Source of the DNA: a virus
Taxonomy: Duplodnaviria > Caudoviricetes
Strand: one strand, 5' to 3'
IMG/VR virus record: IMGVR_UViG_3300021197_001693
Coordinates: 1-40,068 of that record
DNA length: 40,068 nucleotides
Under the pieces are notes generated by a model, which had not been told where the DNA came from, did not search any database, and saw only the letters and a list, made by a program, of their open reading frames with translations. Below are positions 1 through 40,068 of this stretch, in pieces. Within the stretch, counting starts at the first letter, position 1, and each line of letters opens with the position of its first letter. The position numbers and the translations under genes are program-made.

Positions 1-79
1 CTTGTACTTGTTGAGATTTACGCCCCATTGTAGCGGCTCTTTCTCTGTTTTGTTTAGCTCGTTTGGTTAGTCTGTACAT
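1..79 (-). CDS. 5' part of a 108-aa hypothetical phage protein that wraps the window ends
   Basis: ATG at 79 preceded by AAGGT. Reads MYRLTKRAKQNRERAATMGRKSQQVQ plus 1 nt, which joins 2 nt at 40068-40067 to make GCT and continues EKRLSND... Confidence 0.8.
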   Translation of the reverse strand, partial: MYRLTKRAKQNRERAATMGRKSQQVQ

Positions 80-100
80 AATTTATACCTTGCACGGTCT

Positions 101-119
101 AGATAACAACGTGTTAGTT
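101..119 (+). other. attI-like simple recombination site at the head of the cassette array
   Basis: AGATAAC-AACGT-GTTAGTT: inverse core, 5-bp spacer, then a GTT core. This is the geometry of an integron simple site, with no attC hairpin. Confidence 0.6.
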
Positions 120-386
120 TGCTTTTAGATTCAATTGGTTTGATGTGTAATAAGCAAAATCATCACAACTATCAACTAAATCAGATACATCATCATCACC
201 CTGTCTTGAGTTATTAGCTGCTAAATTCATACACTTTTCAAAAAGCATTATTCTATCCTCTGCCCTTTTAATGTATATTTCCTGTCTTTCTTTTAACTGT
301 TTTTCTGTCTCCCCACACCCAGAAAGCGAAACTAACAACACGCTCAAAAGGACAATTAACAGTTTGCTATTTTTAATTAAGTTCAT
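114..386 (-). CDS. Cassette 1: predicted lipoprotein
   Basis: Basic N-terminus, hydrophobic stretch LLIVLLSVLLVS and lipobox LSGC. GGAG SD upstream. The stop TAA is the TTA of core site 113-119. Confidence 0.8.
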   Translation of the reverse strand: MNLIKNSKLLIVLLSVLLVSLSGCGETEKQLKERQEIYIKRAEDRIMLFEKCMNLAANNSRQGDDDVSDLVDSCDDFAYYTSNQLNLKAN

Positions 387-448
387 TTTTTTATATCTCC
401 AAGTTATTTATTCGTGGCAGTTAATTGCCGTTTAGCTAAGGGTTATGT
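330..448 (+). repeat. attC site 1 (119 bp)
   Basis: R'' AACTAAC 330-336. Left arm GCT[C]AAAAGG[A]CAATTAAC pairs with GTTAATTGCCGTTTAGC, leaving two extrahelical bases (G and T on the bottom strand). R' GTTATGT 442-448. Confidence 0.88.
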
Positions 449-1180
449 TGCACTAATTCTATCTTGCGCAATCTTAAAGTATTCTTCGTCTAACTCTATA
501 CCGATAAATTTACGGTTTAGGTTTTTACAAGCTACCCCCGTACTGCCGCTACCCATAAATGGGTCAAGAATTGTTGCGCCACCTAAAGAATGGTTAGTTA
601 AAAACCTCTCTAATATTTCAACAGGTTTTATTGTTGGGTGTCCATAAAGCTTTTTATCTTTCTTGTTTATTTGCGAGCTGTAAACCATGCTTTTGCTATG
701 GTAATTACCAAGAATCTTAGATTTATTTCCTTTTATATAAACCCAATACTCGACATCGTTTAAATACTTAAAATTACATAGTGGTGCTGGGTTGGATTTA
801 TGCCAAACGCCAACGCCAACTTGTAATTTATTGCTTTCTGCCCAACAAATATAACTAGATAGTTGCTTCATGCTACAAAAGAACACGCCACAAAACTTTT
901 GCTTGTGATCAAACTTATCTAAACAAGCATCAAGAAAACCAGTTACATCAAAGCCACTTTTACACATTCCCATTTTATCAATGTTTCGTATAAAGTCGCG
1001 GTTATCTCTATCCATCATGCCACCACCAGAATTACTTATTTCATAAGGCGGATCTGTCAATATCATATCAACACTACCATCAGGTATTTCTTTCATTCGC
1101 TCAAGGCAATCACCGTGCATTAACCAAGGTTTTAATTGTTCTTTTTCTAACTCTGCTAGCCTTTCGTTTTCGTAGTGCAT
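443..1180 (-). CDS. Cassette 2: orphan DNA methyltransferase (N6-A/N4-C, beta class)
   Basis: GDCLE...DMILTDPPY catalytic motif precedes HPTIKP and [11 protein letters not shown] (SAM binding). No adjacent restriction enzyme recognised. Confidence 0.93.
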
Positions 1181-1207
1181 TTTACTCTCCTGTATTTAAT
1201 TCGTGCA

Positions 1208-1291
1208 ACATAACAAGGTTTTCAGGTCAGACTGCCAACAGTTTACTCGTTCCTCGCTGCCTTTTGTCAGCAGCCTAAAACGAGGTTAGTG
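1208..1291 (+). repeat. attC site 2 (84 bp)
   Basis: R'' ACATAAC 1208-1214. GTTTT[C]AGG...G[A]CTGCCAA pairs with TTGTCAGC...CCTAAAAC. R' GTTAGTG 1285-1291. The arms resemble Vibrio-type repeats (GACTGYCAAC...TTGTCAGC). Confidence 0.88.
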
Positions 1292-1579
1292 TGCCTTTGC
1301 GCCAAAATGTTCTTCAGCACAGGTTTTGCAATACCAAACTTGGCAATATAAACATCTATAAGCATAAATCAGCTTTATTTTTTTATGGCAACCGCACTTA
1401 ACTGTTGTTTTATCTGCTGCCATACCCCATCCCGCCTGTTCTTTTATCATTGCTAATTGAAATGATAAAAACTTAAATTTTTCTTCTCGCTGCTCTTCTG
1501 TTGCATTGCTTTTATAAATAGGCAAACTAACAACAGGCTCAATCGGACTTGCTACAGCTGGTTGTTTTTCATCTTTCAT
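1286..1579 (-). CDS. Cassette 3: small Cys/His-rich putative zinc-binding protein
   Basis: CGC...CLYC...CKTC...H at the C-terminus. AAGGTAG SD. The stop is the TTA of core site 1285-1291. Confidence 0.75.
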   Translation of the reverse strand: MKDEKQPAVASPIEPVVSLPIYKSNATEEQREEKFKFLSFQLAMIKEQAGWGMAADKTTVKCGCHKKIKLIYAYRCLYCQVWYCKTCAEEHFGAKAH

Positions 1580-1655
1580 TGTTTTTTCTACCTTATTTAT
1601 TCGTTGTAATATTTGCGCTCATAATCCGCAAGCGCGGTTAGCCTAAAGGCTATAA
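1525..1655 (+). repeat. attC site 3 (131 bp, R' degenerate GCT)
   Basis: R'' AACTAAC 1525-1531. AGGCT[C]AATCGGACTTGC pairs with GCAAGCGCGGTTAGCCT. The R' position reads GCTATAA (1649-1655). Confidence 0.75.
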
Positions 1656-2135
1656 CAAACCATTAACTTGCTTTAATAATTCAATTTCAGTACCAAATTG
1701 CGCTTCAAATGTTTCTTTACCTGCATGAATTGCCACACCATGACCACCAAGTCTATGATGTATTGAGCATAGACCGATAATTTCAAAATTACTTGACCTT
1801 AAACCCATACCACCAGAATTTATATGATGAACTTCACATGGTAATTGCTCAACCCCCATGTTTCTGCAAACAATACAACCAAGAGCAACAACCTTTTTAA
1901 TGTGCGCCTTTTCATCTGGTGAGTGCTGCTTGTTTTTAGAAAACTTATTTTTAGTTGGCTTATATAGCATAGCTCGTTCAATTTTCTTTAAATGCTGCTT
2001 ACGGGCTTTTTCCAATTGTATAGCTTTATACTCAGGACTTTTAACTTTGGCAAGGTTGCGTTCACGCTGCCTATATTGTGCGGCCTTTGCCTTTTCATAA
2101 GGCGTAAGTTTTGGTGTTTTGTTTTTAGGTATCAT
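1650..2135 (-). CDS. Ref-like recombination-enhancement (RecA-dependent HNH-type) nuclease
   Basis: GCIVC...EVHHI...GMG.R...IGLC..HHR...AIHAG...FGTE.ELL pattern with a basic N-terminal tail. Confidence 0.8.
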   Translation of the reverse strand: MIPKNKTPKLTPYEKAKAAQYRQRERNLAKVKSPEYKAIQLEKARKQHLKKIERAMLYKPTKNKFSKNKQHSPDEKAHIKKVVALGCIVCRNMGVEQLPCEVHHINSGGMGLRSSNFEIIGLCSIHHRLGGHGVAIHAGKETFEAQFGTEIELLKQVNGLL

Positions 2136-2353
2136 TTGTTCACCTTAGATAATTCAGCTGAAAATACCTGGTTAGCTAAACGCATTGCTCTATTATTACG
2201 TTGAACTTCATTAGGCCATTTTAAACCTTCTTCAAATGCTTTACGCGCTAGTGGTACTAACTCCATATAACGTGAAGTACCTAGTTCACGCCTACAACGA
2301 GCATGAAAGGCTTTATCCGCTTTTGTTGCTAATTCGCTATAAGTTACACTCAT
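2132..2353 (-). CDS. Hypothetical protein (73 aa from ATG 2353)
   Basis: Open frame tightly packed between its neighbours, with a 4-nt overlap with the next gene. Confidence 0.65.
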   Translation of the reverse strand: MSVTYSELATKADKAFHARCRRELGTSRYMELVPLARKAFEEGLKWPNEVQRNNRAMRLANQVFSAELSKVNK

Positions 2354-2355
2354 AA

Positions 2356-2460
2356 TTAAACCTTGTTTATAACCCAAGCCAAAATAACAAATGAAGCGGT
2401 GACGTTAAAGCCAACACAACAAAGTACAGTTGAAACTGTGGCAAAAATTAAATCTTTCAT
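2356..2460 (-). CDS. Small membrane peptide (34 aa), not in the ORF track
   Basis: MKDLIFATVSTVLCCVGFNVTASFVILAWVINKV fills the gap between neighbours exactly. Confidence 0.55.
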   Translation of the reverse strand: MKDLIFATVSTVLCCVGFNVTASFVILAWVINKV

Positions 2461-2464
2461 ATTA

Positions 2465-3055
2465 TTAACCTGTGTAACTTAGTAATTGATCAACTGCATT
2501 CTGTGCTTCAGCTTCATCTTTAAATGAACGACTAAGAACAAACCGCCAACATACATTAAATACAGCTTTATAAAGGCTGTTAAATTCAATTTCATCCATT
2601 TTAGCAAATGATATTGAACGCCTAACCTTTTTAATTCCGCTTGGAACTCTTACTTCATCATAGTAACCAGCTTGAACAACCATATCTTCCCAAAACGGAT
2701 CAAAAGCATTTTGAATGTTTTGTATTTGGCTTGTTCTCTTTTTAGCTGTTGCCTTGATGAATTCACGGCCCCAATCCAAAAGAACACCAGAATTATTTGA
2801 TTGATTATCTAATTCAACAAACACTTCTTTTAATATGTTCTTTTCATCATTCGTTAACACACCAGAACTAGGTTCATAGTAATCAAACGCAAGGTTTAAC
2901 AAGTTAAAGAACCTTTTGTGAAAGTTTGGGTTTCTTACCTGCTTACAATCAACAGAGATAACACCGCCTAACTTCCACTTATCATAAACTTCTTTGTCTG
3001 CTTCAGTATGTGGAAGTAAACCAGCTTTCGTTTTGATAAACATTAACTTTGCCAT
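2465..3055 (-). CDS. DUF1367-family phage protein
   Basis: RNPNFHKRFFNLLNLAFDYYEP, AGYYD and SISFAKMDEIEFNSLYKAV motifs. ATG 3055 with AAGGT SD. Confidence 0.8.
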   Translation of the reverse strand: MAKLMFIKTKAGLLPHTEADKEVYDKWKLGGVISVDCKQVRNPNFHKRFFNLLNLAFDYYEPSSGVLTNDEKNILKEVFVELDNQSNNSGVLLDWGREFIKATAKKRTSQIQNIQNAFDPFWEDMVVQAGYYDEVRVPSGIKKVRRSISFAKMDEIEFNSLYKAVFNVCWRFVLSRSFKDEAEAQNAVDQLLSYTG

Positions 3056-3103
3056 TGCTAAACCTTTGTGTCGTTGAATTACAAACACTATAGCACAACC
3101 AAT

Positions 3104-3133
3104 TAAAGAATTAAAGAAATCTTTATTTCTTTA
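3104..3133. repeat. TCTTTA 8-bp-period repeat, inverted arrangement (site A)
   Basis: TAAAGAATTAAAGA-AA-TCTTTATTTCTTTA. Same unit as sites B-D. Confidence 0.7.
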
Positions 3134-3364
3134 TGTGAATTTGCATGATGTTGAGCGAATACCACTTATAAAATCACTAGCTGTTGAAATCATTTCATCT
3201 TGTGAAGGAATGGTTTTGACAACGTTCTGGTATGGCCTTTCAACACCAAGTAAACCAACTAAGCTTTCATCAGCTTCACGCTCTAACTTAGCAAAGCGAT
3301 CATGTAATTCTGAATCACTTATAACTTCAACTGGAAAATCTAACTTATCTTGTACTTGTTGCAT
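3131..3364 (-). CDS. Hypothetical protein
   Basis: 77-aa ORF co-oriented and packed in the operon. Confidence 0.6.
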   Translation of the reverse strand: MQQVQDKLDFPVEVISDSELHDRFAKLEREADESLVGLLGVERPYQNVVKTIPSQDEMISTASDFISGIRSTSCKFT

Positions 3365-3372
3365 ACAAACCC

Positions 3373-3780
3373 CTAATAAATGTTTAATGTGTTTTGTAGT
3401 AATGGATCAAATGTTTGTTGAACTAATTCATCTTCACCACGATGCGAGTAAATTAATTGAATAGCTTCTTTGCACTTTTGAATAACCTGTAAATGTGCAT
3501 CATCATTTGATTGCATTTGTGCTTCTAATTCATAAAGCTTTTGTTCGCGTGATTTTAATTGGCGAATATGTTTACTGAATTGTTCAGCAATTTCTTCACA
3601 AACTTCAAAATTCTGACCATTAATACCAATCATGAACGCTGTTTTGTCTGCACCAGGTTTAGCCATATCAGCACCTAAAACCTTTCTATCTAACATACAA
3701 TCAGGATTGTGTTCGTCGTGACCATGACAAAAGGTACAATAACCATCAACAACCCTGTAAAACTTTTCTTGCTCGGACAT
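3373..3780 (-). CDS. Hypothetical protein with an N-terminal CxxC..H..H..C motif and a coiled coil
   Basis: YCTFCHGHDEHNPDC. AAGGG SD. Confidence 0.7.
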   Translation of the reverse strand: MSEQEKFYRVVDGYCTFCHGHDEHNPDCMLDRKVLGADMAKPGADKTAFMIGINGQNFEVCEEIAEQFSKHIRQLKSREQKLYELEAQMQSNDDAHLQVIQKCKEAIQLIYSHRGEDELVQQTFDPLLQNTLNIY

Positions 3781-3811
3781 TATAAACCCTTATTGCGTTA
3801 TGGTTAGTTTA

Positions 3812-3952
3812 CTAACCGAATGGTGTGAAAGGTTGACTTTCTTCACTATCCAACCAATCTTGTTCACGGCAATTATGACAAACATCACTTACACCTGTTG
3901 AATCTTCACCACATCTTGGACAAGTACCAACATCATCAAAATCTTCACACAT
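3812..3952 (-). CDS. Small zinc-ribbon protein (46 aa), not in the ORF track
   Basis: MCEDFDDVGTCPRCGEDSTGVSDVCHNCREQDWLDSEESQPFTPFG with two CxxC pairs. Starts 1 nt after the upstream stop. Confidence 0.65.
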   Translation of the reverse strand: MCEDFDDVGTCPRCGEDSTGVSDVCHNCREQDWLDSEESQPFTPFG

Positions 3953-3953
3953 G

Positions 3954-4169
3954 TTAACCATTCTTTATTTTGTTAGCGCATGAAGGGCAGAACCGCGCAC
4001 TTCCTGTAAATGGTAAGCAAGTTGTTATTGCTAACTGCTTGCAACAAGAACATGGATTTAATTCAAGATTGCGTTCTTCTTTAAATTTAAAGTGAAACCC
4101 AATGTAAAGAGACAGTAAGCCAACAAACAATAAAAACAGTAAAAAACCTATCGCTATATTTTCAATCAT
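3954..4169 (-). CDS. Small membrane-anchored protein with CxxC pairs
   Basis: N-terminal TM helix, CSCC and CPSC. AAGGTGG SD. Confidence 0.65.
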   Translation of the reverse strand: MIENIAIGFLLFLLFVGLLSLYIGFHFKFKEERNLELNPCSCCKQLAITTCLPFTGSARFCPSCANKIKNG

Positions 4170-4235
4170 GATTCCACCTTTGAACTATTCGGAATACTAA
4201 ACTGTTGTATATAGTGCAACAGTTCAATTAATTAA

Positions 4236-4673
4236 TTAATCAAATAAATAGTGTTCATTAACTAAATCTTTAGTATCAGGAACGTAAACCTGACTGTGAA
4301 CTTTCTTTAAATTATCAAACCCATTTTCTTTATTGAATTCCATGAAAGCTTTCAAAAACTCAATATCTCGTTGTAAGTGGCCCAACTGCTTTCTTTTAAG
4401 GAAAACTAATTGATCATAAGCTTTTTGTTCAGTATCAAAAGCAAAGCGGCTATTTATTTTAGCTATACGCTTTAATTTAACACCACGCCTTTTAAGTGAC
4501 TGATACATTGTTTCACCATCTTGAATTGAAACATTTGCATATCCACACTGCCATTCAGCAATACAAAAGTGAAAGCATTCAGTTTCATGAACAGAATGAT
4601 ATTTATCTGTCCATATTGATAAACCACCTTCAGTTGGTGTTAACTTCATGTGATAGAAAACTTTAGCTGACAT
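4236..4673 (-). CDS. Hypothetical protein
   Basis: 145-aa ORF overlapping the upstream stop. Confidence 0.7.
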   Translation of the reverse strand: MSAKVFYHMKLTPTEGGLSIWTDKYHSVHETECFHFCIAEWQCGYANVSIQDGETMYQSLKRRGVKLKRIAKINSRFAFDTEQKAYDQLVFLKRKQLGHLQRDIEFLKAFMEFNKENGFDNLKKVHSQVYVPDTKDLVNEHYLFD

Positions 4674-5160
4674 TTTGAACCACCTTTACCGCTTGGCCTC
4701 TGTCACCAATCTGTAAACTTAATAACGCAACACTATTATCACCATAGTTCACGCCCCATTGACGATGAATTGTTTCTTCACCTGGTCTATATTCAATAAT
4801 TCCTGATTCACCATCAGGATGCTTGATAATATCACCATCAAATAATTCATTACCTGCATAATCAGGCCAAGGGCATTTTTGCTTGTGATCAAATAATTCA
4901 GGGTTAGAAGTGTATTCAAAGATATAACCACCAGTTTTATCATTTATTTCTTCACGCACTAAATATCCTTTACGGAAAAGATTGTTTAATTGTTGTGAAG
5001 CATTCTGAACACAAATGAAATACTGATCTGCTATATCGCGGCTGGTTGCTTTTTTGCCATCCAAATACTGAATCAATTCAAATTGGCGCTTACTTATTGA
5101 TAATTCTCTTAACTCTTTATAGTGGTTAAAAGCAATCTTCATTAGTTCTAACTTGGACAT
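4663..5160 (-). CDS. Winged-helix DNA-binding protein with an additional C-terminal domain
   Basis: ATSRDIADQYFICVQNASQQLNNLFRKGYLVREE is wHTH-like, followed by a distinct PWPDYAGN...IGDRGQAV domain. Confidence 0.65.
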   Translation of the reverse strand: MSKLELMKIAFNHYKELRELSISKRQFELIQYLDGKKATSRDIADQYFICVQNASQQLNNLFRKGYLVREEINDKTGGYIFEYTSNPELFDHKQKCPWPDYAGNELFDGDIIKHPDGESGIIEYRPGEETIHRQWGVNYGDNSVALLSLQIGDRGQAVKVVQNVS

Positions 5161-5231
5161 TATCACTACCTTTTTTAGTTCTATTTGTGGAAAATTCGCA
5201 CTTTGCGTTTTTTTCAGTTTTTGTTAAAAAT

Positions 5232-5749
5232 TCCGATTTGTAAACCTTTTCCGAAGTGTGGAATTATTTGTCACTTTTTAGTTTTTTAATTTCAGACCGT
5301 ATCATTTTGATGTAAGCCTTACGTTTAGGGGTTGGTAGGTAATTGAACAGCTTAATTGCGCGCTCTACTCTACCGCTTAAAACTCTAGTTTCATTCACCA
5401 GGTTATAGGCTTGTGTTTTCTTTAACCCTAAAATATACCCAGCCTCTTGAGTTGTAAGATTATTTTCATCAATCCACTTGTTGTAATCTTCATTCGTCAT
5501 TTTAACCAAATCCTCTTGAAAAAAGGTTTTTACTGCCTATTTGCACTAATACTAGTCCTCATTTCGGAAAACTGCAAGTGTTTTCTACAATTCGGACGAA
5601 TACAAAATAAAATGTTAGTGTTCACAAACCGAAGCCTCGTTTACAAATTGGGTTTTAGCCTAAACCCCCAACACCCTTGTAGCATAGGTTTTAACTGGAA
5701 ATTTGATCTTTATTCACATTTGCCAAAATTAACGAATTTACAAATCGGA
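5232..5749. promoter_or_regulatory. Cluster of 13-bp operator-like repeats (TYYACAMWYCGRA) around the HTH gene, and promoter TTGCAG-N17-TAGTAT (5577-5549, minus strand)
   Basis: Copies at 5232-5244(-), 5250-5262(-), 5556-5568(+, weak), 5584-5596(+), 5621-5633(+), 5640-5652(+) and 5737-5749(+). Confidence 0.65.
5264..5500 (-). CDS. Small Cro/XRE-like HTH regulator
   Basis: NNLTTQEAGYILGLKKTQAYNLVN HTH. GAGG SD before ATG 5500. No S24 peptidase domain. Confidence 0.75.
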   Translation of the reverse strand: MTNEDYNKWIDENNLTTQEAGYILGLKKTQAYNLVNETRVLSGRVERAIKLFNYLPTPKRKAYIKMIRSEIKKLKSDK

Positions 5750-5904
5750 CTATTTCGGGTTTTTTGCTATATCACCATACTCCTATTAGATAACTGTTGA
5801 GTTTTAACTAAACCCTATATTATATCTATGCTACAATAATGCTTTACATTATACACGATCTAGCAACTGTATAGGTCTAAATTCTACAAACTAAATAAGG
5901 TTAC

Positions 5905-6348
5905 ATGATGATCAAAGTAAATCAAACCGTTATAGATAAAGGTATAGGAAACTGTATGCAAGCTGTTTTAGCAAGCTTGTTTGAAGTTGAATTAAGTGAA
6001 GCAATTAACGTTATGGAATTGCCTGAAGATAGTTGGCATATACCGTTCATTGAATGGATTGAAAGCGTTGAATATGAATATTCTGGTGTTATTAATGCTC
6101 ACCCTGATACCAGGGAAACATTTAAGGCTTTAAATAGTGTTCATGCTATTGATGGTTACTTTTATGGTGTCGTACCAAGCAAAACATTTGAAGGTGTTAG
6201 TCACGCGGTAATAATTGATAGGGAAGGAAAGGTTGTTCATGATCCCAACCCTAATAAAAAATGGGAAGGGATCAATGTTGTTGTTACTGGTGACTTAGTT
6301 TATTGGTATTTATTTGAACCTAAGAATGGTTTTGTTTACCCTAACTAA
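5905..6348 (+). CDS. Hypothetical protein, papain/C39-like fold candidate
   Basis: Q..GNCMQA, HAVI and HDPNP give a Cys-His-Asp order. TAAGG SD. Confidence 0.6.
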   Translation: MMIKVNQTVIDKGIGNCMQAVLASLFEVELSEAINVMELPEDSWHIPFIEWIESVEYEYSGVINAHPDTRETFKALNSVHAIDGYFYGVVPSKTFEGVSHAVIIDREGKVVHDPNPNKKWEGINVVVTGDLVYWYLFEPKNGFVYPN

Positions 6349-6370
6349 TCTTTATTTCTTTAAATCTTTA
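6349..6370. repeat. TCTTTA 8-bp-period repeat (site B)
   Basis: TCTTTATTTCTTTAAATCTTTA, identical to 7556-7577 and 26209-26230. Confidence 0.75.
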
Positions 6371-7539
6371 CTAAATAGGTAGACGTGGTATTTCTCTAAT
6401 GCTTGCCTTTTCTTTTCAAATGCATGTGTCTTAATATAAGTTTCATCAAGCTTTGATAAGGCATGGTTTAACAGCATTTCACCAATAATATAATCAACGC
6501 CACTATCTAACCAAATGGTTCTGGCTAACTTTCTAAGATCATGTGCTGTATACTTTCGTTTTGATATTTTCTGAACCATTACATTTGCAGCACTTTCAGA
6601 AATATAATCACTTCTTTGTGTAGGAAATAAATATTCACTTTTGCCAATAGTTCTTATTTGATAGGTTTTGTATTCTTTTAACATACGCTTGAAGCGCTTT
6701 GTTATTGGTAGAACTAATGCTGGTGATACTCCTTTTGTTATACTGGCTGGTAATGTCATTGTGTTATTTGTCATATCAAAATAACGCCACTTCATCATTC
6801 TAGTTTCGCCTATTCTGGTTCCATGCATCAACATAGTGGACGTTAACATTTTAACAAAGGTAATATCACCTCTAATACTTCTTAATAGCATAGGAACATC
6901 AACAGTGCTTAACGCTGAATCTTTTGGAAGTATCTTTTCTTTGCAAAAATCTTTAAATAACATTTCAGAAAGTGGATTGCCGTTTATTAGTCTTAATTCA
7001 TTGGCCTGTTTAAATGCGCTCTTTAATACGCTGAATATTTGTTTAATGGTTGATGGTTCATGTGATTCAAGCATTGGCATATAAAAGAAAGTATCAATAA
7101 AACTATGATGGAGATCTTTTATTTTTACATCTTTGAATGTTGGCAATAAATGATTGTTAATAGCATTAGCCGTATTCTTTTTAGTTTGCGGTTTTTTCTT
7201 GGGGTTTTTCTCTGTGCGATCTAAATGCCAAGCGAGCAATTTATCAACCATTGTATAATGAACAGCTGTTGCCGTTGAATCATGTAAGTTAACTTGAAGT
7301 TTAACCAATATGTCAGGCAATGCTTTTTTAATGGCTGATGTTGAAACAATGGGCCAGTTACCTATTTTACGGTAATGTGTTTCACCATTCTTAAAAATCA
7401 AACCATACCAGGAACCTTTTGTTCTATCAGTTCTAAACCTAAAGATCAGCGGTAATGATTGATCTCTTATCTCAAAAATAGCCCTTTTTGAAATATACGT
7501 TTTGATAACCTTATCGGACAATGCAACAGTAAAAGACAA
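6352..7539 (-). CDS. int: Tyrosine recombinase / phage integrase family
   Basis: HGTRIGE (R), TKG (K), HDLRK (HxxR), LLNH and ETYI (Y). N-terminal arm-binding-like and SAM-like domains. TTG start. Confidence 0.92.
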   Translation of the reverse strand: MSFTVALSDKVIKTYISKRAIFEIRDQSLPLIFRFRTDRTKGSWYGLIFKNGETHYRKIGNWPIVSTSAIKKALPDILVKLQVNLHDSTATAVHYTMVDKLLAWHLDRTEKNPKKKPQTKKNTANAINNHLLPTFKDVKIKDLHHSFIDTFFYMPMLESHEPSTIKQIFSVLKSAFKQANELRLINGNPLSEMLFKDFCKEKILPKDSALSTVDVPMLLRSIRGDITFVKMLTSTMLMHGTRIGETRMMKWRYFDMTNNTMTLPASITKGVSPALVLPITKRFKRMLKEYKTYQIRTIGKSEYLFPTQRSDYISESAANVMVQKISKRKYTAHDLRKLARTIWLDSGVDYIIGEMLLNHALSKLDETYIKTHAFEKKRQALEKYHVYLFSKDLKK

Positions 7540-7547
7540 AATAAACC

Positions 7548-7582
7548 CCTTTAATTCTTTATTTCTTTAAATCTTTATATTA
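7548..7582. repeat. TCTTTA 8-bp-period repeat x4 (site C), candidate parS/operator between divergent int and parA
   Basis: CCTTTA-AT-TCTTTA-TT-TCTTTA-AA-TCTTTA-TATTA about 40 bp upstream of parA. Confidence 0.75.
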
Positions 7583-7620
7583 TAGTTAGTTTCACAATAA
7601 CAAACCAAAGGTACTTAACA

Positions 7621-8271
7621 ATGAAAATAGCCGTTGTGAAACAAAAAGGTGGTACTGGTGCAAGTGCACTAGCAACCACATTAGCCGTTGAGTTAGCTAG
7701 ACATAGGAAATCATCAACTTTACTAATTGATTTAGATCCTAACCAGCAAACCAGTGCAAACCGTCTTAAAATGCGTTTAACGAACTGTGACGATATACAC
7801 AATGAATCGTCATTATATTTCAAAACAATCAATGATGGTAAAAAAGCCGTGAAAGAATCTAACGACTATTTTCACACTGTTTTTGATGGAGCAGCAACAG
7901 CAAGCCTTAGTACAGGTATTATATCACAAATCAGTGATCTAGTGCTTATACCCACTGGCTTTAGTAAGGATGATTTAGATCCAAATATTACTTTAGCTTA
8001 TGAATTAATGGATGCTGGTGTTCCTTGTGAAAATATTTATATTGTTTTTAGTAATGCTAGTGGCACTTATGCTGAAAAGCGTGAAGCGTTTAAATATTTA
8101 AAACAAACCGATGTTAAATTTCTTGAATTGGTGATAAACAATAAACCATGTTATAGGCAAGCTTTAAATTTAGGTAAGGTATTAACTGAAGTTTCTTTTC
8201 CTGGGCCTAAGAAAAAAGCTAAACAATTAATATGTGAATTATTTTTAATGAGAGGCTTAGATTATGAGTAA
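7621..8271 (+). CDS. parA: ParA-family partition ATPase (short, type Ib)
   Basis: Deviant Walker A QKGGTGAS, LLIDLDPNQQTS, VFDG and SDLVLIPT. No N-terminal HTH. Confidence 0.9.
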   Translation: MKIAVVKQKGGTGASALATTLAVELARHRKSSTLLIDLDPNQQTSANRLKMRLTNCDDIHNESSLYFKTINDGKKAVKESNDYFHTVFDGAATASLSTGIISQISDLVLIPTGFSKDDLDPNITLAYELMDAGVPCENIYIVFSNASGTYAEKREAFKYLKQTDVKFLELVINNKPCYRQALNLGKVLTEVSFPGPKKKAKQLICELFLMRGLDYE

Positions 8272-8479
8272 ATTAGGTGAAGCGCCAAGGCGTGGCTTTA
8301 AAAAAAATATGCTTAAGGCTAATTCGCCGAAGGATAAAAAGTTAGTAAATTTTGAAGCGACTTCTGATCAAGTGAAAATATGGAAGAACTTTTGTACTGA
8401 CAATAACGTTTCAATGAAGGAATTATTTACTGAAGGTGCAAAGCTTTATATAGAGCAAAAAGAACAAGGGAATGTTTAG
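8264..8479 (+). CDS. Small partition partner (ParG-like ribbon-helix-helix candidate)
   Basis: 71 aa overlapping the parA stop. Flexible basic N-terminus, then LVNFEA strand and two helices (WKNFC...VSMKELF). Confidence 0.7.
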   Translation: MSKLGEAPRRGFKKNMLKANSPKDKKLVNFEATSDQVKIWKNFCTDNNVSMKELFTEGAKLYIEQKEQGNV

Positions 8480-8508
8480 GGGTTTACATTTATGTAAACA
8501 TTAGAAAG

Positions 8509-8534
8509 AAAAAAGCCCTGTGGTAAGCAGGGCT
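8509..8534 (-). terminator. Rho-independent terminator
   Basis: AGCCCTG/CAGGGCT stem preceded by an A-tract on the plus strand. Confidence 0.6.
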
Positions 8535-8702
8535 GTAAAACAACTAAGGTTTTAACAATGTCCACAAAGAAGATTAACGAACTAAACGGGTTAAGTCTAG
8601 CTAATTTGATTAAATTACCTAAAAACATTCTTAATTCATACCTAAAACATAAAGGGATAAGGATTAGCGATCAAATATTAGGTTTAGCTTAATAAATAAA
8701 AC

Positions 8703-8732
8703 AAAGCCCTTAGTTTATCGCTACGGGCTTTT
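8703..8732. terminator. Probable bidirectional terminator
   Basis: AAAGCCC.TAG / CTA.GGGCTTT stem directly after the HD gene stop. Confidence 0.6.
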
Positions 8733-9258
8733 ATCTTTCCAACTCTTTAAAACGATTCATAAACCTTTCATAAGAACGCTTTTGATCCCACACTTCACTA
8801 ACTCGTAATATTTTATTCATTGGTATATGGTCCAAGTTATAAAATGTTTCATCAGTTCCAGGCATTAATAAATCACGCTCAGCTTTCAACATTGTAAGAT
8901 CAGCTGTTTTTATTTCTGGTGGTAATGGGTGCTTTACCCCAAATGTTTTGAATAAAGCAATTTCAATAATGCTTTCTATTTTTTTATAATCAGGAAGTAA
9001 ATTTTTAAGTGGTGTTGAAACGTCACCAATTATTGCTTCAGCACTATCATGCATCAATGCATCATAAGCTAAATTATCAGGAACCAAGTAGGAACAAAGC
9101 ACTGAATGTTGTGCAACTGAATAAAATTCAGCGGTATGACCATTGAAACGACAAAGGTTTGATAATGACCAAGCGATAGTTTCAATTTTTATTTTGCTAA
9201 AATTAGGGTTTAATAAATCAATGTACTGATCTTGTTTAATGTGAATTAGGCTTTTCAT
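8731..9258 (-). CDS. HD-domain phosphohydrolase (YfbR-like 5'-deoxynucleotidase)
   Basis: CRFNGH..FYSVAQHS, ALMHDSAEA.IGD and ADL motifs. Confidence 0.85.
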   Translation of the reverse strand: MKSLIHIKQDQYIDLLNPNFSKIKIETIAWSLSNLCRFNGHTAEFYSVAQHSVLCSYLVPDNLAYDALMHDSAEAIIGDVSTPLKNLLPDYKKIESIIEIALFKTFGVKHPLPPEIKTADLTMLKAERDLLMPGTDETFYNLDHIPMNKILRVSEVWDQKRSYERFMNRFKELER

Positions 9259-9884
9259 TACTTAATAACTCCCAACGATGAAAAAACTTCTTTGAACAAA
9301 TCTTTTCTTGGTCCAATGTAAGTAATAATTGAACCTTTCGTTACTTGGTTAGTTTTGTGACCATTACTATCATTGTATTGTGTTCTACCATTGATAAAAC
9401 AAGTGACACCAGCGTTCAATAATAACTGACACCATTTTTCGGAACTGTTGCAAAACGTAATATTGAGTGATTCTTTTACGTTACCCACTAAATGCTCAGA
9501 CAATAATTTTTCAATCCAATCAAGGTTACTTGGAATATCTTCAGTTATACAATGGCCCCTGGTGATCAAATTGCCTTGCTTGTACTTTGGAATACAATTT
9601 TTCTTCTTGCAAATTTTCTTACGGCCTTTTTTCGGCTTACAAGCTTTTTCACCTTTGGTAAACGGGTGATTCATCCAAAGTTTAGCGGCTATCCAAGGTT
9701 GTTCTAAACCATTTTGTTCTTCAGTGAAATATTCTTTAGCCTGAACCGTTGTGTTAGCCAACTCACAAGAAGCTGGATCCAGATCTATTTCACTAAACAT
9801 TTTATGAACCAATTCTATAATTTCATAGTTGGTATAGTATTCAACGTTTCCACTGTCTTGATTTATTAATTTTGAATTGTTCAT
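9258..9884 (-). CDS. Phage DNA N6-adenine methyltransferase family protein
   Basis: EYYT, IDLDPASC..AN, NGL.Q.W and WMNHPF (variant of NPPY). Cys-rich basic insertion. Confidence 0.75.
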   Translation of the reverse strand: MNNSKLINQDSGNVEYYTNYEIIELVHKMFSEIDLDPASCELANTTVQAKEYFTEEQNGLEQPWIAAKLWMNHPFTKGEKACKPKKGRKKICKKKNCIPKYKQGNLITRGHCITEDIPSNLDWIEKLLSEHLVGNVKESLNITFCNSSEKWCQLLLNAGVTCFINGRTQYNDSNGHKTNQVTKGSIITYIGPRKDLFKEVFSSLGVIK

Positions 9885-10153
9885 ACATCACCACTTTTTA
9901 AACGATTTGATGCTTCACGCGCTAAATGATGCTTTGCTTTTAGTTCAGGATTTTTAAGAATATCTAATTGTTCAATAGCAAATTCAACTTGCTTATCTAA
10001 TTCAAGTATTCTTTGGCTTGCTTCAACTAATGCTGCTGATTGAACATCACCTTTAAGTTCAGTGAACTCTTTGGCTATTATAGCAACCGCAACAGAAAGA
10101 ATTTTATTATCAGTTTTTTTCATTTGTGCAACCTTACAATCATTGGTTATCAA
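9881..10153 (-). CDS. Hypothetical protein
   Basis: Helical ORF with a 4-nt overlap with the MTase. Start uncertain. Confidence 0.6.
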   Translation of the reverse strand: MITNDCKVAQMKKTDNKILSVAVAIIAKEFTELKGDVQSAALVEASQRILELDKQVEFAIEQLDILKNPELKAKHHLAREASNRLKSGDV

Positions 10154-10259
10154 TCAAAATCAAGGCTCCATTTGGTGATTGAATCCAAACCTTCAGCCGC
10201 ATAAGCCTAGGAGCAAAACTAGTATAGCAAAGAAACACAAAAAATAAAATTTATCTCCT

Positions 10260-10714
10260 TGTTGCTAAACCGATGCGAAGCATCAACCCCGTAGGGTAAT
10301 CCCTATAATAATAAAACCTAACCTATGTGGTCGAATGACAAAAGGCTATATCAACAAGTGTCTTTATCTAGCCCCTAGCGAAGCTAGGAAATGGCTAGGC
10401 ATTTTATTTTTTAAAGTTATCACCGTTATTAACAGAATATTGATGCACTATAACAATGTATTACTTCTTAAATATAGAACCTGTGGTTTTGCGCTTAGTA
10501 ATTCCTTGTGTGCAGATAATGTTTTAATCCCGTTTGCACTTAACAGTGAATAGTGGTGTTTTTCACCCTTTGCCTGTGGATAACTTTTCATAACTTATGC
10601 TTTACCTTAGTTTTTACTTTTCCTGTTGCTTGTTTTGGTGTTGATAAGTCTGTTTGCTTTTCTTTAGATGTGACAAAGCCCCCGAATAAATCAGGTTCTT
10701 TTTCAAAAGTTTAT
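10260..10714. other. Putative replication origin downstream of repA
   Basis: Non-coding region with a perfect DnaA box TGTGGATAA 10575-10583, one-mismatch boxes at 10426-10434 and 10639-10647, an AT-rich stretch and GCGAAGC hairpins. Confidence 0.7.
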
Positions 10715-11575
10715 TTAGTGTTTAGTGTCTGACTGATGAAACAGATCAACGCCTATAGCGTTCATACGCTGCCATGTAAGCTTGCTAAACGCCTCATAGC
10801 TCATATCGTGTATTTGATCAGGATCTTGCTTCATAAGTGACTGTGCAACATCATAACGCCTATCATCAATTGACTTATTAGCAAGTTTAGCTTTTATTCT
10901 TCCAGCCCTTGCACCATGCTTTCTACTTTCCCACGCTTTCATAAAGATCATGTTTTTCTTTAATTGGCGAAGTTCACGAATAGTTGGCATTTGACCATCA
11001 GTGATCAAACCTTCTTGCTTGGCAATAAATAACTGATCACGTTGATTGTTAAGGCTTTCTAAGTTAGCCCCACATATTCTATAAAACTGATCTGTTAACA
11101 CTAATATTTTAGGGAACCATATTCCATTGGTACGATCCCAAACCATTCCGGTTCGTCCTGTTTTATCACCATCACATTGAACATAAGCCAAGCCAAAGCG
11201 GATCATTACATCATCAATAAAGCGGCTAACGCGGCAAACAGGAACCTTTGATTTGGTTTTTATCTTTACACCATTATCATCTTCAGTAATTGAATATGAT
11301 AATTCTTCAGCCATTTGTTCAAGGTTAAGTTCAATAATGCCTGTCACAAGATCATGACGATTTAAGATAAGCTCAAACATTGCTTGCATAAATGTTCTGC
11401 GGCAACGTTTAAAATCACGCTTGCGCCCCATAACAGAACGCAATTGAACGAATAGAGGATCACGCGATACATCACGCTTTTTTAAGAAATTATACGTTTT
11501 ACCAAGTTCACCTGGTAAGTTTTTCCAGTGTGCAGGACGTTGCCACACTGGATTAGTGTTTATACAATTGGACAT
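10715..11575 (-). CDS. repA: Plasmid replication initiator, IncFII RepA-like
   Basis: 286 aa. The order NTNPVW, GRKRDF...RR, HDLVT..IELNLEQMAEEL, VCRVSRFI...FGL, WD...G.WFPK.LVLTDQF parallels IncFII RepA. Confidence 0.75.
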   Translation of the reverse strand: MSNCINTNPVWQRPAHWKNLPGELGKTYNFLKKRDVSRDPLFVQLRSVMGRKRDFKRCRRTFMQAMFELILNRHDLVTGIIELNLEQMAEELSYSITEDDNGVKIKTKSKVPVCRVSRFIDDVMIRFGLAYVQCDGDKTGRTGMVWDRTNGIWFPKILVLTDQFYRICGANLESLNNQRDQLFIAKQEGLITDGQMPTIRELRQLKKNMIFMKAWESRKHGARAGRIKAKLANKSIDDRRYDVAQSLMKQDPDQIHDMSYEAFSKLTWQRMNAIGVDLFHQSDTKH

Positions 11576-11608
11576 TGTAGTTACCTTTTTATTTACCGTT
11601 TGCTTTAT

Positions 11609-14020
11609 TTAAGATGGTGAATGTGTGTTAGCACCTGCACCATCATTCCATGTTGAATTAGGGTTTGATCCTGTAGCGTATACAGGCTTGTTTGCTGTTG
11701 AATCAAAAACTTTTTTACCTTCCCATTTGTTTTGTGTGTTAATACTGTCTGATATATCACTTAATCTAGTACCAACCATAACCTGCCCCAAATCTTTAAA
11801 CCGAGAGGGGAGTACAGCATACAGAGTTTCTAAGCTTCCGACGTTCGGAGCACGAATATCATTAATATCTTCTAACGTTGGACCACTGTTTGTAAATGTT
11901 CTAACACCATAAAAGTAATTGTCCATTGTGTTGATACCGGTTACATAAAACTCATCTACAAAACCCCCAATCCCGATACCAAGCTGATAACTGGACGTGG
12001 GAGTACCTAAGTCCACAAAACTATTAGACCCTATATATACATCCCTTACCGTACCATTTGAATTATTACCAACAAAACCAATAGCCCCGTCTACCACAGG
12101 ACTTGCTTGCATGTAAGTCTCTCCGTGATTGCCACGAACCGTAACATGCTGAAATCCACCTTCAAACCCGTGCAGTATTATAGCGCTGCTCCAGTATCTA
12201 GATGTGTTGACACTGTTGATATGGTTATCCGTAATAAATAAACCCTTGAATGGGAATCTTGCGGACTGCCATTGGTTGCTAGCATAGATAGCTTGGAACT
12301 TGTTAGCTCCCGTTAGACCAGCTTTAATAAAATTATTATGTATAGTTATCTGCTCGCAAGGTCCGTTTTGAGCCGCGGTACTTATACCTCTAGTATCTAC
12401 CCTGATACCAGTCAAATCTGCAGCCAGAGTAACCGCGCCAACTTCGACATCCTCAATCTGATTTAGCTCTATGACAACATTACTACATGAGTTAACTCTT
12501 ATAACAGAGCCATAAGAATAGAACCCTTTAAATTTGTTATTATATACCACTATGTTTTTGTTACGTACACCACCCCCTGCTTGCTGCGACTGGATATTAA
12601 GCCCCCCACCCCAAAACACGCCATTAGGAAGTCCAAGTTGATCACAATCACATAAGGTAATAAGTCCGCCCTCTACACCCGACTCTAGGTTTAGCGGATA
12701 CCAACCGTTGTTTTTAAATTTAACACCAACCGAGCTAAAGGTGGTGCAATCTCTAACAAAATAACCAGCCCCTGATGTGTTTTCAAGAACACTATAATCG
12801 TACGTGACCCTGTCAACGTTGTTGGAGTATAGGGCGTGAGATACTATTAAGTTACTAGAACCAGTATTTCCGTCGGAGTAAAGCCAATTATCTACCTTGA
12901 CCTTTATGGTGTGGTTTTTGTATTTGGTAGCCCCCGAAGTTTTACCCGAGTAAACAGCGTACTTATTACCTGTTGATACTGTTACAAAGTCACCTCCATC
13001 AGCATCAATAGAAAATTCAATGTCCACATCATCAGTTTCAAATGCCAAAACCCTTACCTGTCCAACACCTAGATCGGGAAAGATTTTAAAACTATTACCT
13101 GGCTTATAAACCCAAGGCGTAGTGATTAAGATTTCTTTTGTAATTCTAGCTGTTCCAAACACAGATTCAGGTTTTGTTGTTCCATTAGCCCAAGCAATAA
13201 ATGCATCAGAATCATCTGTAACACCATCTAAAACCAAACCAAACTGTTTTGCATTTGCTGTTTCTGAATTTCGTAACTTTACTTGAAGTGGTAAAGAATC
13301 ATGATCATATACATCATAAATACTTGCACCAACGGGAAATGTTCCTGCTGGAAAGTAACCCCATACAGAATCACCACCATCACCTATTGAATTTCTTCCT
13401 GATAAGCGCACAGACATTCCGTTTTCAACATCTGTTCTTGATCTGGCATCTAACAAGTTAGGTGAATGTTTTGTTGTTACTTGAAATTTATCATCTACAT
13501 AAAGAACTGTTGCACCTGTTAAATCTGAAGTTATATCACCTTTTCTTAAGGGTTCTGTATCACCACCAGGAACAGGAAGGTTTAAAATCCTGTGGTTATT
13601 CATATCAATATCTTGCAACATTTTATTGTTGCCACCAAAACGGTTTAATGCTTTGTTTAAATATTGTTGAAGGATCATTATTAATTTATCAAAAACAGTT
13701 TCATGAACTGAGGCGTTGAAACGCCCTTGATTTCTTATTGATGCAGTTTGCGTTAAAGGTAATTCACGGGTAATAATTAAGGTGTAGTTTGTTGGTAATG
13801 GTGAACCAGAAATTGGATAATTTATCTGCCCACCATTTCTTTTTTCGCCTAGTGGCAAAGTGTAATCAATATCTTGTGTTAACGGTGTTTCAACACCGTT
13901 TGAATCAAAGATAGAAACAAATATTTCACTATCATTAAAAAAAGGAAAGTTAAACGGGAAAACCGTTGTTGAATCATTCCCGTCATATTCAATATTATTA
14001 CTTGTGGTTTCAACGGTCAT
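11609..14020 (-). CDS. Tailspike / tail fibre with a beta-helix (depolymerase-like) domain
   Basis: T7-gp17-like N-terminal anchor (YDGNDSTTVFPFNF...ITRELP), AKQFG..DGVTDDSDA entry motif and N/I/G-rich beta-helix repeats. Likely ATG at 14020. Confidence 0.88.
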   Translation of the reverse strand: MTVETTSNNIEYDGNDSTTVFPFNFPFFNDSEIFVSIFDSNGVETPLTQDIDYTLPLGEKRNGGQINYPISGSPLPTNYTLIITRELPLTQTASIRNQGRFNASVHETVFDKLIMILQQYLNKALNRFGGNNKMLQDIDMNNHRILNLPVPGGDTEPLRKGDITSDLTGATVLYVDDKFQVTTKHSPNLLDARSRTDVENGMSVRLSGRNSIGDGGDSVWGYFPAGTFPVGASIYDVYDHDSLPLQVKLRNSETANAKQFGLVLDGVTDDSDAFIAWANGTTKPESVFGTARITKEILITTPWVYKPGNSFKIFPDLGVGQVRVLAFETDDVDIEFSIDADGGDFVTVSTGNKYAVYSGKTSGATKYKNHTIKVKVDNWLYSDGNTGSSNLIVSHALYSNNVDRVTYDYSVLENTSGAGYFVRDCTTFSSVGVKFKNNGWYPLNLESGVEGGLITLCDCDQLGLPNGVFWGGGLNIQSQQAGGGVRNKNIVVYNNKFKGFYSYGSVIRVNSCSNVVIELNQIEDVEVGAVTLAADLTGIRVDTRGISTAAQNGPCEQITIHNNFIKAGLTGANKFQAIYASNQWQSARFPFKGLFITDNHINSVNTSRYWSSAIILHGFEGGFQHVTVRGNHGETYMQASPVVDGAIGFVGNNSNGTVRDVYIGSNSFVDLGTPTSSYQLGIGIGGFVDEFYVTGINTMDNYFYGVRTFTNSGPTLEDINDIRAPNVGSLETLYAVLPSRFKDLGQVMVGTRLSDISDSINTQNKWEGKKVFDSTANKPVYATGSNPNSTWNDGAGANTHSPS

Positions 14021-14024
14021 TTTA

Positions 14025-17000
14025 TTATCTCTCGTTAGCAGGTCTTGCAAACATTAAATCATGCGTGAATTCCCAAACATCTTCTGGTTCATCTTGCCCT
14101 GTCATTATATCATAAATATATTCGCCAGTTATCCAGCCTTGTCTACCTGGTAAAGCACCCCAATAACTAGCGGCTAATACTGCGGCTTTAACATCACTCT
14201 TTGTTATTTCTTCACCAGCTGCGGCTTTGAATGGTATTTTAACAGCTTTAACGGTCTTTTCAAATGCATCAAATGCTGGTGATGCAGTGTAACCGTATGG
14301 ACCTAAACCATTAACCACATCGCGCACACCTACCACTGACATAAACGGGTACATACCGACATGTTTTGCTGCCCAAGGTAGCCAATCTTCATCTTCATCA
14401 GGAAACCTTGAAGCTGCCATTTCACCAAGTATTGCTGGTGCCATCCATAAAAATATAGAACTTGCAGCCAATTGCGGAACACTTAAATCACCTTTAACAA
14501 ACTGATAACCACGCTTTTTCAATAGGTTAAATAGTACATTAAAATAACTATAGAACATAGTGAACAATTTAAAAGTGTTTGAACCGCGCTGTATTTGCGC
14601 TAAATCCTTAATATTACCAGCTGATTGAGTAACACGAACCGTTCTATCTGCATATTGAATAGCCGCATTTTCATCACCCTTTGAAACGTTATCAACTAAA
14701 CCATCCATAGCTTGACGATAAGCACCTAACCAAGTAGGCATGGCAACACCCATATCAAGTAAACCTGTCATATAGAAGAACGATTGCCTAACAGCATCCA
14801 TTTTACCTTCTTTTTCAATACGCTTGATTGTGTCTTTTATATCACGGTCAAAAGTTTTTTGTCTGTTCTGCATCATAATAGAACGATCCATAACAAAATT
14901 ATACTTGGCTTGCATTTTTGATTTACTACCGTAAAAATCAGTTAAACCTTGCCAAGCGGACTTAACACCAATTTCATCAACTGATTGCAAGTAACCTAAT
15001 GGTTGAGCAAATGCGGTGGTAAACTTCCAACCCATATTAACAATGGTTGCTCCTGTTCTTGCTTTGGCAAATATTTCTTCCCAAGCACTAAATATTTGTT
15101 GGTTGTCTTGTGCAATACCTTGTAACCAAGGGCGAACTTGGCGGTACATTTGCTTACCTGCTGAACCCTCAATAGCCTTTTTAACACGTTCATTGTTAGT
15201 TATCTTGTCAACGTCCATTAAAGCGCGCCTATGCGTTAAATCATGGATAACGTTGTTCATGTGCCTACCAATAACATCTAATGTTAATTTTACTGGTCTA
15301 CCTGCAAAATCTGTACGTTCAATGGTGTGGCCTTTTTTAGTGGCTGGTTTTGTGTAACTATTTTCAAAAAGAGATTGATTAAAGTTCTTTTCATCACGCT
15401 TAAATACATCCCAACTTAACGAAGAATCACCCACTATTGGGTAATAACCACCATTAAAAGTGCCATGTTCATTTTTTATTTTAGTTGGTAAAACCTTTTC
15501 AGGAGCAAGACCAGTTAAATCTTTTTGAAGTCGCGCTGTTTCAGGCCATAATTCATCAATCATATCCCATACGGCTTGTACAGTTTCCCAATCCTTTTTG
15601 TCTAACTTGGCTAAGATTCTTTGAATTTGAACTTCATTCCAACCATAACCATCCATTAATGCTTTTTTGTTACCTGGATTACCCGTATTTAAAGCAGCTG
15701 ATAAAATAGCGGCTTTGTTCATTGCGCCAACGGTAGGAATGTTATATTTATCTGTGTACCACTTTGAGCGCTCTTTAGCGGTATAACGATCAAATATATC
15801 GGCGGTTTTTTTTGTATACTCACCTTGCATTGCTTGTTCTGCAATATCAGCATCAGCAAGTGGCTTAAATAATGTTCGCCATGCATCACCATTAGCTTTA
15901 TAACCATCAAGAAATTCAAACAAAAATTCCATCTTGGTATGGTAAGCAACAAAACCACTAGCTTTTTCTTTTAAGGTATCAACAAATGTTTTAGCAAAGT
16001 TTGGTTCATCATCTTTAACTTTATAGTTTGCTTCAATTGAAGAAACAACTGAATCAACCGAACTTTCAAAATCACGTTCAGCCTGATCAGACAGTAATTT
16101 ATTTTTAAAAGTGGCAATATGATCAATGTTTTGAACTGCATCTTTAAGACCAACTAGTTCTTCAACTGTTAAATCTTTCCAGTTAGTTACTAACGTTTGT
16201 TGAATTAATGATTCAGGAATATCAACAGTCCAACCATTTTCTTCTTGCTCAATAATGAAGCGTTCTAATGATTGACGTTTATTTAATGTTTTAAGTGATA
16301 CTTTTCTGAATTCTGTTTTCTCTAACAATGAATCAATTTGCTCAAGATAATCACCACCAGCTTTACCTATTTTTTCCCTGGTACTTCTTTTGTTAAATTT
16401 ATTAAGGTAACGAACTGCTATTTCAGTTTCTTGTGCAGCATCACGCGCAGCATTACCCATATAGAAATTTAGTATTTGACGTTGTTTAGCTTCAGCAGCT
16501 AAATCGAAGTCACCTGCTATTACTGCATCAATGGCTTGCTTTGCGGATTTACGTTCTGCCTGAACAAATAAGTTAGGATGAACATCACGTACTAATTTAC
16601 GGTTAATAGCATTATTAGCAGCTAATTGCATTTGATCAGCTGGTGTTGCTTTTTGTGCATTACGTGAACGTTTACTTAATGCTTCAAACTCTTTGTTTAA
16701 AACTTCAATTTGTTTAGTGTTGTGAACAGATTCCATTGCTTTAACTGGCAATGTACCATCGGTGTTCATATCACCGAACTTTTCACGCATACGTTCTTGA
16801 ACGGTAGCATCAAACGCATCTTTATATTTTGGCGCGTTAATAATATCTTGAAGCATTTGATCACCTGAAGAATAACCAAACAATATTGCTATATCATCTT
16901 GATGCGCTCCACCTTCAACAGTATAAACATACGGGCGCGGTAATTGTTTAAGGAAAGCAGTTCCGTAACGATCAACCAATGCCTGTTTATTTATTTTTTT

Positions 17001-20000
17001 ATGCTCCATTCCTTCAGGCAATGGACCTTCTACAAACTTGCCATGCTGAAGATACATTAATGATTGATAAGTTGGATTCTTTGAATATTCTATTGTTACT
17101 TCAGCTTCAGTTTCTTCTAATGCATCAGACCACCACTTAGTTTGCTCACGCTTCATTTCTTTGTACTGATCGTTGTTTACTTGTGCATTTGCTTCTTCTT
17201 TGGCAAGAATGGCATCTTTGCGGTAATTGGCAAATTCTTCATCCGTAAAACCTGCCTGTTCAGCACTTTCAAATAAACGGTCATAATACATTTGATCGGA
17301 CGTTTCACTAATTTGTTCATCAGTAGCCAGTAACCTATCAAAAACTGCACGAATTTCATCATTAATAGGAGCATTAAGGTTTTTAACTGAACGGTAAATA
17401 GCGACTAACCAAGCCCTGAATTTAGCAAAGGCTGTTTGAAGCTCTTTTGATGGTGCTTTACCTTCGCGCAAGTATGCCTCAAAACTACGGGCAAACTGTT
17501 CATGCTGTTCTGTTTTAAGATCACTAATGTCTTTTAACCCAAGCCAATCAGCAACAGTTTTTAAATCTGATTCAATGCTTGCACTCGCTTCACCACGCGC
17601 CAAAAGATCTTGTAATATTTCTAAATATAAGTGTCCTGACTCATGAAGCATTGTTGATAAATTAGCTGAATCAAAGAAAGTTATTTTAATTGGCTCTTTG
17701 GCTAAGTCTTTACCAAATTGAATTTGACCACGTTCTTTTTGTGAAAGTATGTTTGGTGATTCTGAAAAATCAGGATCAAATGCTGCATTAACTGAACGAA
17801 TCTGTGAGGGTTCAAACACTGCACCTTGCGGATATGTTTCATCTAATAAACCATCAAAACCTTGTGATTTTGCATATTCAGCTTTTTCACTTTCAGATAA
17901 AAGACGGAAAGAATATTGCTTTAATTGCTGTTCATTTAATGCTTTTTGTATTTTAGGATCAATATCTTCATTTATCGGTAAAGCTGAAACAAATTCATTA
18001 AAACTATCACGACCTTCAATCACTAATGGTTTTTCAAGTTTTATATACGTTGGCATTATATTAGCTGAACCACCAAGTTCAGCGGCTCTATTGGCGTATT
18101 TTTCTGCGGTAGCTGGATCTTTAGTTATAAATATACCTTCACCAATATAATCACCGCGATCTTCATTCCTACCAAATTCACTTAAATTAAATTCACTAAT
18201 GTCTGAAGCGGTTCCATAATACCAAATTGTTTCTGTATCAAAGCCCATTTCACGCGCTCTTTCTAAACGCGCTTCTTGGCTCATATCTAAACCTTTAGCA
18301 ACTGAACGTGACCATTCTAAAGCTTCACCTACTTGATCACCTTCATAACCTGTTTCTTGCGCTTGCTGAAGAACCGTTTCATCATCAATACTAACTTCAT
18401 CACTTTCAAGCAAGGCTTTGATTTCTTCATTGCTCATAGTGTGAATATCAATACCTGTACGTTCTAGGTAATCTTGAAATTCTAATAATGATTGGCGTTC
18501 ACCAATTAAATTCTGTTGGCCTTGTTGTTCACTGAATACTGGATCACCCGAAAGTTCACGGTCTATTGCTTCAAGCACTAAATCAGGATCAGCAGCCGAA
18601 ATATAACCTTGTTCAAATAACTGATCAGAAATTCTATCAAGACTTAAACCTTCTTCTTGAATAGCACGTTTTTGGAATGGTTTTAAATCAGCATCAATAT
18701 CACGAGCGGCTAATTCGCCACCTTCATCATAAATTCCAACCTCACGAATTCTATCAATGATTGAAGCACCAAATGCATCTTGCTGTTTTGGCACATCATC
18801 TTCACGAATACGATTAATGATCGTATCAAGGTTAATATCATACATACCTGCTTTTAGTTCTTCAGGTAATTCACGCTTGATAGATGGCCCGTAACGTGTC
18901 CAAAGTTTACTAACTTCAATTCCTGTACGTTCAGCCAAGGTGTTAAATACTGATTGCATTTGAATAGCGCTGGTTTCTGAATCAACTTCACTCATACCAG
19001 TAGCTTTTAATTGTTTAACTAGATCATCCATAATAAATTGTGAAGGATCTTGCTGATTAATGGTTTCAGTTGCACTTGTAATCATATCTTGAATGCGTTG
19101 TTCATTTTCTTCTTGCCAAACACGCGCTTCTTTAGGTGTCATTTCTTCAGGATGAAAACGAGCATTATCAAGTAAATCATTATGATATTCACTCGCGGCT
19201 AATGTATCAGCATAAGCTTCAAGCGGAATAACTAAATCAGTTTGTGTCGCTATGGCTTCACGGTATGCAACACCATTATCTCCCATAACTTGGGCGGCAA
19301 CTTGTTCAGGATCTAAATTTTTACTTTGAAAATACGTTTGCCATTCTGGTGATGTAACCATCACATTTTTAACAGTGCCATTTTCTTTTATATTTTTAAC
19401 TAATTCACGGAACTTTTCAGGAACACGTTGTTTTGTTTTTGAGTTAGCGCTTAATTCACCAAGGCTTTCCATCATAGCTTTGTTTTTATCAGCCTTTTTA
19501 ACTTTGGTGTAATCAATGGCTAAATTTGCACTTGGGCCTGGTAAACCTAAAAGAACAGCAGCCTTTAATGAAGTATCAGCTGTTTGTAATATCCGTTCAC
19601 CATAATCACCAACATCAGCCTGAACAAAATTACCTTCATAACCTTTTGCCGCTTCACCTGCGATCATGGTTACAAGCTCTTGTGCAACATCGGTTAATAC
19701 TTGTGTTGAAACTAATGTTCCATAACGTTTACCAAAATCTGTAAATGCTCTTAATACATTAGGGTTTTTCAACGCTTCTTTAACTAAAGCCGTTCCACCT
19801 TTACCAAGTATTTTATCAGCACCAGGTATTGATTTAGTTAATGCATCAAATGAAATTAATTCAAGGCCAGAATTAATTGAACCAGCGGTTATTGCGGCAA
19901 GCTTGGCAACTTCATCATCAAGTGGTTGATCATTAATATCACGGTAATCAAGAAATTCATCATAAGCAAAACCTGTTTGCAATGAAAATGATTCTTGTAA

Positions 20001-20765
20001 TGCCCCTGCTTTCCAACCTAAACCTAAACCCGTTAGTGTTGCAGCTGGAACCGTTACTATTTCTTCAGGTAATGCGACTTGCGGCCCCATTTGACCAACA
20101 GCTAAAGCACCACCACCAAACGAAACACCACCAGCTAGTGAAGTCCAACCAGCTGTTCTTGCTGTTTCAATTAATTGTGGCACTTGCTTTGAAGCTTCAA
20201 GTAATGATTCTTGAAGCCAACTATCAGCACCAAAATTACTGTGTTGATCTACTTTTAGTTCTTCAATTAAAGATAACTGATCATCAGTTAATTCACCTTT
20301 GATTTGCTGAAAACGCAAACGAGCTAGATCAATTTGATTATAACCTTGCTTAAACGCTTTCTTTGGTGCTTGAAACAACCATTCTAAGCCAGTTAATGAT
20401 TCAGTATCATCATGTGAAAGCTTGGCGTTATCTTCATTCTGAAGGTAGTTTGAAACTATCGGTGATTGTTGTCGAAATTGTTTAGGATCAAAATCAGCAC
20501 GTTTTGATTCCTTTTCAATATCATCTAAATTTCTGGTGATTAAATCGGTAGGTAAGCCAGTTCTCATTTGTTGTTTAAGAACTCGCGCTTGTTGATCAGG
20601 ATTAGTATTTTGAGCAATGTTTAATGAAGAAGTTAGTGTTGTATCTTTTTGTGCGTTTGCGTTTAAATGCCAATCTTCAAAATCAGATTTTTCTTCTGAA
20701 TCTAAAACGCTTTGTTCAGGTTTTCTTATTGTGTTTTTTTGATACCAATTGTCGAAGTCGGACAT
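14025..20765 (-). CDS. Very large internal virion / DNA-ejection protein (2246 aa) with ART-like and HExxH domains
   Basis: Position after two smaller ejection proteins. WYYGT...GEGIFIT...AEKYA...FEPSQIRS ART-like block. STMLHESGHLYLE...EQFARSFEAYL zincin-like block. Confidence 0.82.
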   Translation of the reverse strand: MSDFDNWYQKNTIRKPEQSVLDSEEKSDFEDWHLNANAQKDTTLTSSLNIAQNTNPDQQARVLKQQMRTGLPTDLITRNLDDIEKESKRADFDPKQFRQQSPIVSNYLQNEDNAKLSHDDTESLTGLEWLFQAPKKAFKQGYNQIDLARLRFQQIKGELTDDQLSLIEELKVDQHSNFGADSWLQESLLEASKQVPQLIETARTAGWTSLAGGVSFGGGALAVGQMGPQVALPEEIVTVPAATLTGLGLGWKAGALQESFSLQTGFAYDEFLDYRDINDQPLDDEVAKLAAITAGSINSGLELISFDALTKSIPGADKILGKGGTALVKEALKNPNVLRAFTDFGKRYGTLVSTQVLTDVAQELVTMIAGEAAKGYEGNFVQADVGDYGERILQTADTSLKAAVLLGLPGPSANLAIDYTKVKKADKNKAMMESLGELSANSKTKQRVPEKFRELVKNIKENGTVKNVMVTSPEWQTYFQSKNLDPEQVAAQVMGDNGVAYREAIATQTDLVIPLEAYADTLAASEYHNDLLDNARFHPEEMTPKEARVWQEENEQRIQDMITSATETINQQDPSQFIMDDLVKQLKATGMSEVDSETSAIQMQSVFNTLAERTGIEVSKLWTRYGPSIKRELPEELKAGMYDINLDTIINRIREDDVPKQQDAFGASIIDRIREVGIYDEGGELAARDIDADLKPFQKRAIQEEGLSLDRISDQLFEQGYISAADPDLVLEAIDRELSGDPVFSEQQGQQNLIGERQSLLEFQDYLERTGIDIHTMSNEEIKALLESDEVSIDDETVLQQAQETGYEGDQVGEALEWSRSVAKGLDMSQEARLERAREMGFDTETIWYYGTASDISEFNLSEFGRNEDRGDYIGEGIFITKDPATAEKYANRAAELGGSANIMPTYIKLEKPLVIEGRDSFNEFVSALPINEDIDPKIQKALNEQQLKQYSFRLLSESEKAEYAKSQGFDGLLDETYPQGAVFEPSQIRSVNAAFDPDFSESPNILSQKERGQIQFGKDLAKEPIKITFFDSANLSTMLHESGHLYLEILQDLLARGEASASIESDLKTVADWLGLKDISDLKTEQHEQFARSFEAYLREGKAPSKELQTAFAKFRAWLVAIYRSVKNLNAPINDEIRAVFDRLLATDEQISETSDQMYYDRLFESAEQAGFTDEEFANYRKDAILAKEEANAQVNNDQYKEMKREQTKWWSDALEETEAEVTIEYSKNPTYQSLMYLQHGKFVEGPLPEGMEHKKINKQALVDRYGTAFLKQLPRPYVYTVEGGAHQDDIAILFGYSSGDQMLQDIINAPKYKDAFDATVQERMREKFGDMNTDGTLPVKAMESVHNTKQIEVLNKEFEALSKRSRNAQKATPADQMQLAANNAINRKLVRDVHPNLFVQAERKSAKQAIDAVIAGDFDLAAEAKQRQILNFYMGNAARDAAQETEIAVRYLNKFNKRSTREKIGKAGGDYLEQIDSLLEKTEFRKVSLKTLNKRQSLERFIIEQEENGWTVDIPESLIQQTLVTNWKDLTVEELVGLKDAVQNIDHIATFKNKLLSDQAERDFESSVDSVVSSIEANYKVKDDEPNFAKTFVDTLKEKASGFVAYHTKMEFLFEFLDGYKANGDAWRTLFKPLADADIAEQAMQGEYTKKTADIFDRYTAKERSKWYTDKYNIPTVGAMNKAAILSAALNTGNPGNKKALMDGYGWNEVQIQRILAKLDKKDWETVQAVWDMIDELWPETARLQKDLTGLAPEKVLPTKIKNEHGTFNGGYYPIVGDSSLSWDVFKRDEKNFNQSLFENSYTKPATKKGHTIERTDFAGRPVKLTLDVIGRHMNNVIHDLTHRRALMDVDKITNNERVKKAIEGSAGKQMYRQVRPWLQGIAQDNQQIFSAWEEIFAKARTGATIVNMGWKFTTAFAQPLGYLQSVDEIGVKSAWQGLTDFYGSKSKMQAKYNFVMDRSIMMQNRQKTFDRDIKDTIKRIEKEGKMDAVRQSFFYMTGLLDMGVAMPTWLGAYRQAMDGLVDNVSKGDENAAIQYADRTVRVTQSAGNIKDLAQIQRGSNTFKLFTMFYSYFNVLFNLLKKRGYQFVKGDLSVPQLAASSIFLWMAPAILGEMAASRFPDEDEDWLPWAAKHVGMYPFMSVVGVRDVVNGLGPYGYTASPAFDAFEKTVKAVKIPFKAAAGEEITKSDVKAAVLAASYWGALPGRQGWITGEYIYDIMTGQDEPEDVWEFTHDLMFARPANER

Positions 20766-22477
20766 TAATCTTCACCATTTAAAATACGTTGAACTAGCTC
20801 TACATCATTCAATAGCCTAGCTGCATAAACGCGCTGAACTCTATCAATTGTAATTGCAACACCGTTACTAGTTAACAGGTTTTTAATAGAATTAACGCTT
20901 GATACTGGCACTGATTCATAAGGCACATAAGATTGACCTTTTTCATCTGCCAAAACTTCATAAGGAAATTTAGCCTGGTCTGAACCAAACCAACTTTCGT
21001 TTTGTATTTTAACAGTTTCAAGAACCATTTCATCAAGTATTTGCTGTTGTTCGCTGCCCGTTGATTTCTTACCTTTGATACGTTCAAATTCTTCAATGCG
21101 GCTTGCCGCTTCAGTTTGAAACTTTCCATAACGTTTTGCTTCATTACTTTCATATTTTGAAGGTGATTTTCCAGCTGGAAGAATACCAGCAGAAACGGCA
21201 ACGTTTTTTGTTCTATCTTTAAAGGTTAGTGTGTTAGCAAGATCAGGATTTCTTTGCCCGTTCTTCATTGCGGTGATCACGCTTTCTTGTTGTGAAAGCA
21301 TTGATTGATAATGTGTGTTACTTAACTGTGAACGGTGATCAAGCATATTAACTTCAGCAAGTTTGCTTGGTTCCATACTGTAAAGCTTGGTGAAAACTTT
21401 CCAATCAGTTACTGGTTCAACACCAGCTTTAACTTGTCGCGATCTGGTTTCTAATGAAGAACGTTGTTGTGCTGTTAAGTTAAGCCAAATATTAGGGGGA
21501 ATACCATCAACACCAGCACCGCTTTCAATTATATCAGCTGAAGTTTGCATATTTTCTTTTTGCGCTTGCGCTTTGGCTGCATCAATTTCAGCATAGCGGT
21601 CTTTTAAACGTTGAACTGTTTGATCACGAACTTGAGGATCTTCAATGTTACGCGCCTTTTTCAATGCCTGATCTTCAGGTAACGCTTCATTCATTATTGC
21701 ATCAGTGCTTACTTGTGACTTAGAACGTGTTTGACCTTCATTTACTGAAGCTTTTAAACGATTTCTAACTTCAGGCAATAACTTTTCTTCATACTTATTA
21801 AAGTAAGCTTCAGCACCATCATAGTTTTCATCAGCAAGCATTTTACTAATGACACTATCAAAGGTTGTTGATTCAGCAACACCAATTTCAAGCTTAATAT
21901 CTTCAGCACTTTTACCTTGTAAATTACCTTGTGCATAAATTGAATCACGTTGGCGATCAACTTCTTGAATCACACGCTCTTCATCAGCATAATTATTTGT
22001 TGCGGCAAGTTGTGAAACAGCAATTGAAGCAACGTGTTGTTTTTGCTTATATGCTTCAACTTCACTAACTTCATGGCGCATAATAGATCGCTGTAAATCT
22101 TTTCTTCTATTATTAGCATTTTGTTTGAATGCTTGTTTTTGCTGCTCGTTGGTTAATTGACCTTCACGTTCAGCAACAAACTTATCAAAGTTTGATAAAT
22201 AAACATCTGATTGTTCAGCCGCGTTTTTTCCCTTTAACTTATAAAATCCATTTTCACCATAAAGGGATTCATTTTCCCATTCAGACAAACCAGTTTCAGC
22301 TTCTTGTACTGCGGCAAGGTTCATTGAAGCTTGTTGTCTCACTGCTTCTTTCTGAAGAATATTTGCAGCTTGACTTGCTAAACCTGCACCGTAATCTTCA
22401 CCTGTTCTTTCAACGCCAATAGTATTAACTTGGCCCGTTAAGTTTCTAGTTTTACGTTGTGGAATTGTAATAGCCAT
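20765..22477 (-). CDS. Internal virion (ejection) protein
   Basis: 570 aa, helical and Q/E/A-rich, with a KGKNA motif. Synteny with podovirus core proteins. Confidence 0.7.
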   Translation of the reverse strand: MAITIPQRKTRNLTGQVNTIGVERTGEDYGAGLASQAANILQKEAVRQQASMNLAAVQEAETGLSEWENESLYGENGFYKLKGKNAAEQSDVYLSNFDKFVAEREGQLTNEQQKQAFKQNANNRRKDLQRSIMRHEVSEVEAYKQKQHVASIAVSQLAATNNYADEERVIQEVDRQRDSIYAQGNLQGKSAEDIKLEIGVAESTTFDSVISKMLADENYDGAEAYFNKYEEKLLPEVRNRLKASVNEGQTRSKSQVSTDAIMNEALPEDQALKKARNIEDPQVRDQTVQRLKDRYAEIDAAKAQAQKENMQTSADIIESGAGVDGIPPNIWLNLTAQQRSSLETRSRQVKAGVEPVTDWKVFTKLYSMEPSKLAEVNMLDHRSQLSNTHYQSMLSQQESVITAMKNGQRNPDLANTLTFKDRTKNVAVSAGILPAGKSPSKYESNEAKRYGKFQTEAASRIEEFERIKGKKSTGSEQQQILDEMVLETVKIQNESWFGSDQAKFPYEVLADEKGQSYVPYESVPVSSVNSIKNLLTSNGVAITIDRVQRVYAARLLNDVELVQRILNGED

Positions 22478-23013
22478 TAACCAACCCCACCGACACCGTA
22501 ACCACTAGCCGCACTTGTTAAAACAGTGGTAAAACCTTTTCTTGTTGCTGATTTTTTTCGTTGCTTGGCGCTTAATAATTGATTAATCCCTTGGGCCTCT
22601 AACCCCATTGCTTGACGATCTGCATTGTTTAATATGGTCATTGATTCTAGCACACCAACTGCACGAACTTCCTCGCCAATATCAGCAGCCGTACCCGTTC
22701 CAACATCTAAACCACCAGCAGCTAATTGCGCTCTGTTCCTTGCTGCAACCTTTTCAGTTTCTTGGTGCGTTTCACCTGCTTCAATTGCACCAGCAGTTCT
22801 TACATTTTTAGCTTCTTGCTTGGCTTGTTTGTTTTTTTCTTTAGCTAGGTTTTCATTATATTCCGCTGCTTGCATTTCAGCACCAGCCGAAGCACCAGAA
22901 GCAGCACCAGCAGCAGCAGCCATCCACAAACCAGCACCAGTTACACCAGCATAAGCAGCACCAGCATAACCAGCACCAGCGGCAAGAATAGGGATCAAAG
23001 CGGGAGCGCACAT
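22477..23013 (-). CDS. Internal virion protein (T7 gp14-like position)
   Basis: MC start, Ala/Gly hydrophobic N-terminus and AAGGLDVGTGTA motif. Confidence 0.72.
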   Translation of the reverse strand: MCAPALIPILAAGAGYAGAAYAGVTGAGLWMAAAAGAASGASAGAEMQAAEYNENLAKEKNKQAKQEAKNVRTAGAIEAGETHQETEKVAARNRAQLAAGGLDVGTGTAADIGEEVRAVGVLESMTILNNADRQAMGLEAQGINQLLSAKQRKKSATRKGFTTVLTSAASGYGVGGVG

Positions 23014-23015
23014 AT

Positions 23016-23477
23016 TTATATACCCATTGTAAAACGATGAAATAACATTTGATTAGGGCCATGTAAAACTGGACGTTCAATATTAAACCCTAACCACTTC
23101 AAAACTCTAATTGCTCTTTTGTTTCGAGCATCAACATAATTTTCTAATTTCTTATTGTACATTTTTATTAAAGAAAGTGCTTGTGGTGCTTCTTTCAATA
23201 TTTCTTTTTTATGCTTATCTAAAACTGTTGTTCCTAACAACCAAGGGCAACCATGCCCTGTTAAAATATTAGTGGTACAAACACCACCAATAGCGGCTAA
23301 TTCATCATTAATAAATATACTAAAGGCTATGGTTGATTCTGCAACTGATTTTTCAATCAATAAACAATGTTCAAGTACACTAGCCGCGTTTAGCTCTTGA
23401 ACATCATCAGGGCGCATACTATCAACTAAATCAATAATATCACCACCATAAACTGGCCTGTAATCAGTTATATTCAC
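23016..23477 (-). CDS. Acetyltransferase-fold virion assembly protein (T7 gp13-like)
   Basis: MRPDDVQEL, PWLLGT and NYVDARNKRAIRVLKWLGF. Confidence 0.75.
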   Translation of the reverse strand: MNITDYRPVYGGDIIDLVDSMRPDDVQELNAASVLEHCLLIEKSVAESTIAFSIFINDELAAIGGVCTTNILTGHGCPWLLGTTVLDKHKKEILKEAPQALSLIKMYNKKLENYVDARNKRAIRVLKWLGFNIERPVLHGPNQMLFHRFTMGI

Positions 23478-26199
23478 TAATACCTACCTCTGGCATAATA
23501 GAAAGTATTTCTGTTTCAATTGGTCTATCTTGCACTAAATAAATTCTTCCTGGTCTTTCCCATTGACCTTCAACATCAATTTCTAAAAGCTCAGTTCTTC
23601 TATCAGGTGCTTGACCATAATTTTCATCTTCACGCGCTTTGTATGGATTAAGATTATCAATCATAGTACCAGCTTTTATACCTGTTGTATTTCTAGTATA
23701 AGTGAATACTTTATTAATGTTCTTTTTATTTGGCCTTGCCGTTTCACCTGAAGCTGATAATTCAATATCAAGCGTTTGTAATGATGAAGTATAAGGTAAG
23801 CCAATATGAACAACCGTTGCATCAAAAGCAATTTCAACCTTCCCATCAACAACAACAAAGTCACCTTCATCACCTGCATCAGCCATTACAGAAACAGTTT
23901 TACCTTCTAAATGATCAAGCCCTGAAAATTCATTAGCGCCTAAACCCCATTCAGTAGTGGCAATGTTTTGAATTGATTCAGGAACAACGCGCTGAATTTC
24001 ACCAGTAACATTTACATCAGAATTAAAGGCCGTAATTAATACGGGCGTTTTCTGATCTTCAGTAAAGAATATAATAGATTGACCAACCATTTCAGCAGTA
24101 AAGTATGAAGCACTAGCAACAAGCGTTGCAACATCAGGGTATTCATAATCATCTGAACTAGTAATGGTTATGGTTGTTGTACTGGTATTTCTTCCATCAT
24201 AAGTTAAACCAGAATCAACAAAGAACTGATCTTTTGGATCACTAAAGAAACGATCGCCAAATCTTTCAACAAAATTAACACCATCACGTTTTACTACGGC
24301 ATAAACAGCATCTTGTGAACCCTCACGAATGCTATTAAATGAAATTACTTCTCCTTGCGTATCACCGCGACACCAACCCCAAATTTGTTGTTCTTTTAAA
24401 TAAGTGAATACAGCAAATTCACCATCACTAAAGGCAACCCAAATTGTTTTGTATGGATTTTTAGCATAACACCAAGAAACAATGGTTCGACCTTCAAACA
24501 TGTGTTGCGCTCGAACCGTCAAATCAATACCAACAAAAGCATCATTGGAAAAATCAAAACCTATATCACGAATTATTTGTTCACCATCTTGAACATATAA
24601 ACCAGTTGAACCAGTGACAATTGGCCTTAACGGGCTTGAACCATCATAGCTTTGTATTCTTACGCTTGGTGGGTTTTCTGGTGTGATAACATCATTTGAA
24701 CCTTGATTAATTGACCATACACCACCAGCCGTAAAAGCAAGTAATGCATTAAGAGGTAACATATGAAATATTTCATTTACTTGTAAACTGTTTACATCAA
24801 AGCGCATTGTATCATCAGCAAGCAATGGACGATTTTTAGAGAAATCAGGAAATGAATCGGTTCTACTCATCCATATTGTTTGTGGTAAAAATAGTGTTGC
24901 AGCAACAGTTAAGCGTTGTTGGTAATACGTGCCACATTGCGGATATTTACTATCTTCACGCCAAGGTTCAAAAGCCCATTTATACGTTTCACGTACCGTT
25001 TCTTTTTGGGAAATATCTACATCAACATCTGACAATGCCGATGCAAAATATGATGTTGGTGCAGCGGATAAAGTAACGGTATCAGTTGAAAAATTAATGG
25101 TCCATTGGCTAGGATAACTAAGTGTTATTGTTGAAGCATCATCATTATTTGTTAAAATAACAACAAAATCTTGTGTAAAATCACTTGTTGGTGCTGAAGG
25201 GGTATCAAGTAAGTATTCTGTTTGTGAAGTTTCGTTAGGAAAAGCCCAATCAATTCCAGCTTGAGTACCACCAATAACTGTTTCAGGCAGTGTATTAATT
25301 ACCGTTCCAATAGCATTCATTGAATCTGAATAACTATCAATCCTAACAATACCAAAGCCTGAATGAATATAACGCCATAAAACACCAATTGCAGCATCAC
25401 GATTATCATCAGGAACAAGTTCACCTGGCCCATCCCAAATATCACCTTCAAGGTGTGTTGGTGGTGTGTCACCTGTTTGTGCTTTTTCATTATTTAAAAA
25501 TGGTGCTTCAACACACTTGTAATAATTACCTGCGTAATATGTAAGATCATCAACTTCAACATTCATTCTTTGCATCCAATGGCGAACTTCACCACTGGTT
25601 TGCTGATCTAAGAATAAAAGCTTACCAACAATGTTATCATTGAATGCATCAAAATTAGCTACCAGATTAACAGTGCCACTTTGATCGCTGGCATAAATAG
25701 TTTCATCACGATCAATGTTAATTGTTTCAAATGGTCCTCCTGAATTTTTAAATTCATCTAAAACCCAATTGGTAACACCAAAACGCTTTAATTCTTGAAC
25801 AGGGTGATTTTTATGGAATAACGTTAATACATCAGCTGATTGTGTATAAGTAAGTCTTGAAAGCTCACTTGCTAAATATGGTGTTGCAACTTCAAGTGGA
25901 ACTAACCCATCAAGAATATAACCACCATTAGAAATAAAACGAATATAGTTTTCACCAAATTCAAGCATGTAAGTTTGAATGGTAGAAAATGAAAAAGGTA
26001 TTAGAACAACTTCATCATTTCTTTTTGCTTGGCCTATAAAACGAAAGCCTGAACGATTCTTTAAACCACCATGATAATTAACAAAGAAATTATTGGCATG
26101 TGCCAAACCTAAACGATAAGCATCAATATCTACACGACCAAATAAAGAAGGTGTAATTTCACCTGCGCTTAATGATGGTTGTTGAATTACAAGTGCCAT
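23464..26199 (-). CDS. Tail tubular protein B / nozzle
   Basis: QPSLSAGEITPSLFGRVD, TQSADVL, YQQRL and HIGLPYTS. 911 aa. Confidence 0.88.
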   Translation of the reverse strand: MALVIQQPSLSAGEITPSLFGRVDIDAYRLGLAHANNFFVNYHGGLKNRSGFRFIGQAKRNDEVVLIPFSFSTIQTYMLEFGENYIRFISNGGYILDGLVPLEVATPYLASELSRLTYTQSADVLTLFHKNHPVQELKRFGVTNWVLDEFKNSGGPFETINIDRDETIYASDQSGTVNLVANFDAFNDNIVGKLLFLDQQTSGEVRHWMQRMNVEVDDLTYYAGNYYKCVEAPFLNNEKAQTGDTPPTHLEGDIWDGPGELVPDDNRDAAIGVLWRYIHSGFGIVRIDSYSDSMNAIGTVINTLPETVIGGTQAGIDWAFPNETSQTEYLLDTPSAPTSDFTQDFVVILTNNDDASTITLSYPSQWTINFSTDTVTLSAAPTSYFASALSDVDVDISQKETVRETYKWAFEPWREDSKYPQCGTYYQQRLTVAATLFLPQTIWMSRTDSFPDFSKNRPLLADDTMRFDVNSLQVNEIFHMLPLNALLAFTAGGVWSINQGSNDVITPENPPSVRIQSYDGSSPLRPIVTGSTGLYVQDGEQIIRDIGFDFSNDAFVGIDLTVRAQHMFEGRTIVSWCYAKNPYKTIWVAFSDGEFAVFTYLKEQQIWGWCRGDTQGEVISFNSIREGSQDAVYAVVKRDGVNFVERFGDRFFSDPKDQFFVDSGLTYDGRNTSTTTITITSSDDYEYPDVATLVASASYFTAEMVGQSIIFFTEDQKTPVLITAFNSDVNVTGEIQRVVPESIQNIATTEWGLGANEFSGLDHLEGKTVSVMADAGDEGDFVVVDGKVEIAFDATVVHIGLPYTSSLQTLDIELSASGETARPNKKNINKVFTYTRNTTGIKAGTMIDNLNPYKAREDENYGQAPDRRTELLEIDVEGQWERPGRIYLVQDRPIETEILSIMPEVGISEYN

Positions 26200-26207
26200 T
26201 TCTACCC

Positions 26208-26235
26208 TTCTTTATTTCTTTAAATCTTTATATTA
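26208..26235. repeat. TCTTTA 8-bp-period repeat (site D)
   Basis: 28 bp identical to 7555-7582, located between the two tail-tube genes. Confidence 0.8.
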
Positions 26236-26913
26236 AGCAAGCCTTGAAGTAACTGATTCAGGCAATGGATAAAGTGGTGTATTCTCACCACGCGCATCTT
26301 GTGAAGATGCTTGCTGTATTAATGTATTGTACTGCGCCATTGCATTCTGGCCTAACTTTAAGCTTTGCGCTAATGGTGAAGCTAAGTAAGCAGCTAAACG
26401 CCAAGCAACAGTTTCCGCAAATGAACTTGTCCATAAATGCGTTTCTTCTACTCTACGAGTATAAAGAAGTTTAGCATTTTCACAATTAGTAATAATAGTT
26501 CTTGTTTTCTTATCTTTGGAAACACCTTTTTCAAAAGATGGTCTTAAATATTCTGGTGCGCTTGTTTCAGTATTACCATTTAAACCAGCAAAAAAGAATT
26601 CAGGATAATAGCGATAATATAAACCAATAGGGATATTAGGAATAACAATAGATCGCGGCTCTAAACAATCATCAGGGAATGCATAAATATAATTATAATC
26701 TGTTTCATCTTCTTCATCGGCAAGCAATGCTAATTCAACGACTTCACGCGCAAATGTCCAAGGGTAATCAGATAAAGCGTTATCACGCGCTAACGGATAG
26801 AATAAACGACATTGTTTAGCCGCTTTGCTTTCCTCAGTGGCAAGATCAACAATTTGTGTTGTTTGCCCTATATTAGCCAGTGCTATATTACAAATTATTG
26901 TTTCTGAATACAT
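26233..26913 (-). CDS. Tail tubular protein A / adaptor
   Basis: ICNIALANIG, YPWTFA, YAFPDDCL and FAETVAWRLA. Confidence 0.85.
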   Translation of the reverse strand: MYSETIICNIALANIGQTTQIVDLATEESKAAKQCRLFYPLARDNALSDYPWTFAREVVELALLADEEDETDYNYIYAFPDDCLEPRSIVIPNIPIGLYYRYYPEFFFAGLNGNTETSAPEYLRPSFEKGVSKDKKTRTIITNCENAKLLYTRRVEETHLWTSSFAETVAWRLAAYLASPLAQSLKLGQNAMAQYNTLIQQASSQDARGENTPLYPLPESVTSRLA

Positions 26914-26930
26914 TATTAAATTCCTTACAT

Positions 26931-26953
26931 AAAAGGGGCATGAAGCCCCTTTT
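26931..26953. terminator. Rho-independent terminator after the capsid genes
   Basis: AAAAGGGGC-ATGAA-GCCCCTTTT. Confidence 0.8.
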
Positions 26954-26978
26954 ATTATACACCAAGATTAATGATTAA

Positions 26979-27410
26979 TTAATCTTCTTGTTCCTCACGA
27001 ACTAATTCAGGTAACAATGCGGTAACTTCAGCGCGTGTTACTTTGAATCCAGCTTTTTCAGAAATAGCATTTAGATCTGGCAATCCTTTTTGTGTCCAAT
27101 GCGTTTCTTCACCGTGATCAAGACTGTTAGCAACTTCTAATATTTTTGAATCTTTAACAGAACCATCAACATTAGCATCACCAGAGCCTTCAAAAGAATC
27201 ATCTTCTTGTTCATCACGAACTGGTAGTTCTTCACCACGTTCTTTATCTATACGCTCTTGATCAGCAAGTTTTACAGGAATAAGATAATTAGGCAGTGCT
27301 TTACCATCTGTCATATCTTTAGCCCATTTAGGCTTTATCCATTCAAATTTTTGACCTTCGCGTTTAACTTCAAACCCGTAGTAACATTTTTCTAATGCTT
27401 CAACCTGCAT
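26979..27410 (-). CDS. Hypothetical virion-module protein
   Basis: Acidic linker with a C-terminal HWTQKGLPDL...VTRAEV domain. Confidence 0.7.
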   Translation of the reverse strand: MQVEALEKCYYGFEVKREGQKFEWIKPKWAKDMTDGKALPNYLIPVKLADQERIDKERGEELPVRDEQEDDSFEGSGDANVDGSVKDSKILEVANSLDHGEETHWTQKGLPDLNAISEKAGFKVTRAEVTALLPELVREEQED

Positions 27411-27427
27411 TATTTACCCCTTAAACC

Positions 27428-27868
27428 TTAGTTAGTTTGGACATCGTAAGCATTAGGATAATACTGATGCTCATTTTGTTGTAAATCAACGTAAGAAGTA
27501 ACTGTTCCAGTTGTTGCATTTGTACCGCCAACTACATATTTAAAACCGTAGTAGCGTTTTTTGTTCTTGGTAAGGTTTAATTTACCAGCAAATACACGTT
27601 CACCAGCCGTAAGATCAGCCAATAAAACAGCTTCACTTTGATCAAGTATTTCAACGTTGGTTGTTAACGCTGCATCATCTGCACCAACAAACTGAATTGT
27701 TAAAGATGTTAATGTTGCAAAGTTAGCTGTTACAAGCGTACCAAAACATAATGGTTCACCTGCACCAAGACGAGAACCATTAGCACCAGAATCATAAACA
27801 TCTTCTGAATTAGCACTAGCGGTTACAGCTTGGTTTTCCGAAAATAAAGTTTCATTATCTAACATCAT
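27428..27868 (-). CDS. Capsid cement/decoration protein (Bbp16-like)
   Basis: MMLD..LFS.NQAVTA, LTSLTI and RYYG..YVV. Directly follows the MCP. Confidence 0.8.
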   Translation of the reverse strand: MMLDNETLFSENQAVTASANSEDVYDSGANGSRLGAGEPLCFGTLVTANFATLTSLTIQFVGADDAALTTNVEILDQSEAVLLADLTAGERVFAGKLNLTKNKKRYYGFKYVVGGTNATTGTVTSYVDLQQNEHQYYPNAYDVQTN

Positions 27869-27879
27869 GATCTTGTCTC

Positions 27880-28872
27880 CTAAACTACACGCTGTTCTGT
27901 ATTAAGTAGCGCATCACAAGTTCTGAATGCCACTTTACGGAATTTATTAACAATCTCACCATCAACTTCTTGTTGAGTGATTTGAATGTTTTGCTTGTTG
28001 AAAGACTGTAAATCAAGGTATTGTTCAATAGTGCGGTTCATATAGAAATAACACTTACCTTTCTTCACGCTATAAAGCTGATGCATAGCTTTAATTAAGA
28101 AGTTCCACAAGTCTGCACTTGCACCATCATCAGCTAAGGAATCAACAGGAATGTTTGCGATACGCACAACATAACGCCAATCTTTCAACGATAAACCACA
28201 CTTCATTGTATAAAGCGTTCTTAATGCCTGGAAGTAGTTACTAGAATCATCTTGAACTGATTCTTCACCAAGATCACGCGATTGTAAACCATAGCTGTTG
28301 CCTTGCCCTTTAGGGTAACGCATGTTTACGGTTTGCTGATCCCAACAAATTAACCAGATAGAAGTTAGGTTGCCAGTTGTACCACCTGCATCAATAACGT
28401 TTTCACCATTTTCAGCTGATAAATCACTATAACGCGGAGCAAGACCAGTGAATTTTTCAGGGGTAACATTTTCATTACCATAAAAAATTGTTGATGCTGC
28501 TTCTTGGCTCATTGCTTCTAAGAAAGGTGTTTCTTCAGAAAAACGCCACGCTGCACTATTTCCGTTAAGTGCTGCAAGTTCAATATCAATATGTGAACGT
28601 GCTTCAAGCATACCGATAGTATCAGTAACTTGTTGCGTTCTACTTTTTGAAATTGGAACACCTTTGTTAAACATGCGCCAGTAAACATCTGGCAAGCCTG
28701 TTCGTATTGTCTCACGGTGTCCAGTTTCCATATTTGCTTCATAGAAAGGACAATCCATAAGGATTTCATTTTCCTGTGAAAGAACTTCAGCAATTGGGCT
28801 GATCTTTCCATCAGGATCTAAACGCTTAGCATAATCAATAAGCGTTGGTAGGGTATTACCTTTAGTCGACAT
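27880..28872 (-). CDS. Major capsid protein (epsilon15/BPP-1 type)
   Basis: TL.D.AKR.DP.G, RTGLP..WR..N.GV, F.GLAPRY, DWRYVVRIANI and DALLNTE. Confidence 0.93.
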   Translation of the reverse strand: MSTKGNTLPTLIDYAKRLDPDGKISPIAEVLSQENEILMDCPFYEANMETGHRETIRTGLPDVYWRMFNKGVPISKSRTQQVTDTIGMLEARSHIDIELAALNGNSAAWRFSEETPFLEAMSQEAASTIFYGNENVTPEKFTGLAPRYSDLSAENGENVIDAGGTTGNLTSIWLICWDQQTVNMRYPKGQGNSYGLQSRDLGEESVQDDSSNYFQALRTLYTMKCGLSLKDWRYVVRIANIPVDSLADDGASADLWNFLIKAMHQLYSVKKGKCYFYMNRTIEQYLDLQSFNKQNIQITQQEVDGEIVNKFRKVAFRTCDALLNTEQRVV

Positions 28873-28887
28873 AATGTTTCTCCACCA

Positions 28888-29574
28888 CTACGGGTTCATA
28901 TTACTGTTGTTGTAAAGCTTCTGAGCAGAATTTTTGTCACCTGCACCGCTTTGTTCACCACCTTCAGCAAAACTATCTTCACCAATAGCTTTACCAACAT
29001 TCAAGGCAAACTTAACTAATGCTGGATGATTTCCCATTCCAGTTTCTTCTAACGCTTTGGTAAGTTCTTCACCACCAAATTGATTTATGGCAGTTTTGGC
29101 AATTTCAACATTATCATTGTAATTGGCTCCACCAAAATCAGCATCAGACTTTAACGATTCACCCCAACCTTTAACGGTTTCATTCCAAGCATCAGCTTGT
29201 TTTATTGCCATTTCTTGTAAGTGTTCCGCAATTACAGGAGCAATTTTATTAACTTGCTCATTTGTAAGATTTGCATCTTTTGCTATTGGTGCGAACTTAT
29301 CCGCTAGTGCCTGATCTAATACCATTCCTTCTGGTAAGTCATACGTGTATTCTTCTGGTACGTCTGACTGATCACCACCTTCATCATCGGAACCACCTTC
29401 ATCATCTGAAGAATCATCACCTTGATCACCAGCGGCTTGTTCACCACTTTCATCATTTTGATTTTCTTCATCAGTTGAATTGTTTTCTTCTGATGAATCG
29501 TTAACATCTTCCACGCTTTGTTGCCCATCGGTGTTATCCTGTGAAGCATCAACATTGTCGCTTTTGGTTGTCAT
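28888..29574 (-). CDS. Capsid scaffolding protein
   Basis: Acidic disordered N-terminus, PEEY...LPEG, D..FGG and GMGNHP. Located upstream of the MCP. Confidence 0.82.
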   Translation of the reverse strand: MTTKSDNVDASQDNTDGQQSVEDVNDSSEENNSTDEENQNDESGEQAAGDQGDDSSDDEGGSDDEGGDQSDVPEEYTYDLPEGMVLDQALADKFAPIAKDANLTNEQVNKIAPVIAEHLQEMAIKQADAWNETVKGWGESLKSDADFGGANYNDNVEIAKTAINQFGGEELTKALEETGMGNHPALVKFALNVGKAIGEDSFAEGGEQSGAGDKNSAQKLYNNSNMNP

Positions 29575-29924
29575 CTTTTCTTACTCTCTATCATTGAGTT
29601 AATTTCTAGTAAATTCTCTTGTTGCATCAAAATCCAAGCATTAGGATCAGCTAAAAGAATGTCATTTAACATTTCTAAACCAACCGATCTTTTACCTTCA
29701 TTATGATACGACCAAGAATTTCCTGTCATTGTACTTGTATAAATACCACACTTTGAAAGATTTTTCCACATTACACGCCTAAATGATGGATTTTGCAACA
29801 ATGTTTTCAATTCATTGCGTTCACGCAATATAGATTGTCGCTCATTTTCAGCGCGTTCATGTTCACCTTGTTCTTCTAATTTATCAAAGTAAATCTTTTC
29901 TTCTACACTTAATAAAGTGTTCAC
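29571..29924 (-). CDS. Bbp19-like head-module protein
   Basis: FRRVMW..L..CG...NEGKRSVGL, between portal and scaffold. GTG start. Confidence 0.75.
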   Translation of the reverse strand: MNTLLSVEEKIYFDKLEEQGEHERAENERQSILRERNELKTLLQNPSFRRVMWKNLSKCGIYTSTMTGNSWSYHNEGKRSVGLEMLNDILLADPNAWILMQQENLLEINSMIESKKR

Positions 29925-31594
29925 TATAAACCACCTAAGTTAGCTTGCATAAGTTGCAATGCGCTTTGACCACCAGTGTCAGTTTCACTTAATAATTTAG
30001 CTGCACCAGCTGCTTGTTCCATTGGTTGTGCTGAAGCGGCTATTTGTTCAGCTTGTTGTTGTTCTGCGCGTTGCTTACGAATAACACCAACCTTTTCATC
30101 ACTATTAATAATAACAGGGTTAGCACCAGTAATACGAACATATTCATCAACAACAGCATCAGCATTGATTTTATCTAATACTTCAGGTTTAGATGCAGAC
30201 AAATTGCCAATAAAACTAACACTTCTTTCAATAGAACCAAGGCCAACTAATTTTTGTGCTTGTGCCATCATTGAAATATATTCAATCTGAATTTCAACAC
30301 CTTCTAGTTCAGGTGGTGGTGGTGGCAACATGCCACGCCTATTCATTTCATCAAACATACGTTCAACAACAGGATCCAATGCTTCTTCATTTAATCGGTT
30401 AAGCACTGGACCAAGCATTAGTAATTTTTCTTCTTGGCGTTCTGCTATTTCAGTTGCAGTAACATTTGAACGGTTAATGTTAGTAATAAGCAAAAACAAA
30501 TCAGCAAAGAAAGACTGATCAATAATAGCGCGACTATCACCAATACTATTTAATACATCACCTATTGGATAGTTAACATTAAATACAGGTTCAATTTTAG
30601 CACCCATATTATTATCAGGAATATAATTAACACCACCAGGAACAAGTGAAGCACGATTGTTTCTTAATGAAGCTGGCACATTTAACGGTGGATTAACCAT
30701 TTTATCTTGTGCTTCATATCTGGTTTTGTGATCTTTTTGTAAACCACGCGCTGTACCAAGGGAAATCATACCTGGTGCAAACGAACCATAAGAATCATTA
30801 CCAACAACTTCCCAACGCGGAGATATAGAAGGAAACGTTCTAAATCCACTTTCCCTTAATATCTTTCCATCACCGTTGCCTGGTTCCCAATAGATAGACA
30901 TAAACGGCATGTTCTTAGCATCCATGCGTTCAGGATTAAAATTAGCTCTTGGCGCTATCAAATGGCGAATAGGAAACATTGATTTAAAATCTTTTGCATC
31001 AAACGCTGATTGCACCGCATTACTACAATTATCTTTGCCAAACTTATTCACTAATTGTTGAGCAGTAAATTTATATTCAGCCGCCCATTGATTAGTGTCT
31101 AATCGTTCAGAATTAGCAATACGATAAGAACCCATTGGCCTTTGTTCAAAACGAATAACTGTTTTAGGATCTTCAGCCATCGTTACATTGCCAGTGCTGT
31201 AGATTCCTAGGTCAGAATACATTGATGGCATAACGTTGTAGAAGTTAGAACGCGCTAATTGGTTTAGAATTCGTTTTGATACATCATCAAGCCATAAACG
31301 CACTGAATGAAATTTGTTTAAATCTTCATCTTCAGTTTGCAATTTAATCCAAGGCGTTGATGGGTTTGTTACACCTGCCATCATGCCGTAACTTAATGTT
31401 CTAGCCGCTAATGTAGGATTAGGATCAATCATTGTACGGTTAAAATGCCACTTCTGGTTTTCAGTGTCTTTTTCAAAACGCTGACGACCAGGATCAAAAG
31501 AACGTGAAAGCTCTCTAAAATGTGGCTCCCATTGTTGGAAAACGGAATCCATTCCACCCCATACGCGTTCTAATGAATCATGTTCGTTTTGCAT
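29924..31594 (-). CDS. Portal (head-to-tail connector)
   Basis: 556 aa. PRWEV...YG, TATEIAERQEEKLLMLGPVL and IEYISMMAQAQK. Confidence 0.93.
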   Translation of the reverse strand: MQNEHDSLERVWGGMDSVFQQWEPHFRELSRSFDPGRQRFEKDTENQKWHFNRTMIDPNPTLAARTLSYGMMAGVTNPSTPWIKLQTEDEDLNKFHSVRLWLDDVSKRILNQLARSNFYNVMPSMYSDLGIYSTGNVTMAEDPKTVIRFEQRPMGSYRIANSERLDTNQWAAEYKFTAQQLVNKFGKDNCSNAVQSAFDAKDFKSMFPIRHLIAPRANFNPERMDAKNMPFMSIYWEPGNGDGKILRESGFRTFPSISPRWEVVGNDSYGSFAPGMISLGTARGLQKDHKTRYEAQDKMVNPPLNVPASLRNNRASLVPGGVNYIPDNNMGAKIEPVFNVNYPIGDVLNSIGDSRAIIDQSFFADLFLLITNINRSNVTATEIAERQEEKLLMLGPVLNRLNEEALDPVVERMFDEMNRRGMLPPPPPELEGVEIQIEYISMMAQAQKLVGLGSIERSVSFIGNLSASKPEVLDKINADAVVDEYVRITGANPVIINSDEKVGVIRKQRAEQQQAEQIAASAQPMEQAAGAAKLLSETDTGGQSALQLMQANLGGL

Positions 31595-31595
31595 A

Positions 31596-31796
31596 CTAAG
31601 AACCTAATAATGTTTTGGTTTGCGTTGGTGCTTGTTGTGCGCCAGTTGGACCAGTTAAAACAGTAGAGCGTGAACCCTTAGCTCCTGCCCGTCTACGCCT
31701 TTCTTCATCACGACCTTGAATAGCTGCATCATCTGCACCAGTAATTGGTGGTGGTGCTAATGGCTGTGGTGGTGGCTTACTTGAACCAAAACACAT
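31596..31796 (-). CDS. Small conserved protein upstream of the portal
   Basis: MC..PPP...RRR..G..STVLTG...KTLLG pattern typical of this gene position. Confidence 0.75.
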   Translation of the reverse strand: MCFGSSKPPPQPLAPPPITGADDAAIQGRDEERRRRAGAKGSRSTVLTGPTGAQQAPTQTKTLLGS

Positions 31797-31806
31797 AGTT
31801 TACCCC

Positions 31807-33363
31807 TTAAAAAATATCATAGTCAGTATCAGCAGTTTTATTATCCCAAGGATTATAATCAGTGTTTGCAACACTGCTATTGCTGTTAAAAGTTCTTGCT
31901 CTTGGTGCAACTGGCATAGCATGTAATAAAATTTGTGAATCAAATAAATCCGTTGATACGCCAATAATCTTCTTGATCATATCTTTTGGAATTAATATTT
32001 CTCTATCACGTTTATCATGCGTATATTCTACCGCACCAATCTCTGTTAATAAATCATCATCTTCAGGTACACTACCACCTTCTTTAATCCATTCCAAATA
32101 TGAATGCGCCATGTATGCGCGCATATTAGCAAAATGTGGATCAGGTGAAGAACTAGCAAAGTTAATACCCGTTGCATTATAGCCAAGTTGACGAATGCGA
32201 TCACCTACTGGACCACCAACACCTGTTTCATCAATAAAGAAAGCATCAGGATTAAATTCATTTAATAATTTAGTAGCAACAGCAACTAATTTCATGCTAT
32301 CGCGGTATTCACTACCAGGTAAAACAACAGGCTTTCTTACTTTGCCGTTTTGCCCTGTTCTAAATGAGAATACACAATAATCTTCACCACCACGCGCAAT
32401 ATCTAAAGACATTACTTTTGCATCACCTGGCAAGTTGCTAATTTCTTTTTTAGAAGCTGCAACAAATAAATCAGTTGGAATTTTCTGGTTACTTGATGCG
32501 CTTGGAAATTCACCTTTTACACGTACACGATAAAAATCACTATCTTCACCATAATCTTTGATCCATTGTTCAAGTAATTTTTTATTGGTTACTTGAACAG
32601 ATCTTGAATCAACTCTACGACTATTCCACACATTTCTGAATTTACGCCAACATTCGCGGAAACGTCCAGTGTTACGTGTTGGATTACCAAACACAAACCA
32701 GAATGGTTCACCATCGGTTAAACCACCTTCAGCAACTTCCCATATTTTATCTGGCACACCTGAAGCTTCATCAAATAAATACCAAGGCGTTGAGTTAGCA
32801 CAATGCAAACCAGCAAATGATTCACTGTTTTCTTCACGACACGTTATAGCATCAACACGCCATGTTTCAGCGTTCTTCTTTTGGTAAAGGTTCATGTTAC
32901 CTTTACCATTATTTAATTCAAACCAGTGGCCCGTTATACACTTCTTTTTCCATTTGGCTAACTCGCCCCAAGTCTTAGTTCTTAGCTGATCACCAGTATT
33001 AGAAGTAACAACGCCCTTAGAAAAAGGGCGTGTACTCATAACAAAAAGAATAAGCCAAGAACTAGCCGCGCTTTTACCGATACCATGACCAGAACTAGTT
33101 GAATCTTTATATGGTTCAACAGGGTCTTTGCCATTAAATTTATTTTTCTTAATGTGAGATTGAAGATCATCACAAAAATTACAAAACCATTCGTCAGGAC
33201 CATATTTAGAATTAAACCTACTGGCCCAAGGTTCTTTTAGTTCTACAATTTGAAGATCGGGATCAGAATCCCAAGGAAAAGCAAACATGACAAAACCGAG
33301 TGGATCAGCATAATATTTTGAAATTTCTTTAGCTAATAATATGTCAGGATTAGTCTTAGTCAT
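31807..33363 (-). CDS. terL: Terminase large subunit
   Basis: Walker A SGHGIGKS, Walker B LFDEASG, GNPT coupling motif and nuclease LDIARGGED. Confidence 0.95.
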   Translation of the reverse strand: MTKTNPDILLAKEISKYYADPLGFVMFAFPWDSDPDLQIVELKEPWASRFNSKYGPDEWFCNFCDDLQSHIKKNKFNGKDPVEPYKDSTSSGHGIGKSAASSWLILFVMSTRPFSKGVVTSNTGDQLRTKTWGELAKWKKKCITGHWFELNNGKGNMNLYQKKNAETWRVDAITCREENSESFAGLHCANSTPWYLFDEASGVPDKIWEVAEGGLTDGEPFWFVFGNPTRNTGRFRECWRKFRNVWNSRRVDSRSVQVTNKKLLEQWIKDYGEDSDFYRVRVKGEFPSASSNQKIPTDLFVAASKKEISNLPGDAKVMSLDIARGGEDYCVFSFRTGQNGKVRKPVVLPGSEYRDSMKLVAVATKLLNEFNPDAFFIDETGVGGPVGDRIRQLGYNATGINFASSSPDPHFANMRAYMAHSYLEWIKEGGSVPEDDDLLTEIGAVEYTHDKRDREILIPKDMIKKIIGVSTDLFDSQILLHAMPVAPRARTFNSNSSVANTDYNPWDNKTADTDYDIF

Positions 33364-33889
33364 TATCATTAGGATTCATTCGATTCCTACCTTCTTGAAT
33401 AAGTTTTGCTAAATCTTCAGTTAAACCTAAATCAACGCGCTGTGCAGCGTGATCACCATCCATTTTATTTAATTCTCCAACGGCTGATATAACACCTTTA
33501 GGATCAAAACAAAAAGCCGCCACTGTATTTCCAGTTGGCCCTTTAACAAATACCTGCTTACCTTTAGCTGTCTTTACTGGTACAGCTTGCATACAACGCT
33601 GATAAACTTCTATTAGTACATCACGCTTATGATTAAATGAACCGATTGCATTTTCTAAAGCTTGGGCTTCTTGAATAGCTCTAACAGAATCCATGAACGC
33701 TTTAACGTTAGGTTTATTCAATATTTGATTAGCTAAATCGCCACGGTTCTTTTCATTTTTACATTTTCCGTTTGCAGCCTTATGCGCTTCACCTGGTTTC
33801 TTACCTTCAAGCACACCAAGAACAACACCCTTTTGCAAAGGTGTTAACTTCTCGAATAACTTTTTCTGATCATCGGTTAGTTCAGACAA
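33356..33889 (-). CDS. terS: Terminase small subunit
   Basis: Overlaps the terL start. N-terminal helical DNA-binding region and AVGELNKMDG. TTG start. Confidence 0.75.
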   Translation of the reverse strand: MSELTDDQKKLFEKLTPLQKGVVLGVLEGKKPGEAHKAANGKCKNEKNRGDLANQILNKPNVKAFMDSVRAIQEAQALENAIGSFNHKRDVLIEVYQRCMQAVPVKTAKGKQVFVKGPTGNTVAAFCFDPKGVISAVGELNKMDGDHAAQRVDLGLTEDLAKLIQEGRNRMNPNDND

Positions 33890-34408
33890 CTATTGATTCC
33901 AACCTTCAGCTATTAAATTTACTTTTGCAGTTTGGTTTTCTGTATTGGTAATTCTAACCATATAGCTTAAACCACTTTGCAATAACAATAATTCATCTGG
34001 CAAACCTGAACCTAATAAGTTTTGCCTTATATAAAATCTACTTCCAGCAAAGTTTTCAGCTAGTAATTCTCTAGCAGGTGTGACAAGGGGAACGCCATCA
34101 TTGGTAACTGTTGGATTTACAATTAATTTAGATTCACTAGGTTTGTTTTCTCTTGAATTTCTAGGGGATGCTAACACAGTATCACCAGTGCCATCTGTAT
34201 ATTGAGTTGCAACAAATGATTGCCATGTTAAAACTTCAACACCTGAAGCTTCTAATATAAAAGCCCTAATAGCAAAATCTAGTTCTGAACCTACATCTAA
34301 AACATAATCAACAGTTTGAGCCGCTGGTATTTCTATGAAATAAGAAAACAACTGACAATAGCCATTCTTCCATCTTGATTCGTATAACGATCTTGTAATG
34401 CTAGACAT
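33890..34408 (-). CDS. Hypothetical beta-rich protein
   Basis: 172-aa ORF abutting terS. Confidence 0.7.
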   Translation of the reverse strand: MSSITRSLYESRWKNGYCQLFSYFIEIPAAQTVDYVLDVGSELDFAIRAFILEASGVEVLTWQSFVATQYTDGTGDTVLASPRNSRENKPSESKLIVNPTVTNDGVPLVTPARELLAENFAGSRFYIRQNLLGSGLPDELLLLQSGLSYMVRITNTENQTAKVNLIAEGWNQ

Positions 34409-34421
34409 AAGTCACCGCTTA

Positions 34422-34790
34422 TTAATTAGGTTGATTGTTATTAAATATAGCACTTTTTCTTACTATAGCTGTTAACAAGTAAAGTGTTCTTGTACCGTTG
34501 TGAGCCGCCACCGCAATAATTACAGCTGACATATAAAAACCCACTTCATAACTTGCACATGCAAATGCAACAAGCAAACCAACAAATGCACTAACAAAAG
34601 TTTCAATAAACCAACCAAGTAACGTTGGCTTTTCACCACCTTTAACATTAATTAACCAGCGAACTGTTCCAGCCCAACCAGATAGAACCAACACAATAAA
34701 AAAGTTCCAAACACCTTGTTCAGATAACCTTTGTAAAAAATTTAAACTATCACCTGGCATTTTTGATTTTTCCATAGTTAGTGCGCTCAT
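34422..34790 (-). CDS. Holin (LydA-like, 3 TM)
   Basis: Three hydrophobic helices, W.G.VRWL and VSAFVG motifs. Located in the lysis cluster. Confidence 0.78.
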   Translation of the reverse strand: MSALTMEKSKMPGDSLNFLQRLSEQGVWNFFIVLVLSGWAGTVRWLINVKGGEKPTLLGWFIETFVSAFVGLLVAFACASYEVGFYMSAVIIAVAAHNGTRTLYLLTAIVRKSAIFNNNQPN

Positions 34791-34824
34791 TCGATTTTAA
34801 TTGATTATAGCATATTTACAATGA

Positions 34825-35046
34825 TTAATTTATATCAACCATAGCATCAACAAGGCCGCGAGCTGCACAAAAATCAACACCAATATCAACACCCGCTGAA
34901 TTTAACTGTTCTTTGATTACAATTCTTAATTCTGGGTTTACTGATTGACAGTAATTTTTTGATATATCACCAAACTTATATGTTGAAGAACAGCTTGCTA
35001 ACAACAAAATAAAAACAATTATACTTACTCTTTTTAAACCTACCAT
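34825..35046 (-). CDS. Small lipoprotein (possible lysis accessory)
   Basis: KR plus a hydrophobic stretch and LASC lipobox. Confidence 0.7.
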   Translation of the reverse strand: MVGLKRVSIIVFILLLASCSSTYKFGDISKNYCQSVNPELRIVIKEQLNSAGVDIGVDFCAARGLVDAMVDIN

Positions 35047-35414
35047 TTTGGACCGCCTATTTTAACAGCTAAGTACATTTGCTTAGCTTTGATTTTACTT
35101 ACACCATCAGCAAGCATTGCTTCATAAAACATCTTATGAACCTTCTTGTGTGGCATTGATTTAGTTTTACAATAAACATCATGAATAACACTAGCCCTTC
35201 TGTATTTACCAACAAAAGGAGAACCAATAAACCGCCAAAATAAACGAGGAATACTAGCACCATCAACAATAGAACCACAAGGAGCAAACCATTTAAACCC
35301 ATACTTATCAATAAATGAGAATGGTGAAACTAGTTCCATTTCCCTAGGGGATTCAGGTAGCCATCTAGCTATAACATCACCGTAAAACCTAACTTTTTCA
35401 TTAGGTAATTTCAT
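35040..35414 (-). CDS. DUF1353-family protein
   Basis: P.G..VDGASIPR.FW...G.PF.G.Y..ASVIHD.YC motif. Confidence 0.82.
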   Translation of the reverse strand: MKLPNEKVRFYGDVIARWLPESPREMELVSPFSFIDKYGFKWFAPCGSIVDGASIPRLFWRFIGSPFVGKYRRASVIHDVYCKTKSMPHKKVHKMFYEAMLADGVSKIKAKQMYLAVKIGGPKW

Positions 35415-35416
35415 GA

Positions 35417-35827
35417 TTACCACCTAGCCTTAATCGGCCTAGTATCTGCATGTGTAAATGTAACATAACTACCCAACCCAAGTGAATCAGGATATTTATC
35501 ATTTAAATAGTTATATACGTGTTGAGGATCAACGGGGAATTTATTAGGAATGAATATTTTAAAGTCAATAGCACAAGCTCTCGGATGTTGGCTATTATCA
35601 TTAGAACCTGGCCCACCTTGAACAACTGGTATTCTATTGTATTGATAACAGCTAGCACCGCGACCAATATCTAAATAAACCCTATCAACATTGTGAAGGT
35701 TAGCAAAGTGATCACAAGCATCTTGAACTATTTGAATTATCGGTTCTTCATCAAGAATACGCACATCACAATTACCACACTTACATAGTAATTCATGCCT
35801 TGATATGTTCTTTGTTAAATCGCCCAT
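35417..35827 (-). CDS. Endolysin, peptidase M15 family
   Basis: CKCGNC, SQH...AID and FTHAD zinc ligands. Confidence 0.85.
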   Translation of the reverse strand: MGDLTKNISRHELLCKCGNCDVRILDEEPIIQIVQDACDHFANLHNVDRVYLDIGRGASCYQYNRIPVVQGGPGSNDNSQHPRACAIDFKIFIPNKFPVDPQHVYNYLNDKYPDSLGLGSYVTFTHADTRPIKARW

Positions 35828-35857
35828 TACATAACCTTAAACTTGTTCTGATTATTT

Positions 35858-35866
35858 ATTATACCA
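35858..35866 (-). promoter_or_regulatory. Extended -10 promoter (TGGTATAAT) upstream of the lysis/late genes
   Basis: Perfect TGnTATAAT just downstream of a terminator and 30 bp upstream of the endolysin. A second TGCTATAAT lies at 34812-34804. Confidence 0.55.
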
Positions 35867-35873
35867 CAATAGC

Positions 35874-35904
35874 AAAAAACCGCTAAAAGTTAAATTAGCG
35901 GTTT
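35874..35904 (-). terminator. Rho-independent terminator
   Basis: AAACCGCTAA/TTAGCGGTTT stem with a U-tract on the minus strand. Confidence 0.7.
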
Positions 35905-35942
35905 ATCGACCTATTAGGATTTTTTACATTTCACATGTTTTA

Positions 35943-36284
35943 TTAAGCTAGCCGCATTCGTTCAAAGTTTTGATTTTGCACTTTGGCAAAGTTAGCAACT
36001 AAAACATTCAATTCACGACAAGCTAATTTAATGCTATTAACTTGTAATACTACATCACCACCGTAATCAAATATTTCAATGCTATTAACGTTAATGTACT
36101 TAATAACATCAATAGTAGATTCAGTTGGTTGAACTGACACTTCAGGTAATGCTTTTAACTGCATAACCTTTGCTAGTTCGACAAATGCAACATCAAACAC
36201 CTTATCTTTAATCGCTGATGCAATAGCAGAGCATGACAAAGCCATACTTGCAAAACCCACCAGTAAAACTTTACTTATTTTCAT
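35943..36284 (-). CDS. Hypothetical exported protein
   Basis: ATG 36284 with GGAG SD. Signal-peptide-like MKISKVLLVGFASMALSCSAIA. Confidence 0.6.
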   Translation of the reverse strand: MKISKVLLVGFASMALSCSAIASAIKDKVFDVAFVELAKVMQLKALPEVSVQPTESTIDVIKYINVNSIEIFDYGGDVVLQVNSIKLACRELNVLVANFAKVQNQNFERMRLA

Positions 36285-36343
36285 TGTTATAACTCCATCA
36301 AGATGAAAAACCAAATTAACTTGGTAAACAATTTATACCTTAC

Positions 36344-36928
36344 TTAATCTTGCTTTTCAACATCTATAATTTCAGGTTCAGGTTTTACCCAAGGAAATTC
36401 TATATCAACGCAACTATCCTTAGAAGTAAAAGTACAACCATCTGGTTCACGGAATATTTTCCCATCAAGCCAATATGCTATTCCATCTTTACCTTTTTTG
36501 AATACAGTTCCGCAACGCTTGTTTTGATAAGTATCACTTTCAGAACAAATATGATTCCATTCTTCATCTTCACCAGTAAGAGGTGTTAACGGTTCAAACC
36601 TGGCTAACTTTTCAAACATACTTATACAATAAGGTGCTGAAAAACCAGAATGACCTTGATTAGAAAAAACACTTAAAAGTTCAATAATATTTTTACAAAT
36701 CCACTTATTCGGATCTTCTTCTTTTTGCTCTAAATCATAACCAGCAAATTCAAGTTCACGTTTAGCATGATGAATGTAATTACTATTGTACGCTTGCTTG
36801 AATCTATGACTAACAAGCCACGCGTTAATTTTATTGATTAAACGATTAAATAGAAAAACACCTAATGCACGTTTAACTTTATACTTGAACGGTTCTTTGT
36901 GTACTAATGCACCATTAACATCTGACAT
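36344..36928 (-). CDS. Conserved hypothetical phage protein
   Basis: QGHSGFSA...PLTPLTGEDEEW...QNKRC..VFK motif set seen in phage proteins. Confidence 0.75.
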   Translation of the reverse strand: MSDVNGALVHKEPFKYKVKRALGVFLFNRLINKINAWLVSHRFKQAYNSNYIHHAKRELEFAGYDLEQKEEDPNKWICKNIIELLSVFSNQGHSGFSAPYCISMFEKLARFEPLTPLTGEDEEWNHICSESDTYQNKRCGTVFKKGKDGIAYWLDGKIFREPDGCTFTSKDSCVDIEFPWVKPEPEIIDVEKQD

Positions 36929-36986
36929 TGTTATTACCTTTTAGTTTTTAGCCAAGTACAAAGCCCTTGGCTAAAAGGCTAATTCA

Positions 36987-37889
36987 TTATAAAACTTCTC
37001 TAGCACCATTATGTGCTGGTGCAGTTATAACCCCTTCCTTTTCCATTTGTTCAACAATATTAGCTGAACGGTTATAACCAATTCTAAACTTACGCTGAAC
37101 ACCTGAAATGCTCACACGCTGTTCTTCTCTAACATAAGCAACAACTTCATCATATAAATGATCTTTACTTTCATTATCATGAAACAGATCTTCAATTTTA
37201 CTTTCTTTACCTTCTTCTGGTTCAGGTTCATCTTCACCAAGATAAACAAAGCCAGGTAAAGGAACAGGTTCTTCTTCACCTCTAGCTGGCATAATTACAG
37301 CTACTATTTCTTTATTAAGACCACTTACAGCAACAATAGAACTGTTAACACCACAAAACATTAAGTTTATGTAAGGCATTTTTGCATTAACACATATCTT
37401 AACTAACTGACCAATATATGATGGATTAACACAAACGGTTGAAACATCTTTATATTCCAACTTATCAAATATTCGCTTAGTGTTTGGAAAGCGACCTTCA
37501 ATATCCTTGATGTATTCAACATGATGTATTCTTTCAACTGAATCATCTTCTTCACTTTCAAAAAAACCTTCACAACCTTCTTCAGCAAACAAAACATAAG
37601 CCTTGTTACCTACGATCTGAATTTCATTAAGTGGTAATTTATTTTCAGTGAATCGTTTCTTAGATGCGGCTAACAACTCTTTGGTGATCGGAAATATATA
37701 ATCACCATCCGAATAACCAGTTTCATCATGAATAGTAACTAACTTATGACCGTCAGTTGCCGTTAAAATCACACCTTCTTCTTCTGGATGCGGTTTGATA
37801 TGAAATCCGTTCAAGTAATAGCGAACATCTTTAATAGCTGCAAAGGCAGCTAACATTTGTAAGTAATCTTTATTAAATTTAATTTTCAT
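36987..37889 (-). CDS. Beta-clamp-like domain fused to an FtsK gamma (winged helix) domain
   Basis: DVRYYLNG...ATDGH.L...GRFPN resembles the DnaN middle region. C-terminal LYDEVV...SISGVQRKFRIGYNRSANIVEQME..GV.....NG.REVL matches FtsK-gamma. Confidence 0.82.
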   Translation of the reverse strand: MKIKFNKDYLQMLAAFAAIKDVRYYLNGFHIKPHPEEEGVILTATDGHKLVTIHDETGYSDGDYIFPITKELLAASKKRFTENKLPLNEIQIVGNKAYVLFAEEGCEGFFESEEDDSVERIHHVEYIKDIEGRFPNTKRIFDKLEYKDVSTVCVNPSYIGQLVKICVNAKMPYINLMFCGVNSSIVAVSGLNKEIVAVIMPARGEEEPVPLPGFVYLGEDEPEPEEGKESKIEDLFHDNESKDHLYDEVVAYVREEQRVSISGVQRKFRIGYNRSANIVEQMEKEGVITAPAHNGAREVL

Positions 37890-37909
37890 TGCTTTAACCT
37901 TAGTGTTGT

Positions 37910-38512
37910 TTAAAATTCAATTCTTCTTTTCTGAAGCTCTAAATCAACTTCCATACATGCAACAGCATCAGCCATTGCCGTATGTGCATTTTCAAGAGGC
38001 TTATCAAAAAGATGTTCGTAAATAGAACCAAGTGAACCACTGATTTTATCAAAACCTTCTTTTTTACGTTCAGCGTTAATTGGTTTTAAATATTCGCGTG
38101 TTGCTTCTAATGTGCATTGGTGGTTTTGTTCAGCCCACTTTTCAACATTGTTTTCACTTGAATAGCGTATACATGAAGTCCTGACAATACGGTAATCAAA
38201 GTTCTTGTTGTGGGCTTTAATTTCATCAGCTTTAGAAACAAGCAATAAGAAACATTGCAGCGCCCATTCTTCTTCTACACCAATTTTTTGTGATAACTCG
38301 GTTGTAATGCCATGAATATCTGCAACTGACTCAGGTATTTCCCAACCGTCAGCCATTACAGTTAAATCAATAGAATTAACCACACGCTTTAATTCATCAC
38401 AATAAAGTAAACCAGCTATTTGAACTAAGTGTGGTTGTGATTCGTGTGCGCTACGTTCTTCAAAATTGAGCATGTTTTGTGTTTCAGTGTCGTAATAAAG
38501 GACTAATGACAT
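37910..38512 (-). CDS. DEDDh 3'-5' exonuclease (DnaQ-like)
   Basis: YDTET, IHGIT, AHN..FD and AHTAMAD. Confidence 0.9.
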   Translation of the reverse strand: MSLVLYYDTETQNMLNFEERSAHESQPHLVQIAGLLYCDELKRVVNSIDLTVMADGWEIPESVADIHGITTELSQKIGVEEEWALQCFLLLVSKADEIKAHNKNFDYRIVRTSCIRYSSENNVEKWAEQNHQCTLEATREYLKPINAERKKEGFDKISGSLGSIYEHLFDKPLENAHTAMADAVACMEVDLELQKRRIEF

Positions 38513-39024
38513 TGTTTTTCAACCTTATGAATATCAAGTGAGTTGTTTTTTAGCATGTGTGTAAATTCTATTAGTGGCTGGCTATCTTGTACACCTTCAA
38601 TATCATAGTGAACAAACACACCAGAACCAGTAAATAAAATATCTGTAATAGTTATATAGCTACTGTACCAATCAAAGGAATCACCAATCTTGAAATCATA
38701 AAGCTCTAATATAGCTTGCTGTTCATCAATCCACATTTCAGAACGTATTTTTGATAAATGGCGTTTTAATGCTTTTTCAGCTTGGTTTTTAGTGAAGAAC
38801 ACAAAACGATTACCTTCAGTGTTCAAATAGTGCTTCAGGAAGTTAACAGGTATTGAAACTGGAATACCTTCAGCATTAACCTTTGGCGAGCTCTTTTGGC
38901 TAGAAACAAAATGAGTTTGAACAAAGCTATCTTTCAATGGCATTTGTCTGCCGTGATCAATAACTACAATATGAACCGTTTGGCCCTGCCTAACATTATT
39001 AGGCTGCGGTCTTAATTTAGACAT
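38503..39024 (-). CDS. Hypothetical protein
   Basis: 173-aa ORF with AAGGT SD. Confidence 0.7.
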   Translation of the reverse strand: MSKLRPQPNNVRQGQTVHIVVIDHGRQMPLKDSFVQTHFVSSQKSSPKVNAEGIPVSIPVNFLKHYLNTEGNRFVFFTKNQAEKALKRHLSKIRSEMWIDEQQAILELYDFKIGDSFDWYSSYITITDILFTGSGVFVHYDIEGVQDSQPLIEFTHMLKNNSLDIHKVEKQCH

Positions 39025-39039
39025 TATCTTTACCTTTAG

Positions 39040-39228
39040 TTATAAAATATATTCAAGTGACATTTCACGTTCAATTTGTCTTTGCTCTAAACGTGATTCA
39101 ATTTCTCTGCGAGTTTTTAATTTTTCTTTTCTTTCGTCAGAAACATTTTTACCATCATTTGATTTTGATGGTGAAACAAAAGCATTTCTTAATACATGAT
39201 CTGGTGATGGTTTACATGATTTGGACAT
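39040..39228 (-). CDS. Hypothetical protein
   Basis: 62-aa ORF with AAGGT SD. Confidence 0.65.
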   Translation of the reverse strand: MSKSCKPSPDHVLRNAFVSPSKSNDGKNVSDERKEKLKTRREIESRLEQRQIEREMSLEYIL

Positions 39229-39245
39229 AGTTAATTACCTTTTAA

Positions 39246-39809
39246 TTACATACAGTTTAATAGTGCTGGATATTGCAAGCCAATAGGAGCGAATGGTATA
39301 TCCTCATCAAAATCAATTGATGGCTCTTGTGGGTTTACTTTAGGTGCTTGTTGTTGAGTATAACCACCTTGTTGCTGTGGTACTTGTTGTTGATATGAAT
39401 TCTGTTGGTGCTGTTGTTTTTGATATGGGTGTCCTTGTTGACCATCAAAGCCACCTTGCTTTGGTTTACCGTCAAGCATCTGCATAACACCACTAAAACC
39501 TTGCACATGAATTTCAGTAGTATATTGATCTTGCCCTTGTTGATTGGCCCACTTGCGCGTGGTTAATTTACCTTCAATGTAAATTTTAGAACCTTTCTTT
39601 AAATATTCACCTGCTACTTCAGCAAGTTTGCCAAAAAGAACGACACGATGCCATTCTGTTTTTTCGCAGTTTTCACCTGTTTGTTTATCCTTCCATGTAT
39701 CAGAAGTTGCAACAGTAATATTTGCAACAGCACTACCGTTTGGCATAAAACGCACTTCAGGATCTTTACCAAGATTACCAACTATGATTACTTTATTAAC
39801 ACCAGCCAT
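39246..39809 (-). CDS. ssb: Single-stranded DNA-binding protein
   Basis: [31 protein letters not shown]-rich linker and FDEDIPF. Confidence 0.97.
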
Positions 39810-39820
39810 TTTATTACACC

Positions 39821-40068
39821 TTAATTATTAAAAACGTGAACCCTTGGAAAAGCTTTTCTTATCCATTCTAACACTCTACTCCAACCAATTCTTGACTTCC
39901 ATAATTCGCTGTTAATATAGCAATCATAACAATCAATACGGCTAGAGCGTCTTAGTTCCATAGTTTTAGTTATAGTCTCACCGCAGTCATAGTCGGTTAT
40001 AGTAATTACACGCCTTAATTTTGGTGGTTGCCAAATAGTGCAAGGATCATTAGATAAACGCTTTTCAG
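39821..40068 (-). CDS. 3' part of the 108-aa hypothetical protein that wraps the window ends
   Basis: Open frame EKRLSNDPC...[14 protein letters not shown]...RIDCY...[11 protein letters not shown]...PRVHVFNN*, in frame with 79..1. Confidence 0.8.

Follow-up and report, generated by a model that had tools for sequence, protein, structure and literature searches.

Reversed attC cassettes with a putative attI-type site and a linked small gene in a likely phage-plasmid that lacks an integron integrase

Introduction

Clusters of attC sites without an integrase (CALINs) have already been described in bacteriophages, and are the closest known counterpart of the locus reported here. The passages of Qi et al. 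2023 (PMC9892861) drawn on here describe 17 phage CALINs with methyltransferase cassettes, and recombination at five of six sites. In PH101, two sites of which were shown to recombine, four attC hits lie on the + strand and the annotated genes between them on the - strand, as in the genome analysed here; unlike the genes in our genome, those of PH101 neither stop in the R' box nor start in attC. The TJE1 array, again unlike ours, is forward. The same passages call both arrays typical and do not remark on the antisense genes. In integrons the cassettes are normally in line with the Pc promoter, whereas the phage cassettes considered here are antisense to attC; for the normal orientation of cassettes and for strand choice we rely on parts of PMC5027507. 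Selected sections of PMC8946536 state that non-cognate pairs of attI and IntI are generally inefficient and that attI1 has extra binding sites, and report that an unknown factor is suspected for a chromosomal integron.

Here we analyse the 40,068-base genome of a marine phage, referred to throughout, at its full length, as the window. Like the phage CALINs it has several attC sites, no intI and methyltransferase-type cassette content; it also has an attI-type site with a dedicated small gene, a pairing not described in the portions of PMC9892861 consulted. An initial annotation, made from the sequence alone, had offered the locus as a candidate for an undescribed system, which was too strong in view of the published phage attC clusters without an integrase and of the PH101 genes antisense to attC (PMC9892861, same portions). 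The locus is known in outline, as a phage CALIN, and its array is real but partly decayed.

Results

Genome setting and organization of the array

The window is the whole record, and its two ends meet within one gene, marking the junction of a circle. It encodes tailed-phage portal, capsid, terminase and tail proteins together with RepA (IncFII type), ParA and a phage-type tyrosine recombinase (6352-8479, 10715-11575), a combination from which we take the genome to be likely a phage-plasmid. As the initial annotation had stated, intI is absent: protein and profile comparison of the window genes found neither the gene nor an IntI product. Other genes of the window include one for a polyvalent protein of 2,246 aa with LPD22 and ART-PolyVal domains (14025-20765), and one (36344-36928) whose product strongly matches the Tad3 Thoeris-inhibitor family (PF25185, E 4e-44); a short TAAC...GTTA match resembling a simple site (36808-36830, 14.2 bits) in the Tad3-like gene is probably due to chance.

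The cassette array is placed between a Ref-like nuclease gene and the small gene that spans the junction, all of these genes being on the - strand (Table 1). The cassette boundaries coincide with G|TT, where the bar marks the point of crossover. The unpaired C of the L'' box lies on the + strand, which makes this the top strand and all three ORFs antisense to attC, as initially annotated; the usual arrangement, a top-strand ORF ending near R'', was not encountered. The opposite attC polarity, under which the genes would be ordinary, is ruled out by the position of the unpaired C together with the strand of the covariance-model matches described below. Inversion through top-strand recombination, as treated in parts of PMC5027507, was rejected as well: every gene runs antisense to the attC of its own cassette, and the attC sites all share the orientation of the attI-type site.

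Table 1. Features at the head of the array and within it, in window coordinates
Feature	Position	Strand	Remarks
Small attI-linked gene, 108 aa	5' part 1..79, 3' part 39821..40068 (across junction)	-	Full frame in L054
Palindrome ACCTTGCACGGT	87..98	.	26 bases before the crossover G; 7 bases from the small-gene start codon; sole copy in window
attI-type core	101..119	+	TAAC-5 nt-G|TTAG; putative crossover between 113 and 114
Cassette 1	114..442	+ (top strand)	ORF 114-386 on -, 90-aa lipoprotein; start codon and signal peptide inside attC1
attC1	330-448	+	R'' AACTAAC, L'' GCT(C)AAA, L' TTTAGC, R' GTTATGT; intact
Cassette 2	443..1285	+	ORF 443-1180 on -, N6/N4 DNA methyltransferase; ends complementary 14/15
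attC2	1208-1291	+	R'' ACATAAC, L'' TTT(C)AGG, L' CCTAAA, R' GTTAGTG; weak stem
Cassette 3	1286..1649	+	ORF 1286-1579 on -, 97-aa cysteine-rich protein; start codon inside attC3
attC3	1525-1655	+	R'' AACTAAC, L'' GCT(C)AAT, L' GGTTAGC, R' GCTATAA; degenerate
Ref-like nuclease gene	1650..2135	-	Fixed flank; TAG stop within altered R' box of attC3

The stop codon of each ORF is the TTA of the G|TTA on its left (114, 443 and 1286), inside the R' box, and two of the three ORFs begin within their own attC. The two ends of a cassette match over 11, 14 and 12 of 15 bases in cassettes 1, 2 and 3 (random pairs, 1.5%, 0/20,000 and 0.3%, respectively); cassettes 1 and 3 cross-match, so that the 15-base end match is specific for cassette 2 only. 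The lipoprotein and DNA methyltransferase labels given initially hold in domain and family searches, and the 'Zn-binding' label of the cassette-3 protein derives from its cysteine spacing only. Single-protein searches of viral contigs returned no relatives of the Ref-like, lipoprotein or cassette-3 proteins. A search for a Pc-like promoter reading into the array gave six promoter-like matches against 7.6 expected, with none on the + strand before position 113. On the minus strand at 1649-1667, at the end of the Ref-like gene, there is a second core of attI-like type (TAAT-5 nt-GTTA) that faces the opposite way and may be a chance occurrence.

Three public sequencing runs contain related sequence at a small share, and no RNA run is among those listed. 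One low-depth contig from these runs shows two differences from cassette 1 over positions 104-368, another begins at 441 and is preceded by 243 unlike bases, and further ones span 1068-1216 and 1527-1644; contig X1 joins position 83 to 1866, its intervening sequence being unread.

The three attC sites differ in quality

An attC covariance model was built from 19 unrelated sites belonging to two bacterial-type arrays and to phage TJE1. Among its 15 matches in the 40 kb window attC1 ranks first (25.3 bits, E 7e-4, the only match above 20 bits) and attC2 second (16.3 bits, E 0.1); attC3 is not among the 15, and a relative of it in locus L006 reaches 24.9 bits. The same model finds no attC in P12002L, H188, 3/49 or H103, and thus overlooks sites reported by other pipelines. 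A custom attC scorer, tuned after the sites were known, places the three sites at ranks 1-3 in the window, and 0/384 shuffles contained three such same-strand sites inside 1.7 kb; its stricter first version found attC1 and not the other two. An Rfam search gave no relevant family.

Unconstrained folding produces the attC shape for attC1 only, and the bottom-strand z values of 0.37, -1.42 and -1.13 for attC1 to attC3 are in no case significant. Constrained folding probabilities are 0.14, 2e-3 and 3e-8, set against 0.014-0.84 for 11 comparison sites, and they rise to 0.41, 0.035 and 8e-4 in the form of the excised circle, in which the R boxes (R'' against the cassette's own 5' end) pair at 7/7, 7/7 and 6/7 positions. 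The R' core of attC3 reads GCT in place of the conserved GTT, the boxes being otherwise present.

The initial annotation had described three attC hairpins, and their coordinates, boxes and polarity stand, except that attC3 has lost the GTT of its R' box. The check that it had proposed, an attC covariance model, recognizes attC1 and attC2 and misses attC3, and the fold that it described for the bottom strands is obtained by unconstrained folding for attC1 only. We conclude that attC1 and attC2 are credible sites and that attC3 is decayed, and probably dead. With at least two attC sites within a few kb and intI not nearby, the array qualifies as a CALIN.

attC families in other phages, and a CRISPR spacer

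The attC1 and attC3 families occur with other genes and other neighbours. A left-arm pattern search found eight stretches in six viral contigs; where the composition is similar, the arrays are reversed. The attC1 family recurs in L008, L009 and L012, where the left arm encodes the lipoprotein start and a hydrophobic signal peptide; the lipoprotein body that follows is related to that of the window in L008 and unrelated in L009 and L012. The attC3 family recurs in L006, L010, L013, L017 and L020, with an intact GTT in the three scored copies (L006, L010 and L013), and six further, unrelated ORFs begin with the same N-terminal peptide, which its arm supplies. DNA queries with attC1 and attC3 returned chance-level matches only from cultured phages. 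The eight hits of the attC pattern in GTDB genomes comprise two phage-like contigs, one prophage-like region, one CRISPR spacer and four that are apparently chance, with none in a chromosomal integron array. One complete phage record, L025, has the same reversed cassette ORF twice (7-264 and 946-1203), which is a sign of repeated insertion.

A CRISPR array of a Colwellia genome contains, among 28 spacers read, one (L018:5998-6030) that matches the attC3 arm (window 1528-1559). The match is 32/32 in four other loci and 31/32 in the window, and the target is preceded by CC; we take the repeat to be of type I-F and this CC to be its PAM. Because the spacer fits other phages better, it indicates a host group rather than the window phage's own host, and the window mismatch, at spacer position 2, is a possible escape change. 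As the targeted attC arm is shared, a single spacer would cover several phages. The Colwellia genome with this spacer has an IntI.

A conserved module at the head of the array

The core and the breakpoint pattern suggest that an attI-type site heads the array. Beside it is the small gene, divergent from the array and at the place where intI normally sits, with the palindrome overlapping its ribosome-binding region. This wrap-around gene had initially been treated as a mere flank, and the attI core and the palindrome had been missed; it is instead the conserved head of the system. Homologues were collected as 85 loci from viral or metagenome contigs and 17 from genomes, in which the gene points away from the conserved site. 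We examined 101 (L054, identical to the window, was left out), of which seven were too short, leaving 94 evaluable. In 76 of the 94 the palindrome is followed by GTT at a distance of exactly 25 or 26 bases (about 3% expected per palindrome), the spacing having been first read off displayed loci and counted afterwards, and the 76 represent 69 distinct downstream sequences. Conservation drops to background about 10 bases past the crossover G. No site at the usual spacing is found in the other 18/94.

A subgroup of eight loci (L078, L082, L084-L087, L089 and L107) has a similar palindrome with no GTT at the usual distance.

The attC model was applied to 253 kb upstream and 312 kb downstream of the gene. 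In 84 loci, 73 of 74 hits lie upstream of the gene on the strand consistent with attI, and none lies on the other strand. IntI is absent from L023-L107 and from all five whole viral records, three of which are at least 90% complete. Among the relatives obtained, none has an empty site or differs by a single cassette.

The small protein has no match in Pfam, PHROG, NCBIfam, PDB or Atlas families. Its predicted model (pLDDT 84) consists of a long basic helix, four strands and a helix, for which a structural search gave a best Z of 3.9 (rmsd 2.8 over 57 residues) and no clear fold match; the missing match does not count as evidence for a new fold. A likeness to the arm-binding domain of integrases is unsupported (match probability 0.2%). 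The gene changes mainly at third codon positions, and its family comprises 31 close relatives and 260 clusters at 50% identity, with 0 matches in 50,697 cultured-phage records. A fusion search gave one longer protein among 7,996 candidates; of 12 longer family members scanned, four have other domains (UbiA, HNH, N6 methyltransferase and partial phage integrase, each once) and are probably read-throughs. The possibility that the small gene is itself a cassette was rejected, as the loci displayed have no G|TT boundary at its stop.

Phage and chromosomal formats of the same module

Cassette orientation differs between the two settings. In chromosome-like loci 31 of 33 cassettes are forward, none is reverse and two are unclear, whereas 52 cassettes of phage-like loci (L006-L020 included) divide into 31 reverse, four forward and 17 unclear; a reverse ORF with its stop in R' is found in 27/52 and 2/33, respectively. 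In this count, hits below 22 bits and four duplicate loci were dropped, and the chromosome and phage labels were assigned by hand, partly after the orientation was known. In a tree of the small protein the chromosomal members form one clade (100/98), including two members without a site. L056, which has a forward cassette, falls next to the closest relatives of the window, a placement indicating that one type of site takes both cassette formats.

Among 401 genomes of the order around the Colwellia genome the small gene is present in ten, three of them with three copies each and several copies being broken. IntI is encoded elsewhere in 9/10 of these module genomes (on another contig, or 100 kb to >1 Mb away) against 173/401 in the sample, with p about 0.003, computed by hand and uncorrected for kinship or genome completeness; the exception is G402, which has three copies of the gene and in which no IntI was found. 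The core of the chromosomal module, CTAATAAGCTG|TTA, is also the core of the attI beside a true intI in L129, L133 and L134. A broken copy of the small gene on a Pseudoalteromonas plasmid is accompanied by the core and a forward HNH gene. In L129, L130, L133, L134 and L135 the attI next to the true intI has in each case its own, different palindrome right before the core.

Discussion

A proposed mechanism

On balance we consider it rather probable that the locus is an integron platform without an integrase of its own, made up of an attI-type site, a palindrome, a small divergent gene and three reversed cassettes. In this reading a host IntI is the likely agent of cassette insertion at G|TT, and the small protein, probably bound to the palindrome, is likely to assist or control the reaction. 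With greater confidence, 101-119 may be regarded as an attI used in trans by host IntI. That reversed cassettes were captured through integron-type recombination, with IntI supplied in trans as the initial annotation had proposed, appears well supported by comparison, namely by the G|TT breakpoints, the attC families with other neighbours, the lack of a phage IntI and the presence of an IntI in the Colwellia genome that has a CRISPR spacer against the attC3 family.

The sequence itself shows cassettes that are bounded by G|TT and in which each attC pairs best with the first bases of its own cassette, as it would in an excised circle, and comparison of loci shows a module that is conserved up to the crossover and variable beyond it. 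Host IntI would act in trans on the phage or on its plasmid-like prophage form. The cassettes are built backward, with the stop in R' and often a start and leader peptide in attC, and are co-oriented with the upstream phage genes, so that they could be transcribed from the promoter of those genes and expression would not need Pc. In what is the weakest step, the basic small protein would recognize the palindrome 25-26 bases from the crossover and render the attI usable by any resident IntI. Cassette 3 would now be fixed, because its R' has lost the GTT, and cassettes 1 and 2 may still excise.

Alternative explanations

The main rival to a recombination helper is that host IntI alone serves the attI and the cassettes, and that the small protein only regulates transcription through the palindrome, from its own or a Pc-like promoter, or hitch-hikes beside the site. 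In most phage loci 0-12 bases separate the palindrome from the start codon, chromosomal copies have two or three palindromes in tandem in the manner of operators, and the position of the palindrome over the ribosome-binding region fits autoregulation equally well. Several chromosomal copies of the gene contain stops while their attI and cassettes persist, from which the small protein may be dispensable after loading, and the attI sites linked to intI share the core with neither the small gene nor the module palindrome (0/9). Against this, the distance from palindrome to crossover is fixed at 25-26 bases whereas that from palindrome to start codon varies from 0 to 48, and the pairing of gene and attI is maintained across family members of 32-85% identity. 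The fixed spacing, taken with the inefficiency of non-cognate attI and IntI pairs (PMC8946536, in the sections used), leads us to prefer a recombination helper and to regard a purely regulatory or passive role as unlikely; that inefficiency and the extra binding sites of attI1 (same sections) would also give a helper a task.

A dead attC3 and a weak attC2 speak for the array being a relic, in which IntI would have placed the cassettes in the past, at attI or at secondary GWT sites, and ordinary mosaic recombination of phages at shared attC arms would be the sole means of exchange today. The arms double as protein leaders and could be preserved without recombination, methyltransferase relatives in cultured phages lack attC flanks in 5/5 loci examined, and IntI is reported to insert at bare GWT sites (10.1101/2022.09.11.507474, as excerpted). 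This explanation seems to us improbable, however, as the breakpoints are at G|TT and not within the shared arms, attC1 is intact with a folding probability of 0.14-0.41, and the arrays are confined to one side and one strand of the module. Catalysis of the exchange by the phage's own tyrosine recombinase (6352-7539), or by the small protein, we judge very improbable. The window does encode such a recombinase, and a phage-type integrase lies within 0.6 kb after the small gene in seven loci (L024, L025, L055-L058 and L104), but the window enzyme is of phage type, sits at a distance of 4.7 kb and gave only poor alignments with two IntI proteins; of 27 viral loci whose downstream DNA was long enough, just two had such an integrase in a comparison limited to three queries, no recombinase fold was found in the 108-aa small protein, and no recombinase adjoins the chromosomal modules.

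Significance and comparison with known systems

Beyond the recombination-helper reading that we favour, we tentatively raise a broader possibility, in which the small protein would be a fourth integron part: a protein of mobile elements that binds a palindrome 25-26 bases from the attI crossover and lets an integrase-less site recruit a non-cognate host IntI, with phages running a back-to-front cassette pool of their own and chromosomes seeding satellite arrays. If so, the attC hairpins of phage cassettes would be the source not only of a start codon and a ribosome-binding site but also of a lipoprotein signal peptide, and many CALINs would have a concrete origin. The module suggests, in a form open to test, where cassette arrays that lack an integrase may come from, and the small protein is a candidate factor for attI recombination. 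The locus also shows phages employing integron-type sites for accessory genes of their own, which in this genome include a methyltransferase and a lipoprotein; the format is the reverse of that of bacterial cassettes, and the recombination hairpin doubles as a protein leader.

Two features were not found in print: reversed cassettes that use attC as the gene start, and an integrase-less attI module with a conserved small gene common to phages and chromosomes. Searches of the open-licence literature (PMC and bioRxiv) turned up no account of phage cassettes whose genes are antisense to attC, of a small gene replacing intI, or of one module heading both phage and chromosomal rows of cassettes.

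With the sedentary chromosomal and class 1 integron platforms the module has in common the attI core, the G|TT crossover, a divergent gene at the head and single-gene cassettes bounded by attC, and with attI1 it shares extra repeated sites upstream of the core (DR1 and DR2 of attI1; PMC8946536, in the sections used). Unlike those platforms, its divergent gene encodes not IntI but a 108-aa protein of a family with no known match, its upstream site is a palindrome without GTT, and the intI beside attI that marks a complete integron is absent from the window. A parallel to the proposed use of an integrase in trans is provided by the SALINs and attG insertions of Loot et al. (10.1101/2022.09.11.507474, in the portions drawn on here), in which cassettes are likewise set away from intI by an integrase in trans; those insertions use bare GWT targets, whereas the target in the module appears to be a conserved, repeatedly used site of attI type with a linked gene.

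Follow-up and report, generated by a model that had tools for sequence, protein, structure and literature searches.

A probable integrase-less integron-type cassette array in the early operon of a temperate phage, with its genes on the strand predicted to recombine

Introduction

To our knowledge, how integron cassettes first arise is an open question. It is a textbook feature of integrons that the start of a cassette matches the R'' box of that same cassette, and self-complementary ends are in themselves ordinary cassette anatomy. A preliminary description of one end of a virus contig noted such matches in three consecutive units, 114-442, 443-1285 and 1286-1649, and read them as the signature of cassettes integrated as circles by crossover at G|TT. 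The contig, here called the window, was analysed over its whole length of 40,068 bases, and all positions refer to it. The locus raises the question of whether these units are integron cassettes, which strand of their sites would be cut, and how their genes lie relative to the sites.

Results

Phage genome and position of the array

The window is a complete virus contig, a temperate podophage genome of about 40 kb, the podophage assignment being suggested by gene content: it codes for terminase, head-tail adaptor, major head, tail and internal virion proteins and lysis genes, with an integrase, ParA and a RepA-like protein as further products. Counterparts of the major head protein in enterobacterial and Pseudomonas temperate phages share about 50% identity with it. 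Named relatives of the integrase (35-40% identity) occur in Vibrio, Photobacterium, Shewanella and Pseudomonas, among others, so that a gammaproteobacterial host is likely. As the source record (L049) exceeds the window by 127 bases and a reading frame, followed by eye, runs from about position 81 on into 39821-40066, the genome is probably circular. The array appears to sit between the Ref/NinB genes and the SSB region. The whole phage genome gave no match to the integron integrase profile TIGR02249 (0 of 1 genomes) and its integrase is of phage type; the intI and adjoining attI of a complete integron were not found.

The genes and units considered are as follows.
114..442, site polarity plus: cassette 1; locus L148 is 69% identical over 135-446, gene and own attC together
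114..386, minus strand: 90-aa predicted lipoprotein (phrog_10627, E 1e-5; lipobox read from the sequence)
443..1285, plus: cassette 2, bounded by G|TT at both ends
443..1180, minus strand: N6/N4 DNA methyltransferase, 245 aa (PF01555, E 9e-29), with its own ribosome site after R''
1286..1649, plus: cassette 3, right junction mutated
1286..1579, minus strand: 97-aa Cys-rich protein of no known family, its start and about 16 codons within attC3
1650..2135, minus strand: Ref-like nuclease (PF16786), a fixed phage gene whose TAG stop lies exactly at the right junction of the array
6352..7539, minus strand: phage integrase, ordinary phage type, not an integron integrase

Several features outside the array were recorded. 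Integrase, ParA with a small partner gene and an IncFII RepA-like initiator occur in this one genome (6352-8479 and 10715-11575), which makes the phage a candidate integrating phage-plasmid. An exact 28-nt repeat is present upstream of the integrase (7555-7582) and between two tail genes (26208-26235), with a partial, 82% copy at the integrase stop (6348-6375); it is possibly an att or regulatory site. A second DNA methyltransferase (9258-9884) adjoins a nucleotide phosphatase-like gene, and 36987-37889 encodes a 300-aa protein whose N-terminal part is RusA-like and whose C-terminal tail is FtsK-like. The Ref relatives P0002, P0003 and P0005 have C-termini KEN or NEN, which fits an AACTAAC junction at the stop, as if an array lay at the same stop codon there.

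Cassettes, genes and attC sites

The three proposed units were supported. All three genes lie on the minus strand, which is the bottom strand of the sites, so the canonical layout of a top-strand gene with attC at its 3' end failed in three of three, and the TAA stop of each gene forms the first three bases of its own cassette. The ORFs at 114-386 and 1286-1579 have their starts within the attC of their own cassette and continue through L'' and R''; for the lipoprotein gene, attC1 holds the ribosome site, the start codon and most of the signal peptide. Across 33 sites with a downstream ORF in all fetched loci, start positions were only inside the site in 5, both inside and after it in 1, after it in 20 and neither in 7. 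The lipoprotein is likely a surface protein and, from an EexN match below the cut-off (E 0.0098), perhaps one with an exclusion role; its homolog in L148 ends TAGA. The methyltransferase is likely an orphan enzyme countering host restriction, a role proposed for phage cassette methyltransferases in the available text of Qi et al. 2023 (PMC9892861). Searches found no viral loci for genes 1 and 3 and no homolog for the body of cassette 3.

The sites and junctions were assigned as follows, with extra bases numbered from R''.
113|114 (104..119), plus: left junction G|TT, with a probable attC remnant just before it (4 nt of L' and a 5-nt spacer) and no full hairpin
330..448, plus: attC1; R'' 330-336, extra bases 345 and 352 (bottom-strand G16, T23), L' 430-436, R' 442-448
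1208..1291, plus: attC2; R'' 1208-1214, extra bases 1223, 1227 and 1231 (G16, A20, T24), R' 1285-1291
1525..1655, plus: attC3; R'' 1525-1531, extra base 1540 (G16), second position 1547 (23), 6-nt spacer, R' mutated to G|CTA at 1649|1650

Polarity was read with a template score made for this analysis, which gave 13.5, 11.5 and 10.0 for attC1, attC2 and attC3 with the plus strand as top, against -0.5, 1.0 and 4.5 in reverse; these scores and the bulge positions support the attC anatomy, with plus as top strand, that had been claimed. In all three sites the bulged bases lie on the opposite arm from the bottom-strand AAC, with L''/L' pairing and an unpaired spacer of 5-6 nt, and AAC/GTT is conserved in the R''/R' cores of attC1 and attC2. 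Outer positions of these two cores deviate slightly from RYYYAAC / GTTRRRY, which we take to be the consensus. The R''-L''-L'-R' layout, the G|TT crossover and the bulges at 16/23 and 16/20/24 are shared with the integron sites attCaadA7, attCoxa2 and VCR as described in the available text of PMC5027507, where G16/T23 is the attCaadA7 pattern, G16/A20/T24 that of attCoxa2, and the strand that recombines, the bottom one, is recognised by bulges on the opposite arm from AAC. Bulge position ruled out a reading of the array as minus-strand cassettes of normal layout, and family alignment ruled out 1637 as R' of attC3.

In attC3 the bottom-strand AAC at R' is replaced by AGC: the gene strand reads TAAC in five of five relatives and TAGC, the stop of the Ref gene, in the window. 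Judged by its sequence, attC3 is a damaged member of the attC class, and the third unit holds at 1286-1649 except that its right junction reads G|CTA rather than G|TTA. With three sites in 1.4 kb by our own scoring and no intI, the array qualifies as a CALIN. The three sites belong to different families, and neither attC1 nor attC3 had a meaningful match among annotated phages. The outer arms of attC2 resemble the upstream core of L001 and L013 and its interior the downstream core of L001; it is possibly a mosaic site.

Self-matching cassette ends

The three reported matches proved exact (113-120 with 329-336, 8/8; 442-458 with 1198-1214, 16/17; 1285-1296 with 1520-1531, 11/12), each cassette start being complementary to its own R'' as in integron cassettes. 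Chance was assessed over a fixed interval, positions 5-12, past the common GTTA/TAAC core, where cassettes 1, 2 and 3 matched their own junction at 5/8, 8/8 and 7/8 (binomial p 0.038, 2.8e-5 and 6.4e-4). Elsewhere in the window, 1,889 GTTA..TAAC pairs spaced 100-1300 nt apart reached at least 5/8 in 3.7%, at least 7/8 in 0.16% and 8/8 in none. The matches of cassettes 2 and 3 are clearly beyond chance; that of cassette 1, which a 1-nt shift lengthens, is weakly so on the fixed test. Matches to the adjacent R' were 2/8, 3/8 and 0/8, which bears out the claim that the extended complementarity is with the cassette's own junction. Of the 33 sites, 15 precede an ORF not ending in TAAC, and the 18 with TAAC-ending ORFs were scored as cassettes: the own end exceeded the adjacent R' in 16, was worse in one and tied in one (p 6e-4), with mean matches of 5.7 and 3.3 of 8 (mean 3.2 and maximum 4.5 in 10,000 permutations). 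Within the attC3 family, the R'' flank varies together with each gene's own end, four members matching at 11/12, 11/12, 11/12 and 10/12 and the fifth, which ends TAAT, not at all.

Terminators or chance hairpins would also produce inverted repeats here, hairpins between genes being common and the fixed-interval match of cassette 1 having p 0.038, but we regard this as the least probable of the explanations considered: no terminator-like site was found in 1-2000 and no Rfam match in 1-2500, two of the sites are translated, and the match and polarity statistics run against it, in agreement with the dismissal of such hairpins from the outset. Promoter-like sites were not enriched over shuffles (15 vs 21).

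One use made of the complementarity failed, namely as proof of which strand is cut or which gene owns an attC, since the match reads alike on both strands. It is a strand-symmetric property of the two ends of the gene body and therefore by itself reveals neither the cut strand nor the attC's gene; the bulged bases settle both.

Boundaries in homologous segments

Homologous segments elsewhere end at G|TT, as the preliminary description had predicted, and were not found to have boundaries unrelated to the core sites. L001 is 91.5% identical to the methyltransferase cassette over 441-1224 and has a new flank directly after TAAC. In 16 cassette loci, pairwise identity was 0.88-1.0 over the 16 bases through the C of TAAC and 0.26-0.66 over the following 14. 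The homologs of the methyltransferase, 108 distinct ones counting the window's own record, fall into 28 with a TAAC end and 80 lacking it, some of the latter being 77-87% identical; a self-matching start of at least 10/12 was present in 16 of the 28 against 1 of the 80, and cassette ends were found in none of nine genome matches of the methyltransferase.

Seven sequencing runs had matches (best share 0.12), no RNA run among them, and contigs from X1-X5 were examined, X5 yielding none. One X3 contig matches 113-213 and breaks at exactly 113, with another apparent attC arm leftward, and an X1 contig matches from 104 with a leftward continuation like an attC arm. Units running from G|TT to G|TT between different neighbours were thus found for cassette 2 (L001 and the 16 loci) and cassette 1 (run contigs). 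The X1-X5 contigs held no joint skipping a whole cassette, only replacements of the methyltransferase interior, and are uninformative on excision. No excised circle or empty site of this phage was seen, and although Ref-related proteins 61-83% identical exist, scans by Ref gene and Ref alignment gave no close phage relative for an empty-site comparison. The claim of real excision and integration units therefore stands as a record of past recombination; as to present activity, excised forms were not observed and the cleavage triplet is missing from attC3.

The hairpins might instead be linkers for homologous or illegitimate phage recombination, or for a recombinase other than an integron integrase, a reading favoured by the lack of IntI in the genome, by the location among Ref, NinB and SSB genes and by the exchange of methyltransferase interiors between conserved ends. 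We consider it unlikely, however, as unrelated cores join the same gene end at a boundary sharp to one base with TAAC alone in common, the bulges occupy IntI-specific positions, and phage sites of this polarity are IntI1 substrates.

Folding in the array and as circles

Circularising 114-442, 443-1285 and 1286-1649 in silico, as had been proposed, gave predicted folds far better than those of the array. On the bottom strand, core pairing probability rose from 0.13 in the array to 0.96 in the circle for attC1, from 0.24 to 0.96 for attC2 and from 0.00 to 0.42 for attC3; best energies went from -8.3 to -15.0 kcal/mol (attC1) and from -11.6 to -22.0 kcal/mol (attC2), and the core-forced energy of attC3 from -2.5 to -13.1 kcal/mol. 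In the circular forms, bottom and top strands were at -15.0 vs -16.6, -22.0 vs -21.2 and -13.5 vs -13.8 kcal/mol. The top strand gains about equally from circularising, so fold energy is no strand marker and polarity rests on bulge position.

Reversed polarity in other phages

At 316 distinct stop-TAAC anchors, from loci that are not independent because they were chosen by likeness to the array or to one site family, the gene strand was the bottom strand at 41 sites and the opposite at 4 (shuffled anchors, 0 and 0 of 195); three of the four are short, probably spurious antisense frames and one is a real normal-polarity gene. Given this choice of loci, a motif not taken from the window was also run; derived from reversed-class sites, mostly of one family, it gave 121 loci, 108 of them distinct and 25 with a site call, where the gene was on the bottom strand in 20, on the top in 0 and unclear in 5. 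Reversed polarity is general in the loci examined. In phage PH101, the bottom strand of the sites recombined by IntI1 is the strand of the flanking genes; according to the available text of PMC9892861, these sites recombine with IntI1 better through the bottom strand than the top. TJE1 has normal polarity. Read from the sequence, the R'' flank in PH101 (L047, about 30900-33000) matches the end of the next junction. L077 carries a normal-polarity, bacterial-type cassette with a long attC within a reversed phage array (4605-5069, minus strand, site at about 4505-4610), its gene opposing the phage genes and having no Pfam match.

The array could in principle be a decaying fragment of a bacterial chromosomal integron, passively captured; both its ends are degenerate, and the available text of PMC9892861 describes similar captures for Vibrio anguillarum prophages. 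This is very improbable, since the genes follow phage transcription and oppose the site polarity, gene and site relatives are found in phage contigs while the genome matches of the methyltransferase lack cassette ends, and the three sites are of different families.

Shared leaders and re-linking of attC cores

The attC1 core with its R'' flank encodes a predicted lipoprotein-type signal peptide common to ten proteins, whose mature domains form eight groups with between-group similarity never better than E 0.05; in nine of the ten the C-terminus is KAN or KAH, which is the matching arm. The groups appear unrelated, deep homology of such short domains being possible. The attC3 core is likewise found in other contigs at the head of various gene bodies, to which it is fused in four cases and not in one, and run contigs hold attC1 (330-437) and attC3 (1525-1653) with other flanks.

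On whether an attC stays with its gene, as had been assumed, the picture is mixed: the bond is kept within subgroups (L001 and others) and in L148, but there is no overall correlation and homology also drops at R''. Both sites could be called in 11 of 19 methyltransferase cassettes, for which a Mantel test gave rho -0.05 to 0.08 (p 0.30-0.57). Since the gene is tracked by neither of the attC sites that flank it, the link between attC and gene is not permanent, and as the cores do not track the gene ends, the body from GTT to AAC is the most stable module. Cores would thus have been exchanged at R'' over time, and low-level top-strand recombination, reported for two-bulge sites in the available text of PMC5027507, would yield such exchange. 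Methyltransferase cassettes only 32-46% identical share identical ends, whereas the homologs 77-87% identical do not have them, which suggests that interiors were swapped into a fixed frame. The cores found in one methyltransferase frame are 32% to 96% identical. A tandem pair of methyltransferase cassettes with identical ends is present in L067 (892-2438).

These data also bear on the mirror arrangement, in which a gene would move together with the site that follows it in gene direction, the layout being normal with the bulges on the other arm, and crossover would be at R''. Self-matching ends suit either unit, homology breaks at R'' too with one attC core heading unrelated bodies, upstream cores do not track the gene overall, and two-bulge sites allow some top-strand recombination (PMC5027507, available text). 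We nevertheless give this arrangement a low probability: the bulges lie on the arm opposite the coding-strand AAC, making the coding strand the bottom strand, as validated for the PH101 sites; two genes would lose their start codon; and the window, L001, L013 and L072 share the outer arms of the upstream core, whereas the first three of them have differing downstream cores (that of L072 is cut off).

Discussion

The locus is probably best explained as a three-cassette, integrase-less integron-type array in the early operon of a temperate phage, with its genes on the strand predicted to fold and recombine. It appears to work like an integron array, but is neither a complete integron nor of canonical layout. 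We propose that a host integron integrase would cut the folded bottom strand at AA|C; the bottom strand being the coding strand, the cut would land just behind a TAA stop, and a circle could insert without breaking the upstream gene. A circle of attC core, gene and TAA could in this way enter behind any gene ending in TAAC and leave that gene whole, the inserted gene being read off the phage's own early transcript with attC as its 5' leader. The self-matching ends would form the outer stem and so turn the excised circle into a good substrate, the array form being predicted to fold poorly. Over longer times, attC cores may be re-linked to other bodies at R'' by rare top-strand recombination, and payloads exchanged between the conserved ends.

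Two properties of the strand choice are consistent with this scheme. As attC bottom strands are purine-rich (PMC5027507, available text), they would readily accommodate a ribosome site in the loop. Should replication proceed in the direction of transcription, the coding strand would be the lagging-strand template, a placement that chromosomal integrons avoid since it raises excision (PMC8946536, available text); the GC skew of the window fits this, or may be coding bias. The AGC for AAC in attC3 and the missing hairpin at the left junction leave cassettes 3 and 1 each with one damaged partner, so that only cassette 2, with two intact sites, probably has the capacity for excision today.

Compared with ordinary integron cassettes, the gene is here on the bottom strand with its stop codon in R' rather than near R'', and the site is a 5' leader that can hold the start codon and signal peptide; compared with complete integrons, no attI, Pc or intI was found, intI being covered by a profile search. 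Phage CALINs (Qi et al. 2023, PMC9892861) are likewise integrase-less attC clusters, often with DNA methyltransferases, and five of six tested sites recombined with IntI1, the available text describing neither gene-versus-site polarity, attC-internal starts nor shared leaders. Phage CALINs with methyltransferases are thus already known; reversed phage cassettes, attC-internal leaders and shared signal peptides were not found described in the literature covered, in which subscription titles were mostly not included, and the figures or data of Qi et al. may show ORF directions. IntI also inserts cassettes at simple double-stranded attG sites (Loot et al., bioRxiv 10.1101/2022.09.11.507474), described in the available text for bacterial chromosomes and normal cassettes; such insertion could start off an array at a stop codon, for instance the one of Ref. 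According to the available text of a review (PMC8876359), short ORFs within attC aid translation of the next cassette; attC is translated there as here, but as separate ORFs in the normal layout, whereas in this array the bottom strand of the site codes for the N-terminus of the protein of its own cassette.

A broader model, which we put forward tentatively and hold to be rather less probable than its alternative, is a phage pool of back-to-front cassettes, where attC core and self-matching ends would form a reusable frame (ribosome site, start, export signal) whose payloads are swapped and cores re-linked at R'', a host integrase inserting the products behind TAAC. One attC-encoded signal peptide with mostly matching ends at the head of eight dissimilar payload groups, and a methyltransferase frame with varied cores and close homologs outside cassettes, both lead to this cassette-building model, which is testable. 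If it is true, phages would count among the settings in which new cassettes are assembled, and such arrays can also take in normal bacterial cassettes, as in L077. Reversed polarity may allow phages to recruit the host integrase for bringing anti-restriction and surface genes into the early operon with no gene broken.

Follow-up and report, generated by a model that had tools for sequence, protein, structure and literature searches.

The window, meaning the whole stretch of DNA that was analysed, is an entire virus record of 40,068 bases with an estimated completeness of 92%. One open reading frame (ORF) continues in frame over both record ends, so the record is probably circular. The genome encodes an IncFII-type RepA, a ParA-like ATPase and a phage integrase, and the remaining large ORFs make up what we take to be a podovirus-like structural module. 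The virus is likely a phage-plasmid; the tyrosine integrase and the plasmid-type RepA, with ParA and a small partner, lie at 6352-8479 and 10715-11575. A Dam-like methyltransferase, the second methyltransferase in the genome, is found at 9258-9884, and an ordinary lipoprotein-like ORF of about 73 aa (34825-35046, minus strand), which we assume to be perhaps a spanin-type gene, lies near putative lysis genes without an attC. Close to the start of the record, three attC sites fall within 1.4 kb in a run of minus-strand genes, with a Ref-like nuclease gene (1650-2135) at one side and, across the origin, presumably an ssb-like gene at the other. The array contains the following features.

101..119, plus strand: collapsed site at the left end of the array (R''-like AGATAAC, 5-nt spacer, GTTAGTT), stemless, with a predicted crossover at G113/T114
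114..442: first cassette, a unit of 329 bp composed of the gene at 114..386 (minus strand) and the attC at 330..448 (plus strand)
443..1180, minus strand: neighbouring cassette gene, an N6/N4 DNA methyltransferase, with its start outside its own attC and its stop at crossover 442
1208..1291, plus strand: second attC, 84 bp, heading the methyltransferase cassette, with no internal start
1286..1579, minus strand: third cassette gene, 97 aa, with a Cys-rich C-terminus, starting in the loop of its own attC
1525..1655, plus strand: third attC, with intact sister sites in locus L035

All three cassettes have complementary ends and are bounded by G|TT crossovers. The second attC scored 7.7 with our crude attC scorer, inside the shuffled range, and is backed by the complementarity of its cassette ends (16 of 17 nt). 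In the third attC the R' box has GCT in place of GTT and shares bases with the TAG that ends the Ref-like nuclease gene; the difference between TAA and TAG in this stop would turn off the outermost crossover (1649-1655) and fix the array end. At the opposite end, a TAAC-N5-GTTA motif resembling 101-119 also directly follows the lipoprotein ORF of locus L022, and these stemless end sites may have arisen from attCs that collapsed, through slippage or recombination at the L boxes, or may instead represent a minimal attI-like entry site. A promoter and terminator scan of 1-2400 gave chance-level results. Contigs from four of the ten listed sequencing runs contained no piece spanning the array and no joint at a GTT crossover, which is uninformative either way.

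The stretch at 330-448 has integron attC anatomy, with AAC/GTT triplets in R'' and R', 5-nt spacers and L''/L' boxes all present and a length within the 57-141 bp range. Its parts are arranged as follows.

330..448, plus (top) strand: attC, 119 bp, recognised from sequence, scorer, bulge register and constrained fold
330..336, plus strand: R'' box AACTAAC, which contributes to codons L17-V19 on the minus strand
337-341, plus strand: spacer, 5 nt
342..360, plus strand: L'' arm (L'' box 342-349, stem to 360), with extrahelical C345 and A352; its minus strand is coding
361..419, plus strand: variable terminal loop, 59 nt, holding the translation start
420-436, plus strand: L' arm, non-coding
437-441, plus strand: spacer, 5 nt
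442-448, plus strand: R' box GTTATGT, non-coding, with a predicted crossover at G442/T443

Compared with the attC-aadA7 bottom strand (PMC9892861, Table S3), the bulged bases on the bottom strand, a G at the fourth and a T at the eleventh position from the spacer, lie in the same register, which makes the plus strand the top strand and the minus strand the bottom strand. The opposite assignment, in which the minus strand is the attC top strand and the start codon a gift of the upstream methyltransferase cassette, was ruled out by the bulge position and the end complementarity. The site scored 11.7, the highest of 11 sites at or above 7.5 in the window, while the best score in 10 block shuffles was 8.5 and the opposite orientation of the site scored 6.4; a first scorer had, at its threshold, picked just the R'' of this site in the window. 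Plain folding energy was no better than that of shuffles (z of 0.39, −0.17 and 0.37) because the loop is long and A/T-rich. Under constraints that were set in this analysis and differ from those of PMC5371416, with R and L pairs enforced, the recombinogenic fold had a probability of 0.15 on either strand, with medians over 20 sites of 0.11 for the bottom and 0.14 for the top strand. The stems are near-invariant within the family, so no covariation was available.

The gene of the first cassette overlaps its attC on the bottom strand, with the following elements.

114..386, minus strand: predicted lipoprotein, 90 aa, an ORF on the attC bottom strand, PHROG 10627
397..400, minus strand: Shine-Dalgarno (SD)-like GGAG in the attC loop
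384..386, minus strand: ATG start codon in the attC loop, 10 nt from GGAG
315..329, minus strand: flank coding for S-L-S-G-C, a constant part of the head common to unrelated bodies and beyond the attC proper
114..126, minus strand: constant tail coding for K-A-N-stop, complementary to the R'' flank

The original prediction had placed the SD and the ATG in the attC loop, which these coordinates bear out, and had held that the attC also encodes a lipoprotein signal peptide. The latter is true of the hydrophobic core, since residues L9-V19 (LLIVLLSVLLV) are encoded by 362-330 on the minus strand, that is, by the left arm and R'', but not of the lipobox, L21-S22-G23-C24 at 326-315, which lies just outside. 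In the predicted mRNA, where the original prediction expected the SD and AUG in a hairpin loop, the SD-to-AUG stretch is mostly unpaired (mean 0.79), although the minimum-energy RNA fold differs from the full attC hairpin. At the other end of the gene, the TTA that follows crossover G113, when read backwards, yields the stop TAA (116-114), and the complementarity of the K-A-N-stop tail to the R'' flank would lengthen the stem in the excised circle.

With basic residues K5 and K8, a core hydropathy of 3.6 and a pattern-based LSGC lipobox, the product shows the sequence pattern of Sec/SPII export and is a predicted lipoprotein. A lipobox-type N-terminus occurs in just 2 of the 74 ATG-started ORFs of at least 60 aa in the window, and G23 and C24 are invariant in 14 homologues, some of which carry unrelated leaders. 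The mature part is predicted to form a two-helix hairpin with two conserved Cys (AlphaFold model, pLDDT 82, pTM 0.59). Foldseek returned no match at E ≤ 0.001 in BFVD or PDB, the best score in ESM Atlas was 0.78 to unnamed clusters, no Pfam family was matched by the 90-aa protein, and a match to EexN stayed below the family threshold (15.8 bits against a cut-off of 33, E 0.0098). Among 50,697 cultured phage records, blastn with 330-448 and with the third attC and tblastn with the 90-aa protein yielded nothing convincing. A search of viral contigs for loci of the 90-aa protein confirmed none, and alignment then found three.

A first homologue search returned five proteins alike only in their leader and in a C-terminal KAN. 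We describe this family in terms of a constant head, which comprises the attC-encoded leader and the lipobox flank, a variable body and a constant tail. Sister sites were chosen by the non-coding right arm, which avoids selection on the coding arm, leaving 19 evaluable sites after omission of L015 (the window's own sequence), L008 (cut by a contig end) and L020 (the same as L012), and of L004-L006, L011, L014, L024, L028 and one L023 site as duplicates. The left arm and an in-frame ATG are kept in 18 of the 19 and a lipobox in 16. The exceptions include L025, where the head is joined to a membrane protein without a lipobox, and L016 (1657-1740), where the attC-started ORF ends after 27 codons and overlaps the start region of the next gene, an arrangement that recalls ORF-11-type translational coupling. 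In L027 the right arm, loop SD and ATG are kept and the left arm is lost; an unrelated gene for a soluble-looking protein takes the place of the arm, joined at the start codon.

A search for unrelated proteins with attC-derived leaders, suggested as a check in the original prediction, was positive: 57 leader proteins, obtained once hits of a profile search had been added to the sites chosen by the right arm, collapse to 50 distinct bodies and these to 30 blastp clusters, after three apparent chance matches (P0012 by length, P0043 and P0045 by leader pattern) had been removed before the count. The bodies match at least six different PHROGs, and 8 of the 50 or more sit in clusters of three or more, with a median site identity of 88% across bodies. 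KAN ends 27 of the complete leader proteins. As the profile used to collect this set contains the lipobox, the presence of a lipobox in 55 of the 57 is a biased count.

All 21 sister sites place the ATG in one common frame. Its distance to GTT is 41 or 50 nt in every one of them, while the distance from the start of the site to the ATG ranges over 55-64 nt in all three phases, so selection acts on the frame. In 22 of 22 rows the ATG has an SD-like motif ahead of it. These counts bear directly on a chance overlap between the start of a lipoprotein gene and an attC-like inverted repeat, which could be imagined given that T-rich attC bottom strands read as hydrophobic without selection: L047 and L049, related attCs in bacterial arrays, read VLSVLL in a bottom-strand frame that has no start. 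The shared frame in 21 of 21 sites despite varying loop length, the dozens of unrelated bodies and the closer match of the sites to the far ends of their own genes than to their neighbours (described below) refute such a coincidence, to which we assign practically no probability.

To which gene the site belongs can be read from its flanks. With both ends available for 18 sites, the R'' flank agreed at four of four bases with the far end of the site's own gene in 13 and with the adjacent neighbour in 3, mean matches being 8.0 and 4.8 of 10, respectively, and the R'' flank and far end switch together between the AGTT and ATGT classes. Only one pair among 20 sites has an upstream neighbour in common, cassettes with related bodies (the window and L001; L003, L017 and L022) have different upstream neighbours, and neighbours change exactly at the crossover. 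Ownership by the upstream methyltransferase would make the leader a fortuitous gift; because the R'' flank fits the gene's own far end and neighbours differ, the flanking sequences indicate that the attC moves with the gene it heads.

Judging by profile matches, the array neighbours are phage-like, with 16 of 29 flanking ORFs at 17 loci matching PHROGs that include primase, Erf, Sak4, Gam, NinB, SSB and endolysin; Erf, Sak4, Gam, NinB or SSB genes adjoin the arrays in L014, L025 and L029. More broadly, ssb and recombination genes repeatedly adjoin the arrays (L001, L002, L003, L014, L025, L029 and window 39246-39809). Cassettes with the same head occur twice in one array, either 635 nt apart (L013/L014) or in tandem (L019, one of the two without a right arm).

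We then asked where the bodies reside outside cassettes. A free member of the window's body family (PHROG 10627) is present in L038, where the leader is ordinary and attC is absent. In L039 the family stands under another attC, a GC-rich one whose loop again holds SD and ATG; the scorer missed this site because its R' is CAAC on the gene strand, and folding revealed the stem. Cultured-phage records matching the L021 body number 1064, among them the T4 gp39.1-like gene of phage Bp7; for the L026 body the matches are Cellulophaga phage genes and for the L002 body Vibrio phage genes. No attC-like site was found at the start of the free genes (scores 0, 4.9 and 0), which have leaders of their own. 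Three of four free leaders end in a lipobox, those of L038, L053 and L054 being ordinary lipoprotein signal peptides, and the L055 leader is non-lipoprotein. Since these three bodies have free homologues with ordinary leaders and no attC, the head evidently replaced existing leaders rather than newly exporting arbitrary proteins.

The breakpoints of this replacement are visible in 12 AGTT-class cassettes, where conservation extends through the lipobox Cys codon, drops to background and returns for roughly the last 12-14 nt ahead of the far crossover. L014 and L023, which have a private R'' variant in common, show 99.5% identity along 2715 nt that end in the lipobox, where they part into unrelated bodies, although, both being low-coverage metagenome contigs, a chimera at the repeat is possible. 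Free signal-peptide DNA resembles the arm beyond shuffles in two of four genes (p 0.002 and 0.013), a likeness that is suggestive only and partly reflects common protein architecture.

These data also bear on the possibility that the cassettes with in-attC starts are real and none is newly made, their variety stemming from a few ancient captures followed by homologous recombination through the common head, or from one fast-diverging, hypervariable lipoprotein. The heads are near-identical repeats (median 88%) that would allow easy crossovers, the L014/L023 switch equally fits an exchange between two existing cassettes, and some bodies are related to one another, as the clusters of three or more show. 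Against this, the 30 clusters have no detectable similarity, and bodies match separate free families with their own leaders, each of which needed a capture; a single diverging ancestor is insufficient because those families exist outside cassettes. We regard an origin without new cassettes as unlikely.

Read on the bottom strand, the coding arm is open in two frames. The third gene of the window (1286..1579) uses the other frame and thereby acquires a hydrophilic leader, as do three further sites, and the related attCs of L047, L049 and L051 in bacterial arrays have no bottom-strand start, the cassette genes of L051 lying on the top strand. Long attCs of a second class, also holding SD and ATG in the loop, use this other frame, so that unrelated small proteins begin with hydrophilic N-termini (window 1286-1655; L034 4850-4979; L035 8190-8318, 12218-12351 and 13965-14095; L019 near 3377). 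Among 36 strictly scored phage sites, in proportions biased by the fetching of loci with the window's own site type, 21 start a bottom-strand ORF and 15 have no internal start; in 12 of those 15 the longer downstream ORF is on the bottom strand, and 2 of the other 3 are at contig ends or near ties. Because other attC types give hydrophilic leaders or none, export is a property of one attC lineage read in one frame, most likely a co-opted one.

The original prediction had gone further, proposing that the site supplies a ready-made translation and export module to whatever sequence is captured. A general capture device of this kind could accommodate the membrane protein without a lipobox in L025, the 27-codon ORF in L016 and the soluble-looking protein in L027. 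It fits poorly with the presence of a lipobox at 16 of 19 evaluable sites, with the three tested bodies whose free homologues are lipoproteins and with the hydrophilic or absent leaders of other attC types, and we consider it very improbable.

No match to the IntI model TIGR02249 was found in the genome (92% complete), and the 6352-7539 recombinase, which matches PHROG 1 and no IntI model, is of the generic phage integrase type. No tyrosine recombinase was found in four related records, one of which is complete. Being an attC cluster without IntI, the array is a CALIN and not a complete integron. CALINs have been described in phages such as Pseudoalteromonas phage PH101 and TJE1, with methyltransferase cassettes and with attC bottom strands that are recombined by IntI1, the listed bottom strands being the more recombinogenic (Qi et al. 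2023, PMC9892861). When we located the PH101 sites, their bottom strands proved to lie on the gene strand, so that the inverted layout was already present in the published PH101 sequence; the available text of PMC9892861 does not remark on it. The present array thus resembles the PH101 and TJE1 CALINs in having attCs without intI, a DNA methyltransferase cassette and, as in PH101, bottom-strand genes. By contrast, PMC9892861 calls its arrays typical and, in the sections available, does not mention inverted genes, in-attC starts or signal peptides, and the PH101 sites tested there are short and have no internal start, unlike the long site with a start in the window.

The hairpin might alternatively be a fossil, or an attC-like element specific to phages, whose present role would be that of translation signal and homology cassette, with no integron integrase moving it. 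Several observations would suit such an element, namely the lack of IntI in the phage, the weak folding, the degenerate ends of the array (collapsed at 101-119, GCT at 1649) and the left-arm pattern, which had no match in 185,579 prokaryote genomes. However, sites with unrelated bodies retain the non-coding right arm, the two bulges and the GTT/AAC triplets, neighbours switch exactly at the crossover, close relatives are canonical attCs in bacterial arrays, and IntI1 recombines phage attCs that share this layout according to the available parts of PMC9892861, so that we give the fossil only a slight chance. In prokaryote genomes the right-arm pattern hit eight loci, comprising three canonical attCs, one attC cut by an IS-like gene and four chance-like matches. 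In L045 (near 335-360), a bacterial attC of the related type is interrupted by a transposase-like gene.

Relative to canonical integron cassettes, the first cassette has the same R''/L''/L'/R' boxes, two bulges, size and complementary ends, but its gene is antisense to the attC top strand, its attC lies 5' and is translated, and its stop comes from the R' crossover rather than from R''. The canonical layout of a top-strand ORF followed by a 3' attC is not found in the window, where all three genes are on the bottom strand. Short ORFs with an SD and ATG are known from attI1 (ORF-11, ORF-17 and ORF-18) and within attC, where they support translation of cassette genes, and N-terminal fusions have been described (PMC8876359). 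As far as that source's available text goes, these are coupling peptides or fixed signals of the top-strand platform, whereas here the attC-encoded residues form the predicted targeting signal of the mobile protein itself and would travel with it. Sites of attC type have also been engineered into coding sequence as linkers and lacZ inserts (Nivina et al. 2020, PMC7439510), and these synthetic sites, like that of the window, combine attC and protein code in one DNA; the window's is a natural family with a conserved frame. Insertion at attG (bioRxiv 10.1101/2022.09.11.507474) is a possible route by which a host IntI could have brought the first cassette into the phage, yet the outer junction of the array is G|CT and not the attG GWT consensus, and attG, as described in the available text, explains neither inverted genes nor common leaders. 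Cassette proteins are reported to be enriched in signal peptides (PMC10661359), and the available text of PMC8946536 holds nothing on in-attC starts or signal peptides. A literature search, in which subscription journals were poorly covered, turned up no report of phage cassettes whose starts or signal peptides are naturally encoded by attC.

Taking these observations together, we hold it probable that 330-448 is an attC of a phage-borne, integrase-less array with bottom-strand genes, and that its head, lipobox flank and KAN-stop tail form a reusable frame fitted onto numerous existing phage lipoprotein genes. As no IntI was found in the genome, present-day recombination is something we infer, with a host IntI acting in trans; such an enzyme would excise and reorder the 329-bp unit 114-442 at G|TT, the unit carrying its own start and the crossover supplying the stop (TAA). 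The hydrophobic reading would have been latent in the T-rich arm of this attC lineage and co-opted once an SD and ATG arose in the variable loop. Bodies might then be exchanged by IntI-independent recombination at signal-peptide or lipobox codons, probably through phage single-strand annealing proteins, with selection retaining in-frame lipoprotein fusions. Lipoproteins are lipidated and processed by the Lgt/LspA pathway, through which the product is predicted to pass, with lipidation at C24 and a location in the host envelope. Small phage lipoproteins of this kind would most often serve to block a second infection; the one pointer to exclusion for this protein is the sub-threshold EexN match, and superinfection exclusion, raised by the original prediction, is a guess that we consider rather doubtful.

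According to the available text of two papers, the origin of cassettes is largely unknown (PMC5371416) and an outstanding question (PMC8618304). The family described here offers a constant frame, two visible breakpoints, one at the lipobox and one ahead of the stop, and identified free donor families such as the T4 gp39.1-like gene, which makes one route of cassette making directly testable. A bolder extension, which we put forward tentatively and would not bet on, is that phages are workshops of integron cassette genesis, where the inverted attC, its arm resembling the codons of a signal peptide, may serve as a landing pad and phage recombinases may swap mature lipoprotein parts into the frame between attC-lipobox and KAN; if true, this would generate new self-starting, IntI-mobile cassettes with exact gene limits and without reverse transcription. 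The family also shows that an attC can serve in nature as coding sequence, with two constraints acting on it, and that the orientation of phage arrays is antisense to that of the textbook layout. For annotation, cassette amplicons or calls bounded by R boxes would cut off the starts of such genes, and the phage would gain an exchangeable set of envelope proteins whose movement relies on the integrase of its host. As a minor observation, the PH101 CALIN (NC_029094.1, about 75.9-78.0 kb, L044) also has two long direct repeats with flanking AT-rich sequence.
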